DNA of 64,000 nucleotides from a virus. The number at the start of each line of letters is the position of its first letter. Within the stretch, counting starts at the first letter, position 1. The notes beneath the pieces were generated by a model. It was not told the DNA's origin, did no database searches, and saw nothing but the letters and a program-made list of their open reading frames with translations. Location: the IMG/VR virus record IMGVR_UViG_3300009314_000709, positions 1 through 64,000 of that record. One strand, 5' to 3'. This document shows, in pieces, positions 1 through 64,000 of this stretch. Made by a program: the position numbers and the translations under genes.

Positions 1-121
1 GGCGGGGGGAGAGGGGTGGTGAGATGAAATGACCTGCCGTCGCCCAGAAAAACTACAGTCAGAGTGGGGCCACAGACGATAACTACACTATGAATTGCAC
101 CCAGAGGAACTCACTTACAGT

Positions 122-1750
122 ATGAGTAGCAAGTACATTATGGTAGTCGGCGGTGTCATCAGCGGCACTGGGAAAGGCATCTCAGCAGCGAGTCTTGGTC
201 TTCTATTGAAAATGCGGGGCAGCGCCGTCCAGGTAGCCAAGTTCGATCCTTACCTCAACTTGAACGCTGGAACCATGAACCCTCGCCAGCATGGCGAGGT
301 GTTTCTTTGTAATGACGGTACGGAAACCGATCTTGATCTAGGGCATTACGAACGCATCACGGGTCTTGAAGTCTCTGCGAAGAACATTTGGACCAGTGGT
401 GTGATGTACAAAGAAATTCTCGACGACGAAGAAGAGGGCAAGTACCTTGGCCAGACAGTACAGATCATTCCACACGTGACAGACAAGATACAAGCTCGGC
501 TGAAGATGCTTGGCGAGGGTGCCGACATAGTGATCGTGGAGATTGGAGGCACGGTGGGAGATTTGGAATCCGGTCCCTATTACGAAGCCATCCGCCAGTT
601 CAAGCAGAAGCAACCAGATGACGTACTGCTTGTTTTGGTTGCTCCGATTCTTTGGGTGCCCACAATCAAGGAACACAAAACGAAGCCGCTTCAGAATGCT
701 GTCAAGGCAATGCAGTCGCATGGATTGCAGACTGATATGTTATTGTGCCGTGTTGATGGTATAGTTCCTGATCGAACCTTGGACAAGGTTGCGAACTTGA
801 CGAACATACCACGTGAGGCCGTCTTCCAGGCCCCAGATGTTTCCTCGATATATCAAGTGCCTATTGAGTTCTACAATCGCCACATTGATGACTTCGTAGC
901 AGATCGTTTTCATCTGCGCCGCAATGGTGTGAGGATACACAAATACCGTGACCTGGTTGAGAAGTACATACACGCCGAAGAGTTACCAGAGATTGAAATT
1001 GGAATCGTTGGTAAGTACGAGAACTGCGACGAAGCATACCTCTCCCTGAAAGAGGCGATCTATCATGCTGGTGTATCCAACAGTGCCAGAGTAAAGGTCA
1101 GATGGATATCTGCCGAAGCGTTGGAGAGCGCCAAAGACTTCCGTGGTGTTTGGCATCATTTCAATGGCCTGTCTGGAGCGATTGTTCCTGGAGGGTTTGA
1201 TAGTCGTGGCGTAGAGGGAAAGATCAGGGCTGCGGGATATTGTCGAGAGAAAAGGATTCCATATTTAGGGATTTGCCTTGGGCTGCAATGTGCGGTAATT
1301 GAGTTTGCTCGGCATATTGGCATGGAGAACGCCACAAGCACTGAATTTGATCCCAAGACGAATACGCCTGTTATTCACTTCGTTCCCGGCCAAGAGGCTA
1401 TTAGGAAGAAGTGTGGGACAATGCGACTGGGGGCATACGACTGCATCGTAGAGAAAGACACGCTCGCTCGTACATTATACAAAAAGCGGTTGATCTTTGA
1501 GCGGCACCGTCACAGATACGAAGTAAACGATGAGTACGTTGAGAAGTATGCCGAGAACGGGTTCTATGTATCAGGAAGGCATCCTGATACTAACTTAATA
1601 GAGATCATGGAACTGGACCAAGAGGGGCATCCATTCTTCATAGGAACACAGGCTCACCCGGAGTTTCGATCACGACTTGGTTCACCGAATCCTCTGTTTG
1701 ATGGATTGATTGCTGCTGCTATGGAATTCAGCGAGAAAGATGATAGATAG
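122..1750 (+). CDS. pyrG: CTP synthase
   Basis: GGVISGTGKG P-loop, HGEVF..DG.ETDLDLGHYER, GATase LGICLG and QAHPEF motifs; ATG at 122 preferred over TTG 95. Confidence 0.97.
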   Translation: MSSKYIMVVGGVISGTGKGISAASLGLLLKMRGSAVQVAKFDPYLNLNAGTMNPRQHGEVFLCNDGTETDLDLGHYERITGLEVSAKNIWTSGVMYKEILDDEEEGKYLGQTVQIIPHVTDKIQARLKMLGEGADIVIVEIGGTVGDLESGPYYEAIRQFKQKQPDDVLLVLVAPILWVPTIKEHKTKPLQNAVKAMQSHGLQTDMLLCRVDGIVPDRTLDKVANLTNIPREAVFQAPDVSSIYQVPIEFYNRHIDDFVADRFHLRRNGVRIHKYRDLVEKYIHAEELPEIEIGIVGKYENCDEAYLSLKEAIYHAGVSNSARVKVRWISAEALESAKDFRGVWHHFNGLSGAIVPGGFDSRGVEGKIRAAGYCREKRIPYLGICLGLQCAVIEFARHIGMENATSTEFDPKTNTPVIHFVPGQEAIRKKCGTMRLGAYDCIVEKDTLARTLYKKRLIFERHRHRYEVNDEYVEKYAENGFYVSGRHPDTNLIEIMELDQEGHPFFIGTQAHPEFRSRLGSPNPLFDGLIAAAMEFSEKDDR

Positions 1751-1753
1751 ATT

Positions 1754-2134
1754 ATGCGATTGGATTTCACTCTTTATTTGCTAAACGAACAGCGGGCATA
1801 TTTAGGCCAAAAACTAGGCGACATCCTCACAGCCGTCCAGAACCTACACGATGACGCTGCTAATCTTGGCACAAGACAACTCACAAAAGCCACCGATGGT
1901 ATCGTGAAGCAGATACGGCGCATCATCAAAGATGACTGGCCGGATACTGAACTTCCCACTCTACAAAGTCTCCAACGAGTTGCAGTTGCTTTGGCAAAAG
2001 CGATTGACGAAAATGCCGACCTGAAGGATGTGATAGCCGGAGCCGCCCAAGAACTACAAAAGGCATCTGGCGATCTCGAAGAACCTGTTAACACCCTCGG
2101 TAGTGAAGATGAGCCGCCCGCCGACGAATCGTGA
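1754..2134 (+). CDS. hypothetical helical protein with N-terminal F-x-x-Y-L-L-x-E motif (putative virion-internal protein)
   Basis: 126-aa ORF starting MRLDFTLYLLNE; TAGATA 4 nt before ATG. Confidence 0.7.
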   Translation: MRLDFTLYLLNEQRAYLGQKLGDILTAVQNLHDDAANLGTRQLTKATDGIVKQIRRIIKDDWPDTELPTLQSLQRVAVALAKAIDENADLKDVIAGAAQELQKASGDLEEPVNTLGSEDEPPADES

Positions 2135-2203
2135 TTGACTGGTTTTATCAGTAAATCTATAACGGCGGCTCGATGATTTGTTACCTTGCCACGAGGATTT
2201 CTC

Positions 2204-4501
2204 ATGTGTGGAATTGTAGGGTTTATTGGTGAGCCCTTAGACAGCCGATTGGCGTTTGAGTTGTCAACAAACCTATTGGCGAGAACTGAAATACGGGGCG
2301 ATGATGCTTCGGGGTATTGGGCTTGTGACACGTTGCCAGAAGATCAAGGGTGTGTTTACTGGACGAAGGCCCCCAAGAAAGCCAGCGACTTCGTTAAGGG
2401 CGACGGCTGGCAGGCGATCAAAGATATTAAGCTGAATCTTCTTATCTCACATTGTCGCCGATCTACAGTCCGAGGCAGCGAAAACAAGAACCGCAACAAC
2501 CATCCATTCCTAAGTAGCGATTCTCGCACAGCGCTTGTTCATAATGGTAACGTCCCCGAGTTTGATTCGCTTCGGAGCGACTATGATGTAATGAGCGAAT
2601 GCGACAGCGAGATTCTACTTCGTATGATGGAGCGTGGTCCTCATTACAATCTTGAATACCTGCGGCAACAACTTGGACGCCTCAAAGGCAGTGGCGAGAA
2701 AGCTATCAAAGATTGCCCGGATGAAGAAGTCCCATTGTGGAGCCACAGTCTTCTCGGACTCGTCGACATCTTTGCTCGAATCAATTACGGCGCAATGGCC
2801 GTAGCGATTGGAGAACGGTGGGAAGACGGAACACGAGCCCTCTGGTTATTCCGTGATCGAGAAAGGCCGCTACAAGTCATAGACATGCGGGAATCTCTCA
2901 ATCAGGTCTACGTTGTTTCCGAAAAGCGAATTTGGCGAGAAGCGGTCGAAGCGACACCAAACGCCAGACGGTACGTCAAAGGCTCGACTCCGATCATTGA
3001 ATTTCCGCCGATGTACATCTGGCTGCTGACCTACCGGGAGGGCGAGAAAAACAAGTTTGGCGTGAGGAAGTTCCGCATCAATCGCCAGCGCCGTCACGAT
3101 ACAACATTCGAGGAAGAGCGCCCAGACGATTTGGTTCAGCCAACAAACCGGGGGGCGATTCGTGTTGTCACAAATCTCAAGCACGACCACGAACAAGATC
3201 ACACAAATGGCGTCACGGCGCACGAACCGACCGCCTCCGACAGCACACCAGTAAAGAAGAGCGACGACAAAGGAAAGAAAACCGAGTCAAAAAAAAACGT
3301 AAGCGCCCCCTCACCGCCCACCCACACTTCTTCACCGGAGCCCGACGAGACCTCAAACCAGACGTATGAAGACTGGCCGGGGGAAGTCTACCCTTTTGTG
3401 AGCCGCTACCTGACTACCTTCTTTGAAATGCCGACCGCCGAAAGAAGCCGTCCGGCCATGAGTCAGGTGGTACAATTGCGAACCACCGCATATTCGCCCA
3501 GTCTTAGCATCCCTGATCCAAGCGACAAAGCGATTGTACTAGGCAATCCGCACTACCGAGACTGGGCTAATGCGCTCAAAGCCAAACATGGCTGGCATGA
3601 TCGAGTCCGCCAATCAGAGGGCGTAGCCAAGCGAGACATAATATCTCTCTGGGTCATCCTTAGAGAAGCCCGAGAAGCCTGGCAAGCTATGCCTAGTGAT
3701 GAGCCGGTCTCCGCCTTCACGAACAACCTAGCTCCCACAGATTGCTTCGAGCACATGATACGGTTGATCGACGCTCGTACCAAAGTGTCGCATAGACCGT
3801 GGCCAACGGGAATGACCGCTGGGCTAACGGATACCTTCAAAACACTGCAAGAGCAACTGACGGAAGCAGCGGTACGTCTTCGGGATCAGGATGAAGAATT
3901 TCCCGACATGACGAACTACGAGGCAGAACTTACGAAGGATCATTACCACCGGTGGGCCAAAGTTCTCCAGGCACGACATCAATGGAACGATGCGGCCTGG
4001 AGAAACGGTATCGATGTTAAGTTGTTCTTCTTACTCTCCGAAGTACACAACTCCTGGAGAGGGCATATGCGAACCGTGTATGCCGACGTTCCATTTGATG
4101 CCGATGATCCACCGAGCATGGCCTGTGAAGCTATTGGGGCTGCGAATGCTCAAGTACGAGTGCGGAAGCCGCCCTTTGAAGACGACGAGGAAGAAGACGA
4201 AGGCGAGAACGGAGATCACGAAGTAGAGCGTCCCCTAGGCGTGATAAGGACCGACAGAATGACTGTACACGAATCAGAACCAGGCCAACTCGACATGGAT
4301 AAAGTGGAAGAGTTCAATGACTCTCTCCACAAGTTACGAGAAATTCTTGCCGGGATTGATACCGGCGTAAACGAGTTGATCCGAGAAAAGACAATCAACA
4401 ACACCGAATTGCACGAGATTGTCGACAGCCTCAAGGATGCTGTGCAAGACATGGAAGGACTGAACATCATCGCCGAGAGCTACACGAAACAAGCAACTTA
4501 A
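2204..4501 (+). CDS. class II glutamine amidotransferase (Ntn) domain fused to a long unknown C-terminal region
   Basis: MCGIVG start gives N-terminal Cys; RGDDASG, SHCR, NNHPF, VHNG, SECDSE motifs. Confidence 0.88.
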   Translation: MCGIVGFIGEPLDSRLAFELSTNLLARTEIRGDDASGYWACDTLPEDQGCVYWTKAPKKASDFVKGDGWQAIKDIKLNLLISHCRRSTVRGSENKNRNNHPFLSSDSRTALVHNGNVPEFDSLRSDYDVMSECDSEILLRMMERGPHYNLEYLRQQLGRLKGSGEKAIKDCPDEEVPLWSHSLLGLVDIFARINYGAMAVAIGERWEDGTRALWLFRDRERPLQVIDMRESLNQVYVVSEKRIWREAVEATPNARRYVKGSTPIIEFPPMYIWLLTYREGEKNKFGVRKFRINRQRRHDTTFEEERPDDLVQPTNRGAIRVVTNLKHDHEQDHTNGVTAHEPTASDSTPVKKSDDKGKKTESKKNVSAPSPPTHTSSPEPDETSNQTYEDWPGEVYPFVSRYLTTFFEMPTAERSRPAMSQVVQLRTTAYSPSLSIPDPSDKAIVLGNPHYRDWANALKAKHGWHDRVRQSEGVAKRDIISLWVILREAREAWQAMPSDEPVSAFTNNLAPTDCFEHMIRLIDARTKVSHRPWPTGMTAGLTDTFKTLQEQLTEAAVRLRDQDEEFPDMTNYEAELTKDHYHRWAKVLQARHQWNDAAWRNGIDVKLFFLLSEVHNSWRGHMRTVYADVPFDADDPPSMACEAIGAANAQVRVRKPPFEDDEEEDEGENGDHEVERPLGVIRTDRMTVHESEPGQLDMDKVEEFNDSLHKLREILAGIDTGVNELIREKTINNTELHEIVDSLKDAVQDMEGLNIIAESYTKQAT

Positions 4502-4540
4502 TCGGAATATGCGCACTCCTTTAGTTTGTAGGAGTGTGCT

Positions 4541-5101
4541 ATGCCCGATGATGATTTCGCATATGAGGTTGACAACGTTCTCGCCGAGGCGGAAAAGCAA
4601 AAACGCTCAAAGAAAAAGAAGAACTCAGGTGACAAAGGCGACCGTGGCGAGCGGATGCTGTGCCAGGTTCTCAACAGGCATTTTGACACCAATGAATTCA
4701 CACGTGTTTTGGGTAGCGGCAACCGATGGAGCCAAGTTGAGTTTGTTAAGAAGGATTACATAGGTGATGTCGTATGCCCGGACGATTTTAGGTTCGTTGT
4801 TGAATGTAAATTCGGGTACACCGACGAACTTGATCTGTACTCAGCTATAGCGAGCGGACATTACCTGCTCGACGAATGGACCAGCAAGGCCGAAGACTAT
4901 GCGGAACGATCTGGCCGTGATCCTATCATTTGTTGGAAACGTGAGTATCTTCCTTGGCTCGGTATCGTAAAGACAAGCGCCTTAGACCAAGAATTCGATT
5001 TCCAGTTTAAGTACAGAAATTGGACCAGCACGGCGCTAGACAACCTACTCGCACTAGGTAAGGAGTTCTTCTATGTCCGACAAGGCAAAGAGGATGGATG
5101 A
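4541..5101 (+). CDS. Holliday junction resolvase-like PD-(D/E)XK nuclease
   Basis: NS..KG.RGER, F.RV.GSG, GDVVCP, VECKFG motifs. Confidence 0.8.
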   Translation: MPDDDFAYEVDNVLAEAEKQKRSKKKKNSGDKGDRGERMLCQVLNRHFDTNEFTRVLGSGNRWSQVEFVKKDYIGDVVCPDDFRFVVECKFGYTDELDLYSAIASGHYLLDEWTSKAEDYAERSGRDPIICWKREYLPWLGIVKTSALDQEFDFQFKYRNWTSTALDNLLALGKEFFYVRQGKEDG

Positions 5102-5360
5102 ACGCTATCGGGAGGAACTTCAACTTGAACTTAGTCTTCGAGTACCGAGGTTCCAAAAGACCTACGACGAAGACGTAGCCCACTTCTTGTACTCCAAAGG
5201 CTATGGCTACCATGACGTGGCAATGGCGCTAATCGCACTACAACGCAAAACAAATGAGCAAGACCCGCAGTACGGACGATGGGTTGAGGGCGGCTGTGGT
5301 GATGAGCTTTTCGTCGAGACAGACACCGAGTGCCTGGACTCACGTGAAATACTTGACTGA
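5094..5360 (+). CDS. hypothetical protein
   Basis: ORF overlapping resolvase stop, AAGAGG upstream. Confidence 0.6.
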   Translation: MDERYREELQLELSLRVPRFQKTYDEDVAHFLYSKGYGYHDVAMALIALQRKTNEQDPQYGRWVEGGCGDELFVETDTECLDSREILD

Positions 5361-5393
5361 GATTTGTTAAGGAATAATCGGCGACGTGCCGAT

Positions 5394-5520
5394 TACATAG
5401 TGTGGGAGAAAATACCGTGGGGTCGCTGACTCCGGCCCTGAAGACTAATGCCCAATGCGGTTGAGGGTACTCCCAGCCCGTCGTTTCCAACACGGCGGAC
5501 AACCCCAAGGAGAGTTTAGA
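5394..5520 (+). promoter_or_regulatory. TACATA promoter-like motif followed by a structured 5' leader
   Basis: TGGGAG..TACC/GGTACTCCCA, GGGGTC/GGCCCT and CCGTCGT/ACGGCGG inverted repeats before SD AAGGAGAG. Confidence 0.45.
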
Positions 5521-6372
5521 ATGCCTTACTCGCAACGTTTTGTCGCCTCCGTCGTCGTTGACGGACAGGTTCAGAAAGAGAGCCCTGATGGCTCGGTCGA
5601 AATTCCTTTCGGCTCCGAGTACACCCTTCGTTTCCGCAACAAGCACCGTAACCGTCGTGCCGTTGTAAAGCTCTGGATTGACGGTGAGGAGCAATCCATA
5701 GGTGGGTACGTGATCCCGCCTAGCTCGTTCAAAGATATCGAGCGGAATAGCCACTCACCGCACAGGTTCAAGCTGGTTAATCCCCACTCCGCTGACGCCC
5801 AGGCGCACGGTAAGGATGAACACAACGTCGAAGGTTACAACGGCGTTGTGGAAGCAAGGTTCTACCTCGAAAAAGAACAGCCGCAGGAAGTCCACCATCA
5901 CCACCATCACCACCATGACCACTACCATCCCGTGCCACGACCACCACGGCGTCCGCCGTGGCAACCGTACCCCTACGAGACTTTCTCGTTGGATGCGAAG
6001 AGGGACTCGGGAGGGCCACGTGGACAAAGCGCCGGTGGTGAACAGGAGATGAGGACATGCTCTACAAACGCAGCCGACTACGACGAGGCTGAGTGCGCAC
6101 CCGAATTTCTATCGATGGGTGCCACCGAAGCGGAAGCAGCGCCAAAGAGAGCCAGCGCTAAGCGGGCCATGCGGCGTAGCACTGTCGCCGGTGTGACTGT
6201 TGAAGGGAGCAGGTCGAGCCAAACCTTCCGCAAGGTGGATATTGATCTGGAAGAACAATTCACACCCATCAAGTTGATCTTGAAGGGTTATCACGCCGGT
6301 CCCACGGAAGTGGACGAAGTGGAAGTGCTAGACGACGCCGACGTGGTCGAGGCCACTTCAAAAAAAGCCTAA
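5521..6372 (+). CDS. hypothetical protein with His-rich insert; -1 frameshift would extend it to 6485 with a zinc ribbon
   Basis: IPFGSEY.LR..N....RA.V...IDG motif; poly-His tract; ends TCA AAA AAA GCC TAA. Confidence 0.8.
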   Translation: MPYSQRFVASVVVDGQVQKESPDGSVEIPFGSEYTLRFRNKHRNRRAVVKLWIDGEEQSIGGYVIPPSSFKDIERNSHSPHRFKLVNPHSADAQAHGKDEHNVEGYNGVVEARFYLEKEQPQEVHHHHHHHHDHYHPVPRPPRRPPWQPYPYETFSLDAKRDSGGPRGQSAGGEQEMRTCSTNAADYDEAECAPEFLSMGATEAEAAPKRASAKRAMRRSTVAGVTVEGSRSSQTFRKVDIDLEEQFTPIKLILKGYHAGPTEVDEVEVLDDADVVEATSKKA

Positions 6373-6404
6373 CGGCGACTGCTAGGCCAACGTCCGCAGT
6401 CGCC
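6360..6404 (+). other. candidate -1 programmed ribosomal frameshift signal
   Basis: A_AAA_AAA (6360-6366), 7-nt spacer, perfect 9-bp stem GGCGACTGC/GCAGTCGCC; -1 frame encodes CSNCG...CHVCG to TAG 6485. Confidence 0.7.
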
Positions 6405-6501
6405 ACAAGCTACTGCTCGAACTGTGGTGCAAAGAGGAAGCCCCCAGGGGCGAAATATTGCCATGTCTGCGGTCACAAGTACTAGAGGTGGTTTACCACA
6501 A

Positions 6502-6543
6502 GAAACCCCGCCCCGGCCGTTGGCCGGGGCGGGGTTTCGCTTT
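6502..6543 (+). terminator. intrinsic terminator
   Basis: GAAACCCCGCCCCGGCC/GGCCGGGGCGGGGTTTC hairpin followed by T-rich tail. Confidence 0.8.
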
Positions 6544-6559
6544 ATGAAAAGGTAGCACG

Positions 6560-7045
6560 ATGCCTAAGTCCTTCGCTCTCGCCCTGAATCACCACATGGT
6601 TGGACAACTCGCTGGCCCTGGTGACTTTCCTTTACCGGCCACGCCGAAACCGATAGACCTCTCTTTGATCGAGTTTGAGCGTGAACCTCGCAACGGAGAG
6701 AAAACATTCATTGAAGGCTTCTGGTTTGATGCTACTTGGTATGATTTGCTCTCCCAAGCGTCCACCGAAGCGCAAATGCGAGAAGTCGCTCGCCACATGT
6801 CCCTAGAGCAGCTATCGCATGACTTTGCTACAGTTAGTTACCAAGACGATGTATCCACGATAAGCCAGGCTACTCGCAACACGGTTATCAAGGTCGTCGA
6901 GGAAGAGTTAACGGGCCGAAAATCTACATCCCAGCTTCCACCTCGTGGGTTACTCGATCCAGATTACGTGCCGCCAACCAAACGCCAAAGGTCAAACGAA
7001 GCGCCCGAACCCGAGATCACGACAGAAAGAGACATCATCCTTTAA
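6560..7045 (+). CDS. hypothetical protein
   Basis: 161-aa ORF, AAAGG upstream. Confidence 0.7.
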   Translation: MPKSFALALNHHMVGQLAGPGDFPLPATPKPIDLSLIEFEREPRNGEKTFIEGFWFDATWYDLLSQASTEAQMREVARHMSLEQLSHDFATVSYQDDVSTISQATRNTVIKVVEEELTGRKSTSQLPPRGLLDPDYVPPTKRQRSNEAPEPEITTERDIIL

Positions 7046-7103
7046 CTGTGTGCAAAGCGATGGCTCGCCGCAGATAATCTTCACACCATTCATTAACATG
7101 AAA

Positions 7104-7688
7104 TCAAGCCTTTTGTGGCATCAAGCTCTTATCTCCATGTTTCGCCATAATCTTTCTGTAACCTGCACGAGTCATCCGTTCTCCAGCATCTGTCATTTGA
7201 CCAATCTGCATTTTTCCTGACAGGAATCTGGGATCGTTTTCCATAAACATGACTAGCAAATCAGACCCAATTCCCAGTTTCTGGTATGGTCGCTCGACCC
7301 AAACTCCAATCGTACCGAATTCGTTGCTCGTAAAACCAACGGGCTCCTCATTGACAAAGGCAACGATTGTCTGATCGTGCGTAGGAAGTCCGCTGTTTCG
7401 GATTTCCTCATCTGTCATATCAACAACTAACCCTCGTGCGTCTCGTTTGATATCTCCATTAACGTCGTGAGCAACATACGCATTCTTTTTACCAGACTGC
7501 CGGAACTCTACCATATGCGGCCCGTACTCTTTAGAGGAAAGCAAGACAGGATATTTCGATTTGGGGCCTAGCCAAGACAATCCCCCAGGTTCCTCATATC
7601 GCTCGTAAGATGAGGCGGGAATCCATCCAGTTTTATGGTGTTGCAGAAACTCGTCTTCGGTGGTTTCTAGCCATCGCTTGAAGTTCAT
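7104..7688 (-). CDS. GNAT acetyltransferase with capsid-targeting-like N-terminus
   Basis: VWVERPYQKLGIGSDLL acetyl-CoA motif A; starts MNFKRWLE. Confidence 0.75.
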   Translation of the reverse strand: MNFKRWLETTEDEFLQHHKTGWIPASSYERYEEPGGLSWLGPKSKYPVLLSSKEYGPHMVEFRQSGKKNAYVAHDVNGDIKRDARGLVVDMTDEEIRNSGLPTHDQTIVAFVNEEPVGFTSNEFGTIGVWVERPYQKLGIGSDLLVMFMENDPRFLSGKMQIGQMTDAGERMTRAGYRKIMAKHGDKSLMPQKA

Positions 7689-7708
7689 GCAGATATATAG
7701 CAGGCAAC

Positions 7709-8458
7709 TTAGTGATATATCTGGATTGGTTGCTTGTCGCTGATGAAAATGTTAGGCCCGAGGCGGGCTTCAAACCACACGTTGTAGAGACCGCAATCGA
7801 AGTCCGAGTCTTCCGTCGTGTCGAGCAGGTAGTAACCAGTGCACCCGTCACGTTCGGTGATCTGTTCTCGATCCACGATCAAACGCAGGTCTTCTTCCTC
7901 CGGCAGACAATCTCCACACTTCTGTTCGATGGAGAGGTAGAGCAAGCCCGCCACGGCCATATTCTCGTAGTATCGTTGTTTGTCCGTTCCCCTGGGCACA
8001 TCCGGCCGCACGGTAACTTCCAGGTACTTCTTGCTCCCGATTACAACTTGATTTGGTCGGAACTCGAAACTGAAGTCATGGACGATAGGCGCACTGTCGG
8101 TGAACCAGATTGTAGGCAGGATGCGGAAGGACATTGGGGATTGGCAAACGGACGACCCTTCCTCGAAGACCACATACCAGTCGTCTTGGAAATTCCCTTG
8201 TGTGAAGAGCGGCACATCTAATGGCAGATCGATGTGGTATTGACCTACATCATCCTTGACGATATCAGCGGCTTCAACGGTTTGTACCAAGCTGCGCCCC
8301 AGCGGATTCTCGCTAGTTGCTTCTACAACATACAGCTTGTAGATTTCTACTTTTTGAAGCTCATCCGGGTCAGCGAAATCACTTCCATTGAAAGCAAAGA
8401 ATTTCAAGCGAACAGTATCGCCAACCAAGGGGTTCTGGTTACGTTCTTTGAGGGCCAT
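7709..8458 (-). CDS. hypothetical beta-rich protein, probably virion structural
   Basis: two similar beta modules (DVGQYHI..G.FQDDW / CTGYYLL..GLYNVW); downstream of baseplate genes. Confidence 0.55.
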   Translation of the reverse strand: MALKERNQNPLVGDTVRLKFFAFNGSDFADPDELQKVEIYKLYVVEATSENPLGRSLVQTVEAADIVKDDVGQYHIDLPLDVPLFTQGNFQDDWYVVFEEGSSVCQSPMSFRILPTIWFTDSAPIVHDFSFEFRPNQVVIGSKKYLEVTVRPDVPRGTDKQRYYENMAVAGLLYLSIEQKCGDCLPEEEDLRLIVDREQITERDGCTGYYLLDTTEDSDFDCGLYNVWFEARLGPNIFISDKQPIQIYH

Positions 8459-8465
8459 ATTCGTC

Positions 8466-8636
8466 CTAGTTATTCTTATTCAGTTCCTTATGTTCCTTCT
8501 CACGCTGCTCTACGAACTGGTCGATAAAAAACCGACGTTCGATTGGACTGAGCGTTAGCTTTATGACATTGATCGGTTGTCTCAAGTGGTAGGCGATGAA
8601 GAACATTTCTTCCCACAACCACTTGTTGTATGTCAT
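8466..8636 (-). CDS. gp51-like baseplate/tail assembly chaperone (56 aa, not in ORF track)
   Basis: manual translation MTYNKWLWEEMFFIAYHLRQPINVIKLTLSPIERRFFIDQFVEQREKEHKELNKNN; ATGA overlap with upstream gene. Confidence 0.75.
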   Translation of the reverse strand: MTYNKWLWEEMFFIAYHLRQPINVIKLTLSPIERRFFIDQFVEQREKEHKELNKNN

Positions 8637-9898
8637 AGCGGCTCGATCTCTGTCCTTTCCTTGGGGAAGAAAAAATTGGCTTCGTACGGAAGTTCAACAG
8701 GGAACTCCGCCCCACAAGCTGGACAAGGCACAATCAATTCTGTATCTACGCCAAATGGTGGATTATTTAGCGTGTTGCGAATGTAGTTAATGTCCGCAAC
8801 CGGTAGTCGCTCCATCAATGACTGAATGGCATGTCGGTTGTTCACCTTAGCGTTGTCATTGCCAATCTCATCAATAAGGATGGACGCCTTGTACAAGAAG
8901 GAGTCATCTGTAGCGTTAGAGAACTTCGTTTTTCGGTCCCGGTACGCTGAGATTTCAGTTTCGTGAGCGCCTGTCATCAGATGATACCTGAACGTAAACC
9001 TTGTCTTGGGCAACGTCTTGGCCAGGGTATCTTCGTGGAAGTTATCTGGGCAGTAATCTACCGGCAAGTTCAGATCAATATCATGGTCGAATGTGTGGCC
9101 ACATTCTGGACACTTGACGGTCACTTCATAGACGTTGCCGTACGAAATACCACGCAAGTAAATCAACAGGTACGTCCGATCCACGCTCAGTAGCTTTTCT
9201 GGGTTGATATCTTTCTCCATCAAGCAATTGCGGAAAATCATTTCAATACCACGTCCTTGCCGCATCAACCGAGCGGTTGAAAGAATCGTCTCTTCCTGGC
9301 CTGTCATGGGGCGAACATGGACTTCGCCGCTCATCGGTTGATCTTCGTCATGGTAAAAACGGCCTCTCGATGGAAGTGGTACCCTTTCGTAATTCTGGGT
9401 ATTCAACGCAGTGAGCAAGGCGTTAAGATGCGGATCATTCGTCATCAACTCACCAGGCTGCAATGGTTTCATGTTGCTCTGCTGATGCGGAGGCAACTGT
9501 TGCGGTGTTTGAAATGGGGCATTGGAATTAGGCTGTGATTGCGCCTGCGGCCCACCTTGCTCTTCTACTTGGGAGGCGTTTACTTCAGATAGGCGTTGTT
9601 GCAGCATTTGCTGCATACCAGGTGGCATTTGGCCCGTCACCGAAATACCATCCATTGGCCGAGGCTCCGCCTGGGTCGCTACAGGATCATCTGGCACGCT
9701 TACACCAGCTTGACGCTGCGTTTCCAAAACATCATTCAGCGATGCGGTAGGTTGTTGGGCTGCTAACTTTGCTTTATCTACGGACTCGGGAGCCGGTGCA
9801 GCTTCCGATGCCTCTGCTTCACCCGTGATCTCTGATGGATCAATCTTTACTTTCTTCTTCGATTCTTGACGGAAGGTCTTGTCTTTCTCGTCTGCCAT
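8633..9898 (-). CDS. T4 gp26-like baseplate hub assembly protein with low-complexity N-terminus
   Basis: LPSRG.FY, VRPMT..EE.IL, DR.YLLI.LR..SYG, CPECG and CPACG motifs, FFFP end. Confidence 0.85.
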   Translation of the reverse strand: MADEKDKTFRQESKKKVKIDPSEITGEAEASEAAPAPESVDKAKLAAQQPTASLNDVLETQRQAGVSVPDDPVATQAEPRPMDGISVTGQMPPGMQQMLQQRLSEVNASQVEEQGGPQAQSQPNSNAPFQTPQQLPPHQQSNMKPLQPGELMTNDPHLNALLTALNTQNYERVPLPSRGRFYHDEDQPMSGEVHVRPMTGQEETILSTARLMRQGRGIEMIFRNCLMEKDINPEKLLSVDRTYLLIYLRGISYGNVYEVTVKCPECGHTFDHDIDLNLPVDYCPDNFHEDTLAKTLPKTRFTFRYHLMTGAHETEISAYRDRKTKFSNATDDSFLYKASILIDEIGNDNAKVNNRHAIQSLMERLPVADINYIRNTLNNPPFGVDTELIVPCPACGAEFPVELPYEANFFFPKERTEIEPL

Positions 9899-9958
9899 AT
9901 TTGCTCCTCTTTGTAGCCTTAGCTTACTCTTTGATTATAGTAACGTGCGAGAATTGTT

Positions 9959-10327
9959 ATGCAGATCGACAACAATAATATCGACCAGTTGATCCTTCAA
10001 GATAAGCAAATCCAGAGGGAATTGGATCATTTCAAAGGGCTCTTCGATCAATGGGTATTAGGAACCAAAGTCCCGGCTCTGCGTTTCCTCGCACAGAAGT
10101 CCCGGTTGGAGTTGTTGGAACATCTGAACACCCAAACTAACATAGCAATTCTGGAAAGATACTTTAACGAAAAGGTAAGCGTTCAGACGATTGATTATCA
10201 TATAGCCCGACATCACAAAGTGCCGATCAAGGAAGTTGAAGTGGCTCTAAATGAAATGGAGGGCTTCACCAACAATGTCAGCATAAGTAGGGATGCTGAG
10301 CACGCTTATATATCCTTCTGGAGGTGA
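9959..10327 (+). CDS. hypothetical protein
   Basis: 122-aa ORF heading a tightly overlapping operon. Confidence 0.65.
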   Translation: MQIDNNNIDQLILQDKQIQRELDHFKGLFDQWVLGTKVPALRFLAQKSRLELLEHLNTQTNIAILERYFNEKVSVQTIDYHIARHHKVPIKEVEVALNEMEGFTNNVSISRDAEHAYISFWR

Positions 10328-10542
10328 AAATTATGGGGTTTGAGGTTGTTCTGATATTGGCGTCCGTATTGATGGCTCTAGTATGGACATTCAGTGGTTA
10401 TCGCCAACAAGATCGGAACCTCGCAATGCTGCATCATGGCCGGAGTTTGCAGTGGTTTATGATCGCTTTGGGGCTGCTCTTATTCAATAGGCTCATGGTA
10501 GAAATTGAAGTTGTCAAATTATTGATGATAGGAGGTGGTTGA
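10324..10542 (+). CDS. small membrane protein
   Basis: two hydrophobic segments; GTGA overlap. Confidence 0.6.
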   Translation: MKIMGFEVVLILASVLMALVWTFSGYRQQDRNLAMLHHGRSLQWFMIALGLLLFNRLMVEIEVVKLLMIGGG

Positions 10543-10934
10543 TGTTTACTATCGCTGTACTAGTTTTCTTCGCCCTCGGCCTAGTTGGGCTGACCCACAT
10601 CATTGTGGATAGCACAATCATGTCCAAATGGCGCAAGTATGTCAAAGATAACGACATACCATTCTTGTTTGGATACAAACTTTATGACATGGTTAGCTGT
10701 CATCAATGCGCTGGCTTCTGGGTGGGCTTAGTTGGTTGGCCTTGGGCACTGCCCTTCCTGTCAATTGAATGGTCATTCCTCAAGATACTAGTTCTTCCCG
10801 TCATTGCACTCTTATCAGGTTGTGCTATCAGCTTGCTTACTATGACCAGCCGGGCGTTGATTGATTGGCTGACGCTGAACGTGCAGATACCAGAGGAGCT
10901 TTGGAATGAGCCAGAAACGACTGACGAGGCTTAA
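10542..10934 (+). CDS. DUF1360-like membrane protein
   Basis: CHQCAGFWVG motif between TM helices. Confidence 0.65.
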   Translation: MFTIAVLVFFALGLVGLTHIIVDSTIMSKWRKYVKDNDIPFLFGYKLYDMVSCHQCAGFWVGLVGWPWALPFLSIEWSFLKILVLPVIALLSGCAISLLTMTSRALIDWLTLNVQIPEELWNEPETTDEA

Positions 10935-11289
10935 TGTCAAACATGCTATTCTAACCGATACTAGGTTTCGAGACCTGTTCCCGGAACTGAAAAAAGAAAT
11001 CGCTAAGGTACTAAGCAATCCATCGTGTGCGTGTAATGTTCCCTTCTATGACCGGTTTTTCAAATACAAAGATCGCCTGGCAAAATACTTCTCAGGTCAC
11101 GAAATCAAAGCGCCCCAAGAAGAAGCCGTCGAAGAGAACCAGAACCATTGGAATGTCATCAACTGTAAAGTTGACGAGCTAGAAGAAGTGCTTAACAAAC
11201 TACACAAAGTAGGTCGGGTCCAAATCGCCGTGGCCCGATACCAAGATGAATTAACCGTGATCGTAAATGATACAGGAATTGTGTTTTGA
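10906..11289 (+). CDS. hypothetical protein
   Basis: NPSCACN motif; SD GAGGAG upstream. Confidence 0.7.
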   Translation: MSQKRLTRLNVKHAILTDTRFRDLFPELKKEIAKVLSNPSCACNVPFYDRFFKYKDRLAKYFSGHEIKAPQEEAVEENQNHWNVINCKVDELEEVLNKLHKVGRVQIAVARYQDELTVIVNDTGIVF

Positions 11290-11549
11290 TCTTAGAACTA
11301 TCAGTATTCCTTGCCGCTACCCTCCTAACAGGACTATGCTCCATCCTGGAAGTAGGATGGGTAGATGGAATCGTCAAGAACAACGCTTTAAGAACAGCGA
11401 TAATCGATGCCGGTATCTCAGCAGTGTACTTCATTGGCCTGTATTTTGCCTTTGCTGAAAAGTACCCAATCGCACTGCCAGGAATGGTGATAGGGGGAAG
11501 TCTTGGAGTATACATTGGCGTGAAAATGAAAGAAAGACGTGAACAGTGA
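11286..11549 (+). CDS. small membrane protein
   Basis: about 3 TM segments, GGSLGVYIG end. Confidence 0.6.
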   Translation: MILELSVFLAATLLTGLCSILEVGWVDGIVKNNALRTAIIDAGISAVYFIGLYFAFAEKYPIALPGMVIGGSLGVYIGVKMKERREQ

Positions 11550-11776
11550 ATGGCGTATTTGCAAATGTGATGCTTGGATACTTAGCAATCGGCATACTGT
11601 GGTTCTTCTATGTGATGTGGCGGTACATAGCAAACAAACAACAAGGTGACGATGGCCTGTTGATTGCGTGTGTTTTCCAATGGCCGCTCACCCTAGGACC
11701 ACATATCCGTCGCCGATTGTGGTGCGGGCCAGGAAAGTATGATGTCCTCTGGTTCGACGGAAAAATGCATAAATGA
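11546..11776 (+). CDS. small membrane protein
   Basis: hydrophobic N-half, WP motif, GTGA overlap. Confidence 0.55.
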   Translation: MNGVFANVMLGYLAIGILWFFYVMWRYIANKQQGDDGLLIACVFQWPLTLGPHIRRRLWCGPGKYDVLWFDGKMHK

Positions 11777-12690
11777 ACTATATTCTCCAGCCGTATGATG
11801 ATGCCCTTTCAGAAATCCTTGAATATGGAGTTCGCAAAGAGAACCGTACTGGTGTTGATACGCTAGCCATATTCGGGATGCAAAAACGTTATAATATCAG
11901 CACACACTTTCCGCTTCTTACGAAGCGGAAAGTGTGGCCCAAAGCAATCTTCGCCGAACTTCTCTGGGTGCTTTCCGGCTCTACCAACAACGAAGACCTA
12001 CAAGAGCTAGGTTCAAACATTTGGACACCGTGGGTTGATGCTGAGTTTGAATTAAAACACGGTTACACCTCTGGGAGCTTCGGCCCAGTTTACGGTTTTC
12101 AGTTAAGGCACTTTGGGGGCTACTATGCACACGGCAGACGCCCTAAGAAAAAGACCTGGCGGGAAGTCTTGTTGGACTACCTTTCTTTTAACCAACCACT
12201 CTGGGAATATGGCGAAAAGGGATTCGATCAACTCGCCTACATGATGAAAGAACTCAAAGAGAACCCAAATTCTCGACGCATACTCTGGTCGTTATGGAAT
12301 CCCAAAAGTATGCATAAAATGCGGCTTCCGCCATGTCACTTTACTTTCCAGTTATTCGTTCACGAAGACAAGTTGAGCGGACACTTAACACAACGTAGTT
12401 GCGATTTTCCGGTGGGCGTGCCTGCAAATGTTCAGTTCTACAGCGCCCTTGTGTACATGTTTGCGCAACAAGCGGGCTACAAGCCGCACGAGTTGGTTCA
12501 CACATCGGTAGATAGCCACATCTACGTCAATCAAATAGAAGCGGTGGAGGAATACCTAGCAAGACCCGCCCCGGACTCACCCCGTTTGGAGCTAAAAAAG
12601 GCAGATGACATCTTTTCTTACAAAATGGAAGACTTCACCATCGTTGACTACAGTCCAGAGTCGAAATTGTCGATACCAGTAGCAGTATGA
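11773..12690 (+). CDS. thyA: thymidylate synthase
   Basis: RTGV, FPLLTK, GPVYGFQ, NSRR, LPPCH, QRSCD, HIY motifs; Asn in PANV indicates dUMP specificity. Confidence 0.97.
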   Translation: MNYILQPYDDALSEILEYGVRKENRTGVDTLAIFGMQKRYNISTHFPLLTKRKVWPKAIFAELLWVLSGSTNNEDLQELGSNIWTPWVDAEFELKHGYTSGSFGPVYGFQLRHFGGYYAHGRRPKKKTWREVLLDYLSFNQPLWEYGEKGFDQLAYMMKELKENPNSRRILWSLWNPKSMHKMRLPPCHFTFQLFVHEDKLSGHLTQRSCDFPVGVPANVQFYSALVYMFAQQAGYKPHELVHTSVDSHIYVNQIEAVEEYLARPAPDSPRLELKKADDIFSYKMEDFTIVDYSPESKLSIPVAV

Positions 12691-12908
12691 GTGATCCCTC
12701 TGCAATTGAACGATTAAAGGCTGACGCTGCCCGGTGGGCGTATGTGCGAGATAACTTAGTTAGAATGCATAGTCCCAAGATGAATGGCCAACATAGTTAT
12801 CGGTTCTCGCCCCTTTACCGCTATACAGGGCAAACGATAGAGATTGCGATAGATAAGGCAATCGAAGATACCAATAGAAGGAAGAAAGAGGCACAAGACG
12901 ATAGATGA
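12687..12908 (+). CDS. hypothetical phage protein
   Basis: DAARW..VR...AID.AI pattern; ATGA overlap. Confidence 0.6.
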   Translation: MSDPSAIERLKADAARWAYVRDNLVRMHSPKMNGQHSYRFSPLYRYTGQTIEIAIDKAIEDTNRRKKEAQDDR

Positions 12909-12977
12909 TAGCAGTGTATGGGATTATTTTCATTTATATTCTATATACTGAAAACTCCTATTAAATGAGTTGATGAA

Positions 12978-13232
12978 ATGAAATCCTTTGAAACATGGGT
13001 TGAAGAAAATCAATTGAATGAAATTCCAGTCCCAGATCCTTCAAACGTATCAAGAATGGGATCGGCAATGGCGGGGACGGGAGCGAAGTTCGATTTGGGC
13101 GGATGCCACTTGCAACTTGTAGGGAACCAATTGCACATATCTCGCCGAGCGGGCGGTGCTGAAAATGTGGTGCTTTTAGCGCTATCTCCCCAGCAGGTTC
13201 AACAAATGACAGCCGAACTGGAACTTACATAA
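12978..13232 (+). CDS. small protein with capsid-targeting-like N-terminus
   Basis: MKSFETWVEENQLNE; TATATA at 12942. Confidence 0.7.
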   Translation: MKSFETWVEENQLNEIPVPDPSNVSRMGSAMAGTGAKFDLGGCHLQLVGNQLHISRRAGGAENVVLLALSPQQVQQMTAELELT

Positions 13233-13588
13233 AAAATTTACAACGAGCATTTGAAACCGCCCAGTTAACACTACGGTCAAAGCGAGAATTACCGTTTTCG
13301 GTAATTGGTCTTGATGTTGACTTTCAAATTTCACCCACACCAACATTTTTAGATGGCGGGCAAGCGATAGCTTGCAGACAAAGGAAGTTTCTTGATTTTG
13401 AGCAAATGAGAACGGTGCTCAACAACATCGTAAATCAAGGCGGTAAGTTGTACATGTATAAATTGTACGAGCAAGACGAGTACGGTATGGACATGCATCT
13501 AACAGGGCGAAAAAGGTATTACCTGAGTTACGCTAATCGAACCCCAACAGTCGGTGAAGGAGATGGCAACACTCCTCGTAGCGTATGA
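13229..13588 (+). CDS. hypothetical protein, reading frame open from a non-canonical ATA (first ATG 13406)
   Basis: frame is stop-free 13163-13588; ATA overlaps upstream TAA. Confidence 0.45.
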   Translation: MKNLQRAFETAQLTLRSKRELPFSVIGLDVDFQISPTPTFLDGGQAIACRQRKFLDFEQMRTVLNNIVNQGGKLYMYKLYEQDEYGMDMHLTGRKRYYLSYANRTPTVGEGDGNTPRSV

Positions 13589-14222
13589 TGAAAACGGCGT
13601 CATCGGAAATGAAGGCCAAATCCCCTGGCACTTGCCAGGGGATTTGGCTCAGTTCAAAAAACGCACGATGGGGCAGGCTGTCATCATGGGCCGCAAGACT
13701 TGGGACAGCTTGCCAGAGAAACCCCTGCCCGCCCGACTTAACATCGTGCTCACACGTAATCCAGAGAAGTTCCTAGAGAGCCATGAGCTATCTGAGGAAC
13801 TAGCTGTTCTCGACAATATCACAGACGCCATTGACGAAGCAGAGCAAAGAGACAAACACCCATACATCATCGGCGGCGCTCAAATCTACGAAGAGGCTTG
13901 GAAACATGGCCTTGTAGATACGATTATCGCAACCGAGGTAGAGGGTACACATGAGGGCGATACACACTTTCCGCTCTTAGAGGAAGGACACGCATGGATG
14001 TGTACAACCTTAGAGGAGCATGAAGGTTTCCAAATAGTCGAACACAAGCATTTTGATGCCGTGGCAGACGAGGTGTGGGACTTACGAGAAGAGGTTGTCC
14101 GGTTAAAGAAAGCACTGCGTAAAGCAAGAGCCCAGCTTGCCTCGTATACGAGGCAAGCTGGGCGGCGGTTTCGGGATGAATCGGACTACGTTCAATACCA
14201 TGATGAAGAATACGAGAGGTAA
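13563..14222 (+). CDS. folA: dihydrofolate reductase with C-terminal coiled extension
   Basis: VIGNEGQIPWHLPGDL..FK..T, IMGRKTWDSLP.KPLP.R.NIVLTR, IIGGAQIY, GDTHFP. Confidence 0.95.
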   Translation: MATLLVAYDENGVIGNEGQIPWHLPGDLAQFKKRTMGQAVIMGRKTWDSLPEKPLPARLNIVLTRNPEKFLESHELSEELAVLDNITDAIDEAEQRDKHPYIIGGAQIYEEAWKHGLVDTIIATEVEGTHEGDTHFPLLEEGHAWMCTTLEEHEGFQIVEHKHFDAVADEVWDLREEVVRLKKALRKARAQLASYTRQAGRRFRDESDYVQYHDEEYER

Positions 14223-14792
14223 ATGATGGATTATCAAATAGTGACTTTAGATGAGCCTGGCGGAGAGATGATGCGAGATACTGATGTGTATGTCGTCACT
14301 GACAACACATTCTTGCCCAATCTTACCGTAAGTCAAACTGTGCTACATCCTGGGCAAAGCACAAAAGGTCATTCGCACGAACGGTTAGATGAGGTATACA
14401 TTTTCATTAGTGGATTGGGATTCATGGAATTGGGTTCTCAGGATGTGGCCGAGGACACAATAACCGTGCGGCCTGGCGATATGATCTTCATTCGTGGTGG
14501 CGCTTTTTATCGAGTACACAATAAGGAAAGACGTATAACGCCCGGCAACGCAAAAGTAGATACTTACAAAAAGGATTTGGTATTCACCTGCATCTTTCAG
14601 AAGTATGAAAGAGAAGAAGCGGGCAAGCGAGAAGAGGAGGATAGACGAGTAGAAAAGAAAGTGAATGAGTACCTTGACAGTCTGACCGCAGAAACTTTTT
14701 CACCTATCCTGGATGGTAGTCGTGGTCACTTGAGGGCTCAGTTTCGCAAAGAAGTTAGAAAAGAAATGGCCGCAGAGGAGAAAGAGAAATGA
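14223..14792 (+). CDS. cupin domain protein
   Basis: LHPGQST.GHSH...DEVY.FISG.G and PGD..FI..G.F.RV.N motifs. Confidence 0.85.
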   Translation: MMDYQIVTLDEPGGEMMRDTDVYVVTDNTFLPNLTVSQTVLHPGQSTKGHSHERLDEVYIFISGLGFMELGSQDVAEDTITVRPGDMIFIRGGAFYRVHNKERRITPGNAKVDTYKKDLVFTCIFQKYEREEAGKREEEDRRVEKKVNEYLDSLTAETFSPILDGSRGHLRAQFRKEVRKEMAAEEKEK

Positions 14793-15268
14793 TGCGTGTC
14801 ATCAATGGATTGCTTATTCTATCACTGGTGGTGGCTGGACTGGCCTTTGTGCACTTTGAATTCATCAAGCCTGGTCTGGAGGAGAATCGTCAGCTTCAAG
14901 AGCAGTTGGAATCCAGCACTGTCGAACAACAGATTCATCCTTCGCTTCCGTTGCGAAACCTGGAACGCATTGCCACCATGCCCGAAGATCGTGTTGCTCG
15001 GCGGGTAATTGACATGATGGTAGGGGAGACCGCCTTTGTTGCCAGAGGGGCTTTGGTGGTTGATGAGCCAAAGCGTTGTTGGCTTCATCCCCAAGCGGTA
15101 GCAGGGGCGACTATATCAGATCAGTCTCTAGTGACATTCATGCTCAAGATCACACGTGTAGCAGACGGGTTCGAGGTGGAGATCAACGATGCTTCAAAAT
15201 ACCGTTGGACACCTGAACTCAGTGTTCCTGCATCTTATTTTCCGGTGGTTAAGATAAGTAGCTATTAG
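14789..15268 (+). CDS. membrane-anchored hypothetical protein
   Basis: N-terminal TM helix. Confidence 0.65.
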   Translation: MMRVINGLLILSLVVAGLAFVHFEFIKPGLEENRQLQEQLESSTVEQQIHPSLPLRNLERIATMPEDRVARRVIDMMVGETAFVARGALVVDEPKRCWLHPQAVAGATISDQSLVTFMLKITRVADGFEVEINDASKYRWTPELSVPASYFPVVKISSY

Positions 15269-16029
15269 GCTCCACCAGCCACCATACCAGTACCGATAAG
15301 GCCACCAGTTCCCAAAGCCTTTGCCCAACCAGGATGTTTCTTAGCAAACCCTCTCCACTTATCACCAAGTCCGCCAACAGCGCCTCGAATACCGGCTTGC
15401 CTACTAAGTGTTTTCGACCGACCCATTCGTTGGCCAAGTCGTTCAGCACCCCGGCCGACTGCGCCTAACAGTCCTTTTTCCTGACCTACGTCTTTTCCCC
15501 ATGCTTGGACTTTTTGGACTACGCCGCCAGCCTTCATAGCATCAGTGTCGTGTCGATCTTGTAATTGTTTGTCAAGCTGTTCAGAACCTTGTCTCACCTG
15601 CTTTAAGAATTTTTGTATTATCTGTGCGCTTTGTACCCCTTTTGCTGTGTCAACGCCCATTGTTTGGGCTTGAGTAAGTGCTTGCGTAAGATCAGCAACA
15701 GCGTTGATCGCTTTTTCATACGCTGGGGTAATTTGATGTGCCTGACCTTTGCCAAACCATCCACGTATTCCTTTATCTGCACGTTGACCTAGCTTAGCGC
15801 CACCTACTGCACCGCCGACAGTTCCCATTGGGCCGAGAATAGAACCTAGGGCACCTCCGCCAACAGCGCCCACCATACTACCCACACCTTCTTGAATGTC
15901 AAGTTCAAGGATTTCTATGAGGTCATTGATGGGCTCTAAACTCAAGTTGTTGTCTACAATGTAGACCGCACATTCCCAGATGATACGATCAAGTTCTCGT
16001 TGCTCAAAGTAAGTTTGAAACGTGCTCAT
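15265..16029 (-). CDS. glycine-zipper protein with capsid-targeting-like N-terminus
   Basis: MSTFQTYFEQRE; GxxxG repeats GVGSMVGAVGGGALGSILGPMGTVGGAVGG. Confidence 0.7.
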   Translation of the reverse strand: MSTFQTYFEQRELDRIIWECAVYIVDNNLSLEPINDLIEILELDIQEGVGSMVGAVGGGALGSILGPMGTVGGAVGGAKLGQRADKGIRGWFGKGQAHQITPAYEKAINAVADLTQALTQAQTMGVDTAKGVQSAQIIQKFLKQVRQGSEQLDKQLQDRHDTDAMKAGGVVQKVQAWGKDVGQEKGLLGAVGRGAERLGQRMGRSKTLSRQAGIRGAVGGLGDKWRGFAKKHPGWAKALGTGGLIGTGMVAGGA

Positions 16030-16030
16030 G

Positions 16031-16261
16031 TTATGATCCTTGCGAATTGAGTTGGGTGCCTACGATTTGTAATATTTGCTGAGCCTGCCTTACTTTTCCA
16101 AGCAGATCACCAGCATTAGGCATTTGTCCTCTCAGCACATCATGTAGTTGTTCTATTGCTTGGGCGGCTGTAGCGTGTGCCTGAGTGGTTGGATTGGTGT
16201 CGAACATCTCTGAGAGCGAGCGACGTTGGTAGTACTCATCGAAACTGATAGCCACGGTCAT
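16031..16261 (-). CDS. small helical protein with capsid-targeting-like N-terminus
   Basis: ISFDEYYQRRSLSE; TAAATA 7 nt before ATG. Confidence 0.65.
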   Translation of the reverse strand: MTVAISFDEYYQRRSLSEMFDTNPTTQAHATAAQAIEQLHDVLRGQMPNAGDLLGKVRQAQQILQIVGTQLNSQGS

Positions 16262-16267
16262 AGTATC

Positions 16268-17236
16268 TTATTTATGTATACCGGGCATTTTTACGATGGT
16301 TTGTTTTCCTTGTTTTAAGCGTTGGCAGCCAGCGATCATCTTGTCGGGGTATTCTTGATACTTGGGAAGTTCGATAGGCCACTTGTCATGTTCCTGTCGA
16401 CGAGAACCAAGGACAATCGCATTACGATAGAACTGCTGAGCTTTTTCGTAATTGGCCAACCGGTGGTAGTAAATGTCACCGAGAAGACACCAAAATTCGG
16501 CCATCACTGGATTGACAGCCAAGCACTCCAAGATATGCTTCAGTGCTTGATTAGCATCCTTCTTGATATGACAAAGCACAATTGCTATATAGTACTTCAT
16601 CATCAATGTGGACTTTCTCACTGCTCGTTCGGTGAAAAGGTACTTGGAAGCATAACCCAGAAAGTGATCCCAATCTTGTTGCGAAAGATAATGGAACGCT
16701 AGGTAGTAAGGCGGTTCGGGGCTAGCTGGTTGTTGCTGAGACCATTCTTTTAAGATGTCGATAGAGACACAGCGATCTCCATCTCCGTACAACATTCCAC
16801 TCAAAACCTCAGCATCATCATCGTTGATATTAAGGTATTCGTAAATCGGATTTATGAATGAGATGTTGAGCGACTTGTGCCAAAGCCGTACCTCGTAGGA
16901 GACTGTATTGTTCTTCAGTATTGGCATGAAGTAAGCTGCCGGATCGCCATCCAAAACGGCTTTGATTCCCGCAGGATCGGTGACAATCTCCCAAGGCTCT
17001 AACACCATCTGCCATTCATACTCCGATTGATTGGACAGTCGGTTACGAAGTTCAGCAAAATTGCTGACCTGGCCGACATTGAAGACCTGCAAACCAAGAC
17101 CTCGGCAGAGATCGCTAGAGCCATCTTCTGAACCGATATCCGCAATCAGAAATTCTGGACTTAGCGTAGCGAGTGAATCAAACGCCCGGCACACAGTCTG
17201 TATGTCGTTACGCACTAGTATCTGGCATGTCAGCAT
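16268..17236 (-). CDS. GT2-like glycosyltransferase domain plus TPR repeats (degenerate DxD)
   Basis: ILVRND, ADIGSEDGS, NFAELRN, W.MVLEPWE, F.NPIYE; C-terminal TPRs. Confidence 0.75.
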   Translation of the reverse strand: MLTCQILVRNDIQTVCRAFDSLATLSPEFLIADIGSEDGSSDLCRGLGLQVFNVGQVSNFAELRNRLSNQSEYEWQMVLEPWEIVTDPAGIKAVLDGDPAAYFMPILKNNTVSYEVRLWHKSLNISFINPIYEYLNINDDDAEVLSGMLYGDGDRCVSIDILKEWSQQQPASPEPPYYLAFHYLSQQDWDHFLGYASKYLFTERAVRKSTLMMKYYIAIVLCHIKKDANQALKHILECLAVNPVMAEFWCLLGDIYYHRLANYEKAQQFYRNAIVLGSRRQEHDKWPIELPKYQEYPDKMIAGCQRLKQGKQTIVKMPGIHK

Positions 17237-17411
17237 CTAATCTTCCCCAGGGAGCAGACGGTAGTTCATCGAACACTTCCTTTAGTAAGAAAGTAAAAGC
17301 GTTTGCTTCATCGTGCTTACCTAGCTTTTCGTAATAGGTACGTAGATCACGATAAGGCTTGGGGGCGTGCGGGTTGTCGAGTAGAGCTTTGTAAAGTGCC
17401 GATATTTCCAT
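17208..17411 (-). CDS. small TPR-like protein
   Basis: NP....PY.DL..YY..LG..DEA pattern. Confidence 0.55.
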   Translation of the reverse strand: MEISALYKALLDNPHAPKPYRDLRTYYEKLGKHDEANAFTFLLKEVFDELPSAPWGRLDADMPDTSA

Positions 17412-17533
17412 TTTCACATAATAGACTGAAATTCCGACAAGATTTGACAAAAAAAATGACTTTGCTGCACACATACACTAGATGGGGTTTTCTGCTTCAA
17501 TTTCAACAGCGGCTTTCTAGTATAAGGGTGGCT

Positions 17534-18025
17534 ATGGCGAATGAATACATTATTAACTCAAAGCTCGAAGAAACCATTGCTAGGTTTCAGCAAGCCAAGT
17601 TGAGACGGTCTGAAAGTCGAGAGTTTCAGCAGGAATACGATAAGTTACAGGAACAGCTAGCGTATTTCTTTTACGAGCTATCCGAGAACATCATCAAGGC
17701 TTTCAATTTCAAGCTGATCGATTATGACGACGCCCTCCAAGAGGGCGTTTTAATTGCTCTACAGAAAGTTGACAGGTTCGATCACAATTACATTGGCAAG
17801 AATGGTAAGAAGGCAAAAGCCTTCAACTACATGACAACTTGTATCCTGAATCACTTTCGCCAACTCTATCGTGGCGCTAAAAACCATTACGAGCTACAAC
17901 GCAAATACTATGACCACCTCATTGACAAGTTGGATTATGTAATGCGTGATTGGGGAACGAACGGACAGACTAGAGCGACGTACAAACAAGTTACGCAACG
18001 ACGTGATGGTAACTTTAGAATGTGA
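17534..18025 (+). CDS. phage late-transcription sigma factor (T4 gp55-like, sigma region 2)
   Basis: YIIN..L, DDALQEG....L.KVDRFD, KAFNYMTTCILN motifs. Confidence 0.8.
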   Translation: MANEYIINSKLEETIARFQQAKLRRSESREFQQEYDKLQEQLAYFFYELSENIIKAFNFKLIDYDDALQEGVLIALQKVDRFDHNYIGKNGKKAKAFNYMTTCILNHFRQLYRGAKNHYELQRKYYDHLIDKLDYVMRDWGTNGQTRATYKQVTQRRDGNFRM

Positions 18026-18121
18026 TGCGCTATTTGCGCTTTTTAGGTGGGTTTATCTAAAGATATGAAGTTCATCAGACGATACCATACATATCCGACA
18101 CACGAACGTGAGAGGAGGAAG

Positions 18122-18361
18122 GTGACTGAGTTTATTCGTGAGCTAGAGATAAAAGAGCTAATAGATAAGCTAGTTCAGCATGGTCATGGGGATATTGTTA
18201 ACGCCTTCTTGTTGAATGATACCAAATGCTACACAAAGAAGGGTCGCTTAAACAAGAGCGGTGCTTGCCGTGTCCTAGATTTCAAGCCCAAACAACTTGA
18301 CGATACATTTGCCCTTATGCGCAAGTTGCTTGAGCCTGATTTATGCGAAGAAGAGAGTTAG
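18122..18361 (+). CDS. small HTH-like protein downstream of sigma factor
   Basis: SD GAGGAGG before GTG 18122; YTKKGRLNKSGACRVL. Confidence 0.6.
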   Translation: MTEFIRELEIKELIDKLVQHGHGDIVNAFLLNDTKCYTKKGRLNKSGACRVLDFKPKQLDDTFALMRKLLEPDLCEEES

Positions 18362-18922
18362 TTATTCTAGGTAAGCCCGATCATACCGCAAACTAATCTC
18401 CAAGAGAACTATCGACATGTCACCCATATCAAGGTCGCCGAAGTTGACCTCACGGGGGTAGCAGTTTTCAAACTTCCATTTTTCGGTGACTTTACCGCAG
18501 CCGTCGTACATGCACAAGACCGCATTTCGCTTAAAGAAGTCACCTCCATGTAAATTCGGGTCAAATACTGGTTTCCACTCTTCCCCTCCCTCCGGTTTGG
18601 GGTCGTAGGCTTGCTTCACCCACTCAAAGACTTTATTTTCGTTCGGACGAGTGTCATATAGTGTAAGTTGTAATGGCTTCCAATCTCCCATCACTGGATA
18701 GAAGATGTGTTGTACCAAATGCGAGACTTGCTGTTCTTTGAACTCCAATTGGGGACGAGCGGCTTTCAAAGGTGGCAAAGCATTGGAAACACCAGAAACG
18801 CCTTCGATTTGCAAGAGCCAACGGTTCTTAACTTTCGGGAAGCAGGCACCCATGCCTTCTAACCCAAAATCCAAGCCCATATTGTCTCTATCGGTACATG
18901 TCGGATAGGTCGGTGGCGGCAT
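18362..18922 (-). CDS. tail tube protein paralogue (gp19-like)
   Basis: AARP, W.PL.LT.YD, YDGCG...E.W....YP..VNFGDLD, LRYD. Confidence 0.85.
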   Translation of the reverse strand: MPPPTYPTCTDRDNMGLDFGLEGMGACFPKVKNRWLLQIEGVSGVSNALPPLKAARPQLEFKEQQVSHLVQHIFYPVMGDWKPLQLTLYDTRPNENKVFEWVKQAYDPKPEGGEEWKPVFDPNLHGGDFFKRNAVLCMYDGCGKVTEKWKFENCYPREVNFGDLDMGDMSIVLLEISLRYDRAYLE

Positions 18923-19591
18923 CTACAAACATCCTTCGCAGCATGGTGAGGGATCGACTCCACCGCATCCTACGATGTACTTAACTTGTGAGTATCGTAA
19001 AGTCATTTCGATATCGGCGATATTGGAAGAGCTATAATCTAGGTCGTTAAAGTTAACAGCCTGTGGCCAGGCATCTAGTAAGGTCCAGATTTCCATCACC
19101 GTGCCGCAGCCATCATACATGGTGAGCGTGGCTTTGCCGCTGAACCCTGTTCTTTTAGATGACATCTTCTTCGATGTCGGTTCGTTGAAATCATACACGG
19201 CAAGCAGCCACGAGAGAACCTGGACTCCATTACCTTTGTTGGAGTCCAGGAACGTCACGGTAACTGGTTCCCAGGTTGCCTTGCCGGGTATCCACGTTCT
19301 GTCGTTTAGGAAGTTTATCTCGATCTCTTCAAACGAGATACTAGGACGTGCTGCGACCTTGACAAAGTGTGGGTCAATTCGGAAGGAACAGTCATAGCCC
19401 TCTACCTCAAACGTCCACCTGAATTTAGTCTTGAAGACAGTTTGAGGATCACCTATACCGACAGAGCCGATACCCATGCCTTGAGAAGCGGGGTTAAAGC
19501 CTGCCATGTACGTCCTCAACAGTGTGTAATCGACATCTACGTACTCTCGTCTTAGATCAATCCATCGTTTCCAGTTGTTGACTTCTTTCAC
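18923..19591 (-). CDS. tail tube protein paralogue (gp19-like); alternative start 19507
   Basis: KFRWT, VKVAARP, WIPGKATWE, WPQAVNF.DLDYSSS. Confidence 0.88.
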   Translation of the reverse strand: MKEVNNWKRWIDLRREYVDVDYTLLRTYMAGFNPASQGMGIGSVGIGDPQTVFKTKFRWTFEVEGYDCSFRIDPHFVKVAARPSISFEEIEINFLNDRTWIPGKATWEPVTVTFLDSNKGNGVQVLSWLLAVYDFNEPTSKKMSSKRTGFSGKATLTMYDGCGTVMEIWTLLDAWPQAVNFNDLDYSSSNIADIEMTLRYSQVKYIVGCGGVDPSPCCEGCL

Positions 19592-19664
19592 CAGGTACGT
19601 ACATTTCCGCTTATACTACGCAGCTAAAACTAAGCTGCTCGTTTCCACTTTGGCTCGATTCCTA

Positions 19665-20291
19665 CTACGTGCAAGGGAAACAGCACGGGGTGTATTCCCA
19701 TTTCGGACAGTAGTGCTCGAAGTGTACCTGCGAGTACCTAAGCGTTAGCTCAATGTCGACGGTGTCGGATGAACTGTAGTCTAGGTCGCCAAAGTTAATG
19801 GCTTGCGGCCACGCATCCTCGAATACCCATACTTCTAGCAATTCACCACAACCATCCCATAACTTCAAAGTGGCTTCACCAGCGTAGTTAATACGCTTAC
19901 TGTTCATGTACTTGCGGGTTGGCCTTGTGAAGTCAAAGACATTGGTGAGCCAGTCATACAAACCTAGGTTGCCACCAGCGGCGTCACCTGATAGATGTCC
20001 TGCGACATCCATATACGTGACCGTGATGGCTTCCCAGCTTGCTTTTCCTGGAATCCATGTCTTATCATTGAGGAAGTTAATTTCTGTTTCCTCGAATGAC
20101 AGGTTAGGTCGGGCCGCTACTTTAACAAAGTAAGGCGGGACACTAAATTGACAATCACCTGTGCCCAAAATCTCTAGCGTCCAACGGAACTTCCGTTTGT
20201 AAACTACTTGGGGATCACCAACACCAACTGGTCCGATGCCCATACCTTGCGAGTTGGGATCAAAACCTGAGTAACCAGACATAGTTGGCAT
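19665..20291 (-). CDS. tail tube protein (gp19-like)
   Basis: directly after sheath; KRKFRWT, WIPGKASWE, WPQAINFGDLDYSSS. Confidence 0.9.
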   Translation of the reverse strand: MPTMSGYSGFDPNSQGMGIGPVGVGDPQVVYKRKFRWTLEILGTGDCQFSVPPYFVKVAARPNLSFEETEINFLNDKTWIPGKASWEAITVTYMDVAGHLSGDAAGGNLGLYDWLTNVFDFTRPTRKYMNSKRINYAGEATLKLWDGCGELLEVWVFEDAWPQAINFGDLDYSSSDTVDIELTLRYSQVHFEHYCPKWEYTPCCFPCT

Positions 20292-20327
20292 AATCAATCT
20301 CTCCTATCGGTTATGTTTAGTTGGTCG

Positions 20328-22661
20328 TTAAAAAGTATCAGCGTTTTCGCTGAACGAACCAGTGCGGTGAATCGAGAAGTCGATAAAGATGAATTCGACT
20401 GCTCGGGTTGGTTGAACACCAATTCTCGCCCGCAACTCGTTCCTATCGATTACATCGGGCGGATTCAACTCTTCATCACATTGGACTCGATAATCCGTGA
20501 GTCCTCTCTTGCCCTTGACTTCTTCCAAAACCAGTTCAGCCATGTCGACGAACTGTTGTCGCAAGATATCATCGTGGGGCTCGAAGAGGAGCAAACGACT
20601 TCGGCGAGCGATCTGTTTCTCAATGTAGATCATCATACGACGCACATTGACACGATCCAAAGCGGTCGGTCGTCGTTGTAGCGTCTTCTGGCCGAAGACC
20701 ACGAAATCCTGAATGTCACTGAATTGCACAATTGGGTTAACAGCGTTCCTGTTTCCATACATCTGGTCTCGTTCTTCGAGGCTAGGTCGTGAAAACACAT
20801 CTGAGATGTTAGGAACGATACCACGGGTTAAACCAGCGGGAGCAAACCACGGGGCTGATAGGTCATCAGATCGTGCATAGACAGCTAGAACCGAACCAGA
20901 CGGTGGAACCCACACATCAATTCGGTTGGTTGTGTCACGGTATCTCAACCACGGCCAATACATCGCACCAAAGTCATTATCGAATCGGGTCAGGTTGAGT
21001 GGGTGCACACCGTTCTGCCAGTCCACAATCTCATTGACCGTGAGCCCAAACGGTGGGTCGACGATAGTGAAGCAATCCATTCGCACGTCCCGGCACATTC
21101 GCAACTGTTCTACAATGACATCAGTTGACGCATGGCCTGGGCAGCAGAGAATATCAATATCGACTTGCTCTGGGTCGGACAAAGACCACATACCAGTCAT
21201 ACCCAGTTCGTTTCCGATAATTAGCGCATCCTGTTCTTCGGGATCAGAAGGGATGCCGTCGCTGCCACCAGAAAGATCATAGGTGCCAGCTACCGGGCTT
21301 GCTGGGTTAGCTGTGTTGTCCGTTACACGAATGAAGTCACTCACGAGTGACATGTACGATTCAACATAGAATCGGCTTGTATCATCCTTAGTCAGGCCAC
21401 CCCATGCTTCAACTTCAGCACCATTGCTAAAGATATTGAATTGGAATGTGCCATCTAGCGAGTTGTTTTCAATAACAACTTGCGTTTCATTGCCTTCAAT
21501 GCCAGGCGAGTCAGCGTCGAGGGTGAAGCTAATACCACCCGAACCTTCGGCCAAACCATTAGCTCGACCGACAGTATGAATGTCAGCATCACCAGTGGCT
21601 CCGATTGGGCTAACGCCTTCGGCGGTAATGTTAGCCAAACCAAAAATGGTATCGGCTGTGCTGGCTACCTTGACAAGCAGCTTAGAATCACGTCCAAAAG
21701 TGTCTGTCGTCAAAACCAAGTTCCCAGCACCTGTTGCCGAGGCAGTAAAGCCTTGGGCCTGGGAGTTGATTTCAAGTACGATGTCGGCAATAGCGGCATC
21801 CGTGTCTTCCAAGTCAGCGAGGTCGATGACTTGAACAATATCGTCAATCAATACGTTGTCCGTACCTTCCATGACGACTTGCAAGTTCAAATCAGCCAAG
21901 CCAGTGAAGTCATACTGCCCATCCGTCTGATATGCAGTATTTGGATATTTGGTCGCCGTTCCGGTGACTGACGCCTGCTCCATTCCTGTACCAAGGCCGC
22001 TCACATTGCCACCGGCAACGGAGTCACCGTACATAGAACCAGAGACAGAAACCATTTCGAGTTCGGCGTCTGGACCATAAGCCCATGTTGTCCGCACGGC
22101 GATCTTGTCCCCGGTAGAGTTGTAGAACTCAATTCCGTCAATGTCGGAGTCAAGCTGGTCATTCAACTCTGTTACGAGTTCGTCAGTTGTGTAAGTATCC
22201 GCCAGGACAACCAAGGTCTTGCTCGAAAGCCTTGTGTTAAGTCTCCATCGGAAGAATGCACTATCGGAAAACGTATAGGGTCCAGCCGTATCCGACTCGA
22301 TCTGTACAGTCGAGCCAGACGCAGAAACGTCCACACTCGCCGTTTGTGCTTGCTCGTCACTTACCGGGCTTTCGTCAGCTACACGCACAACGTACAGTTC
22401 GTTTGCCACAAGCAGATACTGCTCGCAAGCATAGATGAGGTACGGGTCGCTCTCATCAGGATGAGGATACCCAAACGTGCGGTGTAGTTCTCGTCTTGTT
22501 TGAATTAGCGTTGGTAAATTGATCGGGCCTTTACTGGCGAAGCCAACAAGTCCTGCCCGGTGTGGACTTGGGTTCGGCAGAATCAGACTCAAATCAGTTT
22601 CCTTGATCCGAACACTAGGGCTAATTGTATTGCTCGGTGGAAATCCCCTTAGAAGCGGCAT
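20328..22661 (-). CDS. contractile tail sheath protein (gp18-like)
   Basis: SPSVRIKE.DLS, GFASKGP, YWPW, PPSG, PWFAPAG..RG, GQKTLQ, DRVNVRR, FEP.D. Confidence 0.96.
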   Translation of the reverse strand: MPLLRGFPPSNTISPSVRIKETDLSLILPNPSPHRAGLVGFASKGPINLPTLIQTRRELHRTFGYPHPDESDPYLIYACEQYLLVANELYVVRVADESPVSDEQAQTASVDVSASGSTVQIESDTAGPYTFSDSAFFRWRLNTRLSSKTLVVLADTYTTDELVTELNDQLDSDIDGIEFYNSTGDKIAVRTTWAYGPDAELEMVSVSGSMYGDSVAGGNVSGLGTGMEQASVTGTATKYPNTAYQTDGQYDFTGLADLNLQVVMEGTDNVLIDDIVQVIDLADLEDTDAAIADIVLEINSQAQGFTASATGAGNLVLTTDTFGRDSKLLVKVASTADTIFGLANITAEGVSPIGATGDADIHTVGRANGLAEGSGGISFTLDADSPGIEGNETQVVIENNSLDGTFQFNIFSNGAEVEAWGGLTKDDTSRFYVESYMSLVSDFIRVTDNTANPASPVAGTYDLSGGSDGIPSDPEEQDALIIGNELGMTGMWSLSDPEQVDIDILCCPGHASTDVIVEQLRMCRDVRMDCFTIVDPPFGLTVNEIVDWQNGVHPLNLTRFDNDFGAMYWPWLRYRDTTNRIDVWVPPSGSVLAVYARSDDLSAPWFAPAGLTRGIVPNISDVFSRPSLEERDQMYGNRNAVNPIVQFSDIQDFVVFGQKTLQRRPTALDRVNVRRMMIYIEKQIARRSRLLLFEPHDDILRQQFVDMAELVLEEVKGKRGLTDYRVQCDEELNPPDVIDRNELRARIGVQPTRAVEFIFIDFSIHRTGSFSENADTF

Positions 22662-22662
22662 G

Positions 22663-22896
22663 TTATCTCTCCTTCTTGTGGGCTTCTTCGTTACTCTGTA
22701 TTTGTCTGGTCGTTAATAGTCCCCATTTGACATTTCGGTCTAAATACTCACTCACTACTCGCTCGTCTTCGAGTAGAACCGTCTTACGTCCTGGGATATT
22801 AAGAACTGTCATGGCCTTAGCGTGTTCTCGCCTGTCGGAAAACGACCTAACTACCAATTGCACTGGGCCAGGCGTTTTGTTTCGGACTTCAATCAT
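22663..22896 (-). CDS. small tail-module protein
   Basis: 77-aa ORF between gp15-like gene and sheath. Confidence 0.65.
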   Translation of the reverse strand: MIEVRNKTPGPVQLVVRSFSDRREHAKAMTVLNIPGRKTVLLEDERVVSEYLDRNVKWGLLTTRQIQSNEEAHKKER

Positions 22897-23936
22897 ATAT
22901 CCTCTCCTACAGCTTCTTCTATTCTTGCTATAACGTTTGCCACGTCTTGGTCAGTAATACTGTCCAAAATCTCAGTTCTTGTCTTTAGTACGGCCTTTCG
23001 CCTCACTATTGGCTGAGGTATATATGACTCAGCCGTTAAGTTAATTTGGAACTTAAACACACGTTTGTTCGTGTCCCCAGGTTCTGTATCTACGTTATTA
23101 CTAACCGAGTCGATCCTAACCGTACTTTCCCAGTTGGTAACACCATGTATCCTTATATACGCAAGTGGACTAAATTTCGTAGCGATCTGTTCTAGTATTT
23201 GATTCATATCTTCCCAGAACATTGTCCAGATAGTTAACGTATATCCTAGATCAACAGGAATCCCTCGTGTCATACCAAGCACTGTGTCGTGCTCGTGTTT
23301 CCATTCCCTGTGTGTCCAACTAGGCGACCCGCCAATCATGCCAACAGGATGACCTTGATCGTTGTATCGTTGAACGCCACGTTTGTAATCAACTGCCTTG
23401 TGATAGATGTATCGCTCACGAGGAAAACTGTAATCAGAAGTGTAGATGGACATCATCGGTAGGATGATGCGATCTGCTACCCCGGTGTTATCCTTTCGCA
23501 CATTGGTTTGAAGAATGACTGCAACGGCCCGCTCTTGAGAACCCCACACAATTGGGACACGGAACACCTTGCCTCGCTCGTCTGCTACATTGACGTTTTG
23601 GAAGAGCTTCCAAACCGATTCATCAATAGCACGATATCCCTTCGAGTATCTGTAGATCACAGATCGATCTGGTGGCAACTTCGGAGCATCTACCTCCTCG
23701 AATATTGTGCCTCTTAACATCGGATCACAATAATTCGGTTCGCCTAATCCTTCCTGGAGAGCCATCAAATCAGCATCAAGACCTTCAAATGAAGCGTTCG
23801 GAGCATGATGAAGATTCTCAAGTCCTTCACACGACCTAAACTGCGCAACATCTTCACAGTTCTGTGCATGTGGCTCTTTCACATTTCGATCTGACTGACG
23901 AGGTTCAGCACATTCGTTCAGTGATTTCTCAGGCAT
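22893..23936 (-). CDS. tail terminator / sheath stabiliser (gp15-like)
   Basis: VPI.WGS.ER, LPMMSI, PVDL.Y.L.IWT...EDMNQILEQI...FSP. Confidence 0.82.
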   Translation of the reverse strand: MPEKSLNECAEPRQSDRNVKEPHAQNCEDVAQFRSCEGLENLHHAPNASFEGLDADLMALQEGLGEPNYCDPMLRGTIFEEVDAPKLPPDRSVIYRYSKGYRAIDESVWKLFQNVNVADERGKVFRVPIVWGSQERAVAVILQTNVRKDNTGVADRIILPMMSIYTSDYSFPRERYIYHKAVDYKRGVQRYNDQGHPVGMIGGSPSWTHREWKHEHDTVLGMTRGIPVDLGYTLTIWTMFWEDMNQILEQIATKFSPLAYIRIHGVTNWESTVRIDSVSNNVDTEPGDTNKRVFKFQINLTAESYIPQPIVRRKAVLKTRTEILDSITDQDVANVIARIEEAVGEDI

Positions 23937-24010
23937 TTTTCTCCTTTACAGAAGGTATTTATCGCCCCAACATTAAAACTCAATGTTATTAACATCATTG
24001 GAGATATGGC

Positions 24011-24700
24011 ATGATCCTAGAACACGACGGTGAGATCGTAAAAGACCTAAGATTTGACGAAACGCTCTGCAACGTGAGCAATGATCCTCAAGCGTGGCAA
24101 TTCAAAGAGGTTTACGATGCTGCCACACTTGGGTTCGAGATTGTCTGGCCTTATGACGATTGGATAGTGACTAAGAACTCACTTAAATTTTCGCCCGAGG
24201 TAAACTGTCAAGTAATGTCTGACAAGTTGTTCGCTATACGCTTTCCTTCACACGTACGTGTGAAGGAAAGCTACAACCTAATGATCTTTCCACACCACAC
24301 TTGTTTCTTTGCAATGAGTTCCTGGGGAACACACGACACACCAATCGCCATCCCACAAATAATAGAAGCCGACTGGTGGCCGGGGCATCTACAGGTTGTC
24401 TTTGTGAGGCGAAAGGCGAAGTTCGAGAAGGGAAGACCTATTGCGCAGGGTTTGGTCATTCCTAGGCGAGACATATCATTGAAGGAGATGGATAAAGACC
24501 GGAAGGAGCAACTAAAGGCTTCTTGGGAATTCATTCAACATCACAAGGACGAACTCATTACACGTAAAGTTGAGATTGATAACTTCGCCACACAAGACAA
24601 CCTTTACGCTAGGCTTTCGCAACTGAACAGTTCTGGTTTATTGCCTCCTCAAATCAAAGAGCGAAAAAACGAACCTAGCTTGAGGTTGTCATGGAAGTAG
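24011..24700 (+). CDS. hypothetical protein (DUF6065-like)
   Basis: G.EI.WP.D, IIE.DWWP, F.KG.PIAQ...IPR. Confidence 0.5.
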   Translation: MILEHDGEIVKDLRFDETLCNVSNDPQAWQFKEVYDAATLGFEIVWPYDDWIVTKNSLKFSPEVNCQVMSDKLFAIRFPSHVRVKESYNLMIFPHHTCFFAMSSWGTHDTPIAIPQIIEADWWPGHLQVVFVRRKAKFEKGRPIAQGLVIPRRDISLKEMDKDRKEQLKASWEFIQHHKDELITRKVEIDNFATQDNLYARLSQLNSSGLLPPQIKERKNEPSLRLSWK

Positions 24701-24880
24701 GACTAGGGCTTCACAGATTCCCTCAGTTGCGTCCTCCCACTATTAACGGCCAACACATTCCGCCGAATTACAGAGTAAGTACGCACATTGTAGAACGGTT
24801 CCCGATATTAAGATTGACGCCACGTTGCTTCTTTAGTGATCTCCATCCTATCCCAAGGATCAGGTATAGAGACAATAGAA

Positions 24881-25420
24881 TCAGTCAATATCGAACGACG
24901 GGCTAGGATCGGTGTCGTGCGTCACTCGGCCTTCCCCGGTTGTCAACGACTCTTGGAATCGTTGACAATGAATTTCGATGCGGTACACCTTCCATCTGTG
25001 GAAGTCACCAAGTTTACGATCAATGATCTCCCAATGCTCCTTCAGGTGCGGAGTGAAAATACGAGAGCCAATGATTGGAAGATGGTCTAGCTTGTCGATG
25101 GTATCCTGGTAGTTTGTACTGAACACCATAGTGTCCGGTCCATCAATACCAAACAAGCCTTGCTCGAACTGGCTTGGGATTGGGTCATATACGCCCCAAA
25201 TTTCGACGGGGTGTTGTGACCAGAGCTTATCTCTGCTCTCAAGGTACAACTTGTCAATGTTAGTGATGAATACTTCATAGTACAACAAAGGCGTTCCTCC
25301 TGCACGAATTGCTTCTTGGTCCCAAAGATTGAACAAGTCGTGCGAAGGACTGTCTGGGATTAACTGACTCAATTCACCAGTGAGTTTATAGACTGTGCCG
25401 TCTTTGTTATACAGTGCCAT
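24881..25420 (-). CDS. neck / head-closure protein (gp14-like)
   Basis: D.LYLE.R.K, FGID..D...F, P.IGSRI.TPH...WEI; in neck module. Confidence 0.7.
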   Translation of the reverse strand: MALYNKDGTVYKLTGELSQLIPDSPSHDLFNLWDQEAIRAGGTPLLYYEVFITNIDKLYLESRDKLWSQHPVEIWGVYDPIPSQFEQGLFGIDGPDTMVFSTNYQDTIDKLDHLPIIGSRIFTPHLKEHWEIIDRKLGDFHRWKVYRIEIHCQRFQESLTTGEGRVTHDTDPSPSFDID

Positions 25421-25422
25421 GA

Positions 25423-25827
25423 TTACGCCAACTCAATACCTGGAGTGATAGCGATCTGTCCTCCACCACTTGGTAGCAAGAATGGGGCGGCGTCAAAACG
25501 TTCAGACCACAACAGGTTTGTGCTCGCATTGTCAGTGACATAATAACCATACACATCTGCGGTACCCGCAAAACTGAATACCTGTTGGGCGTACGAAGCT
25601 GTAGTCGTACCTGCTGCCGTAGCCACGGTCCACGATGCGCCGGTTAGTGTGGCAGCGGTGTAAGATGAATCGGCCGCTTCGTCGCCGCTGTAATCGCCAA
25701 TAATGTCATCCTCAGCAGGCGTAATGTCCGAAACGAATAAATGCATTTTCACGTCTGTAGGCGCTGTGTGGTTAAGCATGTACTTCAGTAACAGCACTTC
25801 GCCAACATCTGGGCAAACAATTGTCAT
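25423..25827 (-). CDS. putative virion structural protein
   Basis: LF..D.TP...D, Y....L....W, VYGYYV, LLW.ERF pattern. Confidence 0.6.
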   Translation of the reverse strand: MTIVCPDVGEVLLLKYMLNHTAPTDVKMHLFVSDITPAEDDIIGDYSGDEAADSSYTAATLTGASWTVATAAGTTTASYAQQVFSFAGTADVYGYYVTDNASTNLLWSERFDAAPFLLPSGGGQIAITPGIELA

Positions 25828-25902
25828 TCTCTGACAACCTTTCTTATTTGGTAGTTTCTAGTCTATCTATCTAGGTATGAAGTGTTTTTGAAAGGTCGGT
25901 AA

Positions 25903-26562
25903 ATGCCACTACGAAGAAAAGACGGTAGCCTTTATCGTTTACGAGGGCCAAACAAGCTCTTGTTGCAACAAAACTTCTGGCACGATGATGAACCTATTCG
26001 GGTTCTCAACTTCAATCAGCTTGCGAAAGCGATCATTGATATCGATGCGCCGAAAAGGATTCCTGTTAAAAAAGAGGAAGCCCCAACAACGAAAGAAGGG
26101 ATCGACCGTATTATTGATTCAATAGACGAAATATCGAGTGTCGTGTTGGAAGAACCGGAGATAAAGCCACCGAAACCGAAACCGAAACCAGAGCCAAAAA
26201 AAGAACCAGAGGCGGCAACCAACGAACCCATTGTTCCGAGCAGCTTCCGTCAGTTAGATCGTCAATTATTGTACTGCCTGCCAGCAAAAGTAACGAAGTA
26301 TAAAGATGAACTGTACGGAGACGAAATAGTCAGATTAGAATACGAAGACCCATTCCGGTTCCAAGGCACGATTGCATCTTCTTCTGACACCAACATAGTC
26401 TATTGGACAACTGTTCCGCATGTAACCGAACGATCCATTATCTACCATTCTTCTCGGTATCGATGGTGGAAAGTTGATAAGGTCTTGCCTGATCCTATGG
26501 GAGATGGAACTGTTTTGCGGTGCATTCCATCTGATTTGAAACCCGATTTCAGCCACTCTTAG
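25903..26562 (+). CDS. putative head-completion protein, N-terminus similar to 24881-25420
   Basis: MPLRRKDGSLYRLRG vs MALYNKDGTVYKLTG; DELYGDE motif. Confidence 0.55.
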   Translation: MPLRRKDGSLYRLRGPNKLLLQQNFWHDDEPIRVLNFNQLAKAIIDIDAPKRIPVKKEEAPTTKEGIDRIIDSIDEISSVVLEEPEIKPPKPKPKPEPKKEPEAATNEPIVPSSFRQLDRQLLYCLPAKVTKYKDELYGDEIVRLEYEDPFRFQGTIASSSDTNIVYWTTVPHVTERSIIYHSSRYRWWKVDKVLPDPMGDGTVLRCIPSDLKPDFSHS

Positions 26563-26825
26563 TTCAAAGAAGGTGGAGAAATCTTCACATTCATACCACG
26601 GTTGTGCATAACCTCGTTAACGCCATCAATAGCCTTCTGATAACCAGCGCCGTATACTTTGCCCAGTAGATTTATCACGTTCTTAGCATCGGTTTCAGTG
26701 ACAAGACTATGCGCAATACGATCTGCAATTTCATCCAAGTCTGTTGTGTATGCACCCGCACCGACCATTTCAAAGAGGTACTTCTTAATTGCTCTGCCGT
26801 AAGGATTCAGATGTGGTAGTTGCAT
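26559..26825 (-). CDS. hypothetical protein
   Basis: 88-aa ORF, Y.AGY.KA motif. Confidence 0.65.
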   Translation of the reverse strand: MQLPHLNPYGRAIKKYLFEMVGAGAYTTDLDEIADRIAHSLVTETDAKNVINLLGKVYGAGYQKAIDGVNEVMHNRGMNVKISPPSLN

Positions 26826-26871
26826 AGTTCACCTACGCATAATGTAGTTTGCGTTCCTATATATCTGTGCT

Positions 26872-27774
26872 ATGACTACTTCATGCCCACAACAAATGCG
26901 ATTAAGCATCACAGCTACTACGAAAAATACCGAGCCATGTGGCTCTGGGAACATAAACTGCACTGATTTGAATCCCGTAGGATGTCAGTGCAATGAATCG
27001 ATTATTGGCCCTCGCAACAATCGTGAGAACGTGCGAGGGCAACTTCACGATTATATCTTGGCAAAGCTAGGTGCACCTGCGATAGAACTCGAACTGGATG
27101 AACAGCAACTCGATATTTCCATTGATGAAGCACTAGATGTCTGGGAAGACTACGCCCCAAGGGACTTCTACCAATATTACACATTCACAACTATCCCTGG
27201 TACAAGCGTTTATCAAATGCCACCCGAAATAGGACATATCAGACAAGTGTACTATAAGGAAATGGCACAGTTCGCTTTCCAATCAACAGACCTAGACGGG
27301 GCAATTCCAGTTGAGTACTTCTACCCAGGTGGTGCGTACACAAGTATCCAAGGCGGCCTCATAGACCCCATTCAACCTATCTGGGGACGCATGGGAGAAT
27401 GGGCGTTATACAAGCAGTACGAACAAATGTACTCAAAATTGTCTTCTAACCTTGGCGGTTGGGAGTGGGTTGGCGGCCGGAACACAATTAAACTCTACCC
27501 AATACCATGTAAACCACAAACAGTCATTGTCCACTACCTACAGAAGTGTAAAGACTGGGAGTGTAACTACCAGTCTATTCGTGAAGGTGCTTTGGCTTCG
27601 GCTATGATGATGGTGGGTGAGATTCGCAGCAAGTTCCAAACAATCCCTGGGCCTATGGGTGGCACGGTATTAAATGGCCAAGATATCTTGCAGCGAGGGA
27701 AAGAGATGTGGGACAGATGGGAAGAGCGGCTAATAGATAGGTACGGCGATATCTTAATGATCCTTGTAGGTTAG
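26872..27774 (+). CDS. neck / head-tail adaptor protein (gp13-like)
   Basis: YIL..LGAP.IE.ELDE.QL...IDEAL; GEIRSKF..IPGP.GG.VLNG. Confidence 0.85.
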   Translation: MTTSCPQQMRLSITATTKNTEPCGSGNINCTDLNPVGCQCNESIIGPRNNRENVRGQLHDYILAKLGAPAIELELDEQQLDISIDEALDVWEDYAPRDFYQYYTFTTIPGTSVYQMPPEIGHIRQVYYKEMAQFAFQSTDLDGAIPVEYFYPGGAYTSIQGGLIDPIQPIWGRMGEWALYKQYEQMYSKLSSNLGGWEWVGGRNTIKLYPIPCKPQTVIVHYLQKCKDWECNYQSIREGALASAMMMVGEIRSKFQTIPGPMGGTVLNGQDILQRGKEMWDRWEERLIDRYGDILMILVG

Positions 27775-27777
27775 ACT

Positions 27778-28302
27778 ATGGACTTTTATCAACTCGACGA
27801 AGCAACAACCAGATACAGTGTTGAAGTTAACTACCGCACTAATCTCAAAGAAGTGAAGGAAGGCTTCGCTAAAATGGTGCTGGGTTACGTAAGCGCCGCT
27901 TTGAAAGAGCGAGGCTTTCATGTGAAGAAGTATCTCGGAGAACATCCATATCGCCTCATCGTGTCTGCCCGCAACTGGGTAGATGGCGAGTGGGTACTGG
28001 TCGTGTCGTTCTATCCCAAGGAAGACTGTTTTGTCCTCTCCAAAGGCTTCTTCAACAAAGACCGAGATACCGTAACTGTCCAATCTAGCGAGCGATGCAA
28101 GGACGATTCCGCCGCCGATATCTTCCGCACAGTATTTAACAAGATGTCTAAACTGAAGGACGAACCAGATCACCACGTAGGTGGCTTGAAAGGCGTCAAA
28201 GGCAAAACAGGCCCCAAGAAGGGGTCAATGAGACCAACGCAGAGCTTTGAGAATCTTGCGAAATTCTTAAAACCATCACGTGAAGAGAAAATTGGAATGT
28301 GA
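27778..28302 (+). CDS. hypothetical protein
   Basis: 174-aa ORF starting MDFYQLDEA. Confidence 0.7.
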   Translation: MDFYQLDEATTRYSVEVNYRTNLKEVKEGFAKMVLGYVSAALKERGFHVKKYLGEHPYRLIVSARNWVDGEWVLVVSFYPKEDCFVLSKGFFNKDRDTVTVQSSERCKDDSAADIFRTVFNKMSKLKDEPDHHVGGLKGVKGKTGPKKGSMRPTQSFENLAKFLKPSREEKIGM

Positions 28303-28304
28303 TA

Positions 28305-28550
28305 ATGAAACCAATCAATTTTGAGCAATGGCTGCTAGAAAACACTGACGTTCAGATTTGCCCTACTTGCACATATCCTTTTAGTGGTGATGCCTGCCCA
28401 AACCCAGCGTGTGCCGCTAATCCTGACATTCCAGATGATGTCAAAGCGGCGCAAGCAGCAAAAGCTGATAAAGCGAGAGCGGAACAAGAAGAACGAGATA
28501 GAGTGGATAGAATTAAACGTAGAATGATGTACACACGATTCCGGCAATAG
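28305..28550 (+). CDS. small Zn-finger protein with capsid-targeting-like N-terminus
   Basis: NFEQWLLE; CPTC..CPNPAC. Confidence 0.65.
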   Translation: MKPINFEQWLLENTDVQICPTCTYPFSGDACPNPACAANPDIPDDVKAAQAAKADKARAEQEERDRVDRIKRRMMYTRFRQ

Positions 28551-28556
28551 GCAAAG

Positions 28557-29192
28557 ATGTGGCACCGTATTGGCAAAAGTGGAGAAAAGGTCTGGGGTAA
28601 GCGAGGCGCAGGGTTCGCCTTTTCAGAAGGAGAGCATCTTCTACTACTCAGACGAAGTGATAAGAAAGGCAAAGGCGACCCGTGGAGCAAAACGTGGAGC
28701 TTTCCTGGTGGCAGATCAGAAGAAGACGAAACTCTGTTGGGTACTGCTCAACGAGAAACTAGGGAGGAAATTGGGAAGCTCCCTAATGGTCGGCGTCTCT
28801 CCCACATCGATTCTCAAAACGGGCGACACCTCTTCCGTACATACATCTGTAAAGTCCCTCACCGGTTCTCGTGCGATCTCAGTGACGAGCATGATGCTTA
28901 TCGATGGTTCCATTTGAACGATCTTCGGGAAGTCAATCTTCATAAGAAGACCAGAGAGACGATAGATGACGTTGTGCGCATAATCGTAAACCGCACCGGA
29001 GGGAATACACATAACGAGTCCTATATGTCAGGATTTGCGGAATACGTTAGCCTACAAGAAGTAGGCGGAGCAACCGCTGATTTGTGGGCTGGTTATCATA
29101 AGGGTGTTGATTACCAGATTGAAGGCGACCCTAGTTCAATGTACCCACAAAGAAGAGAACGTCGTAGGAAGCGCCGTCGGTCAAGAAAGTAG
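28557..29192 (+). CDS. Nudix hydrolase
   Basis: Nudix box FPGGRSEEDETLLGTAQRETREEIG; LSDEHDAYRW. Confidence 0.92.
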   Translation: MWHRIGKSGEKVWGKRGAGFAFSEGEHLLLLRRSDKKGKGDPWSKTWSFPGGRSEEDETLLGTAQRETREEIGKLPNGRRLSHIDSQNGRHLFRTYICKVPHRFSCDLSDEHDAYRWFHLNDLREVNLHKKTRETIDDVVRIIVNRTGGNTHNESYMSGFAEYVSLQEVGGATADLWAGYHKGVDYQIEGDPSSMYPQRRERRRKRRRSRK

Positions 29193-29489
29193 TTCTCGCA
29201 CTCCGCCAAGCACTCGTTCACTGATACCTTTTACTCTCTTAATATCTTCTACGCTGGCGAACGGGGCAGCCTCTATAAGTCGTTGAGCTAACTTTTCACC
29301 CACACCCGATACTTGCATCCATTCCTCAACCGACCAGTGATTGAACGCCACATCCACTTCGGGTGATGTTGTGCCGCCCTCTTCGTTCGGTTCGCAGTTC
29401 ATTAACTCTTCTCGCTGCTGTAGAAAGTTTGGTCGTGCAAGTCTATAGTTAGCTTTAGCCCAGCTTTCAAAGCTCTGAAGTTCTGTCAT
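29181..29489 (-). CDS. helix-hairpin-helix DNA-binding protein
   Basis: VSGVGEKLAQRLI..PF.SVEDI.RVKGI (ComEA-like HhH); N-terminal SFESW. Confidence 0.8.
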   Translation of the reverse strand: MTELQSFESWAKANYRLARPNFLQQREELMNCEPNEEGGTTSPEVDVAFNHWSVEEWMQVSGVGEKLAQRLIEAAPFASVEDIKRVKGISERVLGGVRELLS

Positions 29490-30232
29490 ACCTTACTCCG
29501 CTTAATTCCGGCCCACTTGGTACAAGTATCTACGTACACGTCGATACTTTCACCTGCATCGCCCCAAAAACCTGGCAATCGTTCAGCGGTGAGTTTGCCT
29601 TCTTTTAGGAAACACATATTCAAGTCAGTGATCTCCAATTCACCACGTTGAGATAACCTGAGTTTTTGAATATGGTTCCAAACGGTCGGCTTGTACATGT
29701 AAAGGCCGGTAGCGATAGTATTTGCTTTTGGCTTTTCCGGCTTCTCTTCAATACTCAATACGTCATACCCATCGCTCTTTTTCTTACCAAGCTCAACAAC
29801 ACCATACCATTCCGGGCGCTCAACCTCCTTGACGAAGATTTTGCAACCAGTCCTAGAAGACTCAAAAGCCTTGATCGAATCGGCAAAAGAATCTTCAAAG
29901 ATGTTATCAGCCAGGACCACAGCGATAGGCGCATCTGCCGCCCAGTCTTCCGCTAGTTTCAGAGCATGGGCGATGCCTTTTGCCTCGGATTGGTAAGCAT
30001 AATTCAGTCGCCGCAAACCAAACTCTTCGCCATTGCCCAGAATCTTGAGAAAGTAGCCAGCCGAGTTGCCCCCAACTACCAGTAGAATGTCCTCGATTCC
30101 ACTGTCGACCAGCGTCTGAATGGGCCAGTAGACCATTGGCCGGTCGTAAACGGGTAATAGGGATTTGTTCGTCACCTTTGTGAGGGGATGAAGGCGTGTC
30201 CCCATTCCGCCTGCAAGTACGATTCCTAACAT
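29486..30232 (-). CDS. rmlA: glucose-1-phosphate thymidylyltransferase (short RmlA/SpsI-like)
   Basis: GIVLAGGMGTRL.PLT...NK.LLPVYD.PM, EEKP, S.RGELEITD, W.DAG. Confidence 0.9.
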   Translation of the reverse strand: MLGIVLAGGMGTRLHPLTKVTNKSLLPVYDRPMVYWPIQTLVDSGIEDILLVVGGNSAGYFLKILGNGEEFGLRRLNYAYQSEAKGIAHALKLAEDWAADAPIAVVLADNIFEDSFADSIKAFESSRTGCKIFVKEVERPEWYGVVELGKKKSDGYDVLSIEEKPEKPKANTIATGLYMYKPTVWNHIQKLRLSQRGELEITDLNMCFLKEGKLTAERLPGFWGDAGESIDVYVDTCTKWAGIKRSKV

Positions 30233-30338
30233 GCTTTAAGGGAGTACAGCCGACGGAAAAATTGACCTTGAGCGAGATTCTAATCCGAGGTATCTTTTTC
30301 CGTACCAACCCTTTCCCCTAATCACAGGAGCTTCGATC

Positions 30339-31514
30339 ATGCTAGCATCACTATTGCTAGTAACCACCTTAGCGGCTGGCGGCTTGACCGCTGACGACGT
30401 AGACGAACTGAGGATTATCAACGCCCTCTTCGTCGAAGCGGAAAAACTGGAAGAGAAAGGTGCACCGGTCCTCACGGAACAGGGCAAACAAGCTCTGCTT
30501 GCTCGTGCTAGCGGAATTGCTGGCGAGGAATTAGATCGAGAGAGGCTAGAGGAGCTTTCGACGACTTTCTGGGGTCGAGTGACGGGGTTCTTCACGTTCA
30601 TTAACATCATATGGGTAACGGCCGCTGTGATCGGGGTGATAGCGATCATGTGGTTGTTCGGTATCTATTTCTTGCAGCTTATTATCTCCATTCCTGCGCA
30701 AGTATGGGAGGTCGCTATTTGGCTCGCCTGTATTGGCCTTGTTACCCTTGGGTTGCGCAGCACGGACCAAACTTACGCTTTGTGGTATGTCTTTCCCGCT
30801 TGTCTCGGCATGATCGGCGCTATGATCTTGTCCCACCACATTCACATTAAGCCGGTGATCCAGAAGCGACGTAGATACGACGAAGATGAGGACATTTCAC
30901 CGCACGCTTTTGTATTGGGGGCGATATGGGCACTGGTGGCTATCCTCTTCGATAGCCAACTGATCGGCTTCATTTCGGTCGGGGCGTTTATGACGGCCGC
31001 AGGATTCTTTGCAGGTATGTACCCGATGTGTATTTGTCTAGGATTTCAAAAAGAAGACAACGGCATCGTGGCGACAGTCATTGCGGGAGCGGTTTGGGTA
31101 TTATATCTCGTACTCGGCTTGTGTTGCCCCGATCTGCCAGAGTACCAACCGTTCGTGCCAGGACTCGCTTTCCTGGGAACGTTCTGTTATTTCCTTGGCT
31201 TACTCATCATCAGCAACAAATGGTACCTCAAGTACGTGTATAATGCGCTCGATCACTACGTGCCTTTACAAGTTGTCGTCGTGATCTCCGGTATAGCGGC
31301 CTTGTACTTCGGCACTGCGATTGGATCAGCGGCCGTCGTGGGAGTTGGCGGCACCTTCTTCTACATTTGGCTGTTGCAAAAGTATTTCGAGATCGTCGCC
31401 ACAGCTAGAATTCATGCTGCCTGGGCCATGTTGTTCCTGGCCGGAATTCTTTACTTCATGGCCTGGCACGCATCGAAGAACCCGGAGTACTTCATTTTCA
31501 TGGCGAACAACTAG
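30339..31514 (+). CDS. multi-pass membrane protein
   Basis: signal-like start and about 10 hydrophobic helices. Confidence 0.75.
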   Translation: MLASLLLVTTLAAGGLTADDVDELRIINALFVEAEKLEEKGAPVLTEQGKQALLARASGIAGEELDRERLEELSTTFWGRVTGFFTFINIIWVTAAVIGVIAIMWLFGIYFLQLIISIPAQVWEVAIWLACIGLVTLGLRSTDQTYALWYVFPACLGMIGAMILSHHIHIKPVIQKRRRYDEDEDISPHAFVLGAIWALVAILFDSQLIGFISVGAFMTAAGFFAGMYPMCICLGFQKEDNGIVATVIAGAVWVLYLVLGLCCPDLPEYQPFVPGLAFLGTFCYFLGLLIISNKWYLKYVYNALDHYVPLQVVVVISGIAALYFGTAIGSAAVVGVGGTFFYIWLLQKYFEIVATARIHAAWAMLFLAGILYFMAWHASKNPEYFIFMANN

Positions 31515-31529
31515 AGAGGAAGGGAGCAG

Positions 31530-31790
31530 ATGCAACGCCTCTTCGCAGTCTTTCTACTGTTTGTGACTATGGCGACTTGGCTTTTTGGCGTTCTCTGCAA
31601 CTGGAGAACGTGGGTGGTGATAGCCAGTGCAGTCTGGTTGACGATCTTGACTTACCACATCGGTTTTCTTTTTTGGGTTTTTATCTGGCTCGGTCTATTC
31701 ATCGGCATGGTCTTGCTACTGGTTGTACCGATAGCCATGAACATTAGGCTACGCACAGAGACCTATCCGAAGGATGAAGAGGCCATTTAG
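31530..31790 (+). CDS. small membrane protein
   Basis: strongly hydrophobic, SD AAGGGAG. Confidence 0.6.
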   Translation: MQRLFAVFLLFVTMATWLFGVLCNWRTWVVIASAVWLTILTYHIGFLFWVFIWLGLFIGMVLLLVVPIAMNIRLRTETYPKDEEAI

Positions 31791-33109
31791 CCATCGCCCG
31801 CATCCAGACGACGGTGCAACCCGTTCTTACCTTCTTCGACGGCAAGGAGCAACTGCGATTCCCTCTCCAAGGCTGTGGTCATCGCTTCCCAGTCTTTGGC
31901 CGCCGAGCCATCCATCAAACGACGAGCACCGGTGAGGATGGCACGTAGACGGCGAGGATCATTGGTGTTTTCCTGCTCCATGATCTCCATCGCCTTCGTC
32001 ACCCATCTCTCATTCCCATTGTGCTGTCGTACTTCACGCAGTCCGATCAGTCGCAGCACATCAGGGCTAGGGCGGGGGAAGAAGATTTTTTGAGACAAAC
32101 GAGACGCCAAGGCTCCGTCGTGAAACTTCTTGAACTTGGGTAGGTTGTTAACCGTGAACATCACCAATGCCTGGTAAGGCACTTCTTCCCTGCCCCTGGT
32201 GGCCGTTGCCTTGCGAACACAGGCCGAGACATTGCAGATATCGATGAACGGTGACAACTTATCTGGGTCCGCTTTGTCCCCCTCTTCCACAATGATGAGG
32301 GAAGGCTTAGGATCAGCTTCCAATAAGACGTTCTCGAAACCCGCTTTCGTGGTCTGGCTGGCGGTGAACCTCATAACGGCCCCGTCTGGCGAATGCTCCG
32401 CAACCATTTCGTAAATCCGTTCACATACCGTAGTCTTACCCGATCCCGGCTGACCATAGTACATGATATGGGATCGCTCTAAGTAACCACTCCGCACAAA
32501 GGCACTGAGAGAATCCCAAGTCAGACGAAGCTGGGGATCGAGGCCGTAGATATCCGCCTCAAAGTAAGGTTCCCACTCGGGAGGAAGAAGGATGTGTGCT
32601 GTTTCGGCCCGCCCACCCGCTTGCAGCATCGCACGGGCTTCCTCTAGGTTAAAGTCATGGCCCCCTGGCCCGGTTGCCTTGACAACCGACCATCCTCTCG
32701 ACTTAGTTCCGGCGAATTTAGCCATCATGCCAGCGAGACGTTGCGCTCGATGAATCAACTGTGCGAGGCTATCGAACTTCGCAATCGTGTAGCGGAAATT
32801 GACCTTGCCGGTACAGATTTTCTTGAAGACACCTCCAGCCCCACTTTGCGTAACTCTGGGACGTGTTACCTCGTGGGACCAACCTGGCGTATTCCGAGTG
32901 GCGTCTTCGGCAATGGAATGGAGTTGCGCCCCGGCCGCATCGCCCGGCGACTTGGCGTACACCTTTTCCAGAGTGACGGTTAATAAGAACGTCTCGCCGA
33001 CCTTGACCGTCGCCCCGCCACTCTCATGTTGCGGAATCTGGGCAACACCGGCCGCCTTCTTCTTGACGGGTCGATGTGCGGACTTCTTTACGATCTTCTT
33101 CTTGGCCAC
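31787..33109 (-). CDS. AAA+ ATPase
   Basis: Walker A GQPGSGKT, Walker B IIVEEGDK, sensor TVNN, ALASR arginine finger. Confidence 0.88.
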   Translation of the reverse strand: MAKKKIVKKSAHRPVKKKAAGVAQIPQHESGGATVKVGETFLLTVTLEKVYAKSPGDAAGAQLHSIAEDATRNTPGWSHEVTRPRVTQSGAGGVFKKICTGKVNFRYTIAKFDSLAQLIHRAQRLAGMMAKFAGTKSRGWSVVKATGPGGHDFNLEEARAMLQAGGRAETAHILLPPEWEPYFEADIYGLDPQLRLTWDSLSAFVRSGYLERSHIMYYGQPGSGKTTVCERIYEMVAEHSPDGAVMRFTASQTTKAGFENVLLEADPKPSLIIVEEGDKADPDKLSPFIDICNVSACVRKATATRGREEVPYQALVMFTVNNLPKFKKFHDGALASRLSQKIFFPRPSPDVLRLIGLREVRQHNGNERWVTKAMEIMEQENTNDPRRLRAILTGARRLMDGSAAKDWEAMTTALERESQLLLAVEEGKNGLHRRLDAGDG

Positions 33110-33195
33110 GGTTGGCTCCCCTTGGCAAACAATCTGCGTACTCTAAGTATAGCATAGACACCGTTCCGGGGAAACAGGTTCTCTGCCTACGCAAC

Positions 33196-33867
33196 TTATT
33201 CCGCAGCTTGGACTTGCGGCAATTTGAAGAATCGCTGAACCAATTTAACGCAGTACTGGAATCCTTCGCTCTCCTTGGGCATGAATTCCGGGTGATACTG
33301 CATCCCGAGGGCCTTGGTTTTTGGGTACCACACCACATCGTGCTCTCGGTCAGGTTCGTATTCGACGCCTGGCGGGCCTTGATAGCACGCCGAACGTCTC
33401 GGCTCGGCCCAAGCGATTGGTACGGCGTCGTCGGGAGGGAGTTGCATCTGGTGATGTGTGGAAGAGACTTCAATAAGGCGACCGTCGTCAGTGAGTATCT
33501 TGTGATAGCCGCCATGCCCAGTAATATGTTGTGCGAGCTTGCCGCCACTCATGGCACAAATGAATTGACTACCACGGCAGATGCCCGCAATGGGGATGCC
33601 TAGCCGTACGGCTGCCCGAAACACTTCGGCCTCGAACTTGTCACGCTTAGGATCATTGTATGTTCTCTCGTTTGCTTCTTCTCCGTATAGCGAAGGGGTC
33701 ACGTCTGACCCGCCTGTGAAAACTACTAGCGCAATCTCGTCTCTAGTGTCCTCGTCCGCTAAGGCTAAAGCACGAATATGGCGTTCGCCGAACGTCTGGA
33801 ATGGCAAGTAATACGACGCACCACAATCGGCGTTGTCGTTGACCATCAGTATCTTGCTACCCATCAC
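33196..33867 (-). CDS. class I glutamine amidotransferase / gamma-glutamyl hydrolase (peptidase C26-like)
   Basis: FTGGSDV.P.LYGE, GICRGSQ, VSSTHHQ, QYHPE. Confidence 0.9.
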   Translation of the reverse strand: MMGSKILMVNDNADCGASYYLPFQTFGERHIRALALADEDTRDEIALVVFTGGSDVTPSLYGEEANERTYNDPKRDKFEAEVFRAAVRLGIPIAGICRGSQFICAMSGGKLAQHITGHGGYHKILTDDGRLIEVSSTHHQMQLPPDDAVPIAWAEPRRSACYQGPPGVEYEPDREHDVVWYPKTKALGMQYHPEFMPKESEGFQYCVKLVQRFFKLPQVQAAE

Positions 33868-33871
33868 AGCC

Positions 33872-34294
33872 TCACTCAGTTATGTGGATGACTTCGACTT
33901 GCCTGGTGTCTACAATGTCGTCGGCTGTCTCGATAGTTCGATCTGGGCCGAGCGACCGCACCTGTAGATACTCGGCAAGACTGTCGGCGAAGTAGGTGTA
34001 CCGAAGGTTGTTGTTCCAGGAATCAACACAGGGAATCTCTCCGCTGTTTTCGTCGTTGAACCTGGCTAGGCCACCGTTCGCCGTGTTCTGCGATTCAAGA
34101 CGTGTGGCCCATTCGGAAACAAGTAATGTGGCTTCGTTGTAGTTCTCTTCCGCCCTCCGAGTACGGCTATTGGTGTCCCAGATTATCAACCCGATGAGAC
34201 CACCAAACATACAGATGACGGGGATGGTAATGAAGAGAAACCCCCACTCCTCCATGAATGAATGCTTACGATCAGATGTGTATGAGTATGGCAT
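33872..34294 (-). CDS. GspG-like pseudopilin domain protein
   Basis: N-terminal TM helix; DSWNNNLRY and VRSLGPDRTIETADDI resemble GspG DPWG..Y.Y / SxGPDG...T.DDI. Confidence 0.7.
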   Translation of the reverse strand: MPYSYTSDRKHSFMEEWGFLFITIPVICMFGGLIGLIIWDTNSRTRRAEENYNEATLLVSEWATRLESQNTANGGLARFNDENSGEIPCVDSWNNNLRYTYFADSLAEYLQVRSLGPDRTIETADDIVDTRQVEVIHITE

Positions 34295-34311
34295 GGGACC
34301 ACTCCTGATAC

Positions 34312-34342
34312 AAAAAAAGCGGCAACGTACACGTTACCGCTT
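34312..34342 (-). terminator. intrinsic terminator
   Basis: AAGCGGCAACGT/ACGTTACCGCTT hairpin with A7 run (U-tail on minus strand). Confidence 0.65.
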
Positions 34343-34404
34343 AATCGTAGTCTCCCATCAGAACTACGCAATATCAGATTATCGTCGGTTTTATCATAAA
34401 ACCT

Positions 34405-34869
34405 TTAGATGATTTCGATGCCGTCGAGAGGGTTCTCGTTCAGCAACACGTCCGGTTGTGGTTCTTCCTTCTGAGGCTGCGTTTCGTTGAGTTTTTGCTG
34501 TTGCTTTTCGGGTTTCTGTTCCACAAACTCTACCGTACCCTCATTGGTCACAATAGGAGGTTGCTCTGTGATTAGCTTGTCAGCCATCGGTTGCTCCGTT
34601 GATTCGTTAATAGGTTGCACCTGGGCTACAGAGGGGGACTCAATAATCTTTACGAGCCGCAATTCGTTGCTCTGCACCATGAACATATAGTAGTTATCTC
34701 CGACAAATTCCTCGTTAACTGCAACTTTGCTAGTGCCTGACTTAGTTGGGCGTGGTAAAAAGAGGTCTCCGCTTGTGTTGTTGCGGAAGACGAATACGCC
34801 GTCGCCGCTCAGTGCGGACTTCCGTTTCTGAGCACGGAGAACATTTTTCTCGTATTTGTTCAGTCTCAT
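34405..34869 (-). CDS. hypothetical protein
   Basis: 154-aa ORF, GAGG SD. Confidence 0.7.
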   Translation of the reverse strand: MRLNKYEKNVLRAQKRKSALSGDGVFVFRNNTSGDLFLPRPTKSGTSKVAVNEEFVGDNYYMFMVQSNELRLVKIIESPSVAQVQPINESTEQPMADKLITEQPPIVTNEGTVEFVEQKPEKQQQKLNETQPQKEEPQPDVLLNENPLDGIEII

Positions 34870-34969
34870 ATTGCCTCATGTTTTTGCGATTTACCACCGA
34901 TATCTTTAGTAATATAGTGTCTCTCGCTCCACCTTTCATAACAAAACCGCAAACTCGGAGGAAAACCCT

Positions 34970-35314
34970 ATGAGCGGAACCACTACTGTAGCACAGACGC
35001 CGAAGAAGTGGTGGCAAGTCTACCAAGGCGACCGGGAGTGTCGTCTCTTCAAGGCTCTGGCACGAGGCAAGCATGAGTGGCGTACTACTGATGGTTTGAT
35101 GAAAGCGGCCAAGCTGAATCAATCCGAAGTGGAAACCATCTGTGCTAAGTATGTCACTGTCGGCTTGATCCATCAACACTCGAAAGAACCTGGCAAGTGG
35201 CGTTACTGGGAACGGGCTACGGCGAAGAAGAAACAAAAAGGCATCGCCGACGAAGACAAGAGTCGCCGCATCGATGAGAAGCTCGGCACAAACTCGTCGC
35301 CTGGCGGCTGCTGA
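34970..35314 (+). CDS. hypothetical basic protein (possible winged helix)
   Basis: 114-aa ORF, GGAGG SD, terminator downstream. Confidence 0.7.
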   Translation: MSGTTTVAQTPKKWWQVYQGDRECRLFKALARGKHEWRTTDGLMKAAKLNQSEVETICAKYVTVGLIHQHSKEPGKWRYWERATAKKKQKGIADEDKSRRIDEKLGTNSSPGGC

Positions 35315-35355
35315 GGCCCGTAATCTCTTCGCACAGTTTGTGCGGCTCGATTACG

Positions 35356-35392
35356 AAAACGCCCCGCCGAGATTCTCGGCGGGGCGTTTTTT
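35356..35392. terminator. bidirectional intrinsic terminator
   Basis: AAAACGCCCCGCCGAG/CTCGGCGGGGCGTTTTT between convergent genes. Confidence 0.85.
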
Positions 35393-35415
35393 ATTGCTCT
35401 AATCAATAGGAGGTC

Positions 35416-35655
35416 TTACTTCTTATTGATTGACTGGTAGTATGGCGAGTCGGCAGCCGATGGCACCTTCCAAAGCGACGGGTATTGCCCAGCGTAGTAT
35501 TGGGGTGGATACAGCGGCTCCTTAGCGCCCGTCCGCTTACGGTTTTCGTTAGCGGCGTCCTTATCATCTCCCATTGGCAACTCAAGTTCATTTTCTGAGC
35601 AATAGAGGATGAAATCGGGAATACGTGGTTCCAGTACGGTTGTCTTTTCGCTCAT
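35416..35655 (-). CDS. small hypothetical protein
   Basis: LYPPQY..GQYP motif; GGAG SD and TATATA upstream. Confidence 0.65.
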   Translation of the reverse strand: MSEKTTVLEPRIPDFILYCSENELELPMGDDKDAANENRKRTGAKEPLYPPQYYAGQYPSLWKVPSAADSPYYQSINKK

Positions 35656-35698
35656 ATTTACAACTCCAATGACTGTTTCCTTGTGATGTATATAGCCA

Positions 35699-36679
35699 TT
35701 AGTCGATAAAAACCAAAGGGACTTCTGGCTGTCTCGGGAGTTTGGGATTTCGTTGTTTCCAATACTCTCGACAAGTATTTAGAGCTTCCTGGCTGAAATT
35801 TGAATAATGCTCCGACAATTCAGCAAAGTCGGCCAAGGGCTCAAGTGTTGGGTCTTCCTTGAGTTCGGTATACCACTCTTTCCATCCATTATCGAAGTGA
35901 ACTTGCTTCACAGTTGTGCCATAGAAATGTCGACAGCTTCGGAAGAAGTCTTCATCGACTAACGTGACCATTTTGTGTCCATTTGCTAAGAGCTTTGTCG
36001 ACACGGCGTAACCAGTATCTCCCATAGTAAGTTGGTACGATGTGTTTTCCTTCAGCGAGCGGTGCATGATGAGAAACCGTAAGTCAAATTCGTCTGACGT
36101 ACCCCAATGCTCTCCGGCTTCCCAAACCAAGGCGGTTCGCCAAAAAGCCAAGCATGGGTGAAGCCGCTTCAACGTACGGCCTTGGAACGGACCTATGCGC
36201 CAAGCAATAGCTTGCTCCGCCGAGCCAACACATCCTACTTGTGGATCAACCAGGAACGGTAGAAGAAATGGCTCGATCCAATTTGGGCCAAGAAACTCTA
36301 CGTCGGTATCAAGTGTTGCAAAGATCGGCGAAGTGACTTTTGTTACGAGGAAATCCAAAGCGGAATTGTGCGTAGTACGGTAGTCTCGTAGAATCGTTTT
36401 AGCCCTAAAATAGTCCGTCAAATACGGCTCTAGGCCATAGTGGTCAATGACCGCTTGTTGTCTTTGTTTGTACGTATCATCTGTAGGCCGGTCTTCCAAT
36501 CTCCACAACCGAACCTCTGGAAGAGCGGCCAGATATTCGTCCGACCCATCGCTACTCCCATTATCACAGCAGAGGATTTCATAAGAAAATCCGGGATGGT
36601 ATTCCCGCAGGCTCTTAACTAGAATTTCGATATGTTCAGCCGAATTATAATTAGCGACTAGAAATTGCAAGCACTTCAT
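35699..36679 (-). CDS. GT2 family glycosyltransferase
   Basis: VANYNS, DNGSSDGS, LDTDVE DxD, DTG motifs. Confidence 0.85.
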   Translation of the reverse strand: MKCLQFLVANYNSAEHIEILVKSLREYHPGFSYEILCCDNGSSDGSDEYLAALPEVRLWRLEDRPTDDTYKQRQQAVIDHYGLEPYLTDYFRAKTILRDYRTTHNSALDFLVTKVTSPIFATLDTDVEFLGPNWIEPFLLPFLVDPQVGCVGSAEQAIAWRIGPFQGRTLKRLHPCLAFWRTALVWEAGEHWGTSDEFDLRFLIMHRSLKENTSYQLTMGDTGYAVSTKLLANGHKMVTLVDEDFFRSCRHFYGTTVKQVHFDNGWKEWYTELKEDPTLEPLADFAELSEHYSNFSQEALNTCREYWKQRNPKLPRQPEVPLVFID

Positions 36680-38188
36680 ATGTCCTTCTATGGCGACATC
36701 ATCGACCGAGTACGGCGATTCAGGCTGGGTATTACTAATCCCAATGTCACTGAATCTCTAATAAAGAAGCGAGACGAGCCAAAGATGAAGGTTCATTCGG
36801 AAAATTGTCTCAAGTTGATGATCGAATATATCAACTTTCACACTGAGCCCGTTATGGCGGGCAAGTGTAAGCCAATCAACCACACGCATCTTTCAAGAGC
36901 CTTGGATCATTTTACCTGCCCCGATCCCACCTTTCCATCAAGCGTTCTTCGTGGCATACACTACATGAGATGGGAGGAGCTACTAACACAACATTTTGGT
37001 TGGGTTCCTCGGTGTAACCGACGTACAATGGAAGTGGTTCATCTTTCCGATGTGCTTGGAATGGCTAGAGAAGACGCTCTGGCCCGAGATGAAGGCGGCC
37101 TCATAGCCGTATCGGATATATCGAAGCCGGATAAAACCACACCAGCGCCGCCAAATGTATTTGACTTTATGGCGAGGCATTTAGACTCGCACAGTGTTAC
37201 TATACCGGACCACAAGGCATCACTATGGACGATCAACCGTGATATCTTGGAAGAATCGGCTTCGTTAGCTGGTTTTCTTTACCTCGATCAGTTAGACTGT
37301 GATCTTAGCACAAACGACTATGAGGATTGGGCCGACCTACTCAAGATGACATATGCCGCTGGAGAAAGGCAACCTAAGTTATCAACAGCGCTACAGGAAG
37401 CACGAGAGGCGTGGCTAAGACTCGCCGAACCGCAAACCAACGAGACTCCTGGAGAAGATGATATGAGAAGCGCCCTATTTGCCGAAGTGAAAGTCGAAGA
37501 CGCTGGTGCGGAACAGCTTTCCGATTGCGTAACAGTGACTTCCCACCAATGTGATTTCTGCAAGAAGGAGGCGTCCGTCAACGGTCGCACTGGTGCCTTG
37601 TTGCAGAGGCTTACGGGAGACAACCAGTTCTTTTGTTCCTTCTGCGTGCGCAATGACTTCCACACGAAGAAACGAAAGGACGTTCTCATACTCACGCTAC
37701 GTGCTTTGATCGGCTATCTCTACTATTTCTGCTATTTCGGCAAGACGCCAAGGCTCTTTCTTTCGGAGGTCGGGGACATGGTAACGATCCATGTAGCCAT
37801 AGGGCGACAGAATCCCCTCTTCGTATACGATCCAGATACGTTTTGTTGGTTCGTAGACTTTTCCAAGGTAGGGACTACAAAGAAGAAGGTGCCGGTTGCC
37901 GAGGTGATTCGCACCGTAAATGAGATGATCTCTGCCTTCAATCCCTACAATCATATTAAGGAATTCAAGAGCCACAAATACTCTGAACGATTTGCGGAAG
38001 CGATCATGGATTTCTATCAGCGTAGATACCGGCCGCAAGCCAAGGCAGTCTGTGCTCCCACCTTACTTCACTGCGCTTCAGATATGCGAGAACAGCAAAA
38101 AGACCACACGACAACGACGAAAAAGATCGACATTGCTGTTTTCCGTGATTTCCTGCCTGGCTCTTTCAAATTGAATCCTCGTCGCTAA
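36680..38188 (+). CDS. hypothetical protein with Cys4 zinc-finger
   Basis: CDFC..CSFC; 502-aa ORF. Confidence 0.7.
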   Translation: MSFYGDIIDRVRRFRLGITNPNVTESLIKKRDEPKMKVHSENCLKLMIEYINFHTEPVMAGKCKPINHTHLSRALDHFTCPDPTFPSSVLRGIHYMRWEELLTQHFGWVPRCNRRTMEVVHLSDVLGMAREDALARDEGGLIAVSDISKPDKTTPAPPNVFDFMARHLDSHSVTIPDHKASLWTINRDILEESASLAGFLYLDQLDCDLSTNDYEDWADLLKMTYAAGERQPKLSTALQEAREAWLRLAEPQTNETPGEDDMRSALFAEVKVEDAGAEQLSDCVTVTSHQCDFCKKEASVNGRTGALLQRLTGDNQFFCSFCVRNDFHTKKRKDVLILTLRALIGYLYYFCYFGKTPRLFLSEVGDMVTIHVAIGRQNPLFVYDPDTFCWFVDFSKVGTTKKKVPVAEVIRTVNEMISAFNPYNHIKEFKSHKYSERFAEAIMDFYQRRYRPQAKAVCAPTLLHCASDMREQQKDHTTTTKKIDIAVFRDFLPGSFKLNPRR

Positions 38189-38238
38189 AAACGCAATCGT
38201 TGTGGCTACATACTCTCAAATACAAGGGAGATGTAGCT

Positions 38239-38954
38239 ATGGCTCTAACCGAACGTCGCACTTTCGATAGTTTCCTTCAGGAAAAGCAACTTGATCCAAT
38301 CATCCAAGAGACAGCTTGGAAGCTCGTCGAGGCCCATGAAGCAGGCGTTGACATCTCACCTTACCTTGAACTTCTTGAAGCAGGTTGGGCACAAAAGGCA
38401 GGAAGCGCAATAGGTGGGGCCATTGGCACAGGGTTAGGGCGATTAGCAGGCGCAGCAACTGCCGGACTTAGCGGCGGAGTCATGCGAGGCGCTCAGCGTG
38501 CCGGTCGTGCATTGGTACATGGCCAAGAGGAAGATAATCCTTCTTTCCAACTCAAAGACGCAATTGCTTTTGTAAACAAGGCTGTTAAGGCGGCTCCGAA
38601 TATTGGTTCACAAGGAAAAGGCATCGCACAAAGTCTACAGCAAGTAACACGCCAGCTAGATCAACACATGAAGACCTTGCAGACACTTGAAAAACAACAA
38701 GGAACAGGACAACAACCAACAGGCGCAACACAGCCAGCGGCGGGCACGCCACAACCGCCACCGCTACCGCCAGTAGCACAACGGCAGCAGCGCCAGCAGC
38801 GCCGCCAGTAGCACAACCAGCAGCAACAGCGGCAGCACCCCAACAACCACCACCAGCTAGACGAAGACGACCAGTAGCACGAGCGCCAGGAGAAGGTCAA
38901 GCTGCGACGGCAATGAGACGAGCAGATATGGCCCGTATGACGGGTAGAGGTTAA
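38239..38954 (+). CDS. glycine-zipper protein with capsid-targeting-like N-terminus; frameshifted near 38781 (0-frame stop 38811)
   Basis: TFDSFLQE; GSAIGGAIGTGLG; P/A/Q-rich tail continues in -1 frame to TAA 38954. Confidence 0.65.
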
Positions 38955-39181
38955 CGCCAATTGATTCCGTGTTTCTTGACATCGTCAAGGACACCTAACA
39001 CCGTGAGACCTATGGCCCACAACACCCACCACGGCCAATAGCTCGTGATACCTTTGACTAACCCGTGATTCCACGCCGCTACGACATAGCAGACGATGCC
39101 GACGAAAAAGAGAAGTTTGCCCAGGTGCGCCCATATACTTCCCCTACTGAAACCACGCCAAAATGCTTTTAAGGCTTCCAT
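38951..39181 (-). CDS. small membrane protein
   Basis: two TM segments, GAGGT SD. Confidence 0.65.
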   Translation of the reverse strand: MEALKAFWRGFSRGSIWAHLGKLLFFVGIVCYVVAAWNHGLVKGITSYWPWWVLWAIGLTVLGVLDDVKKHGINWR

Positions 39182-39187
39182 CTCAGA

Positions 39188-39310
39188 TTACCTCATATCT
39201 CGAAGCGTGTGAAGGACAAACCAGGTTGCTTCTGTACCTGCCCAACAGATGGCAAAGACACAGAAAAGGAGAACGGCAGCCATAGCCACTGCGGCAATCA
39301 CGTTCCTCAT
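39188..39310 (-). CDS. small membrane protein (40 aa, not in ORF track)
   Basis: manual translation MRNVIAAVAMAAVLLFCVFAICWAGTEATWFVLHTLRDMR; AAAGGA SD. Confidence 0.55.
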   Translation of the reverse strand: MRNVIAAVAMAAVLLFCVFAICWAGTEATWFVLHTLRDMR

Positions 39311-39354
39311 TACTCGGTCCTTTCGTTCTCTACAACCACAGTATAGCACAGTTG

Positions 39355-40947
39355 TCAGAGAGTCGAAACAGCCGAGGCCGCTTCATCAAAGGGTTGCCAC
39401 CATTTGCCTTTTTTGCGTTGGCGGAAGAGTCTAACCGATTCATACCAAACGGTTTTCGGTGATTCGAGGCCCCATCGCCAATCGGGTACAAGAGGCAGCA
39501 TCAGAAATGTTTGTTTGCCCATACCCCCAGCTAGATGGGCCACAGACGTGTCGACTGTTACAATCAAGTCCATCTTCGAGATTAGATTAGCGGTTGAGTT
39601 GTAATCGGTAATCATGCCGCTCAAGTCCACGATTGGCATCTGTTGAGCGTTCGCTCCAAGGTCCACTTCTTCGCCTTCCCAAGTTCGCTTGCGGTTGTCT
39701 TTCTGCAAACTAAACACTTGGTATTTCTCGCTGTTAAGTTGGCAGAAAGGCCAGAATTGAGTTGCGTGGCACGACCGTTTTGAGTCGTTATGATGGATGG
39801 AGCTACCCGCCCAAACGATCCCGATTTTGAACTTGTCTTCATACGGCTTCCAGATATGCGGTTCTAGTTCTGGCGCAAACTCAGTGTCGGGCTTAACGTA
39901 AGGATCGCAAACCATGTCTTTCTCGTCATACAGTTTGAGGACACGAGGTAGGCTAGATATTGATTGGTGGTAGTCAATGTCGTAATCACAACATATGTCT
40001 TCGCTAGTAAAGGTTCCATATGTTGAAAAGGTTACAGCGGGATCAACCACCTCATCAACGAACCCTGTGCGGCGTAAAATCGTGGTCAAATCGCCCCGCT
40101 CGAAACTGGAATTCCACTCCATTACCACGTACGCTCCTTGCTCTCGTAGGTGTCGTGCAAACCGAATGAATTGAATGGCGTCCCCTGCGCCTTGTTCGGC
40201 ATACAGATAGACCACCTTATCTTCGGACAATGGCTGTCCTGTCCAAAGCGGCCAACCAGATAACTGGTCTCGGGTTTTGCTGAAGTCTGGGAACTGCGCC
40301 CATCGTGATTCATATTCCTCCCAGCCTTCTTTGTACTGCTTTGCCAACAGTAGCGCAGAAGCTCGGTTCCAGCAGGCAGGTGTAAACTCCGGCATTAGCG
40401 AGTGCACCTCTTTGAAACATTGAGCAGCTTTTTCTGGCTCCAATTCATCCAAGAGCACATTGCCGTAATTGAACTTCAACATCGGCACGTACTTTGAAGG
40501 AATCTGCATCGCTAGCGACAATGTTTTTCGAGCATCATCATAGCGGCCAGCACCTTGATGCTCCAAGGCGATATTACTACGAATCACAACTGATTCTGGA
40601 TTGAGTTGTAGAGCTTGAAGAAGAGAAGCATGTGCTCTACTCCGCTCTCCCATCGCTCCGCAAACCACGCCCATTGTGTTCCAATATTCCCAGTTATCAG
40701 GGCGCTCATCTACAAGTGTTTTCAGAATCTCATCCGCTTCTTTGTTCTTTCCCTGTTTGTGTAAACTCAATGCCAACAAGTGGTCTGCTTGGTCTGAACC
40801 AGTGATTATTCGCTTCAACTGACGAAGCAATTTTTCGGCATAAGCGAAGTCTCCTTCTTGTAGACATTCCCCCGCTTTTGCAAGAGTTTGATTCGATAGT
40901 TTTTTGATTTCCGCCACGCTGACGGTTGAAGGTTGTCTGGTTATCAT
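39355..40947 (-). CDS. TPR-repeat plus GT9-like glycosyltransferase
   Basis: TPRs, EGWEEYE.RW, AEQGAGD.IQF.RF, IGIVWAGS, DLIVTVDTSVAHLAGGMGK, PDWRW. Confidence 0.9.
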   Translation of the reverse strand: MITRQPSTVSVAEIKKLSNQTLAKAGECLQEGDFAYAEKLLRQLKRIITGSDQADHLLALSLHKQGKNKEADEILKTLVDERPDNWEYWNTMGVVCGAMGERSRAHASLLQALQLNPESVVIRSNIALEHQGAGRYDDARKTLSLAMQIPSKYVPMLKFNYGNVLLDELEPEKAAQCFKEVHSLMPEFTPACWNRASALLLAKQYKEGWEEYESRWAQFPDFSKTRDQLSGWPLWTGQPLSEDKVVYLYAEQGAGDAIQFIRFARHLREQGAYVVMEWNSSFERGDLTTILRRTGFVDEVVDPAVTFSTYGTFTSEDICCDYDIDYHQSISSLPRVLKLYDEKDMVCDPYVKPDTEFAPELEPHIWKPYEDKFKIGIVWAGSSIHHNDSKRSCHATQFWPFCQLNSEKYQVFSLQKDNRKRTWEGEEVDLGANAQQMPIVDLSGMITDYNSTANLISKMDLIVTVDTSVAHLAGGMGKQTFLMLPLVPDWRWGLESPKTVWYESVRLFRQRKKGKWWQPFDEAASAVSTL

Positions 40948-41016
40948 ATTTCGGCTAAGCCCTACTAAATAAGAAGGAGTGTCACTGTCACCGTAATATA
41001 GACAAAAGGAGCCAAA

Positions 41017-41217
41017 ATGGGATGTGGATGCAGACGTAATCAACGTCAACGACGTAACGTACAAATGGCTCGACCCAGAACGACGACTAGCAACCAGCGA
41101 GCTAATATCGCCGCAAGATCAGTATTTCAAGGTGCTGTTTCTGCCGCTACAAAGCGACAGCGAAAAAGGATTGAGAAACTGCGACGAGAGACTATTCAAT
41201 CAAAGTTCGGAAAGTGA
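41017..41217 (+). CDS. small basic protein starting MGCGC
   Basis: AAGGAG SD, TAAATA upstream. Confidence 0.65.
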   Translation: MGCGCRRNQRQRRNVQMARPRTTTSNQRANIAARSVFQGAVSAATKRQRKRIEKLRRETIQSKFGK

Positions 41218-42063
41218 TGACTGTCCAATATCAACCTTGGGCGAAATGTCTGGCATATGCCACAATCGAGAGTCGAGAGCTACGTTCAATCGCTGACCGT
41301 ACAACTGCCAGATCATTGTGACATCTTCTTCATACCATCGCATTACTATCTTCGCAGGAACAGCAACTTCGCCGTTCGCCAACAACTTGTGCTCGTAGAC
41401 TTCGGCGCTGCATACTAGTCGGCCTTCTTCATAGATGTAATGCCCAATGATCGCCACCTTTGCCGGGTCTATGAGGACAATGCGAAGGATAGGTCGGCGC
41501 TGCATGTTCGTCGTCTTTTCTACAATCTCCCAGTATGGACCTCTTCTTCGTGCTACCACCCCTTTAACACTCACCGGATCAAAGCCAAGTATGCTTTTGA
41601 GCCACACGGGATGAAACGGCGTCTTGAGCCTGTTATGATAAAGGTTGTCGTAGCTGGAGTAGTAAAGGGCGGCGGGTGTCATCCGACGTGACCAGAACCA
41701 GAAGTGGTCGTCGTTAGAACCAATATCCATTTCTCGCCCGCTAATGGACCGTACGAACATACGAAAGCGGCGATCCTTTTCATACCTGATCTGCCCGTTA
41801 AGGTTCATCCATCGTTTCTGTTTAACAGTGATCCTGACTCGATCACACGAGAAGCTATGTATCAACTGATTTCGGGCGTTGATTCTTTCAACAAGCTCCA
41901 GAACCTCACCGGAGAGTTCTTGTGGAGGTTGTTCCGGCAACTCAGCAATAAGCGATCCCGCAGGCGGTATAGATGGAGTTGGCCGTGTCACAAACACCAA
42001 AGCAACTAGCGAGACAACGACAACTCCTATAGCAGCAAAATCACGGACCCGATCTAAGGCCAT
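41200..42063 (-). CDS. membrane-anchored LolA/LolB-like beta protein
   Basis: N-terminal TM; MDIGSNDDHFWFWSRR motif. Confidence 0.55.
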   Translation of the reverse strand: MALDRVRDFAAIGVVVVSLVALVFVTRPTPSIPPAGSLIAELPEQPPQELSGEVLELVERINARNQLIHSFSCDRVRITVKQKRWMNLNGQIRYEKDRRFRMFVRSISGREMDIGSNDDHFWFWSRRMTPAALYYSSYDNLYHNRLKTPFHPVWLKSILGFDPVSVKGVVARRRGPYWEIVEKTTNMQRRPILRIVLIDPAKVAIIGHYIYEEGRLVCSAEVYEHKLLANGEVAVPAKIVMRWYEEDVTMIWQLYGQRLNVALDSRLWHMPDISPKVDIGQSSLSEL

Positions 42064-42078
42064 CTCTCTTCTCTGATC

Positions 42079-42459
42079 TTACATGACGACAGGGCGAGCG
42101 GGCGGCGGTTGTTCACTTCCAACTCCGCTACTAAGATAACCTGCCGTTTGTTGTGGGTCGGCCATGAGGCTACTTAATGCATTTGTTATTAGGTGTTGTA
42201 AAGCCCTCTCGGGTTTTTCTTCTATTCCTCTTTGTACTGCTCGCACATGCTTCGCATATTCGTATTCTATTTTCCGTATCTTTTCAACCAAGTCTGCATT
42301 ACCTTCGCTTTCCGCTGCCTGTCTAGCGTTTCCTAAGATACCATATGCTTGCTGCGAACTCATGGTGTGAAGGTTCTTAACAGCGTTTATAGCACTTTGC
42401 ATGGGGTCGGTGTCTGTGGTAAATTCCCTAATTGTCAACCACTCATCGAAACGTATCAT
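42079..42459 (-). CDS. helical protein with capsid-targeting-like N-terminus
   Basis: MIRFDEWLTIRE after GGGAG SD. Confidence 0.65.
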   Translation of the reverse strand: MIRFDEWLTIREFTTDTDPMQSAINAVKNLHTMSSQQAYGILGNARQAAESEGNADLVEKIRKIEYEYAKHVRAVQRGIEEKPERALQHLITNALSSLMADPQQTAGYLSSGVGSEQPPPARPVVM

Positions 42460-42508
42460 TATGTGCTCCCATGAAATGTCCCTGTTATATAGTACACAGT
42501 ACGGGGAT

Positions 42509-42883
42509 TTAAGGCCATCTCTCTTCTCTGGCTTCTCGGCGACCTTCCTCATATCCTCGCTTGTATTGATAGCGATCAAAATATTTTGGGTTTGGGGAAT
42601 AGCTGTGATAGCCATCCAAATACCCCATACGATAAGCGTGCTGTGGCCCTATGCTGATTTCTGTCTTCCCATCAGAGCCAGTCTGGATATCAAGAAGCAT
42701 ACCACGGTAACGAAAACGATTCTCCCGTGGCTTTACCGGCACTACGATGTCAATTTGGGTATGACCAACAGACGGATCGCAACCCTGTGGCGGTTGGTCT
42801 TGATATTCTCTTACACCACAACCCGCTCCAAACAGTAATAGCCCTGCCGTCAAGGCCAACACCGTAATAGTTAAACTCTTCAT
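42509..42883 (-). CDS. putative lipoprotein
   Basis: signal peptide ending GAGC; AY..GY.DG / Y..GY.EG repeats. Confidence 0.6.
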   Translation of the reverse strand: MKSLTITVLALTAGLLLFGAGCGVREYQDQPPQGCDPSVGHTQIDIVVPVKPRENRFRYRGMLLDIQTGSDGKTEISIGPQHAYRMGYLDGYHSYSPNPKYFDRYQYKRGYEEGRREAREERWP

Positions 42884-43030
42884 TTCGTTCTCCTGTGAAC
42901 ATTACACTGAATTTATCTATCCTCGAAGCAGGGTTAACAACAAAACGACGAAATTTTATTGTTGCCATCCTACATAGTTAGACCAGTCGCATATGCGATG
43001 TTGTACAAGAAATTTATAACGGAGACCAGG

Positions 43031-43750
43031 ATGAGTGAATTCACCAGATGGCAAATGCTAAATGAAGCTCTTGGTTTCCCGCTCGGTGTGAAGTCAGCAC
43101 AGAGCTTGGGAATCGCAGGCTTCCACCTTGAGGAAAAGAAGAAGAAAATGGGCGTTGGCGACGAAATAGCGCCACCCGATGACGACGATGAGGACGAACT
43201 GGATGTTGATGACGAGGACGAGGACGAGGACGACAAGCCAGAACTCCCCGTTGACGACGACAAGCCAGATGACGCACCAGATGCAGACAAGCCTCCATGC
43301 AGTTGTGGTAAACCCGATATAGACGATAAAGGGTTCTGCAAAAAGTGTAAGAAGCGATGCAAGAAGAATGCTAAGAAACACGCCAAAAAGGCGCTCAAGA
43401 AGGAAGATGTCTTCGGCTCCTATGAAGATAGTTCTTTCCAAGAAATGCCAGAAGTTGGCAGCGAGGAATATCGGCAAGCCTTCTTGAAGAGTCTCGAAGA
43501 TCACTTTGGTGATCCGAAACGGCGACATGGTGGCGGCGTCAATCTCGAAGAAGAAGTCGTCTTCGAGCCACAAGACAACCAATCGCCCCTCACCGAACCC
43601 AAACCGGGCGAGGCAGGGTTCGCTCCACAAACCCGCATCGGCGGCGAACTTGGCGGCCAGGATACACCGCCGAAAGCCGATTGGGAAAAGCAATGGCAGC
43701 AAGTCGGCGAGCAGTTTGTTGAGTTCTTGGCTTCTAAAGACAAGAAATAA
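43031..43750 (+). CDS. acidic/basic low-complexity protein, possible prohead core/internal protein
   Basis: MSEFTRWQMLNE; poly-D/E tract, Cys/Lys cluster, several L-x-E sites. Confidence 0.65.
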   Translation: MSEFTRWQMLNEALGFPLGVKSAQSLGIAGFHLEEKKKKMGVGDEIAPPDDDDEDELDVDDEDEDEDDKPELPVDDDKPDDAPDADKPPCSCGKPDIDDKGFCKKCKKRCKKNAKKHAKKALKKEDVFGSYEDSSFQEMPEVGSEEYRQAFLKSLEDHFGDPKRRHGGGVNLEEEVVFEPQDNQSPLTEPKPGEAGFAPQTRIGGELGGQDTPPKADWEKQWQQVGEQFVEFLASKDKK

Positions 43751-43840
43751 TGCAGCCGGACGTGCCTCTACCGGAGATTTGATGCATTCGAGAGCATTAG
43801 GAACAGGCTTTAATCGCTACGGCCAGGGAAGCTAGCACTA

Positions 43841-43876
43841 AATCCCCTCGTCCCGCCAAGCGGGACGAGGGGATTA
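43841..43876. terminator. intrinsic terminator between convergent genes
   Basis: AATCCCCTCGTCCCGC/GCGGGACGAGGGGATT. Confidence 0.8.
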
Positions 43877-43880
43877 TTTG

Positions 43881-44258
43881 TCATTGCCTGATGCGAAATT
43901 TCTCCGTACCACAGTAGGGACAATATGTCCATCCCAACTCAAGTTCCTCTCTACAAAGATCGCAGAAGGGATCATCATCGTCGTGCCAGTGATCGTGTTT
44001 GATGTGGCCGTGATAAACAATCTGGCTAATGATGATGACTACGGGGATGAAGGTCAGAAGCTGCTTCATAAAGAACACGAAGCTCTCTTCGTAGACGGCC
44101 GTGATAATCAACATCCCAAAACCTAGTGCCAGCAGGATATGGTACGGTAGGGACAAGTCACGCACCTCTCTGTGCTTTTGTATCTTCCAGATTTGCAGCC
44201 AGTAGCTAAAGGCTAAAACGCCGATTGCTACGTAGGATAGTGTACTCAGCATTTGCAT
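43881..44258 (-). CDS. PQ-loop/SemiSWEET-like membrane protein with C-terminal zinc ribbon
   Basis: LQIWKI...EVRDLSL, three TMs, CDLC..CPYCG. Confidence 0.7.
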   Translation of the reverse strand: MQMLSTLSYVAIGVLAFSYWLQIWKIQKHREVRDLSLPYHILLALGFGMLIITAVYEESFVFFMKQLLTFIPVVIIISQIVYHGHIKHDHWHDDDDPFCDLCREELELGWTYCPYCGTEKFRIRQ

Positions 44259-44274
44259 ACCCTCCCCGGTGCGC

Positions 44275-44317
44275 AAAAACACCCCCACCGCATAATTGCG
44301 GTGGGGGTGTTTTTTTG
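44275..44317. terminator. bidirectional intrinsic terminator
   Basis: AAAAACACCCCCACCGCA/TGCGGTGGGGGTGTTTTTTTT. Confidence 0.8.
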
Positions 44318-44339
44318 TATTCAAAGGGACTGTTGTGGA

Positions 44340-44924
44340 CTAGGCATCGGCATCGGCATCGGTTCCACCGGCTGCGGCTTGGGCTGACGTAAAGGCGGCT
44401 CGTGCGGCTTTGGTTTCGGCTTCGGCTCTCTTGATGGGGTTGGCCTCGAAGGAGGCGTCGTCGGTCTCGGTACTGGTATCTCTATCATCTTCTTCTGTCT
44501 CCGGTGACGGGAATAAGCCTATCTCTCGCAGGTAGTCCTTGAAAGCTCCTGGCAAATGAATAGGGATCGTTCGGACAAAGAGAGCTAGACCGATCAACTT
44601 TTCCTCATCTTCTACATCTTCATAGATGGATTCAGATTCTATTATTGCGTAGACGAACAGATAATCATCACTGTAGATCATTTTCCCCCGGTGGGTTTCA
44701 TTGAGCAGCCTTTTCTGACTCATGGCTCGTCGTATCTCTTTATCAAAGTAGTCGCCAGGAGTTTCATTCACTGGTGTCGCTTCTGTACTGCCAGCGTGGC
44801 TACACTTCTTACCCTCGGGTATGAACTTATAACATATCTCGTTAGTCGCCCAACCGCCGAGGATCAAAGTTCCCTTTTCGGGCTTGTCTTCCAAGTCGAG
44901 AGTGTATTGAACCCAAATCTCCAT
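44340..44924 (-). CDS. hypothetical protein
   Basis: 194-aa ORF in minus-strand operon. Confidence 0.6.
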   Translation of the reverse strand: MEIWVQYTLDLEDKPEKGTLILGGWATNEICYKFIPEGKKCSHAGSTEATPVNETPGDYFDKEIRRAMSQKRLLNETHRGKMIYSDDYLFVYAIIESESIYEDVEDEEKLIGLALFVRTIPIHLPGAFKDYLREIGLFPSPETEEDDRDTSTETDDASFEANPIKRAEAETKAARAAFTSAQAAAGGTDADADA

Positions 44925-44926
44925 CG

Positions 44927-45760
44927 CTAAACCTGATTGTCCAAGAAGTCATTGGACACCCGAATACGTTTCAAGGATGTGAAAAACTGAGACACAACGT
45001 AACTTCGATGCAAGCCCTTCCAGACATAGATAAGGGCAGCCAAAATACCGCCTGTGGTAGTGCCCTGTTGCACGAGAATGTACACGATGCAAATCTCAGC
45101 AATGATGATGCAAATGTGTGTTATCGCCCACGTCAGCGCATCATAATCTGACTGCCGTATCAGTCTTCTTTTGATGAGCGAATAGCCTTCCTCCACTGTT
45201 TCCAGATCGTGCAGCGCAATAGCCGAACTCACGTCTTCCCGGTGCACTTGCTCTTGATGCTGTTGAGTCATTGCCCAACATGCTATCACGTACCCCGTGA
45301 AGCAACAGAAAGCAATCAGCGAGGCAAAAACAATCGTAACATCCCCGACGATAAACCAAAGGAAGCCAATGCTCACAAAGATGTCAATAATGGCGCACGC
45401 CGCCGATGGTAAGACGAATTCATAGAAATCAGCATACCTTCGTACCAATTCTTGACGACTAATGATTTTCGGAACGGCAACACGAAGTGCGACTAGTTTT
45501 CGAGCCGTCTCACCGGCCACCCTCGCCCAGACATCACCAAAAGCTCTGGTGTCGAATAACCTTCTCCCAGTCCCGATCAGCAAACCAACGATACAGATGC
45601 CAATATATCCCGCAAAGGCATACCACGACCCATCTAATGCCATATCGAGCGCCTTGCCCAGCAAGTAGGGAAGGCAAGCGAACATGACGAATTCCACCAA
45701 CAGCGTCGTGTACGTCGCTATGATGCGGAACTTATTGTCGAGAAACATTCGCCACAACAT
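44927..45760 (-). CDS. ABC transporter six-transmembrane-domain protein (no ATPase domain)
   Basis: PYLLG.ALD, GRRLFDTR.F, DFYE..LP motifs; six TMs. Confidence 0.72.
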   Translation of the reverse strand: MLWRMFLDNKFRIIATYTTLLVEFVMFACLPYLLGKALDMALDGSWYAFAGYIGICIVGLLIGTGRRLFDTRAFGDVWARVAGETARKLVALRVAVPKIISRQELVRRYADFYEFVLPSAACAIIDIFVSIGFLWFIVGDVTIVFASLIAFCCFTGYVIACWAMTQQHQEQVHREDVSSAIALHDLETVEEGYSLIKRRLIRQSDYDALTWAITHICIIIAEICIVYILVQQGTTTGGILAALIYVWKGLHRSYVVSQFFTSLKRIRVSNDFLDNQV

Positions 45761-45782
45761 ACAACCCTCTCACACACAAAAA

Positions 45783-46079
45783 ACACGTCAGTCTCGTACC
45801 CAGGATTCTGTTTAATGCGGCCATTTATCTGGTGGCCTCGACCCGGCTATCATAGCCCTGTTCACCGGCTAAGCCTGTTTGAGTTGCACCCTCTGGGGTC
45901 CAAGCGGATGTATGCCAGGCACATTTACCTTGGCGTGATGTCAAGCGTTTCGCTGTTTGCACTCACGCAAGCCGTGAATGGCCGATCATACACCCTCCCC
46001 CATTAGAACAGCGGTGTCCTGAAGTTCCTCACATCCTTACTGGTAGGTAAGGGTAGTGCGACCGCTCGGACTGACGTAT
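45783..46079 (-). ncRNA. rnpB: RNase P RNA (bacterial type-A-like catalytic domain, divergent S-domain, no P18)
   Basis: P1 AUACGUCAGUC/GACUGACGUGU; P2 GCGGUCG/UGGCCGC; CR-I GAGGAACUUCAGGAC; CR-IV AGAUAAAUG; CR-V ACAGAAUCCUGGGUA; P5 CACC/GGUG-CAA; P6 CUGUUC/GAACAG; L15 GGU. Confidence 0.9.
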
Positions 46080-46091
46080 CTGGTTTACAAT

Positions 46092-46307
46092 TCACCCTAC
46101 GTGTGAAAGGTGTGTGATGGTGCCATCTTCGACGACGACATTGAGCCTATTCGTACAGTAGTCGGCGGTTCCAACGTAGCATTTGCCGTCTTCTTGTAAG
46201 ATGCGTAGAGTGAAGCCCTTTGATTCTACCAGATGTTTAGCTTGATCGATTTCTAATCCGATAATGCTCTTACTGAGATATCGCTTTGCGTTCAACCGAA
46301 CCCCCAA
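46092..46307 (-). CDS. peptidase inhibitor I78/I13-like small protein
   Basis: IIGL..DQA and TADYCTNRLNVVVEDG.I...HVG. Confidence 0.7.
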   Translation of the reverse strand: MGVRLNAKRYLSKSIIGLEIDQAKHLVESKGFTLRILQEDGKCYVGTADYCTNRLNVVVEDGTITHLSHVG

Positions 46308-47218
46308 CGTTTTCTGTTCTCTCGTATGCCTGCCTCAATATCGTATTTAGGCACGAACCCGAGATGCTTCTTCGCCAAAGCCATATCACATTCAGTGTGA
46401 TCTTGGTATTTCTCAGGTTCTGGATTAGGTATATAGCATGGACCGCCCCAACTCCATTTGCTATACAAGTCAGCCAGAATATCATGGATTCGATTGAATG
46501 TTGTCGCTACCCCCGATCCGCAATTCACAACGCATGATCGATCAGCTTCCATCGCCATCAAATTCGCTCGTACCACATCATCTACGAAAATCCAGTCTCG
46601 CTTCTGTTCTCCATGCTCAAATAGTTTGACCGGCCGCCAGACGATCCTCTTGCCCACCTGATGAATCATACTGGCTCGTTTGCCTTTATGATGCTCGCCT
46701 GGGCCATAAACGTTGCAATAGCGAAGTCCTATGAAAGTGACGTGTGGATACCTGACAGATAAGTGACGAGTGACTTTTTCCAGTTCGAGCTTTGATCGAG
46801 CATAGGCATTTAGCGGATCAACCGGCCCGTCCTCTCGCTGCGGCGCTGGTGTTTTGCCATATACGGCCGTCGAAGAAGCATAGACGATCTTTTGACAACC
46901 ATTTGCTATCGCCCACTCAAAGACGTTAATAGAACTATGCACGTTCTGCCACAACATTTCCCTCTCGTCTTTGCAGGTGGTATCGTTATTCGCCGCCTGG
47001 TGGAAGAGCACATCGAGAGATTGGTGTTCATCTCGGAGAAGAGACGACATGCGGTGAAAATGCACGCCGCCGACGCCATGAAAGAACAACGCACATTCTG
47101 GAGGTAATTTGTTTTCGCAAGGGGAACCGGTAGCCAACACGAAATAACCCAGTTCGAGTAATCTCTTAACTAGGTTCGAGCCAACGAATCCCGTTCCACC
47201 TGTCACCAGCATAGCCAT
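46292..47218 (-). CDS. hldD: ADP-L-glycero-D-manno-heptose 6-epimerase-like NAD-dependent epimerase
   Basis: VTGGTGFVGS, FHQAA..DTT, YASS.AVYG, PLNAYARSK, GLRY.NVYGPGE.HKG, GEQKRD. Confidence 0.85.
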   Translation of the reverse strand: MAMLVTGGTGFVGSNLVKRLLELGYFVLATGSPCENKLPPECALFFHGVGGVHFHRMSSLLRDEHQSLDVLFHQAANNDTTCKDEREMLWQNVHSSINVFEWAIANGCQKIVYASSTAVYGKTPAPQREDGPVDPLNAYARSKLELEKVTRHLSVRYPHVTFIGLRYCNVYGPGEHHKGKRASMIHQVGKRIVWRPVKLFEHGEQKRDWIFVDDVVRANLMAMEADRSCVVNCGSGVATTFNRIHDILADLYSKWSWGGPCYIPNPEPEKYQDHTECDMALAKKHLGFVPKYDIEAGIRENRKRWGFG

Positions 47219-47246
47219 TGTAAGCCTCTTGTTTGACTCACCCCAC

Positions 47247-48005
47247 CTAGCTTTCGTCGTCGTCGTCGTCTTCTTCTTCTTCTTCTTCTTCTTCGTCTTG
47301 GATTCTCTGCCGTCGCTCCCGCTCCTGCTCCTGCTCCTGCCATGACTTGTAGGCTGTCAGACGAGGATGCTCCCAGTCTTCAATTCCTAGCGAGTCGGCG
47401 AAAAATCGAGATGCTTCGATTATGTCACCGGCTGTAATTCTGTGCCCGCCATAGCGACTCTCCTTCGTGATTACATTGTAGCCACGTCTCAGTAGCGATA
47501 TCTTCATAGGTAGATATCGCTCATACCAGTCAAAACACCCATCGTCGAAGTTGTGAACCAACATGATTGGCGTATGACTCTTGGGCGCTTGAGGCACCTT
47601 GATTGGCTCAAGGATGGCCCCAGACATCGACACTGCGCCGCCGAATGGTTTTGATGCATGGGTTGCCATCTGGAGGGCCATAACACCTCCAGCCGAGAAG
47701 CCAACAACAGCGATCTTTTTGTGCGACAACCGATACGCCTTGCTTATGCGTCCTAGTAGCTTCATGCAAGCGGACCTGGCTACAGGAAGCCCCTGCACCG
47801 CTTCCTTTTGATCTGTAGCAGAGAAGGGTTGTGGGTACCAAGCAAGCCCATAAGGCTGGATGGCTACCAAGACCGTATTTGGCAACTGGAAATCCTCGGC
47901 CACCTGCATCATCAACCGAGCACTGTTATATCGACCCGCCAAAGCCAGTAACGCATAACGAACCGGCCCATTTTTTGGTTCTTTGACAATCCACTCTTCG
48001 ATCAT
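47247..48005 (-). CDS. phospholipase/carboxylesterase (alpha/beta hydrolase)
   Basis: VGFSAGGVMA nucleophile elbow, H..DD, GGHRI; acidic tail. Confidence 0.85.
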   Translation of the reverse strand: MIEEWIVKEPKNGPVRYALLALAGRYNSARLMMQVAEDFQLPNTVLVAIQPYGLAWYPQPFSATDQKEAVQGLPVARSACMKLLGRISKAYRLSHKKIAVVGFSAGGVMALQMATHASKPFGGAVSMSGAILEPIKVPQAPKSHTPIMLVHNFDDGCFDWYERYLPMKISLLRRGYNVITKESRYGGHRITAGDIIEASRFFADSLGIEDWEHPRLTAYKSWQEQEQERERRQRIQDEEEEEEEEDDDDDES

Positions 48006-48026
48006 AGGTCTAATTCCTATTCAAGT

Positions 48027-48074
48027 AAAAACAGGTCACACCACCAGGCTGGAGACCCTGGTGGTGTGAACCTG
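48027..48074 (-). terminator. intrinsic terminator
   Basis: CAGGT(T)CACACCACCAGG/CCTGGTGGTGTGACCTG followed by U5 on minus strand. Confidence 0.8.
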
Positions 48075-48520
48075 ATAAGGTCTTAGGGCCGCCACCTGGC
48101 TCATCACCTGGTGACTTGTAGTTTTTATGATCGCCCTTTGGCTAGCCATGTCGTTTTACCAGAACGACACCGGGTTGTGTCATATGCTCCACTTGGCCTA
48201 GCCGTAATGCCTCAGCATGGGCGTAGGCGACCTTTCAACTTCACATCGACTGAAACTTCCCTTTGATTGTTTACACCGCTCTGGGAGCGAACGTGTCTTT
48301 GGCCCGGAGGCCACACTAATGCAAACGTACAAAAGTTCCATTTCACCGACGCTACGTGATAAGGCAAGTGATGCAACACAACAAAAAGACGACCAGGACT
48401 ACCAAACCCAGACAGTTGCTTTTCACCGCACAGTGCTTATTCGCTTCGGGGCTGTCCTCCCCTACCATGCGGCTTCCGGCGCATCAGGCCGCAGCCTGAC
48501 AGAAACACCCAAGACCTTAT
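48075..48520 (-). ncRNA. unidentified ~445-nt structured RNA with paired ends
   Basis: AUAAGGUCUUGGG pairs with CCCUAAGACCUUAU; many internal hairpins; terminator immediately after. Confidence 0.5.
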
Positions 48521-49440
48521 TTCCATTGATCCAGGTTGGGGGCGTAATCCTTGGATGCTTCGTGTCCAATCCTCCAAATCACATTTTGCTCTACGTAGCG
48601 GCCAATCACGTCCATGAACTTGTCCGTCTCCCCCACGGCGGCATCGTCAATCGTGCGCCGTAATTCGTCGGGATCGATGTCTTCTTCCCAAATCTTTTCG
48701 TGAACCCGATCTTCCATCACCACCTTCGTGGCCACTGTTGCGAGATCGTACATCAGTTCGACCAATGAAGGTCGAGCTAACCAGAAGTTGCCCAAGGAGC
48801 GATATTCAACACCATACTTCTCGCACGCCCGGTGCGTCCCTGCTTTCCCATACAACCTACGTCGATCTTTCGATGTCGGGTCTTTGTCGAGCAGCAATGA
48901 CGGGATACCCAGGAAGAGATCACACATTCGGACAACCCAAACACGATCCCAGCAAATCTGGAAGATCAATTCTTCGTACTCCTCCTCGCCCATCGCCTGT
49001 GGTTTCTCAAAATCCACACCGCCGTCGTAGCCGATGTGAATGTGCCCGCCACCCGACCGAAATGTGTTGCGGCAGTCCGGTGGAACCACCACCATCATTT
49101 CATAGGCACAAAACTCTGGATCGCAACCGAACAAACGAGCATCTCTGTGCTCGCACTCTCCGTCAGGGTAATAGGCCGACGCTTGGGGTACTAACCGGAG
49201 CGGCCGGACCAGTTGAGCGTATCGTTCAATGCACTCTCGGAAGCTACCAACGACAGCTTCTCTACTGGCTTCCGGGCGAATGTTGCACTCGGCTAGCACG
49301 TTGTCGTAAAACGCCAAATGATCGTCTCCCATGTCGTAACGGTCATCTTTTGTGCCGAAAACGACGCCAATGGCGCTTTTCAAACGACCTTGTTCATCCT
49401 GCAACATGAACTCCGGGTCGGAGCCGAATGTAATTGGCAT
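48517..49440 (-). CDS. phiEco32-like COOH-NH2 ligase type 2
   Basis: FGSDPEF, DNVLAE.NI.P, FGCDPEF.AY, RSGGGHIH, RR.LYGKAG..R, YGVEYRSL.NFW. Confidence 0.9.
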   Translation of the reverse strand: MPITFGSDPEFMLQDEQGRLKSAIGVVFGTKDDRYDMGDDHLAFYDNVLAECNIRPEASREAVVGSFRECIERYAQLVRPLRLVPQASAYYPDGECEHRDARLFGCDPEFCAYEMMVVVPPDCRNTFRSGGGHIHIGYDGGVDFEKPQAMGEEEYEELIFQICWDRVWVVRMCDLFLGIPSLLLDKDPTSKDRRRLYGKAGTHRACEKYGVEYRSLGNFWLARPSLVELMYDLATVATKVVMEDRVHEKIWEEDIDPDELRRTIDDAAVGETDKFMDVIGRYVEQNVIWRIGHEASKDYAPNLDQWK

Positions 49441-49448
49441 GACGAGTC

Positions 49449-50312
49449 TCACTTCTTCTTATCGGTTTTGTCGGATTTGGGCTTATCCAAGTCACGGTGC
49501 CAGTGTTGTACGTGACTCATACTGGCACCACTTGTGAACGAACAGATACCGGTGTGGTTATGCATACTACTCGTAGTGATAGCAGGATAGTTCTTCTTTG
49601 GGTTTTTGAAAAAGATTTTGGCGTATCCGAACTTCAAAATCTTGTCTATTCCGTCCTTGGCCTGCGATAGTTGCTTCTTATCATTAGACTGGTAGGGGCT
49701 TATCTTGCCTGCTATGATCTTCTTGATTGTTTCGGCAAAGTCCTCGCCCTTCGTGTGACAAAAGCCAACACGGAGCAGCAGGGTATACAAGGATAGCATT
49801 GGCGGCGACAGTATCCAGCGATTGGAACTTTCGATGACCCACACACCACTCTTGTACCGCTTGGGCGGATTCTCTACTTGGCGAGCCTTGCTTCGCACCA
49901 GCCGCAGCTTCTTCTCAAATTGATGGAGAAAATCCATAACGTTTGGAATTTTGTCACTGAAACCACTGTCCGAAGCATTGCCCAACGCCATACGGGTTCG
50001 TCGCATGTAGAGAGGCTCACAAGTCTGTGGGTTGTAGGTGAACCCATAGATGCTTACCGACTTCTCGTGGTACGTCGCCTGGATGGCATCTTGCAGAAAA
50101 TCCTTGCAATACACCATCGGACAACATTGTTTCCAATCACGAGAGATGAAGCAATACTCCAGGCCGGTTGAATAGACTTGGGACAAACCATATTTCTTGG
50201 TAAGCCACTCAATTTTAACCGGCCGGGACGCTTTTGCGTCGTCCTTCTTCTTTGTGTCCTTCTTCATGGTAAACAACGCCATCTTTCTGTGTTCTCCAGT
50301 TGACGGGATCAT
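49449..50312 (-). CDS. hypothetical protein co-transcribed with the COOH-NH2 ligase
   Basis: CKDFLQD, IYGF.Y, SLYTLLLR motifs. Confidence 0.7.
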   Translation of the reverse strand: MIPSTGEHRKMALFTMKKDTKKKDDAKASRPVKIEWLTKKYGLSQVYSTGLEYCFISRDWKQCCPMVYCKDFLQDAIQATYHEKSVSIYGFTYNPQTCEPLYMRRTRMALGNASDSGFSDKIPNVMDFLHQFEKKLRLVRSKARQVENPPKRYKSGVWVIESSNRWILSPPMLSLYTLLLRVGFCHTKGEDFAETIKKIIAGKISPYQSNDKKQLSQAKDGIDKILKFGYAKIFFKNPKKNYPAITTSSMHNHTGICSFTSGASMSHVQHWHRDLDKPKSDKTDKKK

Positions 50313-50397
50313 TAGTCTATCGTGAGATTCTCATACGCTCAATGTCGGTTTGTGCCTACATGTCGCAGAATGAGTAGTAGCTGCGATAGATACCCAC

Positions 50398-50769
50398 ATG
50401 AAACGTTTGCACTTTCGAGAGTATGTTAGCGAAACCGAGCAGGCGGCCCTCTTCACGGAAAACCTGAAAGAGTACGACCACGAGATCGCTTACCTGTACC
50501 AACAAAATCTTCCGATTTCATCCATAAAAAACGAGATCGGGACAACCTACGGACCAATTTCATTCGGTGAGATATACCGCTCTCTTCGGCGAAACCAGAT
50601 TTCTCCCAGCCGCCGCACAAAGCCGTTTCGAGACGATGTGGTTTACTTCGGCCAGTGCGGACTCGAACTTGAGGAAATCGCCAGACTTACAGGTTACTCC
50701 AAGAAACAAGTAAGTAATATTCTGAAGGCCGATACCGAGGCTCAACAAGATGGCCATATCAACGACTGA
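50398..50769 (+). CDS. double HTH protein with capsid-targeting-like N-terminus
   Basis: LHFREYVSE; LEEIARLTGYSKKQVSNIL. Confidence 0.7.
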   Translation: MKRLHFREYVSETEQAALFTENLKEYDHEIAYLYQQNLPISSIKNEIGTTYGPISFGEIYRSLRRNQISPSRRTKPFRDDVVYFGQCGLELEEIARLTGYSKKQVSNILKADTEAQQDGHIND

Positions 50770-51601
50770 CATTGAGTTACGTTACTCTGGCGGTCTGTTC
50801 AACAACGACCCTCTTTTGTCTATCGGCGGGTCGATAGCCCAGATCGCAATAGAAGATAACACTCTTGACAATCTCTTTGACAGCAACCCTGAGCGTGAAA
50901 CGGACGTACAGTACAGAGATTTCAGGGCAATCTATGTCATCAACAACAACACAGAAGATATCATTTATGATGTTCTCGTCTACATTAGCAAACCTGTTCA
51001 GGAACCTTCTGAGATTCTGATGGGCGTAATACGCCACAACGAAATACAGACAATTAGCTTCGTCGACTTTGCCGACATCACAAGTGGCTCTTTTACACTA
51101 AAACTTGGCAACTACATTACAAATGAAATTGCTTGGGACTCCGATACCGATGTGTTCGGCGCAAACATCCAAAGCGCCATTCGCAATATACCAGGGATGA
51201 TAGATGTAGAAGTCTACAGCCCAACCATCGCTGGCGATGCAGTCTCCTATCCTATTTACTTCGAAGGCGATGCCAGTAATAAACTACAACCCACCCTTTC
51301 GGTAAATACCAATCAATTGGCTGCCGCTGGGCAACCTGCTACAATTACGATTGCCGTCAGCCAAGCAGGGTCGCCGATAAACGATGTTGCTGTTCACGTT
51401 GCCTTCCGCAATAATCCACCAGCAGGTGTATCGTTTATCGAGACAAGCCCGGTTTTATCAGTAAATATTGGCACGCTCCGACCTGGTGAGTATTTCCCGA
51501 TCTGGCTCCAGCGCACTATTCCTGCTGCCAATCTGGCAAGTCAACCAGTATCTGAAGATAGTTTTGAGTTCGGCATTAGCGGCATGACTGGCCGAAGTTA
51601 G
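50750..51601 (+). CDS. putative virion structural protein
   Basis: YSGG..N.DP..SIGG, NLFD, YR..Y..NN, IG.L.PGE..PIWLQR. Confidence 0.65.
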   Translation: MAISTTDIELRYSGGLFNNDPLLSIGGSIAQIAIEDNTLDNLFDSNPERETDVQYRDFRAIYVINNNTEDIIYDVLVYISKPVQEPSEILMGVIRHNEIQTISFVDFADITSGSFTLKLGNYITNEIAWDSDTDVFGANIQSAIRNIPGMIDVEVYSPTIAGDAVSYPIYFEGDASNKLQPTLSVNTNQLAAAGQPATITIAVSQAGSPINDVAVHVAFRNNPPAGVSFIETSPVLSVNIGTLRPGEYFPIWLQRTIPAANLASQPVSEDSFEFGISGMTGRS

Positions 51602-51612
51602 ACTTTGATCCA

Positions 51613-52731
51613 ATGCAACGTTTTTCACAACCATCTGTGTACGACAAGCGACCTCATTTAGCCTTCCAAGAAGGGTTCTATGAGCGTGTGAAGGTGAAAC
51701 GACACCACCATCAGAAGTATGACCGCTACCACTATTATCTTCCCGCCCGGTTGTCTCCCGTCATCCGCTTCTTGAAAAAGTACTTCTTGGTGCTAGACCC
51801 TCTTTGCGAAGTAGACAACGAGAAAGATCGGATTCGCCAAACTGAATTTGAGTTTGCCGAAACGGCAATCCTCATACTACATCATATCCGTTGCCGCATC
51901 GCTGTCTCAAAACCAATCGTTGTCGGCAGCGAACGTTTTAGCCCATGTCCGTGGGCAGTGTTTGGCCCGACGTTAGGCGTTGCCAACAAGCTAATGAAGC
52001 ATCATTTCCTCAGTCTAAGAGATGTCTTTAGGCACTACGATGACTTCATGTGGGGTTCTGGTTACAACATTGTCAACATCGAACGACCTCACAAGATGCA
52101 CCCAGAAATGGATGGGTTAGCCGTCCTGGGTGACATTTACAACCGCTCTGCCAACTACATCCTAGCAACCGGACTCCTCCTCCTATGTGACCTGATAAAA
52201 CACTGCGGCCCAGACTCAGGTGAATTTAACCTCATCTTCACTAATGACAAGCAAAACAAGTGGGCGGATATGACTGCTTGGGAAGCGGCCCGTTATCAAG
52301 TTATACCGCCAGATTTTGAACAACTTAAAGCAAAAGCGCTTTGCGGTCGCTCTAATACTAGACAAAGGTTTGGAGGGTTGTCTGCATACCATCGGCAACA
52401 GCAGCGGCCGAGAAAACCAAAACAAGTATACTTTGACGTTGAAATTAGAGATGCGTGCATATCATCTCATTTTGATTTGACCCGAGGAGAAACATTCGAG
52501 GTACACGGAGAGAGCAAAGTAGAAGTAAAACCAAAGCGACAAACCCCTTTGCTCTTACCCTACTACGGCGACCCGGACTTGTCGCCAGACGATGTTGATG
52601 AAGACAATGAGAATGACGAAATCGCCCAAATGGACAGAGAGTTTCGACGAATAGTCGGCGATTCGCCACCTGTGACTCCCAAGCAACATAATGATTATGA
52701 ATGGCTCCGAGGTTGGCACGGTCTCGATTAG
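51613..52731 (+). CDS. hypothetical protein
   Basis: 372-aa ORF. Confidence 0.65.
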   Translation: MQRFSQPSVYDKRPHLAFQEGFYERVKVKRHHHQKYDRYHYYLPARLSPVIRFLKKYFLVLDPLCEVDNEKDRIRQTEFEFAETAILILHHIRCRIAVSKPIVVGSERFSPCPWAVFGPTLGVANKLMKHHFLSLRDVFRHYDDFMWGSGYNIVNIERPHKMHPEMDGLAVLGDIYNRSANYILATGLLLLCDLIKHCGPDSGEFNLIFTNDKQNKWADMTAWEAARYQVIPPDFEQLKAKALCGRSNTRQRFGGLSAYHRQQQRPRKPKQVYFDVEIRDACISSHFDLTRGETFEVHGESKVEVKPKRQTPLLLPYYGDPDLSPDDVDEDNENDEIAQMDREFRRIVGDSPPVTPKQHNDYEWLRGWHGLD

Positions 52732-52739
52732 GAGGCTGA

Positions 52740-53387
52740 ATGAAACAACTACTCATTATTACGGCAATCTGGCTTCTCTTCTTCTTGCCAGTTCAAGCAC
52801 AGGAAAATCCTAAGAAATGCCCTCACACGCCGCCAAGTAAAGCACCCGCACTTGTTATCCCTGATCTCTTTGCTGTTCAGTTGGCTGTAGAAGTTGCCCA
52901 ATCTGAACTTGTAGCTTTCGAGAAACGCTTGAAGCATCTCGATGATATCGATTACTACAAGAGATGGGAGGCTTATGATACAGTAAAGCAGAAGCCTATT
53001 GCGATAAAAGACCTTGACGATAAACAAATCAGAGGATTCTTCTTATATCAAGCCGAAAAGCTACACAACAATATGCTCTTCAGTATGGATATGTGGAGAC
53101 AGTGCAGCGAGAAGTTCAAAAAGGCTAAGTTCAAAGACGATGATCCTCATAAGGAAAAGAGGGAAGAAGCATACAAGAAAGCATCAGCCAGCTTTGTATC
53201 ATTGACTACCGAAGCACGAAAACTTCACATGAAACTGGCGAAGAAACGTGAACAGATGACCGCAAGTATGATGGAAGCCTACGCAGAAAAAGACAAGCAA
53301 CTAGCAGAAGAGTTAAGAGGCTATCTCAAAGACGTGCAAAAGGAACATGACACCTTGAGGTTGATCGACCGCACACAAGGGGAATAA
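52740..53387 (+). CDS. secreted helical hypothetical protein
   Basis: signal peptide ending VQA; GGAGG SD. Confidence 0.7.
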   Translation: MKQLLIITAIWLLFFLPVQAQENPKKCPHTPPSKAPALVIPDLFAVQLAVEVAQSELVAFEKRLKHLDDIDYYKRWEAYDTVKQKPIAIKDLDDKQIRGFFLYQAEKLHNNMLFSMDMWRQCSEKFKKAKFKDDDPHKEKREEAYKKASASFVSLTTEARKLHMKLAKKREQMTASMMEAYAEKDKQLAEELRGYLKDVQKEHDTLRLIDRTQGE

Positions 53388-53831
53388 ATGCATTGTCCGT
53401 TAACCGGCAAACCATGTCTGATGCCAAAAGAAGTGTTTATCACAGAAGTGAAAGATAATGATGTGCGACACTTATTCATGTGTCGACAATGTGGCGACAA
53501 GTATATCGAAGACCTAAACGATGCCGATGTTGTAACGAAGTCTTTAGAGGTCGTTTCGTCGGACGGCGACATTTCACATAACGAACATGTTCTCGACGAT
53601 GAACATATTGGCGACTTGCCAGAGAACCTACAGGAACTCCCGACACCTCAACCAATCACCGCCCCTGTCTCAACGCTTCAACAAATCAAAGCTGTTGAAG
53701 CTAAAATGCAAGCCGCTATCGACAAAGAAGATTATGAATCAGCCGCTGCCCTACGTGATATCCTTATTGAACTTCGACAACGAGATAATCCGCTAAACCT
53801 AGAGGACAACGAAGATCAAGAAGAAATCTGA
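53388..53831 (+). CDS. McsA-like UVR-domain protein
   Basis: N-terminal Cys pairs, HL.MCRQC, C-terminal MQAAIDKEDYESAAALRD UVR motif. Confidence 0.75.
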   Translation: MHCPLTGKPCLMPKEVFITEVKDNDVRHLFMCRQCGDKYIEDLNDADVVTKSLEVVSSDGDISHNEHVLDDEHIGDLPENLQELPTPQPITAPVSTLQQIKAVEAKMQAAIDKEDYESAAALRDILIELRQRDNPLNLEDNEDQEEI

Positions 53832-54775
53832 CGTGAGGGTAAGCCTTTGAGTAGTTTGTTCAAAGTGATAATGCCAAATCCCTGGTAGAATGGATCACCA
53901 GCATATTCCTCACCTACAACGTTTATCGTGTGCTCTCGGAAAAACTGACGATAGGAGTCGGCATTGTTGATTTGTATGTCCAGGCCAACGTTCCGTTTGT
54001 AAGAGAGTAGCAAAGCGGCAAGCCCACACACGAACGGCTGAGCCATTGAAGAGCCCGACAAGATAGCCCACCAATTGTCGGGAACTGTACTCAAGATATC
54101 AACACCAGGGGCCATGAAATCCAAGTTCTTTCCTGTGTTGGTGAAGTCCGCTCGTCGCAAGTTCTTATCAATCGCCCCAATAGCAATTGTCTCTGGGTAG
54201 TTTGCCGGATAAAGCAAGTGCTCTGACTTGCCTATGTTCCCGGCTGCTACAAATACAGGGATGTTGGCTTTGTCCGCAGCCTTTAATGCCCACCTCAATG
54301 ATCGCATAGGCTTGAGAGTCCCCAGCGACATTGAGATGAAATCGACTTTCTGCTTAATAGCCCACCGAATAGCCTTTACAACATCTTCGATTTCTCCGTC
54401 TCCATAACCATCAAGCACTTTCACTGGACGTACTTTTGCTTTGGGTGCTACCCCAACCGTCCCTATGTCATTTTGCTGTGCGCAAAGAATGCCCGTTACA
54501 TGAGTACCATGTTCTCCGTCATCATCTGGTAGTACGCCTGGCCTGACAAAGTTATATCCGTCCAATAGATTGTCTTGCAAATCAGGATGGTCAAGGTCAC
54601 AGCCGGTGTCCAGTACGGCGATGGTGATACCCTCTCCCTGAGTAACGGCCCATGCTTCGGGTATGTTAAAAGTACTGACTCCCCAATCCGTCCTTTCTCT
54701 CAGTTGTTGCATGGAGATAATGTCTCGGCGCTTGTAGGGCAGTAAACTACAATGTTGTTGTGTTTCAATTGGCAT
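53816..54775 (-). CDS. subtilisin-family S8 serine protease
   Basis: VLDTG, HGTHV.G, AAGN, SGSSMA catalytic motifs. Confidence 0.93.
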   Translation of the reverse strand: MPIETQQHCSLLPYKRRDIISMQQLRERTDWGVSTFNIPEAWAVTQGEGITIAVLDTGCDLDHPDLQDNLLDGYNFVRPGVLPDDDGEHGTHVTGILCAQQNDIGTVGVAPKAKVRPVKVLDGYGDGEIEDVVKAIRWAIKQKVDFISMSLGTLKPMRSLRWALKAADKANIPVFVAAGNIGKSEHLLYPANYPETIAIGAIDKNLRRADFTNTGKNLDFMAPGVDILSTVPDNWWAILSGSSMAQPFVCGLAALLLSYKRNVGLDIQINNADSYRQFFREHTINVVGEEYAGDPFYQGFGIITLNKLLKGLPSRQISS

Positions 54776-54809
54776 CGTGCCTCCATAGTATGTAGCCACT
54801 CTGCCAACC

Positions 54810-54847
54810 AAAAACCCGCCCTTCCGAAATTCGGAAGGGCGGGTTTA
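54810..54847 (-). terminator. intrinsic terminator
   Basis: AAAAACCCGCCCTTCCGAA/TTCGGAAGGGCGGGTTT. Confidence 0.8.
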
Positions 54848-54878
54848 CGCCAAAAGGAGAGATTACAGGTAACTCGCC

Positions 54879-55934
54879 TCAATACGGGAATCTAGCTCCG
54901 CCGTGATCGTATCTGGGATAGTATTTCTCATATCCTGTTATGATCTTACGTGCAGCGTAGCTAGCGTGACAACATTTGTATGCAAGTTCGCAAGCGTATT
55001 TGCTGATTTGTTCCATTCCCTTGTAGTTAATCTTGTCGGCCGTATCAGACCTACGATGGTAGTCACGGTGTGTCCCGGTATGTATGAACACTGCGGGTAC
55101 TCCCTTACGCAGGAAAGGAGTATGGTCAGAGCCACCGGCTCCCTTTTGCGTGATCCTTGATGCGAATGTGTACTTGCCGTCCAATTCGTCGACAAATCTA
55201 TACAAATCCACATCAAGATTGGTGCCAGTGACGAGGTAGGGCGCAATATTCTGTCCCAATCTACCGACCATATCTGCGTTAATCATAGCAACGTGTTTGT
55301 CGATGTCGGGATCGTCTTTCGGGAATGTTGGATTCTTTGTGTAGTAACTACTTCCAATGAGTCCGCTTTCTTCAGCGGTGTACCATTGGAATACAATGGT
55401 ACGTGGCGGTGCTTCCATCTTGGAAAAGGCTTTCGCCAAAGCCATTACCAACACTGAGCCAGAACCGTTATCATCCGCTCCTAAGCGACCATTGCCAAGA
55501 TGGTCGAGATGCGCTCCAACAACAACAATTTCGTCTTTGCGGGTCGGATCACTGCCTTCAATGTAAGCGCACAAGTTCTGATCTCGCCGAGGAACGGTTT
55601 GCCTCTCGGTTTTCAAACCCCATTCTTTACAATGACTCTCTACGTATTCAAGAGCCTTCTTGAAGCCCTCTGTATTGGGTTCTCGTCCGTCGAGTTCCGG
55701 GGAGGCGAGATAGTAGAGCCACTCTTTCTGCTCTTCCGCCGTAATCGCATCCAACGCTTGTTCAAGTGTCAAATATTCCGGCTCGGGCGGTTGTACTGGA
55801 GGTACTGGCCCTTGCGGTGGCTGTACAACAGGTGGCTCAGTGGACGGATTGAGAACATACTTATCCGCCGCCAAAGTCAATAACAACGTTAAACCGAACG
55901 CTGCCAAAGCATAGACTACATTCCTAACATTCAT
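54879..55934 (-). CDS. M28 family aminopeptidase, membrane-anchored/secreted
   Basis: GAHLDH, GADDNGSG, AEESGLIGS, NADMVG, SDH.PF, DYH..SD. Confidence 0.93.
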   Translation of the reverse strand: MNVRNVVYALAAFGLTLLLTLAADKYVLNPSTEPPVVQPPQGPVPPVQPPEPEYLTLEQALDAITAEEQKEWLYYLASPELDGREPNTEGFKKALEYVESHCKEWGLKTERQTVPRRDQNLCAYIEGSDPTRKDEIVVVGAHLDHLGNGRLGADDNGSGSVLVMALAKAFSKMEAPPRTIVFQWYTAEESGLIGSSYYTKNPTFPKDDPDIDKHVAMINADMVGRLGQNIAPYLVTGTNLDVDLYRFVDELDGKYTFASRITQKGAGGSDHTPFLRKGVPAVFIHTGTHRDYHRRSDTADKINYKGMEQISKYACELAYKCCHASYAARKIITGYEKYYPRYDHGGARFPY

Positions 55935-55992
55935 TTCTTGCCCTCTTGTTCTAACGAACAGATGTCTACATAGGAGAGTAAGGAAGAAGGAA

Positions 55993-56619
55993 ATGCGATT
56001 CAAATTCTGGCTTCTCGAAAACGATGAGTATGACCGCCTGTTGGCCCGTTATGAGCAGGAATGGGAACCACGGCTTTTGCAGAACCCGGAGGTTCGGCAA
56101 GAACTAATGTCTGACGGCTTAGCAAAAACCGCCACCGTCCGAAGAGTCTTAGGTATATCAGAAGGCGAATCAAATTTCGCTGCAAGAGAATTCAACAATC
56201 GCCACCGAGACCCCGAAGGGGAACGACAACGCCAGCAGAGGTGGCAAGATCAGATGGCTGCCGAAGCTCAGGATGATAACTATTATCACGTAACGTTGAG
56301 AACAAGGTGGCGAAAGATTCGCCGTCAAGGGCTCCAACCTGGTGCGGAACCAGTTTTCTCAAATTACACAGGGCACTCTGCGGGAAGAATCTTCCTCACA
56401 GAGAAAGGTGGGATTAACTTCTGGAAAGAGAGAGTTGCCGCTCACGAAGAACATAATGTCGAACATCCCCAGGGTGTTGTCGTCCTTCGTATCCCAAAAA
56501 CCGCCGTAGCCAATGTAGAACTCGATGAACTTGGCACCACAGACGCCAAACACAACTCATATTACACAACAGAGTCCATCGATCCTTCTCACATCACAGT
56601 AGCCGAACAGCAGCTTTAA
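55993..56619 (+). CDS. ADP-ribosyltransferase-fold (KptA/Tpt1-like) protein with capsid-targeting-like N-terminus
   Basis: YYHVT..WRKI..QGL.P, GRIFLT, VVLRI, Y....IDP..I; starts MRFKFWLLE. Confidence 0.65.
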   Translation: MRFKFWLLENDEYDRLLARYEQEWEPRLLQNPEVRQELMSDGLAKTATVRRVLGISEGESNFAAREFNNRHRDPEGERQRQQRWQDQMAAEAQDDNYYHVTLRTRWRKIRRQGLQPGAEPVFSNYTGHSAGRIFLTEKGGINFWKERVAAHEEHNVEHPQGVVVLRIPKTAVANVELDELGTTDAKHNSYYTTESIDPSHITVAEQQL

Positions 56620-56702
56620 TCTCCTCCAAAGTTTTTTCATTTTTTGCGCAAGTTTTGTTGCATCGTTGTCGATTATTCATATGGAGAACTTCAAGGAGGT
56701 AC

Positions 56703-57986
56703 ATGCTAACGGCGAATAGAATACACGAGTTCCTGGACAAATACACCATCGTTGAAGGTTTGCCAATCATCTTAGACCCTGAGCGATCCAATGGAGTTTG
56801 GGTCGTGGATATGATTACTGGCAAGAAATACCTTGATTGCACTAGTTTGTTTGGTACTGCGCCAGTCGGTTTCAATCATCACATCATGTTCCGGGAATCA
56901 CAAGAGTGCTTTGTGGGCGTGCCGCATCTCAAGATACCACACGGAGAAGTCTATACGTGTTGGTATGCAGATTTCATTGAAGCCTTCCTCAAAAAAGCCC
57001 TGCCGGATTACTTCAAGTACGTCGTTTGCTGCCCGAGCACGGACGAGGCCATAGACGCCAGCCTTAAAATTGCTTTCGACTGGAAGGCTAAGAAGCTAGG
57101 GATGGGGGATGGCTTTGCCCAATCATTCGATGTGATCCATTTCGCAGAGTCCTACCACGGTTCCTCTGTCTATGCTCTAAGTGCTAGTGATACCACTGTT
57201 CGGAGCAATCACTGCTACCCTCGTTTCAATTGGACGATGGTTCCCAATCCTAAAGTCAGGTTTCCCAGCACATCTCAAGTTGAAACCAACGAAACACATG
57301 CCCTGATTGCTATGAAAAAGGCGATTCACAAAGGGAACGTTGCCGCAATTCTCATGGAGCCGCTGCAAGACAAAGGGGGGAACAATCTATTTAGAGAAGG
57401 GTTCTTGAAGCAAGTACGAGACCTAGCAAGCGAATCCAACACACTACTAATCTTCAATGAATGTAATGTGGGATTCGGGCCATCTGGCAAATGGTGGTGC
57501 CACCAAACATTTGATATACGACCTGACTTAATGGTTTTCGGCGGCCGGACACAAGTCGCAGGTGTGGTGGCGACAGAAAAACTCGACGAAGTAAAGAGAC
57601 ATTGTTTCAATCACGAGCGCAATCGCCTTGAAACAAAGTGGGGGGGCGACTTGGCGGATATGGTGAGATGCGAAATCTACATGCAAATCATCGAAAAAGA
57701 AGACCTGCTCAAGCAGGCGAAAAAGATTGGTGAATACATGCTGGCGAAGCTAAGGGAACTCGAAGCAGTGTCAGCTAAGATTAGCAACACACGAGGTATC
57801 GGTACGTTGACTGCCTTCGATCTACCCAATTCTATGTCGAGAAACTTGGTCCTCTCATACCTGCAAAAACACATGTTAATTAGGGGCTGCGGTTTGCAGT
57901 CCATTTGCTTCCGACCGCCACTAATTTTTGGCAAGGAAGAAGCTGATCTTACTATGGATTATATCAGAAAGGCATTGATACTATGA
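56703..57986 (+). CDS. L-lysine 6-transaminase-like class III aminotransferase lacking PLP-site residues
   Basis: G..YLD, GFNH, A.KIAFDWK, P.F.W....P, ILMEPLQ..GG, TWGG-like; NECNVG and FGGRTQV replace DEVQTG and FGKKTQV. Confidence 0.8.
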   Translation: MLTANRIHEFLDKYTIVEGLPIILDPERSNGVWVVDMITGKKYLDCTSLFGTAPVGFNHHIMFRESQECFVGVPHLKIPHGEVYTCWYADFIEAFLKKALPDYFKYVVCCPSTDEAIDASLKIAFDWKAKKLGMGDGFAQSFDVIHFAESYHGSSVYALSASDTTVRSNHCYPRFNWTMVPNPKVRFPSTSQVETNETHALIAMKKAIHKGNVAAILMEPLQDKGGNNLFREGFLKQVRDLASESNTLLIFNECNVGFGPSGKWWCHQTFDIRPDLMVFGGRTQVAGVVATEKLDEVKRHCFNHERNRLETKWGGDLADMVRCEIYMQIIEKEDLLKQAKKIGEYMLAKLRELEAVSAKISNTRGIGTLTAFDLPNSMSRNLVLSYLQKHMLIRGCGLQSICFRPPLIFGKEEADLTMDYIRKALIL

Positions 57987-58552
57987 GTTATTCCGAATGG
58001 GCAAAGAAGTTTGAGGAAGGGAAGAAGCGACCTAAACCCCACAAAACCGAGGAAGAAAAAAAGCAACTCAAACCTCACAAAATAGACAAAATAGTTTGGG
58101 AACCGATTCCCCAATCGGCAAGTGACAGGTTCGATAGAAAGTGGCCCAGCTTAGTGAATCCGTACATACCGGAAGTAGATAGACCAAGTTCTCAAGAGAA
58201 AGTTCATTTGCAGCAGAAAGCAGAGCAAGCCAAAAAACAGGCAGAATTACTTGAAGATGCTGTAATGGTTTACCGACTTTCTAGGGAAGGTCAAAATCCT
58301 CCCACAGATGTTGACCAGACCGCAGAGATGTATGACATTAGCAGGACAGACTCTGTTGAGTTGTTGCATCTCATCAGAAACATCATGGGAGATGAAGAAT
58401 ATCGTCGAGTGATCGCTAAGGTGTTCGATACAGAATCACCTCTGAAAACCGTTGAAATCCCACCGATCTATGACATACCCGATGATGTTAAAAATGCGTA
58501 TCGGGAACGAGGAATAAATCTAAGAAAGAGGTTTTCCGACGAAACTCCCTAG
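57983..58552 (+). CDS. hypothetical protein
   Basis: starts MSYSEWAKKFEE; ATGA overlap. Confidence 0.65.
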   Translation: MSYSEWAKKFEEGKKRPKPHKTEEEKKQLKPHKIDKIVWEPIPQSASDRFDRKWPSLVNPYIPEVDRPSSQEKVHLQQKAEQAKKQAELLEDAVMVYRLSREGQNPPTDVDQTAEMYDISRTDSVELLHLIRNIMGDEEYRRVIAKVFDTESPLKTVEIPPIYDIPDDVKNAYRERGINLRKRFSDETP

Positions 58553-59306
58553 CTTTTAACATCAACCTCGGCAACTTCGGCAAGGTCGTCTCTTTTTTGT
58601 AAATGGCGGCCTTGCTTTCACGTTCAGCCCATTTCTTCAAAACCGTTATGCGAACACCTTGAGAGTTGTTGAAAGTGGGAAATATCACGCCATTGATCTG
58701 GGCCGATGCAATCTTTTGCTTGATGGCAATCAGCTTCTTGTTGTGAAACACAGGTCCGCCAGAATCTCCAGGTATGGCCAACAAACCAGCACGTATAGAT
58801 ATCTCGTCAATGCCAGTGATCCGGCCATAATCCAACCTAGGAACTTCTCGACTGCCGCAACCTACTCCAATAATCTCATTGCCGAAGTAGAGTTTCTCAT
58901 CCATACCCAAGTCAGCAACAGGCATCTGCTTTTTCGATAGGAACATCATCAACGCCATGTCCCTATAGGGATGTTTAGCAATTATTCTCGCTGGATACCT
59001 TTTGCATTTTGACCTATCAATGGCAGACCAATCTTTGTAAGCAATCACGACTGCGTACGGTTCTGTAAAACGCTGAACAACGTGCTTGCATGTTAGGACG
59101 ACATTTATCCAGTCATCGCCGTCTTTTTCGCTGCGAATAATGGTACCGCTCCCAAAACCGCACCGATCAATTAGCTGTACGACCGGCCGCACACATTTTA
59201 GTTCAAGTTCTTTGTCAGGTACCCCAGCAAGCGACAAACTACTGTTAAGGGGGAGCGCAACAAATGCGAAAACAGCAGTCAAGAAAATGGTTGATGTATT
59301 ACTCAT
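58488..59306 (-). CDS. secreted trypsin-like serine protease
   Basis: signal peptide; GSGT, LTCKHVV, DMAL, PGDSGGP. Confidence 0.88.
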   Translation of the reverse strand: MSNTSTIFLTAVFAFVALPLNSSLSLAGVPDKELELKCVRPVVQLIDRCGFGSGTIIRSEKDGDDWINVVLTCKHVVQRFTEPYAVVIAYKDWSAIDRSKCKRYPARIIAKHPYRDMALMMFLSKKQMPVADLGMDEKLYFGNEIIGVGCGSREVPRLDYGRITGIDEISIRAGLLAIPGDSGGPVFHNKKLIAIKQKIASAQINGVIFPTFNNSQGVRITVLKKWAERESKAAIYKKETTLPKLPRLMLKAREFRRKTSFLDLFLVPDTHF

Positions 59307-59420
59307 ATTTCTTATCTAGGGGCGTTAGCTTGTTTTCAGGGAGGGGCTTACTCTAATATCATGCCCCATAATGAAGAATTCGCCCCGCCCCAACCTCATA
59401 GAAGTTGGGGTGGTTTAGAC

Positions 59421-59666
59421 TTATTTCTCTGCTGAGATAAATGATTGCAGATTGATCGTTACTGTAACATCACCAGCTTTTTCATTGAGTATTGTTATAC
59501 AGACTTCCCGCTTCTCTGGATCGAAGCTGAGAATCTCCCAATCATCTTCGTCTAAGCCATCGAAGAACTCTTTCTGCTTGCTGCCTTCTGTCAAGTAAGC
59601 AATGAGTGTATTCTTTGAGAGACGTTGTGTGTACTGGCACGCCCTTCGGTTGAAACTAGTTACCAT
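59421..59666 (-). CDS. hypothetical protein
   Basis: GAGG SD, TAAATA upstream. Confidence 0.6.
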   Translation of the reverse strand: MVTSFNRRACQYTQRLSKNTLIAYLTEGSKQKEFFDGLDEDDWEILSFDPEKREVCITILNEKAGDVTVTINLQSFISAEK

Positions 59667-59697
59667 GTCATCCTCGTAGTCTATCCGCTATATTTAG

Positions 59698-59991
59698 CTA
59701 CAACTGAGGATTTGCTATCTGAAAACCAGTTGCTGCGACGATACCTGTACCAAACTTGGTATTGTAGATGTTCTTGATCTCATCATCTGGGTCATCTACG
59801 AAGACCACGTGTTGTTTATCGATCTTAACATTATCATTCTTACCTAAAGTAGACAACGGCATCATACCTATTGACCCGTCGGGTGTTATTGCTACAAGCA
59901 TAGCGTCTTTCAAGAGATAGTACTCTGTCTCTTGTCTTACTTGGCCAATGACGTTTTCACCAGTTACCAATTTTACGTACTTAACATCCAC
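59698..59991 (-). CDS. T4-like phage Sm-fold small protein
   Basis: VKLVTGENVIG, I....VVF...P..EI...Y...FG.GI pattern. Confidence 0.65.
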   Translation of the reverse strand: MDVKYVKLVTGENVIGQVRQETEYYLLKDAMLVAITPDGSIGMMPLSTLGKNDNVKIDKQHVVFVDDPDDEIKNIYNTKFGTGIVAATGFQIANPQL

Positions 59992-60098
59992 GTAGCACCT
60001 CTTTCATTTTGTTTGATACTTTTACGGTAGTTTGCTCGCCACACTTTAGCTAATCAGACCGTAAAACAGGGTCTGACTCAGATGGCAAATAGGATGCG

Positions 60099-60299
60099 CT
60101 AGAAATACACTACCCCTCGAAGGCCATTCTTGACTTTCTGCATTACCTGTGTCCAAGTATGGCTGTTTTCGATATTGTCTCTTATGGAGTGCGGCACAAG
60201 TAGCAATTCAATCTGCGGAAGATTACGGGGGCTGATTTGGCTGGCATCTTCCGCCTCTAGCAAACAGACAATACGGCCTTCTGACAATAGGAATTTCAT
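60099..60299 (-). CDS. hypothetical protein
   Basis: GAGAGG SD. Confidence 0.5.
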   Translation of the reverse strand: MKFLLSEGRIVCLLEAEDASQISPRNLPQIELLLVPHSIRDNIENSHTWTQVMQKVKNGLRGVVYF

Positions 60300-60360
60300 A
60301 GTGCCTCTCCAATTCAACGAATCCGGCTAATCTTCTTAAAGTAGTGTACTACATACGAAT

Positions 60361-60579
60361 ATGATCGATTTCTTAACATGGTGTGATTCCTGTGATTCGA
60401 CATTGCTTGAATGGTATGTTTCTGTCGGTCATTCTGAAGATTGGAGTGATCCGAAGGCATCGGACGAGCGCTTGAATGATGCAAAGTATGCTGCTCGTGG
60501 GATACGTAGCAAGTATGTCGCCAACATGAAGGCGGACGGAAAGAGAAGCACCAGAAAATCAAAGAAACGGCCTAAATAG
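60361..60579 (+). CDS. small protein with capsid-targeting-like N-terminus
   Basis: MIDFLTW..LLE; TACATA 5 nt before ATG. Confidence 0.6.
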   Translation: MIDFLTWCDSCDSTLLEWYVSVGHSEDWSDPKASDERLNDAKYAARGIRSKYVANMKADGKRSTRKSKKRPK

Positions 60580-60611
60580 TCTAGCGTAATCCAGCTTACA
60601 AAGGAGTCGAA

Positions 60612-60893
60612 ATGGCGACAATTGAATTCAGAGTGAACTTGGAAACGGCTCTTCGTGAGTCAAATGTTCCAGTAACTAACCTACGAGCAGAAGGTGACAA
60701 CTTCCGAGAAACCCGTGACTCGTGGTTCCCCAATGATCTTCGCAACAACCGGATGTTCAAGCACGGTGATACGTTTACCGTGAGTGGAAGAAGGGCTAAG
60801 TACCTCAAGGACAACTATACGAGTGGTGCTTATCCACTCTTGACAATCGTTAGCGAGTCAATGGAGTTCACCGAAGCAGGGGAGATGCCCTAG
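60612..60893 (+). CDS. hypothetical protein
   Basis: AAGGAG SD, TAAATA upstream, KHGDTFTV.G..A.YLK. Confidence 0.7.
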   Translation: MATIEFRVNLETALRESNVPVTNLRAEGDNFRETRDSWFPNDLRNNRMFKHGDTFTVSGRRAKYLKDNYTSGAYPLLTIVSESMEFTEAGEMP

Positions 60894-61192
60894 TGAATAG
60901 CTTTGCGGACTTGTGGGAGATGGTATGCCGAGAGGGTGAGGAAGACGAGCCCCTACAGCAAGATGTCGGCGATTCCAAAGCTATCACAGTCCTTGTAAAG
61001 CAAGAACCAGAATTCTGGGAGAAGTTCGCCCAGCTTGCTCGTGCGGACCCCGAGAGTTTAGCCGGGCTACTAGGGGTCGACGAAGGCGACGTAATCACCT
61101 GGTACGGAAAAATCAAAGAGGCACAAGACGCCGCCGCCAGAGCCAAGGCGGAAAATGACAAAGACACAATGATACCAACTGGACAGATATGA
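60893..61192 (+). CDS. hypothetical protein
   Basis: MNSFADLWE; LAGLLGV....I..W HTH-like. Confidence 0.65.
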   Translation: MNSFADLWEMVCREGEEDEPLQQDVGDSKAITVLVKQEPEFWEKFAQLARADPESLAGLLGVDEGDVITWYGKIKEAQDAAARAKAENDKDTMIPTGQI

Positions 61193-61193
61193 T

Positions 61194-61577
61194 ATGAGAG
61201 GCACGATGATATCTTTTGAAGACTATGCCAGAAAGTACGGCAGTCTATTCATAGAAGAAGATGGGATGGCGGCACCAGCAGCAGCGGCAGCAGCAGCGGC
61301 ACCAGCAGCGGCAGGCGGCGACCAGCAGTCACTAGCTCAAAGCGAACACCAAATGGCTCAAAGTCTTTTTGACCAGAGAGTGGCACCTATGCTACAACGC
61401 CTGTCAAATGCAGCGGCTCTTGAACAGTTTTGGGGATTAGTGACCAATGCCGTTCTTCAGCATCCCAAAATGAGTGACACGATTCGAGCGAGAATTCAAC
61501 AGAAAAAGGGCGAAACGGCGCTCTCTGGCGTCGGCCTACAATCGCAACAACCAGCGTCTACTAATGGACCAGTATAA
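61194..61577 (+). CDS. hypothetical protein, paralogue of next gene
   Basis: ISFEDY..FIEED; LEQFWGL..A.L.HPKM. Confidence 0.7.
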   Translation: MRGTMISFEDYARKYGSLFIEEDGMAAPAAAAAAAAPAAAGGDQQSLAQSEHQMAQSLFDQRVAPMLQRLSNAAALEQFWGLVTNAVLQHPKMSDTIRARIQQKKGETALSGVGLQSQQPASTNGPV

Positions 61578-61578
61578 T

Positions 61579-62067
61579 ATGAGAAATGTAATCAATGACA
61601 TACAGCGTATTGCTGAAGCATACGCAAATCCACTTATAGAAAAAGAGACTGAGGACGGTTCGTTGATCTCTTTCGAGGACTACAACGAAATACGAGGTTT
61701 CTTTGAGGACAACGGAGGAACCTTAGCCCCAGCTATGGGATTTGGAGAGCCAGCAACTGATGCAGACCCTGCAATGGGCATGGGCACTCCTGATGCAGCA
61801 GACTCGGAGGAACCTGCTCCATCTCCCGACGACGAAGGGGGTGATCGCAGTGAGAACAAAGCAATTCAACAACTCTTTGATCGGCGTATCAAACCAGTTC
61901 TCGTCCAGGTACAGAACCCAGCCTCCTTAGAGCAATTTTGGGGTTTAATGATGTCAGCTATTCTCAGTCACCCCAAGATGAATAGCACACTTCGACAAGA
62001 ACTCATGCGGAAGACTGGCGAGAAGTCTCTTGCGGGTGTTGGTCTTGCTACCGGCCCAGCCGCATAA
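61579..62067 (+). CDS. hypothetical protein, paralogue of previous gene
   Basis: ISFEDY..FFEDN; LEQFWGL..A.L.HPKM. Confidence 0.7.
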   Translation: MRNVINDIQRIAEAYANPLIEKETEDGSLISFEDYNEIRGFFEDNGGTLAPAMGFGEPATDADPAMGMGTPDAADSEEPAPSPDDEGGDRSENKAIQQLFDRRIKPVLVQVQNPASLEQFWGLMMSAILSHPKMNSTLRQELMRKTGEKSLAGVGLATGPAA

Positions 62068-62117
62068 ATCCATCGTTGCCGTCTGCAAATAGAAAGCTAT
62101 CTCCCTCTAATATCCTC

Positions 62118-64000
62118 ATGGCGGAGATAGCTTTTTTTGCAGACGCAATCACCGATGAAAATGGGTTGCTGCCCATTTATGAGCATCTTGACTACACTTT
62201 TGATGGTGTGCAACCAGTCTCAGCAGGCGATCTCAAATCCTGCTCGCCCGAACTTGTCATTACAAATCAAGCCACATCTCTGTTAGAACTCACGAGCAAG
62301 TTCCCTGTTGTTTTCTTCTTAACAGAGCCAACGGGTTATCCTCTATTACAACCAGGCTTGTCGGTTCGACGCATCTTTCTCAATCCTCTTCGTATGCTAG
62401 AAGCGATGTTTGTGTTTTCATCTTTCGCAGCCAAGGAAATCGAGAGTGCTTATCGGATCAAGCCTATTGTTCAACTACCGATCATAAGACACGCACGGCA
62501 ACGACAACAAGGCAACAAGATTGTTCACTCTTATGTTCCGGGAAGTATTCAACAGGAGTTAACGAGGTGGAGATTTGTTCCCTACGAAAAACCATCTGAC
62601 TTCGAGGGAGCAGCACTTTATGTTGATATGACGAGTACATACGAGTGCGTAAATAGCCGCCTTTGTGTTGCAGCCGCACATGGTGTGCCTTGCGTGACGG
62701 CCGACAAGGGCTCCAATCCCGAATTGGCTAGCGGCGGTGATGTTCTCGTACCATTACACGTATCGGAAAGTAAGTGGTTAGAGGCGATTAAGGTAGGTTT
62801 GCGAGATAGACAGACCAATGGGGACAAGAACAAAAAGGCTAGCATGAGGTTTCAGAATATGGGAGACATTGACAAGCGAATTGAACGACTCACAAAACGT
62901 AAACGGGGCACATCCCTATTGCCAAAAATCGCCGCAAGACTTCAGGAAAGAAAAGCATTAGAGAAGATTGAAAAACTTAACAAGGAAAGGGCCAAGCGGA
63001 AGCCAGGTAGCTCCGTGAAAACGAAAGGACCGGTTATGGGACGAAGGGAAACGCTTGCTGAAAGAGAGCGACGAGCAAGGCGAAAACTAGAGAAGGTGCG
63101 ATCTAGGAGGAAAGAAGAGCATGGCGGGAAACCAACTTATCAAATCGTTGATACCCCATCGTGGTTTACAAACACAAAGTCCTGCGATGTATCAATCATC
63201 GTGCCAATGTACCGAAGTCGAGTGCACATCGAAAGACAAATCAGGGAGTGGGATATTCAAGATGACGGGCTTACTAAAGAAGTTATCTACGTAGACGACC
63301 TGTGTCCTCAGTACAGCGCTGAAGTCATCTTGCCTACCTGGGAAATCCACCGACAACACCTTAAAGGCAAACCGGTAGGCAAAATAATCTGCTCTCATAC
63401 GAACCGGGGATATGGACCTAACTGCAACCTTGGAGCCAAACATGCATTGGGTAGGTATCTAATCTTTCTCAATGCCGACGTTTTTGTGTTGCAGAACTGG
63501 GTCAAGCCGATGTTTGACTTGTGCGAAAACGATCCGCAAATCGGCATCGTAGGTAACATGCAGTTAGCTACTCGTGGCGAAGGAAACGTAATTGATTCTG
63601 CTGGTTCAGAATGGCATTGGACAGGCGGGCATTTTGAACACATTGGGCGCACTAGCTTTCAGACTAAACGCCTTCCTCAGCCCATGCGACTTACCACAGC
63701 CCCAAAGGAACTCAAAGTCCCCGCCGAGCGGGAAATGGTTACTGGCTGCTGCTTTATGATCCCTCGGAAAGTCTTTGACGAAATTGGCGGTTACGATGAG
63801 ATGTACAAAATCGGCTACTGGGAAGACAGCGATATGAACATGGCCGTCCGTGAAAAGGGCTACAAGATATACTTTCAACCCGAATCTAAAGTATTGCATG
63901 TTGGTGGCCACGCCAAAGCAGGCAGCCACTCTTACATGAAGCAGAATAGAAGGCGATTCTTTTTCCGTTGGGTTGATACAGGGTTCGTAGACAAAGTTGC
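62118..64000 (+). CDS. glycosyltransferase fusion (degenerate GT-B N-half, basic linker, GT2 C-half); truncated by window end, absent from ORF track
   Basis: manual translation from ATG 62118 shows no stop: AAAHGVPCVT.D.G.NPE; VSIIVPMY, YVDD, NRGYG..CN.GA, FLNAD, VTGCC, GYWEDSD. Confidence 0.85.
   Translation, partial: MAEIAFFADAITDENGLLPIYEHLDYTFDGVQPVSAGDLKSCSPELVITNQATSLLELTSKFPVVFFLTEPTGYPLLQPGLSVRRIFLNPLRMLEAMFVFSSFAAKEIESAYRIKPIVQLPIIRHARQRQQGNKIVHSYVPGSIQQELTRWRFVPYEKPSDFEGAALYVDMTSTYECVNSRLCVAAAHGVPCVTADKGSNPELASGGDVLVPLHVSESKWLEAIKVGLRDRQTNGDKNKKASMRFQNMGDIDKRIERLTKRKRGTSLLPKIAARLQERKALEKIEKLNKERAKRKPGSSVKTKGPVMGRRETLAERERRARRKLEKVRSRRKEEHGGKPTYQIVDTPSWFTNTKSCDVSIIVPMYRSRVHIERQIREWDIQDDGLTKEVIYVDDLCPQYSAEVILPTWEIHRQHLKGKPVGKIICSHTNRGYGPNCNLGAKHALGRYLIFLNADVFVLQNWVKPMFDLCENDPQIGIVGNMQLATRGEGNVIDSAGSEWHWTGGHFEHIGRTSFQTKRLPQPMRLTTAPKELKVPAEREMVTGCCFMIPRKVFDEIGGYDEMYKIGYWEDSDMNMAVREKGYKIYFQPESKVLHVGGHAKAGSHSYMKQNRRRFFFRWVDTGFVDKV

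Follow-up and report, generated by a model that had tools for sequence, protein, structure and literature searches.

Does a phage gene that stops at a run of seven adenines (A7), just ahead of a zinc ribbon encoded in another frame, make one protein or two? The gene in question (P0001, positions 5521 to 6372) lies in a 64,000-nt stretch of DNA (hereafter, the window) from an uncultivated marine phage, on the plus strand, as do all features described below unless noted otherwise. Since its stop at the A7 run falls just ahead of a ribbon that is out of frame and well preserved, a programmed ribosomal slip most likely attaches the ribbon tail to part of the protein made. The gene is preceded by a Shine-Dalgarno-like AAGGAG (5507-5512), with the ATG 8 nt downstream, and the N-termini of its homologues (MPYSQRF/MAYSQRF) match this ATG at 5521. 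Its 283-aa product, ending in ...TSKKA, consists of a beta-sandwich core (residues 1-120 and 222-258) whose two parts are separated by a disordered, His-rich insert, and the C-terminal end is reached via an acidic linker. The insert carries a run of eight His codons (H125-H132, 5893-5916) that is kept in the family; H125-H129 are invariant or nearly so in A1, and the consensus of 120 sequences shows HHHHHH. The protein has no Pfam family by hmmscan at E<=1, and neither the short nor the ribbon-bearing product matches PHROGs below E 0.02. A PDB sequence-profile search gave a best E of 0.098, on the His-rich/low-complexity part, a PDB fold search gave nothing at E<=0.001, and blastn of positions 5400-6600 against GenBank phages gave no match. 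Within 6200-6600, nothing attained an Rfam gathering score, with sub-threshold matches falling on the terminator described below, and the 64-kb window holds no tRNA gene.

Past the A7 run, the 0 frame shuts after 2 codons and the +1 frame after 6; in the -1 frame, 39 codons pass before a TAG at 6483-6485. This extension (6366-6485) reads SLTATARPTSAVATSYCSNCGAKRKPPGAKYCHVCGHKY from 6366; that is, a Thr/Ala/Ser-rich linker followed by a Cys4 zinc ribbon (CSNCGAKRKPPGAKYCHVCGHKY, 6414-6482) with two CxxC pairs (CSNC...CHVC), which matches Pfam PF13240 (Zn_Ribbon_1) with 27.2 bits (E 3.3e-6; gathering cut-off 25). In the structural model of an in-frame homologue (P0008), a linker of low confidence leads to a confidently predicted ribbon (pLDDT 85-89). 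We rejected the idea that translation of the ribbon ORF is initiated or reinitiated separately, as its frame contains no ATG, GTG or TTG from 6246 to 6485, and a search for small proteins resembling the -1 ORF (32-104 aa) returned three candidates, none with E<=10. The in-frame C-terminus of P0009 is identical to the -1 peptide at 24/37 positions (E 2e-15), and no part of the protein is better conserved than the ribbon: 19-20 of its 25 residues are identical, vs. an overall identity of 52-56% for P0005, P0008 and P0009. Compared with three in-frame loci (L011, L012 and L013), the ribbon of the window shows 12, 10 and 9 synonymous codon changes, respectively, and 6 non-synonymous ones in each case, with differences at codon positions 1/2/3 of 4/3/15, 5/4/13 and 5/2/13. 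When neutral evolution was simulated, with survival defined as retention of the open frame, the four Cys and at least 19/25 identity, 1.2% of trials survived at 20% change per site and 0.014% at 30%. From these codon patterns and from its in-frame presence in more distant homologues (below), the ribbon genuinely belongs to the family and is subject to selection, its out-of-frame copy being under purifying selection. By both homology and selection, the -1 ORF is coding, and it lacks initiation of its own.

At the position of the ribbon, the proteins of relatives have a constitutive module, which may be a ribbon, a coiled coil or SHOCT. Among 120 listed family members, 107 have a complete C-terminal module, which is a ribbon in 24 (in frame, in the more distant homologues) and, by pattern, a coiled coil in 83. 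The five closest homologues (P0002, P0003, P0004, P0007 and P0010), which are 49-63% identical to P0001 and represent singleton clusters from JGI, Logan and ENA, have no in-frame ribbon, contrary to the pattern that would have refuted the original proposal, and their C-termini (...SKKA, ...EKKKSDA, ...EKKK, ...SKKK and ...EKKN) end, at the protein level, at the Lys-Lys where the ribbon begins in P0005, P0006, P0008, P0009 and P0011. No in-frame form in which the ribbon follows the Lys-Lys was seen among close relatives. The six ribbon-less proteins, found on 10 contigs in all, fall in one clade of eight (support 96/90) with branch lengths of 0.3-1.0; in the ML tree, the ribbon-less group needs two changes, and it forms a single group in 20% of bootstrap trees only. 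Because each of the five closest homologues stops at the Lys-Lys site where the ribbon should begin, the arrangement is, from these aligned proteins, probably old and not a one-off error. Loci fetched by protein similarity all had in-frame tails (41 entries, i.e., 9 + 32, four of the 32 being re-fetched from the 9); these comprised IMG/VR loci (4 with A1 and 32 with A3, including those four) and 5 related loci on JGI metagenome contigs, and no relative was found on GTDB genome contigs. A DNA pattern search of IMG/VR for A7 with the ribbon motif 25-55 nt further on returned 25 loci. None of them is an out-of-frame family member, and four (L043, L046, L049 and L052) belong to the family and have their A7 in frame.

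What, then, would make the ribosome slip here? The 0 frame of the gene ends TCA (6358-6360) AAA AAA GCC TAA (6370-6372), so that A_AAA_AAA (6360-6366; codons K281, 6361-6363, and K282, 6364-6366) fits the X_XXY_YYZ register of the gene. It is followed by a 7-nt spacer, GCCTAAC (6367-6373), which contains the 0-frame stop, and by a candidate stimulator, a hairpin (6374-6404) with a 13-nt loop and a perfect 9-bp stem of 7 G-C and 2 A-U pairs (arms GGCGACTGC, 6374-6382, and GCAGTCGCC, 6396-6404). The predicted fold places a stable structure within the 5-9 nt spacing typical of such stimulators, and the heptamer, spacer and stem all read exactly as originally proposed. The 66-nt stretch has a predicted fold of -22.2 kcal/mol vs. 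-13.25 +/- 2.41 in 200 shuffles (z -3.71; 0/200 shuffles equally good), and of 2559 segments of 45 nt sampled over the whole 64 kb, just 0.39% are as stable as the one that starts 5 nt past the heptamer (-20.0 kcal/mol, predicted). A7 runs as such are not above chance (6 runs of at least seven A in 64 kb vs. 4.3 expected). Local structure is also not unique to the frameshift arrangement, because the in-frame relative L011 has a structured stretch of different shape ahead of its ribbon (z -3.26). In the proposed mechanism, the majority of ribosomes would read TCA AAA AAA GCC and stop at TAA, giving the 283-aa protein, and the 9-bp hairpin 7 nt downstream would delay a fraction of them. The delayed ribosomes would slip by one base in the 5' direction on A_AAA_AAA, on which the two Lys tRNAs could each re-pair perfectly, and would continue with AGC CTA ACG... 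for 39 further codons, the hairpin sequence itself encoding the Thr/Ala/Ser linker. The slip product would be a protein of 321 aa that ends in the Cys4 zinc ribbon, attached via a flexible linker. An SD-like GAGG located 7 nt upstream of the heptamer is a candidate additional element; the corresponding upstream Shine-Dalgarno spacing in dnaX is 10 nt. The ribbon would presumably act as a tethering or self-association module that has become optional here, and the slippage itself, its rate and its ribosomal nature are likewise inferred.

All of the above presupposes that the A7 run is authentic. If the true genome carried A8, the ribbon would simply be in frame, and homopolymers are classic sites of assembly and sequencing error, particularly at the low depth of the runs found (2.4-6.3x). 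Yet one Logan contig (run X1, record 3) from a second assembler agrees with the window at every base and gap-free over 6017-6480 and reproduces A7, not A8, as the prediction needed, albeit at a depth of 2.7x and possibly from the window's own source sample; the only contig from an RNA library (X5) covers 5451-5705, and those from X2 and X3 likewise lie off the A7 run. In addition, the exact 283-aa protein is on record on four contigs, the six other homopolymers of 7-9 bases in the window (A9, A8, two A7, T7 and G7) all lie inside uninterrupted long ORFs, and five diverged homologues from three sources share the same cut site with no close one in frame, which makes such an error extremely unlikely. 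A related scenario is that the length of the A-run changes during DNA replication, as homopolymers are mutable, giving mixed populations of ribbon-ON (A8) and ribbon-OFF (A7) genomes; the near-identical P0002 and P0004, which differ just past the Lys run (KKKSDA* vs. KKK*), could indeed be explained by an indel in the run. Phase variation of this kind appears very improbable, as the six distinct proteins, which stand on 10 contigs, include no ON variant and the spanning contig shows no alternative length, although contigs drop rare variants. It is less improbable, but still unlikely, that a 1-nt deletion became fixed in the clade, leaving the short protein as sole product and the ribbon as an untranslated remnant. 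Gene callers do give ribbon-less proteins for six distinct sequences, and the downstream ribbon has been seen in the DNA of the window only; nonetheless, the putative remnant would be the best-conserved part of the protein, with divergence mainly at third positions, and 39 stop-free codons with four Cys would be unlikely to persist under neutrality at the divergence of this clade. The position of the terminator, downstream of the ribbon, and the complete C-terminal module kept by most listed members (above) speak against this truncation as well.

A more serious alternative is transcriptional slippage, in which the polymerase adds one A to some transcripts and the resulting A8 mRNA encodes the identical 321-aa protein (...KKSLTA...), with no involvement of the hairpin. 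The run is a pure homopolymer, and the KK/KKK ends of the five close homologues suit variable A-runs as well as they suit heptamers; further, stem-loop-mediated slippage has reportedly been described by Penno et al. in 2015. On the other hand, A7 is short for efficient slippage, the runs known to be utilised being mostly of at least 9 bases or accompanied by an upstream hairpin, and here the 42 nt of RNA upstream of the run fold no better than shuffles (z -1.21; 23/200 shuffles fold as well). The strong hairpin sits instead downstream, at the spacing of a ribosomal stimulator, and a readily slipping polymerase would be costly given the A9 and A8 runs inside other intact genes of the window. 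Hence, we regard transcriptional slippage as rather unlikely, and favor ribosomal frameshifting over it; we lean, modestly, towards a programmed -1 ribosomal frameshift close to the 3' end of this phage gene. The best reading of the locus would accordingly be a conserved -1 recoding that yields two forms, one of 283 aa and a longer one of 321 aa with the ribbon. The core of the original prediction, a -1 recoding that adds a Cys4 ribbon and gives two isoforms, gained support from all comparative tests run, namely the in-frame occurrence of the ribbon in relatives, the purifying selection, the lack of an own start and the five homologues cut at Lys-Lys. A ribosomal nature of the slip, a non-structural role of the gene and a contact between loop and terminator, also proposed at the outset, are hypothetical.

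Programmed slips are known from several systems that resemble the present one in part. In gene 10A/10B of phage T7 (and T3), as here, a minority -1 shift takes place a few codons before the 0-frame stop and gives a short C-terminal extension that ends just ahead of a transcription terminator. The T7 gene encodes the major capsid protein, however, whereas the family studied here is unrelated and the extension is a zinc ribbon, and the T7 shift site is of the G_GU type as opposed to A_AAA_AAA. The E. coli dnaX and IS3-family orfAB sites share two features with ours, a Lys-Lys heptamer and, a few nt further on, a stable stem-loop, but their A_AAA_AAG ends in G, and the A_AAA_AAA found here is much less shift-prone in E. 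coli according to PMC5009743, which may not apply to the host of this phage. The shift would also extend the protein into the -1 ORF, as in IS3-type elements, rather than truncate it as in dnaX. In lambda G/GT, two proteins share a common N-terminal part and the -1 part adds a binding domain, and frameshifts of this type in tailed phages are described, in PMC5009743, as low-level, set in ratio and conserved despite little sequence similarity. Unlike lambda G/GT, our gene is not a tail assembly chaperone (no Pfam or PHROG match, with nuclease-like and amidotransferase-like genes as neighbours), and its extension, at 39 aa, also counts as a difference. Annotated phage frameshifts are mostly tail assembly chaperones; for instance, these make up 2397 of the 2476 joined genes of SEA-PHAGES, the other 79 being hypothetical (PMC10885494). 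The literature searched contained no programmed ribosomal frameshift in a bacteriophage that adds a zinc ribbon and nothing on DUF7918, and none of the listed titles and abstracts on frameshifting or recoding in huge/jumbo phages describes the present case.

The protein itself is best compared with a viral beta-sandwich family (Atlas clusters, and DUF7918 by structure) that has a like core fold and a variable C-terminal module. The core fold is common to many uncharacterised viral proteins in the Atlas clusters, and Zn_Ribbon_1 is present at the C-terminus in 28-75% of the members of the nearest ones. The sole link to DUF7918 (PF25534) is through structural neighbours in the Atlas (TM 0.48-0.49), and our proteins differ from it in showing no match in Pfam hmmscan (P0001 at E<=1, P0008 at E<=0.01).

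Most likely, we are dealing with a known trick, the programmed slip, in a gene family that is new for it. If true, a conserved cassette in this gene family, which is unrelated to the tail chaperones and widespread in large uncultivated phages, would be a clean new case of frameshifting, with an evolutionary control built in because the same ribbon is in frame in sister lineages, and it would mean that gene callers systematically give the short form alone; otherwise, the locus is a truncated gene plus a remnant. Within about 180 nt, the heptamer, hairpin, ribbon and terminator form a compact natural construct that is suited to the study of A_AAA_AAA sites outside E. coli, as well as to asking whether terminator sequences modulate frameshifting.

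The latter issue arises from the 3' end of the locus, where a partly scan-called intrinsic terminator (6503-6543) comprises a GC-rich stem of about 16 bp, a GTT loop and then TTTCGCTTT. Its stem starts about 17 nt past the -1 stop, i.e., downstream of the -1 stop rather than of the 0-frame stop, and the ribbon ORF thus halts just ahead of it, as predicted from the outset. We counted this location in favour of recoding. The loop complement also predicted is present as sequence: the octamer GGCCAACG (6385-6392) in the loop of the frameshift hairpin is complementary to CGTTGGCC (6518-6525), which lies 126 nt downstream at the apex of the terminator hairpin. This putative link to the terminator is a point of resemblance to T7 gene 10, with the difference that it is here a complementarity only. 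When the 200 nt downstream were mononucleotide-shuffled 20000 times, an 8-nt complement turned up in 282 cases (1.4%); the match itself had been noticed post hoc. A precedent for coupling between loop and terminator may be T7 gene 10, whose dependence on its terminator is unexplained. In the most far-reaching reading, which we consider unlikely, a clade of uncultivated marine large phages would have made a constitutive ribbon optional through a conserved -1 frameshift, and the hairpin loop would pair (8 nt) with the gene's own terminator, which would tie the rate of frameshifting to the folding of the terminator. The frameshift would, under the same reading, have been gained or lost repeatedly, because the in-frame P0005 and P0006 are not separated from the frameshifted clade, and the beta-sandwich core would be common to giant viruses and arthropod large DNA viruses.

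Finally, a terminator-like site on the minus strand (6388 to 6366), for which the A7 run would serve as the T7 tail, was considered as the reason for the A-run and rejected. Two of the pairs in its stem would have to be G-T, and a plus-strand gene separates it from the closest minus-strand gene, which ends at 7104; the scan found five such sites vs. 1.6 +/- 1.2 in shuffles.

The 0-frame gene runs from an ATG at 5521, with AAGGAG 8 nt upstream, to a TAA at 6370-6372 and encodes a 283-aa protein (P0001) whose start methionine is common to its homologues in the alignment. Its last codons, TCA AAA AAA GCC TAA, contain the heptamer A_AAA_AAA (6360-6366) in the X_XXY_YYZ register of the 0 frame, and after a 7-nt spacer follows a perfect stem in which GGCGACTGC (6374-6382) pairs with GCAGTCGCC (6396-6404). 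The -1 frame read from 6366 gives the peptide SLTATARPTSAVATSYCSNCGAKRKPPGAKYCHVCGHKY, with its stop at 6483-6485 and a GC-rich terminator (~6503-6543) beyond it. Every element of the original prediction, a -1 programmed frameshift adding a zinc ribbon to a His-rich protein, is present on direct reading (heptamer, spacer, stem, -1 ORF, terminator, and an 8-nt complement between loop and terminator). The 66-nt stretch at the site folds at -22.2 kcal/mol (z -3.71; 0 of 200 shuffles equally good), and just 0.39% of 2559 windows across the 64 kb equal the stability of the 45-nt window starting 5 nt past the heptamer. Among the 232 heptamers on both strands of the window, the site ranks 6th-7th for downstream stability, and the downstream folds of those ranked higher resemble terminator hairpins. 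The scan also returned a terminator-like minus-strand hairpin (6366-6388) that has the A7 complement as its T-tail; it was rejected as the reason for the run, as no minus-strand gene lies upstream before an intervening plus-strand gene.

Several lines of evidence indicate that the -1 ORF is coding. Its peptide matches Zn_Ribbon_1 with 27.2 bits (E 3.3e-6), exceeding the Pfam curated cut-off of 25, and is identical at 24 of 37 positions to the in-frame C-terminus of the homologue P0009 (E 2e-15). Beyond the A7 run, 2 codons remain before the 0 frame closes and 6 before the +1 frame does; the -1 frame stays open for 39 codons past the run, as it is for 38 before it, and contains no ATG, GTG or TTG. 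A codon-by-codon comparison of the 25-codon ribbon with its in-frame counterparts in three relatives from IMG/VR (L011, L012 and L013) gave 12, 10 and 9 synonymous changes, respectively, with 6 non-synonymous in each, and positional differences within codons of 4/3/15, 5/4/13 and 5/2/13. The ribbon is also more conserved (19-20 of 25 residues identical) than the whole protein (52-56% identity of P0005, P0008 and P0009 to P0001). A simple neutral simulation retained an open frame, the four cysteines and at least 19/25 identity together in 1.2% of its trials with 20% change per site; with 30% change the figure was 0.014%. A search of recorded small proteins found none similar to the -1 ORF.

The homologous-protein search gave 163 matches, of which the 120 listed were sorted by C-terminal tail: 24 carry an in-frame CxxC...CxxC ribbon, 83 a coiled-coil pattern of the type DDLEAENEELRRKLAELENEKLK (84 by pattern, less the wrongly caught P0007), 7 have other tails (P0063, P0082, P0109 and P0118 being coiled-coil-like by eye, and P0013, P0018 and P0106 making up the rest), and six, P0001 included, end at the Lys-Lys site (hereafter, KK-stop proteins: P0001, P0002, P0003, P0004, P0007 and P0010). 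The five homologues nearest to P0001 among the matches listed (49-63% identity) all end at Lys-Lys without an in-frame ribbon. Their ends (...SKKA, ...EKKKSDA, ...EKKK, ...SKKK and ...EKKN) fall in the same alignment columns as the start of the ribbon in P0005/6/8/9/11, and P0003 shares its last four residues and stop position with P0001. Clustering at 90% identity leaves every KK-stop protein as a singleton, and the six are found on 10 contigs in total (JGI, Logan and ENA). Among the 24 in-frame ribbon proteins, a Lys-Lys occurs in the 30 residues preceding the ribbon in two, the distant members P0081 and P0091, and there it lies away from the junction.

A maximum-likelihood tree was built from 39 sequences (P0001-P0040 minus P0013, which ends within the core; terminal branches of 0.07-1.0 changes per site). 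It unites the six KK-stop proteins with the in-frame pair P0005/P0006 in one clade, a trichotomy with support 96/90. The KK-stop label requires 2 changes on this tree, and 20% of bootstrap trees recover it as one group. From these protein sequences, the out-of-frame arrangement appears to be as old as a clade with members down to 49% identical to P0001, an age that would make it difficult to account for the intact ribbon in the window unless it is translated. More generally, the family exchanges its C-terminal module among lineages (ribbon or coiled coil, with SHOCT in Atlas and BFVD neighbours).

At the DNA level, all 41 locus entries fetched by protein similarity, from family members other than the five KK-stop relatives (9 + 32, four of the 32 repeating the IMG/VR records L001-L004), have the ribbon or coiled coil in frame, and four entries among the 32 that gave no pattern match lack a ribbon in their other frames. 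Scanning IMG/VR with a DNA pattern gave 25 loci, with no out-of-frame case among them; four (L043, L046, L049 and L052) are family members with an in-frame A7. This A7 (...ISQKN...), at 1929-1935 or 2119-2125 in L043, L046 and L049 and at 2136-2142 in L052, belongs to a distant subfamily and lies 32 codons before the stop and ~10 codons upstream of the in-frame ribbon. The stretch before the ribbon holds no comparable single stem in four in-frame relatives, although in one of these, L011, it is nonetheless structured (z -3.26). Judging from their protein ends, the KK-stop relatives may also have an in-register heptamer, a ribbon in the -1 frame and a stem.

The A7 run was recovered without a gap in a 464-nt Logan contig from run X1 (depth 2.7) that is identical to 6017-6480; this contig may come from the window's source sample and therefore tests the assembler, not the biology. 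The exact 283-aa protein is found on 4 contigs. Of nine homopolymers of at least 7 bases in the window, six lie within long unbroken ORFs (A9 at 3289, A8 at 17449, A7 at 26196 and 58056, T7 at 62132 and G7 at 57640), and only at the 6360 run does the frame change between two stretches that both have coding potential. Sporadic frame breaks do occur in the family at places other than the Lys-Lys site: P0018 falls out of the coiled-coil frame past ...KRLDDL, a point through which P0017, its near-identical sibling, reads on, and perhaps P0106 is another case, its ribbon being cut after the first CxxC. Such tails could reflect errors, mutations or additional recoding sites. The A9 (3289-3297) is in frame within a 771-aa ORF and the A8 (17449-17456) within another long ORF; at either run, transcriptional slippage might occur or truncated by-products arise.

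In its layout, the site matches bacterial -1 frameshift sites of the extending kind, with an in-register heptamer, 7-nt spacer, strong stem and a 0-frame stop right after the heptamer, followed by a start-less -1 ORF and, past its stop, a terminator. We lean toward ribosomal frameshifting as the source of the ribbon-bearing form. At dnaX, an upstream Shine-Dalgarno-like element acts at the frameshift site, and the GAGG 7 nt before the window heptamer is a candidate counterpart by analogy. Insertion of one A at A7 by RNA polymerase would yield the identical protein, and we consider it unlikely on indirect arguments: the run is short, the RNA upstream of it is little structured (z -1.21), and longer A-runs sit inside other intact genes of the window. 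As stated in passages of PMC5009743, A_AAA_AAA is far less shifty than A_AAA_AAG in E. coli, and about half of bacteria have one Lys tRNA only.

Eight nucleotides of the hairpin loop (6385-6392) are complementary to the top of the terminator hairpin (6518-6525), 126 nt downstream; such a complement, spotted post hoc, occurs in 1.4% of shuffles, and the minimum-free-energy fold retains both local hairpins. T7 gene 10 frameshifting, according to PMC5009743, relies in an unexplained manner on transcription-terminator sequence >200 nt 3' of the site; a comparable role for this pairing is a possibility only.

Taken as ribosomal frameshifting, the mechanism is of an already known kind, with T7 gene 10A/10B, the IS3-type and dnaX cassettes, and lambda G/GT as the closest analogues. 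Novelty lies in the gene family, in a zinc ribbon as the extension, in the occurrence in large uncultivated marine phages, and in the natural contrast to sister lineages bearing this ribbon in frame; no publication on this case was found among the texts searched. Overall, the site is a credible, probably conserved recoding site.

As for the protein itself, neither Pfam nor PHROG has a family for the 0-frame product. An AlphaFold2 model (120 sequences, mean pLDDT 79.5, pTM 0.66) predicts one beta-sandwich from residues 1-120 and 222-258 (window 5521-5880 and 6184-6294), a disordered insert between these halves, and a disordered tail past 260. The insert opens, right after the last N-terminal strand, with eight histidines (125-132; 5893-5916) that are conserved in the family (HHHHHH in the 120-sequence consensus), which hints at metal binding. 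A PDB fold search gave no match at E 0.001 or better, the weak best being Ig-like/RhoGDI-like sandwiches. In BFVD, 32 viral models matched at E<=0.001. Almost every one is an uncharacterised protein, from giant viruses, pithovirus, iridoviruses, nudiviruses and nimaviruses (Wsv390), with a few annotated only as RING-type domain-containing and one marine phage protein with a SHOCT domain. The predicted core matches proteins, likewise uncharacterised, of eukaryotic large DNA viruses (Marseillevirus, Pithovirus, iridoviruses, nudiviruses, white spot syndrome virus Wsv390 and granulovirus P22.2) at Foldseek E 1e-14 to 1e-4. The Atlas holds viral clusters with Zn_Ribbon_1 on 28-75% of members, and a structural neighbour, DUF7918. 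In the model of the in-frame homologue P0008, the ribbon has pLDDT 85-89 and the preceding linker <50. Because a ribbon, coiled coil or SHOCT occupies the post-core position in different lineages, this module may serve self-association or tethering, and frameshifting would make it sub-stoichiometric in the KK-stop clade.

The IMG/VR record holding the window (72,432 nt) is 14% complete by CheckV, and the gene has homologues on contigs as long as 693 kb; because of both, it is probably a fragment of a very large phage. GenBank phages contain no DNA similar to 5400-6600, and the 64-kb window has no tRNA gene. The sequencing runs containing the window sequence are labelled marine metagenome. A 254-nt contig of run X5 (an RNA library labelled wetland metagenome) matches 5451-5705 at 95-99%, with 9 differences and 1 gap, and therefore represents a close relative of the gene in a library from a different habitat, not a sign of transcription. 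The neighbouring genes encode an amidotransferase-like protein (771-aa ORF, 2186-4501), a PDDEXK nuclease (4541-5101) and, on the opposite (minus) strand, a T4-type baseplate hub with two CxxC pairs (8633-9898).

What the first reader, a model, noticed from the sequence alone, without database searches (positions are those of the whole stretch)
45783..46079. Phage-encoded RNase P ribozyme with a covaried P4 core and remodelled specificity domain
Seen: the minus strand of this intergenic gap contains the RNase P RNA landmarks in the correct order. These are an 11-bp P1, P2, a P3 hairpin, CR-I GAGGAACUUCAGGAC (46016-46030), P5 ending GGUGCAA, a P6 pseudoknot CUGUUC/GAACAG, P15/P16 with a GGU, CR-IV AGAUAAAUG and CR-V ACAGAAUCCUGGGUA (45797-45811), followed by a U-run. 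Against the E. coli P4 (AAG-U-CCGGG/CCCGGCUU), four of eight pairs are substituted (ACU-U-CAGGA/UCCUGGGU). All eight still pair and the bulged U is kept, which suggests selection on structure. P18 is absent, and the S-domain reads as a non-canonical multi-hairpin junction (GGGUGUAUG/CAUACAUCC closing three small hairpins). Known: RNase P RNA is the cellular tRNA 5'-maturation ribozyme and is not a standard phage gene. Inference: the phage supplies its own catalytic RNA, borrows host RnpA, and may process phage tRNAs or have altered substrate choice. No tRNA or rnpA is in this window.
Basis: partly seen in the sequence, partly recalled or inferred. Interest (0 to 1): 0.95.

Follow-up and report, generated by a model that had tools for sequence, protein, structure and literature searches.

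The report
Phage-encoded reduced RNase P RNA gene
A fragment of a large tailed phage carries its own slimmed-down copy of RNase P RNA, the ribozyme that trims new tRNAs, with the whole catalytic half kept and the usual substrate-reading half replaced by one long unusual arm.

Summary
Window 45781-46077 (minus strand, 297 nt) matches Rfam's bacterial class A RNase P RNA end to end (46.8 bits, E 3.5e-13). That is below Rfam's curated cut-off of 100 bits because the specificity (S) domain and P18 do not align. A covariance model built from 12 other phage and metagenome copies, without the window, finds this one site in 64 kb at 135.2 bits, E 5e-31.

Across 25 distinct copies, 97.0% of base-pair cells pair and 28 of 36 pairs show changes on both sides. 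This includes the P4 and P6 pseudoknots, which the aligning model did not contain.

The contig is viral: it carries a tail sheath, a baseplate hub and strong PHROG matches.

Three things set this copy apart. A roughly 90-nt arm sits on P7 and is shared in outline with only one relative, L142. There is no P18. There is no tRNA gene in the whole 72-kb record, whereas 19 of 24 relatives' stretches hold tRNA genes.

Catalysis, the use of host RnpA and the substrates are all inferred, not shown.

This scan has already reported phage miniature RNase P RNAs on other DNA. Six literature searches found no paper that describes them.

The parts
45781..46077 (-). Whole RNase P RNA homologue, 297 nt as bounded by Infernal. 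P1 may extend four more pairs, to 46081.
   Evidence: RF00010, 46.8 bits, E 3.5e-13, model 1-367; duplex fold extends P1 to 15 pairs.
46067..46077 (-). P1, 5' strand. It pairs with 45785-45796, giving 11 bp with one bulged A.
   Evidence: pair table; cognate duplex energy -21.3 against -12.4 (sd 3.5) for non-cognate tails.
46060..46065 (-). P2, 5' strand. It pairs with 45817-45822 (6 bp).
   Evidence: P2 differs in sequence but still pairs in L045 (6 of 6 cells) and L046 (6 of 6 cells) in the same table.
46030..46058 (-). P3 hairpin: a 3-bp base, an internal loop and a 6-bp top.
   Evidence: The P3 base sequence is shared with L002 and L041-L048, which were found through a pattern built on it.
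46016..46030 (-). CR-I. It contains the 5' strand of P4 (46017-46025) with the bulged U.
   Evidence: helix 1: 95.0% of cells paired, 6 of 8 pairs changed on both sides.
46006..46016 (-). P5, 5' strand (46013-46016), and P6 pseudoknot, 5' strand (46006-46011).
   Evidence: P5 100% paired; P6 99.2% paired, with 5 of 5 pairs changed on both sides.
45894..46002 (-). P7 (45998-46002 with 45894-45898) and everything it encloses. The arm stands where the S-domain would be.
   Evidence: P7 96.0% paired, 4 of 5 pairs compensatory; fold energy -44 kcal/mol, z -2.83.
45906..45995 (-). The arm itself: a 9-bp closing helix (45987-45995 with 45906-45914) around 72 nt of uncertain fold.
   Evidence: The three base pairs of the closing helix are 97.3% paired in 25 copies (helix 5). 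The interior is shared in outline only with L142.
45837..45891 (-). P5 3' strand with the GCAA junction, then P15, P16 and P17. The GGU sits in the internal loop, and the P17 loop supplies the 3' strand of P6 (45858-45863).
   Evidence: helices 6-8: 94.7-98.7% paired.
45797..45830 (-). CR-IV (45822-45830), P2 3' strand (45817-45822), and CR-V (45797-45811) with the P4 3' strand (45798-45805). No P18 lies between P15 and CR-IV.
   Evidence: alignment A4 shows P18-like inserts at this spot in L007, L008, L015 and L022 but not in the window.
45766..45784 (-). U-run directly after P1. Its distal part (45766-45781) can pair over 16 positions (6 of them G-U) with 46095-46110 upstream of the RNA.
   Evidence: No terminator-like hairpin was found by the consensus scan. 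The meaning is open.

Best explanation
This is a phage gene for a reduced RNase P RNA.

Shown from sequence and comparison: the transcript can fold into the complete catalytic (C) domain of bacterial-type RNase P RNA. That means P1-P7 and P15-P17, locked by the P4 and P6 pseudoknots, with the bulged U of P4, CR-I, CR-IV, CR-V, the GCAA junction and the GGU loop that binds the tRNA 3' end. It lacks the canonical specificity domain and P18.

Inferred: during infection the RNA joins the host's RnpA protein, because the 72-kb record encodes none, and removes the 5' leaders of pre-tRNAs. The main substrates would be the many tRNAs that phages of this kind encode. The window's phage probably carries them elsewhere in a genome that CheckV rates as only 14% recovered.

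Substrate recognition would rest on the acceptor stem, the 3' end and the protein rather than on the T-loop/D-loop 'ruler'. The long arm on P7 may brace the core or touch the substrate.

It is probably cut out of a long minus-strand transcript, since no promoter or terminator of its own was found.
For: - Homology: RF00010 at 46.8 bits, E 3.5e-13, covering the full model. The leave-one-out phage model R2 gives 135.2 bits, E 5e-31, the only hit in 64 kb, with no non-standard pair flagged.
- Selection on structure: in 25 distinct copies 97.0% of cells pair, against 77.0% in shuffles (0 of 500 shuffles reach it) and 26-43% when partners are slid. 28 of 36 pairs change on both sides. P4 and P6 were not in the aligning model.
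- RNAalifold predicted P4 on its own from the 12 other copies.
- Viral setting: tail sheath, phrog_23, 1e-79; baseplate hub; phrog_28378, 1.5e-166. The sheath is 26-34% identical to sheaths of T4-like and other myoviruses. GC content is even along the window.
- Link to tRNAs: 19 of 24 relatives' stored stretches hold tRNA genes, up to 25. The relative with the most similar core and arm, L142, lies among 16 tRNA genes, all 16 with an encoded CCA end.
- Three relatives with no tRNA nearby have 36, 50 and 50 tRNA matches elsewhere in their records.
Against: - No tRNA gene lies in the window or in the whole 72,432-bp record, so the presumed substrate is not seen here.
- No rnpA is in the record, and the host is unknown.
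- The score is below Rfam's curated cut-off (46.8 against 100 bits), and there was no hit in gathering mode.
- There is no expression evidence.
- No sigma-70-like promoter, T4-late-like box or hairpin terminator was found on the minus strand next to it.
- The arm has only one look-alike, L142, so its fold and any role are untested.
- Every relative found is at most 75% identical in the core.
- The strong model scores partly reflect how the relatives were collected, through patterns drawn from this RNA.
Confidence: 0.62

Rival explanations
1. The RNA is a decoy or regulator rather than an enzyme. It binds host RnpA, or pre-tRNAs, and so diverts or throttles host tRNA maturation during takeover.
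For: The parts of the C-domain known to hold the protein are kept (a recalled point, not tested here). No tRNA lies near this copy. A review discusses a poxvirus RNase P-like RNA as a possible decoy (PMC3001073, passage read).
Against: A decoy would not need the catalytic features, yet all are conserved: the bulged U of P4, the single-stranded CR-I, CR-IV and CR-V bases, the GGU loop and the P6 pseudoknot. Most relatives sit inside the phage's own tRNA arrays, which fits processing better than sabotage.
Confidence: 0.12
2. It is an active ribozyme with a different main substrate. Lacking the tRNA-measuring domain, it would cut phage messenger or precursor RNAs that mimic an acceptor stem, or release itself and its neighbours from the long minus-strand transcript.
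For: It sits inside a run of same-strand protein genes, roughly 43.9-50.3 kb, far from any tRNA. A 16-position pairing brackets the RNA. The arm on P7 is not a canonical S-domain.
Against: No candidate substrate was identified. The family as a whole is tied to tRNA arrays. The bracket helix is rich in G-U pairs and may be chance.
Confidence: 0.12
3. It is a decaying relic of a captured host rnpB gene with no present function in this phage.
For: It has lost P18 and the S-domain, it has no tRNA neighbours, and no close relative was found.
Against: Every core helix is intact in this copy, with no non-standard pair against the leave-one-out model. A relic would show broken pairs. The reduced architecture is shared by 25 divergent copies that keep pairing through double changes.
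Confidence: 0.06
4. The locus is cellular: either a reduced rnpB of a small-genome bacterium on a misclassified or chimeric contig, or host DNA flanking a prophage.
For: The right half of the record (about 39-72 kb) is dominated by sugar and glycan enzymes with weak phage-family matches. The record is a fragment with no end repeats.
Against: Phage-family matches lie on both sides of the RNA: phiEco32-type ligase at 48.5 kb, phrog_3677 at 6.1e-77 at 53.8 kb, and a tail-tube-like domain at the far end. GC content is even. The RNA scores far better on the phage model (135 bits) than on the bacterial one (46.8 bits). No tRNA, rRNA or other Rfam family reaches its cut-off in 64 kb.
Confidence: 0.04

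Closest known systems
Bacterial class A RNase P RNA (rnpB; Rfam RF00010)
   Same: Same C-domain plan and order of parts: P1-P7, P15-P17, the P4 and P6 pseudoknots, CR-I, CR-IV, CR-V, the bulged U in P4 and GGU in the P15/16 loop.
   Different: No P8-P14, CR-II or CR-III and no P18. It is 297 nt and scores 46.8 bits against a cut-off of 100. It is encoded by a phage, not a cell.
Phage miniature RNase P RNAs reported earlier by this scan (e1-371790, e1-5337811, e1-5337829, e1-5367886)
   Same: Same class: a phage-borne catalytic half with a short helix closing P7. The window scores 135.2 bits on a model built from 12 such copies collected here. Those copies come from my own searches, not from the earlier reports.
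   Different: Those copies are 156-229 nt and lie in tRNA clusters (texts). This one is 297 nt because the P7 hairpin is extended by about 90 nt, and no tRNA lies within 72 kb.
Type T RNase P RNA of Thermoproteaceae archaea (Lai et al. 2010, as summarised in PMC7191817)
   Same: [quoted passage not shown]
   Different: Type T is archaeal and cellular and works with archaeal proteins. The window's RNA has the bacterial P15-P17 arrangement and the P6 pseudoknot. The short relative L002 did match the archaeal model best, but the window matched the bacterial one.
[quoted passage not shown]
   Same: A virus-encoded RNA that resembles RNase P RNA (passage read).
   Different: It belongs to a virus of animals and resembles the eukaryotic RNA. 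The passage discusses it as a possible decoy. No sequence comparison was made here.

Membership tests
Bacterial class A RNase P RNA (RF00010) | CR-I, CR-IV and CR-V present in order, with their conserved single-stranded bases | tested here: met
   alignment. CR-I is at 46016-46030, CR-IV at 45822-45830 and CR-V at 45797-45811.
Bacterial class A RNase P RNA (RF00010) | P4 helix formed between CR-I and CR-V, with a bulged U | tested here: met
   8 of 8 pairs plus the bulged U; 95.0% paired in 25 copies, 6 of 8 pairs changed on both sides.
Bacterial class A RNase P RNA (RF00010) | P1-P3, P5, P15-P17 and the P6 pseudoknot | tested here: met
   P1 and P2 are supported less formally.
Bacterial class A RNase P RNA (RF00010) | Specificity domain: the P7-P10 cruciform, P11-P14, CR-II and CR-III | tested here: not met
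   In one search the S-domain positions of the model are skipped. P7 encloses a single arm. Short resemblances to CR-II and CR-III are not in the canonical order.
Bacterial class A RNase P RNA (RF00010) | P18 hairpin | tested here: not met
   one nucleotide stands in its place. One search agrees.
Bacterial class A RNase P RNA (RF00010) | Score at or above Rfam's gathering cut-off (100 bits) | tested here: not met
   no hit; 46.8 bits.
Bacterial class A RNase P RNA (RF00010) | Cleaves pre-tRNA 5' leaders, aided by RnpA | not testable with these tools
   No rnpA in the 72-kb record. The assay is listed under next steps.
Phage-encoded reduced RNase P RNA (class seen earlier in this scan) | Core matches a model built from other phage copies | tested here: met
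   leave-one-out model R2 gives 135.2 bits, E 5e-31, the single hit in 64 kb.
Phage-encoded reduced RNase P RNA (class seen earlier in this scan) | Lies in a phage genome | tested here: met
Phage-encoded reduced RNase P RNA (class seen earlier in this scan) | Lies in or beside a phage tRNA gene cluster | tested here: not met
   0 tRNA genes in 72,432 bases. 5 of 24 relatives' stretches also hold none. The three of those whose whole records were checked carry 36-50 tRNA matches elsewhere.
Type T RNase P RNA (archaeal) | Archaeal-type core with the S-domain nearly absent | tested here: inconclusive
   The S-domain is absent, but the best clan match for the window is the bacterial model. The overlapping lower-scoring clan match was not shown.

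The most novel reading that the evidence does not exclude
Large phages carry their own RNase P ribozyme lineage, and in this branch (the window and L142) the lost tRNA-measuring domain has been replaced by a newly evolved long arm on P7. The arm gives the phage enzyme its own substrate rule, so that the phage matures its own tRNAs or other transcripts independently of, or in preference to, the host's.
Probability: 0.25. Interest if true: 0.88.

Novelty: new variant of a known kind. Interest (0 to 1): 0.78.

Why it matters
RNase P RNA is treated as a universal cellular housekeeping ribozyme. If phages encode their own stripped-down versions, then viruses take over yet another step of the translation supply chain, alongside their tRNAs, tmRNA and ribosomal proteins.

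These RNAs would also be natural minimal ribozymes. They show which parts of the enzyme are dispensable, and they are attractive for structural and engineering work.

This copy adds two points to the class:
- The site on P7 where the S-domain used to sit can grow a new arm.
- The gene need not sit among tRNA genes.

None of this appears in the papers I could search.

Tried and rejected
**Searches for closer relatives**
- Protein route. The neighbouring 277-aa gene has no relative in viral contigs or in the phage records.
- Arm motif route. A pattern built on the motifs shared by the window and L142 gave 4 viral and 26 genome stretches. In none of the 30 did my script find both a GAGGAA (CR-I) upstream and an ACAGAA (CR-V) downstream of the match, so I read them as chance matches. 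No further copy of this arm was found.

**Modelling and folding**
I modelled the core from CR-I to CR-V instead. P1-P3 therefore rest on the Rfam alignments, on the helix table (where MAFFT misaligned some rows) and on a cognate-versus-swapped duplex test. That test is only moderately clear: P1 -15.0 against -10.6 kcal/mol and P2 -10.1 against -7.1 kcal/mol.
- A two-sequence RNAalifold run on the arm was spoiled by misaligned ends and is not used.
- I considered that the arm is a shrunken S-domain, because short strings resemble CR-II and CR-III. I rejected this as unproven: the strings are not in the canonical order, and Infernal does not align them in the window, L142 or L134.

**Expression and signals**
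- No RNA holder was listed for the stretch. The three runs that were laid gave only one 249-base DNA contig identical to 45844-46092 and nothing from the two RNA runs. This says nothing either way about expression.
- Promoter and terminator scans found nothing on the minus strand beside the RNA.
- The core tree is poorly resolved around the window, so only identities are used.

Full report
**What is there**

The minus strand of window 45781-46077 reads as an RNase P RNA.
- At Rfam's curated cut-offs the whole window gives no match to any family.
- In E-value mode the stretch matches bacterial class A RNase P RNA (RF00010) from the first to the last model position. The score is 46.8 bits, E 3.5e-13 for the 901 bases searched, and E 6.5e-15 against the whole record.
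- The alignment covers P1, P2, P3, CR-I, P5, the GCAA junction, P15-P17 with the GGGU loop, CR-IV, the P2 return strand, CR-V and the P1 return strand.
- It skips the model's P8-P14 and P18.

My own helix table gives P1 of 11 bp with one bulged A, P2 of 6 bp, P3 of 3 + 6 bp and P4 of 8 bp with the bulged U. It also gives P5 of 4 bp, the P6 pseudoknot of 6 bp, P7 of 5 bp, a 9-bp helix closing the insert, and P15, P16 and P17. Against the consensus printed, four of the eight P4 pairs differ on both sides and still pair.

**Is the contig a phage?**

The window is bases 1-64000 of a 72,432-base IMG/VR record. The record has no end repeats, and CheckV rates it 14% complete, which would imply a very large genome.
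- It encodes a 777-aa tail sheath (phrog_23, 1e-79), a baseplate hub and a protein matching phrog_28378 at 1.5e-166.
- The sheath is 26-34% identical to sheaths of cyanophages, a Pseudomonas phage and a Bacillus phage.
- On the other side of the RNA lie a phiEco32-type ligase gene, a strong phrog_3677 match (6.1e-77) and, at the far end, a phosphatase fused to a tail-tube-like domain.
- GC content is even, 0.44-0.54.

The genes around the RNA are auxiliary: an epimerase, an esterase, an ABC-membrane-like protein and a TPR glycosyltransferase. A cellular or chimeric origin is therefore unlikely, though not excluded for the right-hand part.

**Relatives**

A sensitive blastn search of phage records found one partial match, in the 642-kb uncultured phage LR756502.1. 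There a 205-nt RNA matches the archaeal RNase P model at 32.4 bits.

Pattern scans drawn from the conserved motifs then gave many more copies in IMG/VR contigs. Several scans also returned chance matches in coding DNA, which I set aside by eye.

A covariance model of the core from CR-I to CR-V (R1, 153 positions) matched 53 places in 100 sources and 25 places in 65 sources at E <= 0.001. The 25 distinct copies above 95 bits were aligned as A4. The weaker hits (27-68 bits) were left out of the counts. They may be other phage clades or cellular genes.

**Covariation**

The counts below are on A4, with P4 and P6 added as pseudoknots that the aligning model did not contain.

| Measure | Observed | Shuffled control |
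|---|---|---|
| Cells forming a standard pair | 97.0% of 891 | 77.0% (0 of 500 shuffles reach it) |
| Same, with partners slid 1-3 columns | n/a | 25.9-43.4% |
| Pairs changed on both sides | 28 of 36 | mean 16.5 |
| Covariation score | 0.577 | 0.185 |

- P4 is 95.0% paired, with 6 of 8 pairs compensatory.
- P6 is 99.2% paired, with 5 of 5 pairs compensatory.
- The nested helices were fitted by the model, so they lean towards it. P4 and P6 do not.
- RNAalifold, run on 12 copies without the window, predicted P4 unaided.
- The resulting leave-one-out model R2 finds one site in the window, 45797-46030(-), at 135.2 bits and E 5e-31, with no non-standard pair.

One caveat applies. The relatives were collected with patterns taken from this RNA, so they are biased towards its sequence type.

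**The arm**

In the short relatives P7 is closed by a 3-bp stem. The stem is capped by a 4-nt loop in L005, L016, L030, L045 and L046, and by a 7-nt loop in L002 and L022 (alignment).

In the window this stem is 9 bp long and encloses 72 more nucleotides. Minimum-free-energy folding makes a single irregular rod of it (-44 kcal/mol, z -2.83, 1 of 200 shuffles as good).

Only one other copy, L142, has a comparable arm. L142 comes from a 12.9-kb metagenome contig and is the nearest relative, at 75% core identity.
- Its arm is 95 nt from P7 to P7.
- It also folds as a rod.
- It shares an A-rich apical motif and a GUAAA bulge on the 3' side.
- Its helices differ in sequence from the window's but still pair.

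Two sequences cannot establish a fold. A search for more copies failed. Other relatives carry different modules at the same site, including a well-conserved one of about 120 nt in ten copies. P7 is therefore a hot spot for expansion. Rfam's model does not align any of these modules to the S-domain.

**Context and likely role**
- Of 24 relatives' stored stretches, 19 hold tRNA genes. L005 holds 25, L043 holds 21 and L142 holds 16. L045 holds 9 plus a tmRNA gene.
- Five hold none: L002, L034, L046, L061 and L155.
- For L002, L034 and L046 I searched the whole records and found 50, 36 and 50 tRNA matches elsewhere.
- The window's record has no tRNA and no rnpA, but it is a small part of its genome.

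The most economical reading is that this RNA pairs with host RnpA and matures pre-tRNAs, chiefly the phage's own. This step is inferred.

The RNA lies inside a run of minus-strand genes, and no promoter or terminator was found beside it. It is therefore probably processed out of a longer transcript. A 16-position pairing that brackets the RNA could serve that processing, or it could be chance.

**Known and new**
- Type T archaeal RNase P RNA shows that a natural RNA nearly lacking the S-domain can be active (PMC7191817, passages read).
- A paper on phage theta ribozymes treats tRNA 5' processing as the job of the cell's RNase P (PMC10879173, passages read).
- Six full-text searches turned up no paper describing a phage-encoded RNase P RNA. 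For most papers I saw listings and abstracts only, and supplements were closed.
- This scan has already reported the class on other DNA (e1-371790, e1-5337811, e1-5337829, e1-5367886, e1-5981551). This window is a further, atypical member.

**Verdict**
- I put about 0.9 on a real, selected, phage-borne RNase P RNA homologue.
- I put about 0.6 on active pre-tRNA processing with a host protein.
- The fold and role of the arm are open.

Noticed in passing
L044:1511-2306 (also L042, L047, L048): In four IMG/VR contigs the phage RNase P RNA gene is split into a 5' half and a 3' half about 0.5 kb apart (two R1 hits each). In L044 the gap encodes a 211-aa GIY-YIG plus NUMOD3 homing-endonuclease ORF. 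Rfam found no group I intron there. This could be an intron or a split gene.
   Followed up: partly
L007, L019, L061, L071, L095, L123, L134, L155, L161, L162 (P7 insert of each): Ten copies share a conserved module of about 120 nt on P7 that differs from the window's arm. It may contain interleaved helices. Rfam does not align it to the S-domain in L134.
   Followed up: no
window 46095-46110 with 45766-45781: A 16-position pairing, 6 of them G-U, brackets the RNase P RNA, joining the end of the upstream ORF to the GU-rich run after P1. It could be a processing stem or chance.
   Followed up: no
window 48027-48520: A gene-free stretch of about 0.5 kb, 2 kb upstream on the same strand, ends in a strong GC-rich hairpin followed by a U-run. 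It has no Rfam match at E <= 1.
   Followed up: partly
L045:1020-1389: A tmRNA gene sits inside a phage tRNA array a few hundred bases from that phage's RNase P RNA gene.
   Followed up: no
L007, L016, L033, L134, L161: These five relatives' stretches each hold a tRNA with anticodon CUA, labelled Pyl by ARAGORN. That is an amber-suppressor type and hints at recoded phages.
   Followed up: no
L142 (whole 12.9-kb contig): All 16 tRNA genes of the contig that holds the nearest relative encode their 3' CCA. In L045 and L043 none of 9 and none of 21 do.
   Followed up: partly
window 39355-64000 and L032 (record 59000-72432): A long block of sugar and glycan enzymes lies in a phage: TPR glycosyltransferase, epimerase, aminotransferases, a sialyltransferase-like protein, and a phosphoheptose-isomerase-like domain fused to a tail-tube-like domain.
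   Followed up: no

What the first reader, a model, noticed from the sequence alone, without database searches (positions are those of the whole stretch)
48027..48520. Second large structured RNA with paired 5'/3' ends enclosing a tiny hydrophobic ORF
Seen: a ~510-bp gap in an otherwise gene-packed region. On the minus strand its first 13 nt (48508-48520) pair with 48075-48088, and a strong terminator follows at once. Internal stems include UCAGGC/GCCUGA, whose UGCGGC loop region could kiss GCCGCA just downstream. Others are CGCUC/GAGCG, GGUCGCC/GGCGAUC, GGCUAG(G)CCA/UGGCUAGCC, UGUCGUU/AACGACA and GUCACC/GGUGGC. Inside lies a 38-codon ORF (48468-48352, MVGEDSPEANKHCAVKSNCLGLVVLVVFLLCCITCLIT) with one TM-like stretch. 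Known: long-range 5'-3' pairing around a small membrane peptide is typical of type I toxin mRNAs, and large end-paired ncRNAs also occur in phages. Inference: this is either a novel large ncRNA or a structurally silenced toxin/holin-like mRNA. It shares a strand and neighbourhood with the RNase P RNA, so it might be a substrate.
Basis: partly seen in the sequence, partly recalled or inferred. Interest (0 to 1): 0.7.

Follow-up and report, generated by a model that had tools for sequence, protein, structure and literature searches.

The report
New large structured RNA in huge phages
The gap holds a previously undescribed, roughly 450-base non-coding RNA with an elaborate fold that is conserved in a small group of very large phages, and the tiny hydrophobic reading frame inside it is not a conserved gene.

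Summary
Window 48075-48520 (minus strand) is a conserved, highly structured non-coding RNA, followed by its own terminator hairpin (48032-48074).

- **Fold:** it folds far better than shuffles (z -5.5 to -6.1), on the minus strand only. Two flanking coding stretches and another 500-nt gap give z -0.02 to -1.3.
- **Known families:** there is no Rfam 15 match and no tRNA or tmRNA call.
- **Homologues:** related copies lie directly after the same ligase gene in 9 of 80 metagenome loci, in long (about 435-455 nt) and short (about 315 nt) forms.
- **Covariation:** on an 8-sequence alignment, 87% of cells pair against 37-42% in slid controls. 60 of 108 pairs changed on both sides against 13-23.
- **The 38-codon ORF:** start, frame and length are not kept in any of the 4 long-form homologues. 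Its hydrophobic stretch is the most conserved RNA block.
- **Expression:** two metatranscriptome runs each give one contig in 5 kb, starting at 48520 and 48517, the predicted 5' end.
- **Dimer hint:** a 10-nt hairpin is self-complementary in 9 of 10 members, and adjacent loop bases covary. This hints at a symmetric dimer, as reported for OLE and GOLLD.

Function is unknown. The toxin-mRNA reading is rejected. The suggested link to RNase P remains untested.

The parts
48508..48520 (-). P1, 5' strand of the closing helix. It contains the stop codon of the upstream ligase gene (48517-48519).
   Evidence: It pairs with 48075-48088. The helix is kept with different sequences in L010, L011, L008 and L020. 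The RNA-run contigs start at 48520 and 48517.
48485..48498 (-). P2 hairpin (CAGGC-UGCG-GCCUG)
   Evidence: The stem differs in sequence but is kept in L010, L011 and L009. L008 has a shorter hairpin in its place.
48418..48480 (-). P3 branched domain: helices 48480-48478/48420-48418, 48473-48468/48430-48425, 48462-48459/48451-48448 and 48444-48442/48437-48435. The hairpin loop GGACAG lies at 48457-48452.
   Evidence: Helices 1, 2, 3 and 5 have 12 of 16 pairs changed on both sides.
48396..48417 (-). Most conserved block (AACUGUCUGGGUUUGGUAGUCC). CUGUCU (48415-48410) can pair with the GGACAG loop as a pseudoknot.
   Evidence: Five of the 6 pseudoknot pairs are invariant in 8 of 8 sequences and the sixth is A-U or G-U, so 100% pair but nothing covaries. 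The same two motifs are seen in L021 and L025.
48386..48402 (-). 5' strands of the long-range helices P4 (48402-48398) and P5 (48395-48386)
   Evidence: They pair with 48122-48118 and 48137-48128. Helices 6 and 7 have 9 of 15 pairs changed on both sides, across long and short forms.
48176..48380 (-). Central variable domain, largely missing in the short forms (L020, L022, L024).
   Evidence: Alignments A2 and A5. Helices 8-18 rest on the five long-form sequences only, and some fit the window's own sequence poorly.
48151..48168 (-). P8 hairpin (GUCGUU...AACGAC)
   Evidence: Six of 6 pairs changed on both sides among 10 sequences.
48139..48148 (-). Self-complementary 10-mer UGGCUAGCCA (3-bp stem and a palindromic 4-nt loop), a candidate symmetric contact between two RNA molecules.
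   Evidence: The 10-mer is fully self-complementary in 9 of 10 members, counting G-U in L024. The adjacent loop bases covary (UA in 7, CG in 3).
48091..48127 (-). Conserved 3' block: A-rich junction, 3' strand of P4 (48122-48118), CAAGUC, and the P9 hairpin 48115-48091 whose apex carries the invariant GUGAUGA (48107-48101).
   Evidence: Invariant columns in A5, A6 and A8. The P9 stem covaries (5 of 7 pairs). Model R1 built on this region finds all 10 members.
48075..48088 (-). P1, 3' strand
48027..48074 (-). Intrinsic terminator hairpin directly abutting P1, followed by a U run.
   Evidence: One search gives the stem as 48069-48036 with 13 pairs. The extension by CAGGU/ACCUG is read. Matching long hairpins follow P1 in L010, L011 and L008, L021 and L025. 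The loop sequence is the same in the window and L010 although the stems differ.
48352..48468 (-). It is not a conserved coding sequence.
48354..48520 (.). Stretch covered by the only contigs from two RNA libraries within 45000-50000.
   Evidence: X2 covers 48355-48520 and X3 covers 48354-48517, both with no differing letters. Contigs do not give the strand.

Best explanation
This is a gene for a stable, non-coding, highly structured RNA of about 446 nt (48520-48075, minus strand) in a fragment of a very large myovirus-like phage. It belongs to a family that no library I could search describes.

**How it is made.** Its 5' strand overlaps the stop codon of the upstream amidoligase-like gene. Its 3' end is set by its own long terminator hairpin.

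**What it looks like.**
- A closing helix (P1) encloses a branched 5' domain.
- A loop in that domain can form a pseudoknot with the most conserved block.
- Two long-range helices (P4, P5) clamp a variable central domain.
- A 3' domain carries invariant unpaired bases.

**Shown:** the RNA is conserved as a structure rather than as a protein; it sits at a fixed place in the operon; and RNA libraries hold contigs that begin at its predicted 5' end.

**Inferred:**
- It acts as a folded particle in trans rather than as a leader.
- Two copies join through the self-complementary hairpin at 48148-48139, as the symmetric loops of OLE and GOLLD RNAs do.
- It is released from the operon transcript by processing, or made from an unrecognised internal promoter.

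What it does for the phage is not known.
For: **Structure beyond chance, one strand only.** z is -6.13 and -5.5 without the terminator, against -0.8 on the other strand. Homologues give -4.6 and -4.1. Controls give -0.45, -1.29, -0.02 and -1.32.

**Homologues at the same position.**
- nhmmer finds L010 (E 5e-31), L011, L009 and L008 over query positions 23-499.
- A profile adds L020, L021, L022 and L024.
- Model R1 adds L025. In all, the window plus 9 of 80 metagenome ligase loci match at E below 1e-8.

**Covariation.**
- A5 (8 sequences, 108 pairs): 87.3% of cells pair against 37-42% when the partners are slid. 60 pairs changed on both sides against 13-23. 0 of 500 shuffles reach the observed values.
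- A8 (10 sequences, 18 pairs): 94.4% paired, 15 pairs changed on both sides.
- P1 is kept with different sequences.

**Not coding.** No ORF is conserved on either strand.

**RNA evidence.** In 5 kb, each of two metatranscriptome runs gives one contig, 48355-48520 and 48354-48517.

**Dimer hint.** The 10-mer reads UGGCUAGCCA, UGACUAGUCA, GGAACGUUCC, GGUACGUGCC or UGGAUAUCCA. Adjacent loop columns 31-32 read UA in 7 and CG in 3. Columns 30-33 read CG in 5, AU in 4 and other in 1. PMC12286853 (passages read) uses this same pattern in OLE L9.3 and GOLLD L21a as support for base pairs between chains seen by cryo-EM.

**Downstream gene not constant.** In L021 a different gene follows. In L025 the only ORF of at least 60 aa downstream, within the 367 nt before the contig ends, is on the other strand.
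Against: - **Function and oligomer state are untested.** The palindrome argument rests on about three independent changes, and L020 breaks it (UCGU loop).
- **A 4-nt loop is small for a kissing contact.** An extended duplex, or a palindrome that acts at the DNA level, is also possible.
- **The pseudoknot is invariant,** so it has no covariation support.
- **The family is small.** Only 10 members are known and three (L009, L010, L011) are close relatives. Shuffle controls overstate significance for related sequences.
- **Ascertainment.** All homologues were found through the ligase gene, so the link to it is partly built into the search.
- **RNA contigs are limited evidence.** They cover only the first 165 nt, do not give the strand, come from one study, and do not show that the whole 446 nt accumulates.
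- **No promoter or processing signal was identified**.
- **The layout also fits a cis-acting element.** A terminator directly before the next gene, with no convincing promoter after it, would suit one. The only promoter-like match overlaps the start codon.
Confidence: 0.55

Rival explanations
1. It is a cis-acting regulatory RNA inside the operon: a very large riboswitch, or a put/EAR-like antitermination element (kind recalled, not tested). It decides whether RNA polymerase passes the terminator at 48032-48074 into the hydrolase and epimerase genes.
For: - The structure ends directly at a strong terminator, about 25 nt before the hydrolase start.
- Where the RNA is absent, ligase and hydrolase are close neighbours, so the inserted terminator must be passed for downstream expression.
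- The only promoter-like site after the terminator overlaps the start codon.
- Many invariant unpaired bases and a pseudoknot would suit a ligand pocket.
- The operon encodes enzymes that act on small molecules.
- Terminated leaders can accumulate, which would fit.
Against: - By eye I found no alternative (antiterminator) pairing shared by the homologues. A 6-nt match in L010 is absent in L011 and the window (sequences).
- The terminators are 17-18 bp long and abut P1, leaving little room for competition.
- At 315-455 nt with a variable central domain, it is far larger than known aptamers.
- The hydrolase does not follow in 2 of 10 members.
- Covariation of the palindromic loop is not explained by this reading.
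Confidence: 0.2
2. The RNA is a processed product or a partner of the phage's own RNase P-like RNA. It is cut out of the operon transcript at P1, or works together with that ribozyme.
For: - An RNase P class A-like RNA lies at 45781-46077 on the same strand (46.8 bits, E 2.5e-11, with the P1-P4 and ACAGAA core aligned).
- Its homologues lie 1-2 kb downstream of the structured RNA in L010 and L011 as well.
- The RNA contigs begin exactly at the 5' end of P1, while the adjacent ligase mRNA gives no contig there. That would fit a processed 5' end.
Against: - There is no tRNA-like end: ARAGORN finds nothing, and by eye there is no T-loop or CCA after P1.
- The RNase P-like RNA was not found in the 622 nt available after the epimerase in L008.
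- Nearness of two RNA genes in 3 related contigs may simply be inherited gene order.
- No complement of the invariant P9 loop occurs in the RNase P-like RNAs.
Confidence: 0.12
3. It is an mRNA for the 38-residue membrane peptide (a type I toxin or holin-like protein), kept silent by 5'-3' pairing.
For: The ORF exists, with a GGAAG four bases before the AUG and a hydrophobic C-terminal half. The stretch is present in RNA libraries.
Against: - The start codon is absent in L010 and L008.
- L011 and L009 start at an aligned UUG but leave the frame and lose the hydrophobic part.
- L010 keeps the hydrophobic frame only from a later GUG.
- Indels of 1 and 2 nt lie inside the ORF.
- The hydrophobic codons coincide with the invariant RNA block and with covarying helix strands.
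- P1 does not cover the ORF's ribosome-binding site.
Confidence: 0.03

Closest known systems
Large 'ornate' bacterial and phage RNAs of unknown function: ROOL, GOLLD, OLE (Rfam families; cryo-EM in PMC12286853)
   Same: - It is several hundred nucleotides long and phage-encoded.
- It has many covariation-supported helices and a pseudoknot.
- It combines a conserved part with a variable part.
- It lies near another small-RNA gene; ROOL and GOLLD lie near tRNA islands according to the passages read.
- A hairpin loop switches between palindromes, the pattern that marks symmetric contacts between chains in OLE and GOLLD.
   Different: There is no sequence or structure match to any of them at E up to 10. 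It is smaller than GOLLD. It sits inside an enzyme operon directly after an amidoligase-like gene rather than by tRNAs. Oligomer formation is not shown.
Riboswitches and operon-internal antitermination RNAs
   Same: It is a structured RNA between genes of one operon, immediately followed by a terminator, with invariant unpaired bases.
   Different: It is three to six times larger. No conserved alternative pairing was found. The downstream gene is not constant. No Rfam match.
Type I toxin mRNAs with long-range 5'-3' pairing
   Same: The two ends pair, and a small hydrophobic ORF lies inside in this one genome.
   Different: The ORF is not conserved, whereas the RNA structure is. No antisense partner is evident.
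tmRNA
   Same: Paired ends enclose a short ORF, pseudoknots are present, and it is encoded by large phages (the last point is recalled).
   Different: ARAGORN and the Rfam tmRNA models find nothing. There is no tRNA-like acceptor or T arm and no CCA. A terminator abuts the closing helix.

Membership tests
Any Rfam 15 family (including GOLLD, ROOL, OLE, raiA, HEARO, tmRNA, RNase P, group I/II introns, riboswitches) | Match to the family covariance model | tested here: not met
   - No hit at gathering score in the window.
- At E up to 10 in 47900-48700, the only hit is a human lncRNA model on the other strand (E 2.3).
- No hit inside the homologous RNA regions of 8 loci at E up to 5.
tmRNA / tRNA-like RNA | tRNA-like domain formed by the two ends; tag reading frame | tested here: not met
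   ARAGORN finds 0 genes in the window. The ORF is not conserved.
Type I toxin-antitoxin mRNA | Conserved small hydrophobic ORF | tested here: not met
   Start, frame and length are not kept in any of the 4 long-form homologues (0 of 4).
Type I toxin-antitoxin mRNA | Long-range 5'-3' pairing that hides the ribosome-binding site | tested here: not met
   P1 exists but pairs 48520-48508 with 48088-48075. The ORF's start region (about 48480-48466) lies in another helix.
Type I toxin-antitoxin mRNA | Antisense RNA partner | not tested
   No strand-resolved RNA data. The plus strand shows no structure signal.
Riboswitch / transcription-attenuating leader | Conserved aptamer followed by a terminator that competes with an alternative pairing | tested here: inconclusive
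   The terminator is present in every member whose 3' end I could read clearly. By eye no alternative pairing is shared by the window, L010 and L011.
Riboswitch / transcription-attenuating leader | Constant class of downstream regulated gene | tested here: inconclusive
   The hydrolase follows in 7 of the 9 members whose downstream side is held. L021 has a different gene. L025 has no plus-strand ORF of at least 60 aa before its contig ends. L009 is cut off.
Riboswitch / transcription-attenuating leader | Ligand binding | not testable with these tools
   Needs in-line probing or a similar assay.
Large ornate homo-oligomeric RNAs (a kind, not one family) | Length over 300 nt with an extensive covariation-supported structure | tested here: met
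   108 pairs, 60 of them changed on both sides.
Large ornate homo-oligomeric RNAs (a kind, not one family) | Loop that stays self-complementary through changes of adjacent bases (a sign of symmetric contact between chains) | tested here: met
   Nine of 10 members. Columns 31-32 read UA in 7 and CG in 3. The criterion is as described in PMC12286853.
Large ornate homo-oligomeric RNAs (a kind, not one family) | Physical homo-oligomer | not testable with these tools
   Needs native gels, mass photometry or cryo-EM.

The most novel reading that the evidence does not exclude
This is a new class of large phage RNA that assembles into a symmetric RNA-only (or RNA-led) dimer or higher oligomer through its palindromic hairpin. 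It is carried by a lineage of very large phages, next to a cut-down phage RNase P RNA that may process it. That would extend the newly recognised world of natural RNA quaternary structures (OLE, ROOL, GOLLD) to an unrelated family with a defined operon context.
Probability: 0.3. Interest if true: 0.85.

Novelty: new variant of a known kind. Interest (0 to 1): 0.72.

Why it matters
Large natural RNAs with elaborate, conserved folds are rare. Each class found so far (RNase P, group I and II introns, OLE, GOLLD, ROOL, raiA) has led either to a new function or to a new structural principle.

This one has several useful properties:
- It has about a hundred base pairs with comparative support and an invariant core.
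- It comes in long and short natural versions that mark out a minimal core.
- There is evidence that it is present in environmental RNA.
- It carries a sequence signature that predicts self-association, which is directly testable in vitro.
- It sits at a fixed place in a widespread but uncharacterised huge-phage operon (unknown 287-aa protein, amidoligase-like protein, alpha/beta hydrolase, sugar epimerase), close to a phage RNase P-like RNA. That offers a handle on what such phages do with their own RNA machinery.

It also corrects a tempting misreading: the 'membrane peptide' is a by-product of a G/U-rich conserved RNA block.

Tried and rejected
**Searches that found nothing**
- blastn of the region against 50,697 phage records gave no match.
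- Single-protein searches of IMG/VR with the ligase and the hydrolase found no relatives.
- Tail-sheath relatives were only two short contigs at 53% identity.
- The nearest named relative by CTP synthase (LR756511, 67.5% identity) has neither the RNA nor the ligase.
- A motif scan of viral contigs gave 9 loci, none real.
- A motif scan of genome contigs gave 4 loci, with only the motif itself matching.
- 45 IMG/VR ligase loci hold no copy by model R1. The best hit has E 0.93.

**Analyses that gave nothing usable**
- The first 167 nt folded alone shows no excess structure on either strand (z -0.28 and +1.04). The signal needs the whole molecule.
- Duplex prediction between the RNA and the RNase P-like RNA gave meaningless whole-length duplexes, and no complement of the P9 loop occurs there.
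- An alignment of the 120 nt upstream showed no shared promoter-like motif.

**RNA libraries**
- I draw nothing from the lack of RNA-run contigs over 48075-48353 or over the neighbouring genes, because contigs cannot show absence.
- The shared contig end at 48354/48355 may reflect read length, a processing site at the edge of the variable domain, or assembly. I could not tell which.

**Literature and tools**
- Searches for 'COOH-NH2 ligase' with 'phage', for huge phages with structured or noncoding RNA, and for RNase P RNA with huge, jumbo or mega phages found no description of this RNA.
- One script using mafft-qinsi died without output. I used L-INS-i instead.

Full report
**Setting**

The window is the first 64 kb of a 72,432-nt IMG/VR virus contig that CheckV rates 14% complete. 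It is therefore a fragment of a very large phage.
- It encodes a tail sheath and a baseplate hub.
- It encodes a CTP synthase 67.5% identical to that of a 595-kb uncultured phage, LR756511.
- The finding lies in a minus-strand operon: a 287-aa protein of no known family (49449-50312), a phiEco32-like COOH-NH2 ligase type 2 (48517-49452; PF14395, phrog_3815), the gap, an alpha/beta hydrolase (47247-48005) and an NAD-dependent epimerase/dehydratase (46292-47218).

**Observation check**

The 511-nt gap, the pairing of 48508-48520 with 48075-48088, the terminator and the 38-codon ORF are all present.

| Stretch | z-score |
|---|---|
| 48020-48525, minus strand | -6.13 |
| 48076-48520 (no terminator), minus strand | -5.5 |
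| 48076-48520, plus strand | -0.8 |
| Same stretch without the 3' strand of the closing helix | -3.0 |
| Flanking coding stretch, same length | -0.45 |
| Flanking coding stretch, same length | -1.29 |
| Another 501-nt gap (57987-58487), two strands | -0.02 and -1.32 |

**Known families**

- Rfam 15 gives nothing at gathering score in the window.
- At E up to 10 in the region, the only hit is a chance match to a human lncRNA model on the other strand.
- ARAGORN finds no tRNA or tmRNA.
- A scan of the whole window at E up to 1 does find an RNase P class A-like RNA at 45781-46077 on the minus strand: 46.8 bits against a gathering score of 100, E 2.5e-11. Its P1-P4 and ACAGAA core align, but most of the specificity domain does not.

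**Homologues**

Close relatives were absent from cultured phages and IMG/VR.
- The ligase has many homologues at 50-64% identity in the big protein collection.
- An alignment of 30 of them (A1) retrieved 80 metagenome loci.
- nhmmer with the window's RNA found full-length matches directly after the ligase gene in L010 (E 5e-31), L011, L009 (cut by the contig end) and L008, at about 62% nucleotide identity.
- A profile added shorter or more distant copies in L020, L021, L022 and L024.
- A covariance model of the 3' domain (R1) found all of these plus L025. That makes the window and 9 of 80 loci at E below 1e-8, with one marginal hit (L028, E 0.92).
- None of 45 IMG/VR ligase loci has a copy, nor does LR756511.
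- Motif scans of IMG/VR and of 185,579 species' genomes found no further copy.

On a quick ligase tree of 75 distinct rows, all RNA-bearing loci fall in one well-supported 19-row group. The five long forms make one clade and three short forms another. One origin is not ruled out.

**Gene order**

The order 287-aa protein, ligase, (RNA), hydrolase, epimerase is widely kept. Among the 80 loci, the 287-aa protein is present in 64, the hydrolase in 40 and the epimerase in 32. Where the RNA is absent, the ligase and hydrolase matches lie close together.

**Coding or structure?**

No ORF is shared.
- At the window's AUG, L010 reads UUA and L008 has no start.
- L011 and L009 read UUG and open a frame that matches for the first few codons, then departs and gives no hydrophobic segment.
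- L010 has the hydrophobic frame only from a later GUG.
- Indels of 1 and 2 nt lie inside the ORF.
- The antisense strand has no shared ORF either.

The structure, by contrast, is conserved.
- RNAalifold on four full-length sequences predicts 86 pairs, 39 of them with compensatory changes.
- On the 8-sequence alignment A5 I tested a structure of 108 pairs in 21 helices, derived from the four complete long-form sequences plus a pseudoknot. 87.3% of cells pair against 37-42% with partners slid by 1-3 columns. 60 pairs changed on both sides against 13-23. None of 500 shuffles reached any of the five measures.
- The structure was derived from these sequences, which favours it against the slid versions, and three sequences are close relatives. 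Even so the margin is large.
- On the model-fitted 10-sequence alignment of the 3' domain, 94.4% of cells pair and 15 of 18 pairs changed on both sides.
- MAFFT put the two strands of the closing helix one column out of register, so I checked it by duplex prediction instead. It scores -21.4 (window), -17.0 (L010), -19.3 (L011), -20.9 (L008) and -14.9 (L020) kcal/mol, with different sequences in each.
- The homologues also fold better than shuffles: L011 z -4.6 and L008 z -4.1.

**Anatomy (window coordinates)**

- P1: 48520-48508 with 48088-48075. The ligase stop codon lies inside its 5' strand here and also in L010, L011 and L008.
- P2: hairpin at 48498-48485.
- P3: a branched domain at 48480-48418, with the hairpin loop GGACAG.
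- The most conserved block, 48417-48396. Its CUGUCU can pair with that loop. All 8 sequences pair there but nothing varies, so covariation is silent on it.
- P4 (48402-48398 with 48122-48118) and P5 (48395-48386 with 48137-48128). Both covary across long and short forms.
- A central domain (about 48380-48176) that the short forms largely lack.
- P8: hairpin at 48168-48151.
- A 10-nt self-complementary hairpin at 48148-48139.
- An A-rich junction and CAAGUC.
- P9: 48115-48091, with the invariant GUGAUGA at its apex.
- A 17-18-bp terminator hairpin follows P1 at once. Its loop is the same in the window and L010 although the stems differ.

The hydrophobic part of the 'peptide' is simply the translation of the G/U-rich conserved block and of the P4 and P5 strands.

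**Expression**

One DNA run holds 60% of the sampled words, and two metatranscriptome runs of the same study hold 20% each. Laid on 45000-50000, each RNA run gives exactly one contig, with no differing letters: 48355-48520 (depth 4.3) and 48354-48517 (depth 7.5). The DNA runs give scattered contigs across the 5 kb, one of them bridging 48520.
- Both RNA contigs begin within 3 nt of the predicted 5' end of P1.
- I read this as evidence that an RNA beginning at the predicted 5' end is present in the environment.
- The strand is inferred from the fit with the structure. Contigs cannot show it.
- I draw nothing from the parts without cover, and the meaning of the shared end at 48354/48355 is open.

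**How it may work**

The closed architecture, the invariant unpaired bases and the very stable terminator that abuts P1 point to a stand-alone folded RNA rather than a leader. In addition, a different gene follows in L021, and in L025 the only ORF of at least 60 aa downstream before the contig ends lies on the other strand.

One feature suggests more. The 10-mer at 48148-48139 reads as follows:

| Members | 10-mer | Self-complementary? |
|---|---|---|
| Window | UGGCUAGCCA | yes |
| L008, L009, L010, L011 | UGACUAGUCA | yes |
| L022 | GGAACGUUCC | yes |
| L024 | GGUACGUGCC | yes, with two G-U pairs |
| L021, L025 | UGGAUAUCCA | yes |
| L020 | GGAUCGUUCC | two U-U mismatches |

- The two middle, adjacent bases switch between UA (7 members) and CG (3). 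The next pair out switches between C-G (5) and A-U (4), with one exception.
- Adjacent bases cannot pair within one hairpin.
- Kretsch et al. (PMC12286853, passages read) found this same pattern in OLE L9.3 and GOLLD L21a. They took it as support for the symmetric loop contacts between chains seen in their cryo-EM structures.
- I therefore propose, as an inference, that this RNA forms a symmetric dimer or higher assembly.
- The number of independent changes is small, about three. A DNA-level palindrome is not excluded.

**Rivals**

A cis-acting element that controls read-through into the hydrolase and epimerase genes remains possible. The terminator position and the lack of a convincing promoter after it favour this. 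However, by eye I found no alternative pairing shared by the homologues.

The link to the RNase P-like RNA is conserved in the window, L010 and L011.

The toxin-mRNA reading is rejected.

**Novelty**

No library available here describes this RNA. Three literature searches found nothing on it. Supplementary files, which I could not open, might list motifs I did not see.

It belongs to the general kind of large, ornate phage RNAs of unknown function, but it is unrelated in sequence and structure to the known classes.

Noticed in passing
window 45781-46077 (-); L010 2540-2932; L011 5410-5804: An RNase P class A-like RNA of about 300 nt lies below Rfam's gathering score (46.8 bits against 100). 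The catalytic core (P1-P4, ACAGAA region) aligns, but most of the specificity domain does not. Homologues sit in the same relative position in two related metagenome contigs. This looks like a phage-encoded, cut-down RNase P RNA.
   Followed up: partly
window 46292-50312 (-) and loci L008-L147: The module of a 287-aa protein of no known family, a phiEco32-like COOH-NH2 ligase, an alpha/beta hydrolase and an NAD-dependent epimerase recurs in many phage contigs, some of 430-530 kb. Among 80 metagenome loci, the 287-aa protein is in 64, the hydrolase in 40 and the epimerase in 32. Its substrate is unknown.
   Followed up: partly
window 48032-48074 (-); L010 about 1519-1557: The terminator hairpin after the RNA has the same 12-nt loop region (GGGUCUCCAGCC) in the window and L010, although the stems differ. 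L011 and L008 have similar loops. The hairpin may be more than a terminator.
   Followed up: no
window 95-1750 (+): A CTP synthase (PyrG) gene is 67.5% identical to one in the 595-kb uncultured phage LR756511 and 40-44% identical to bacterial-type copies in other phage records.
   Followed up: no
window 57987-58487: My crude gene map shows another 501-nt gap. It has no excess RNA structure on either strand (z -0.02 and -1.32). I did not work out what it holds.
   Followed up: partly
window 2186-4501, 39355-41064, 44927-45760, 56655-57986: Several sugar- or envelope-related genes lie on the contig: a glutamine amidotransferase-like N-terminus, a TPR protein with a glycosyltransferase family 9 domain, an ABC-transporter membrane domain and an aminotransferase. 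Together they suggest a large polysaccharide or sugar-modification region.
   Followed up: no
window 54806-54877 (-): A weak RybB-like Rfam match (24.9 bits against 40, E 0.93), most likely chance.
   Followed up: no
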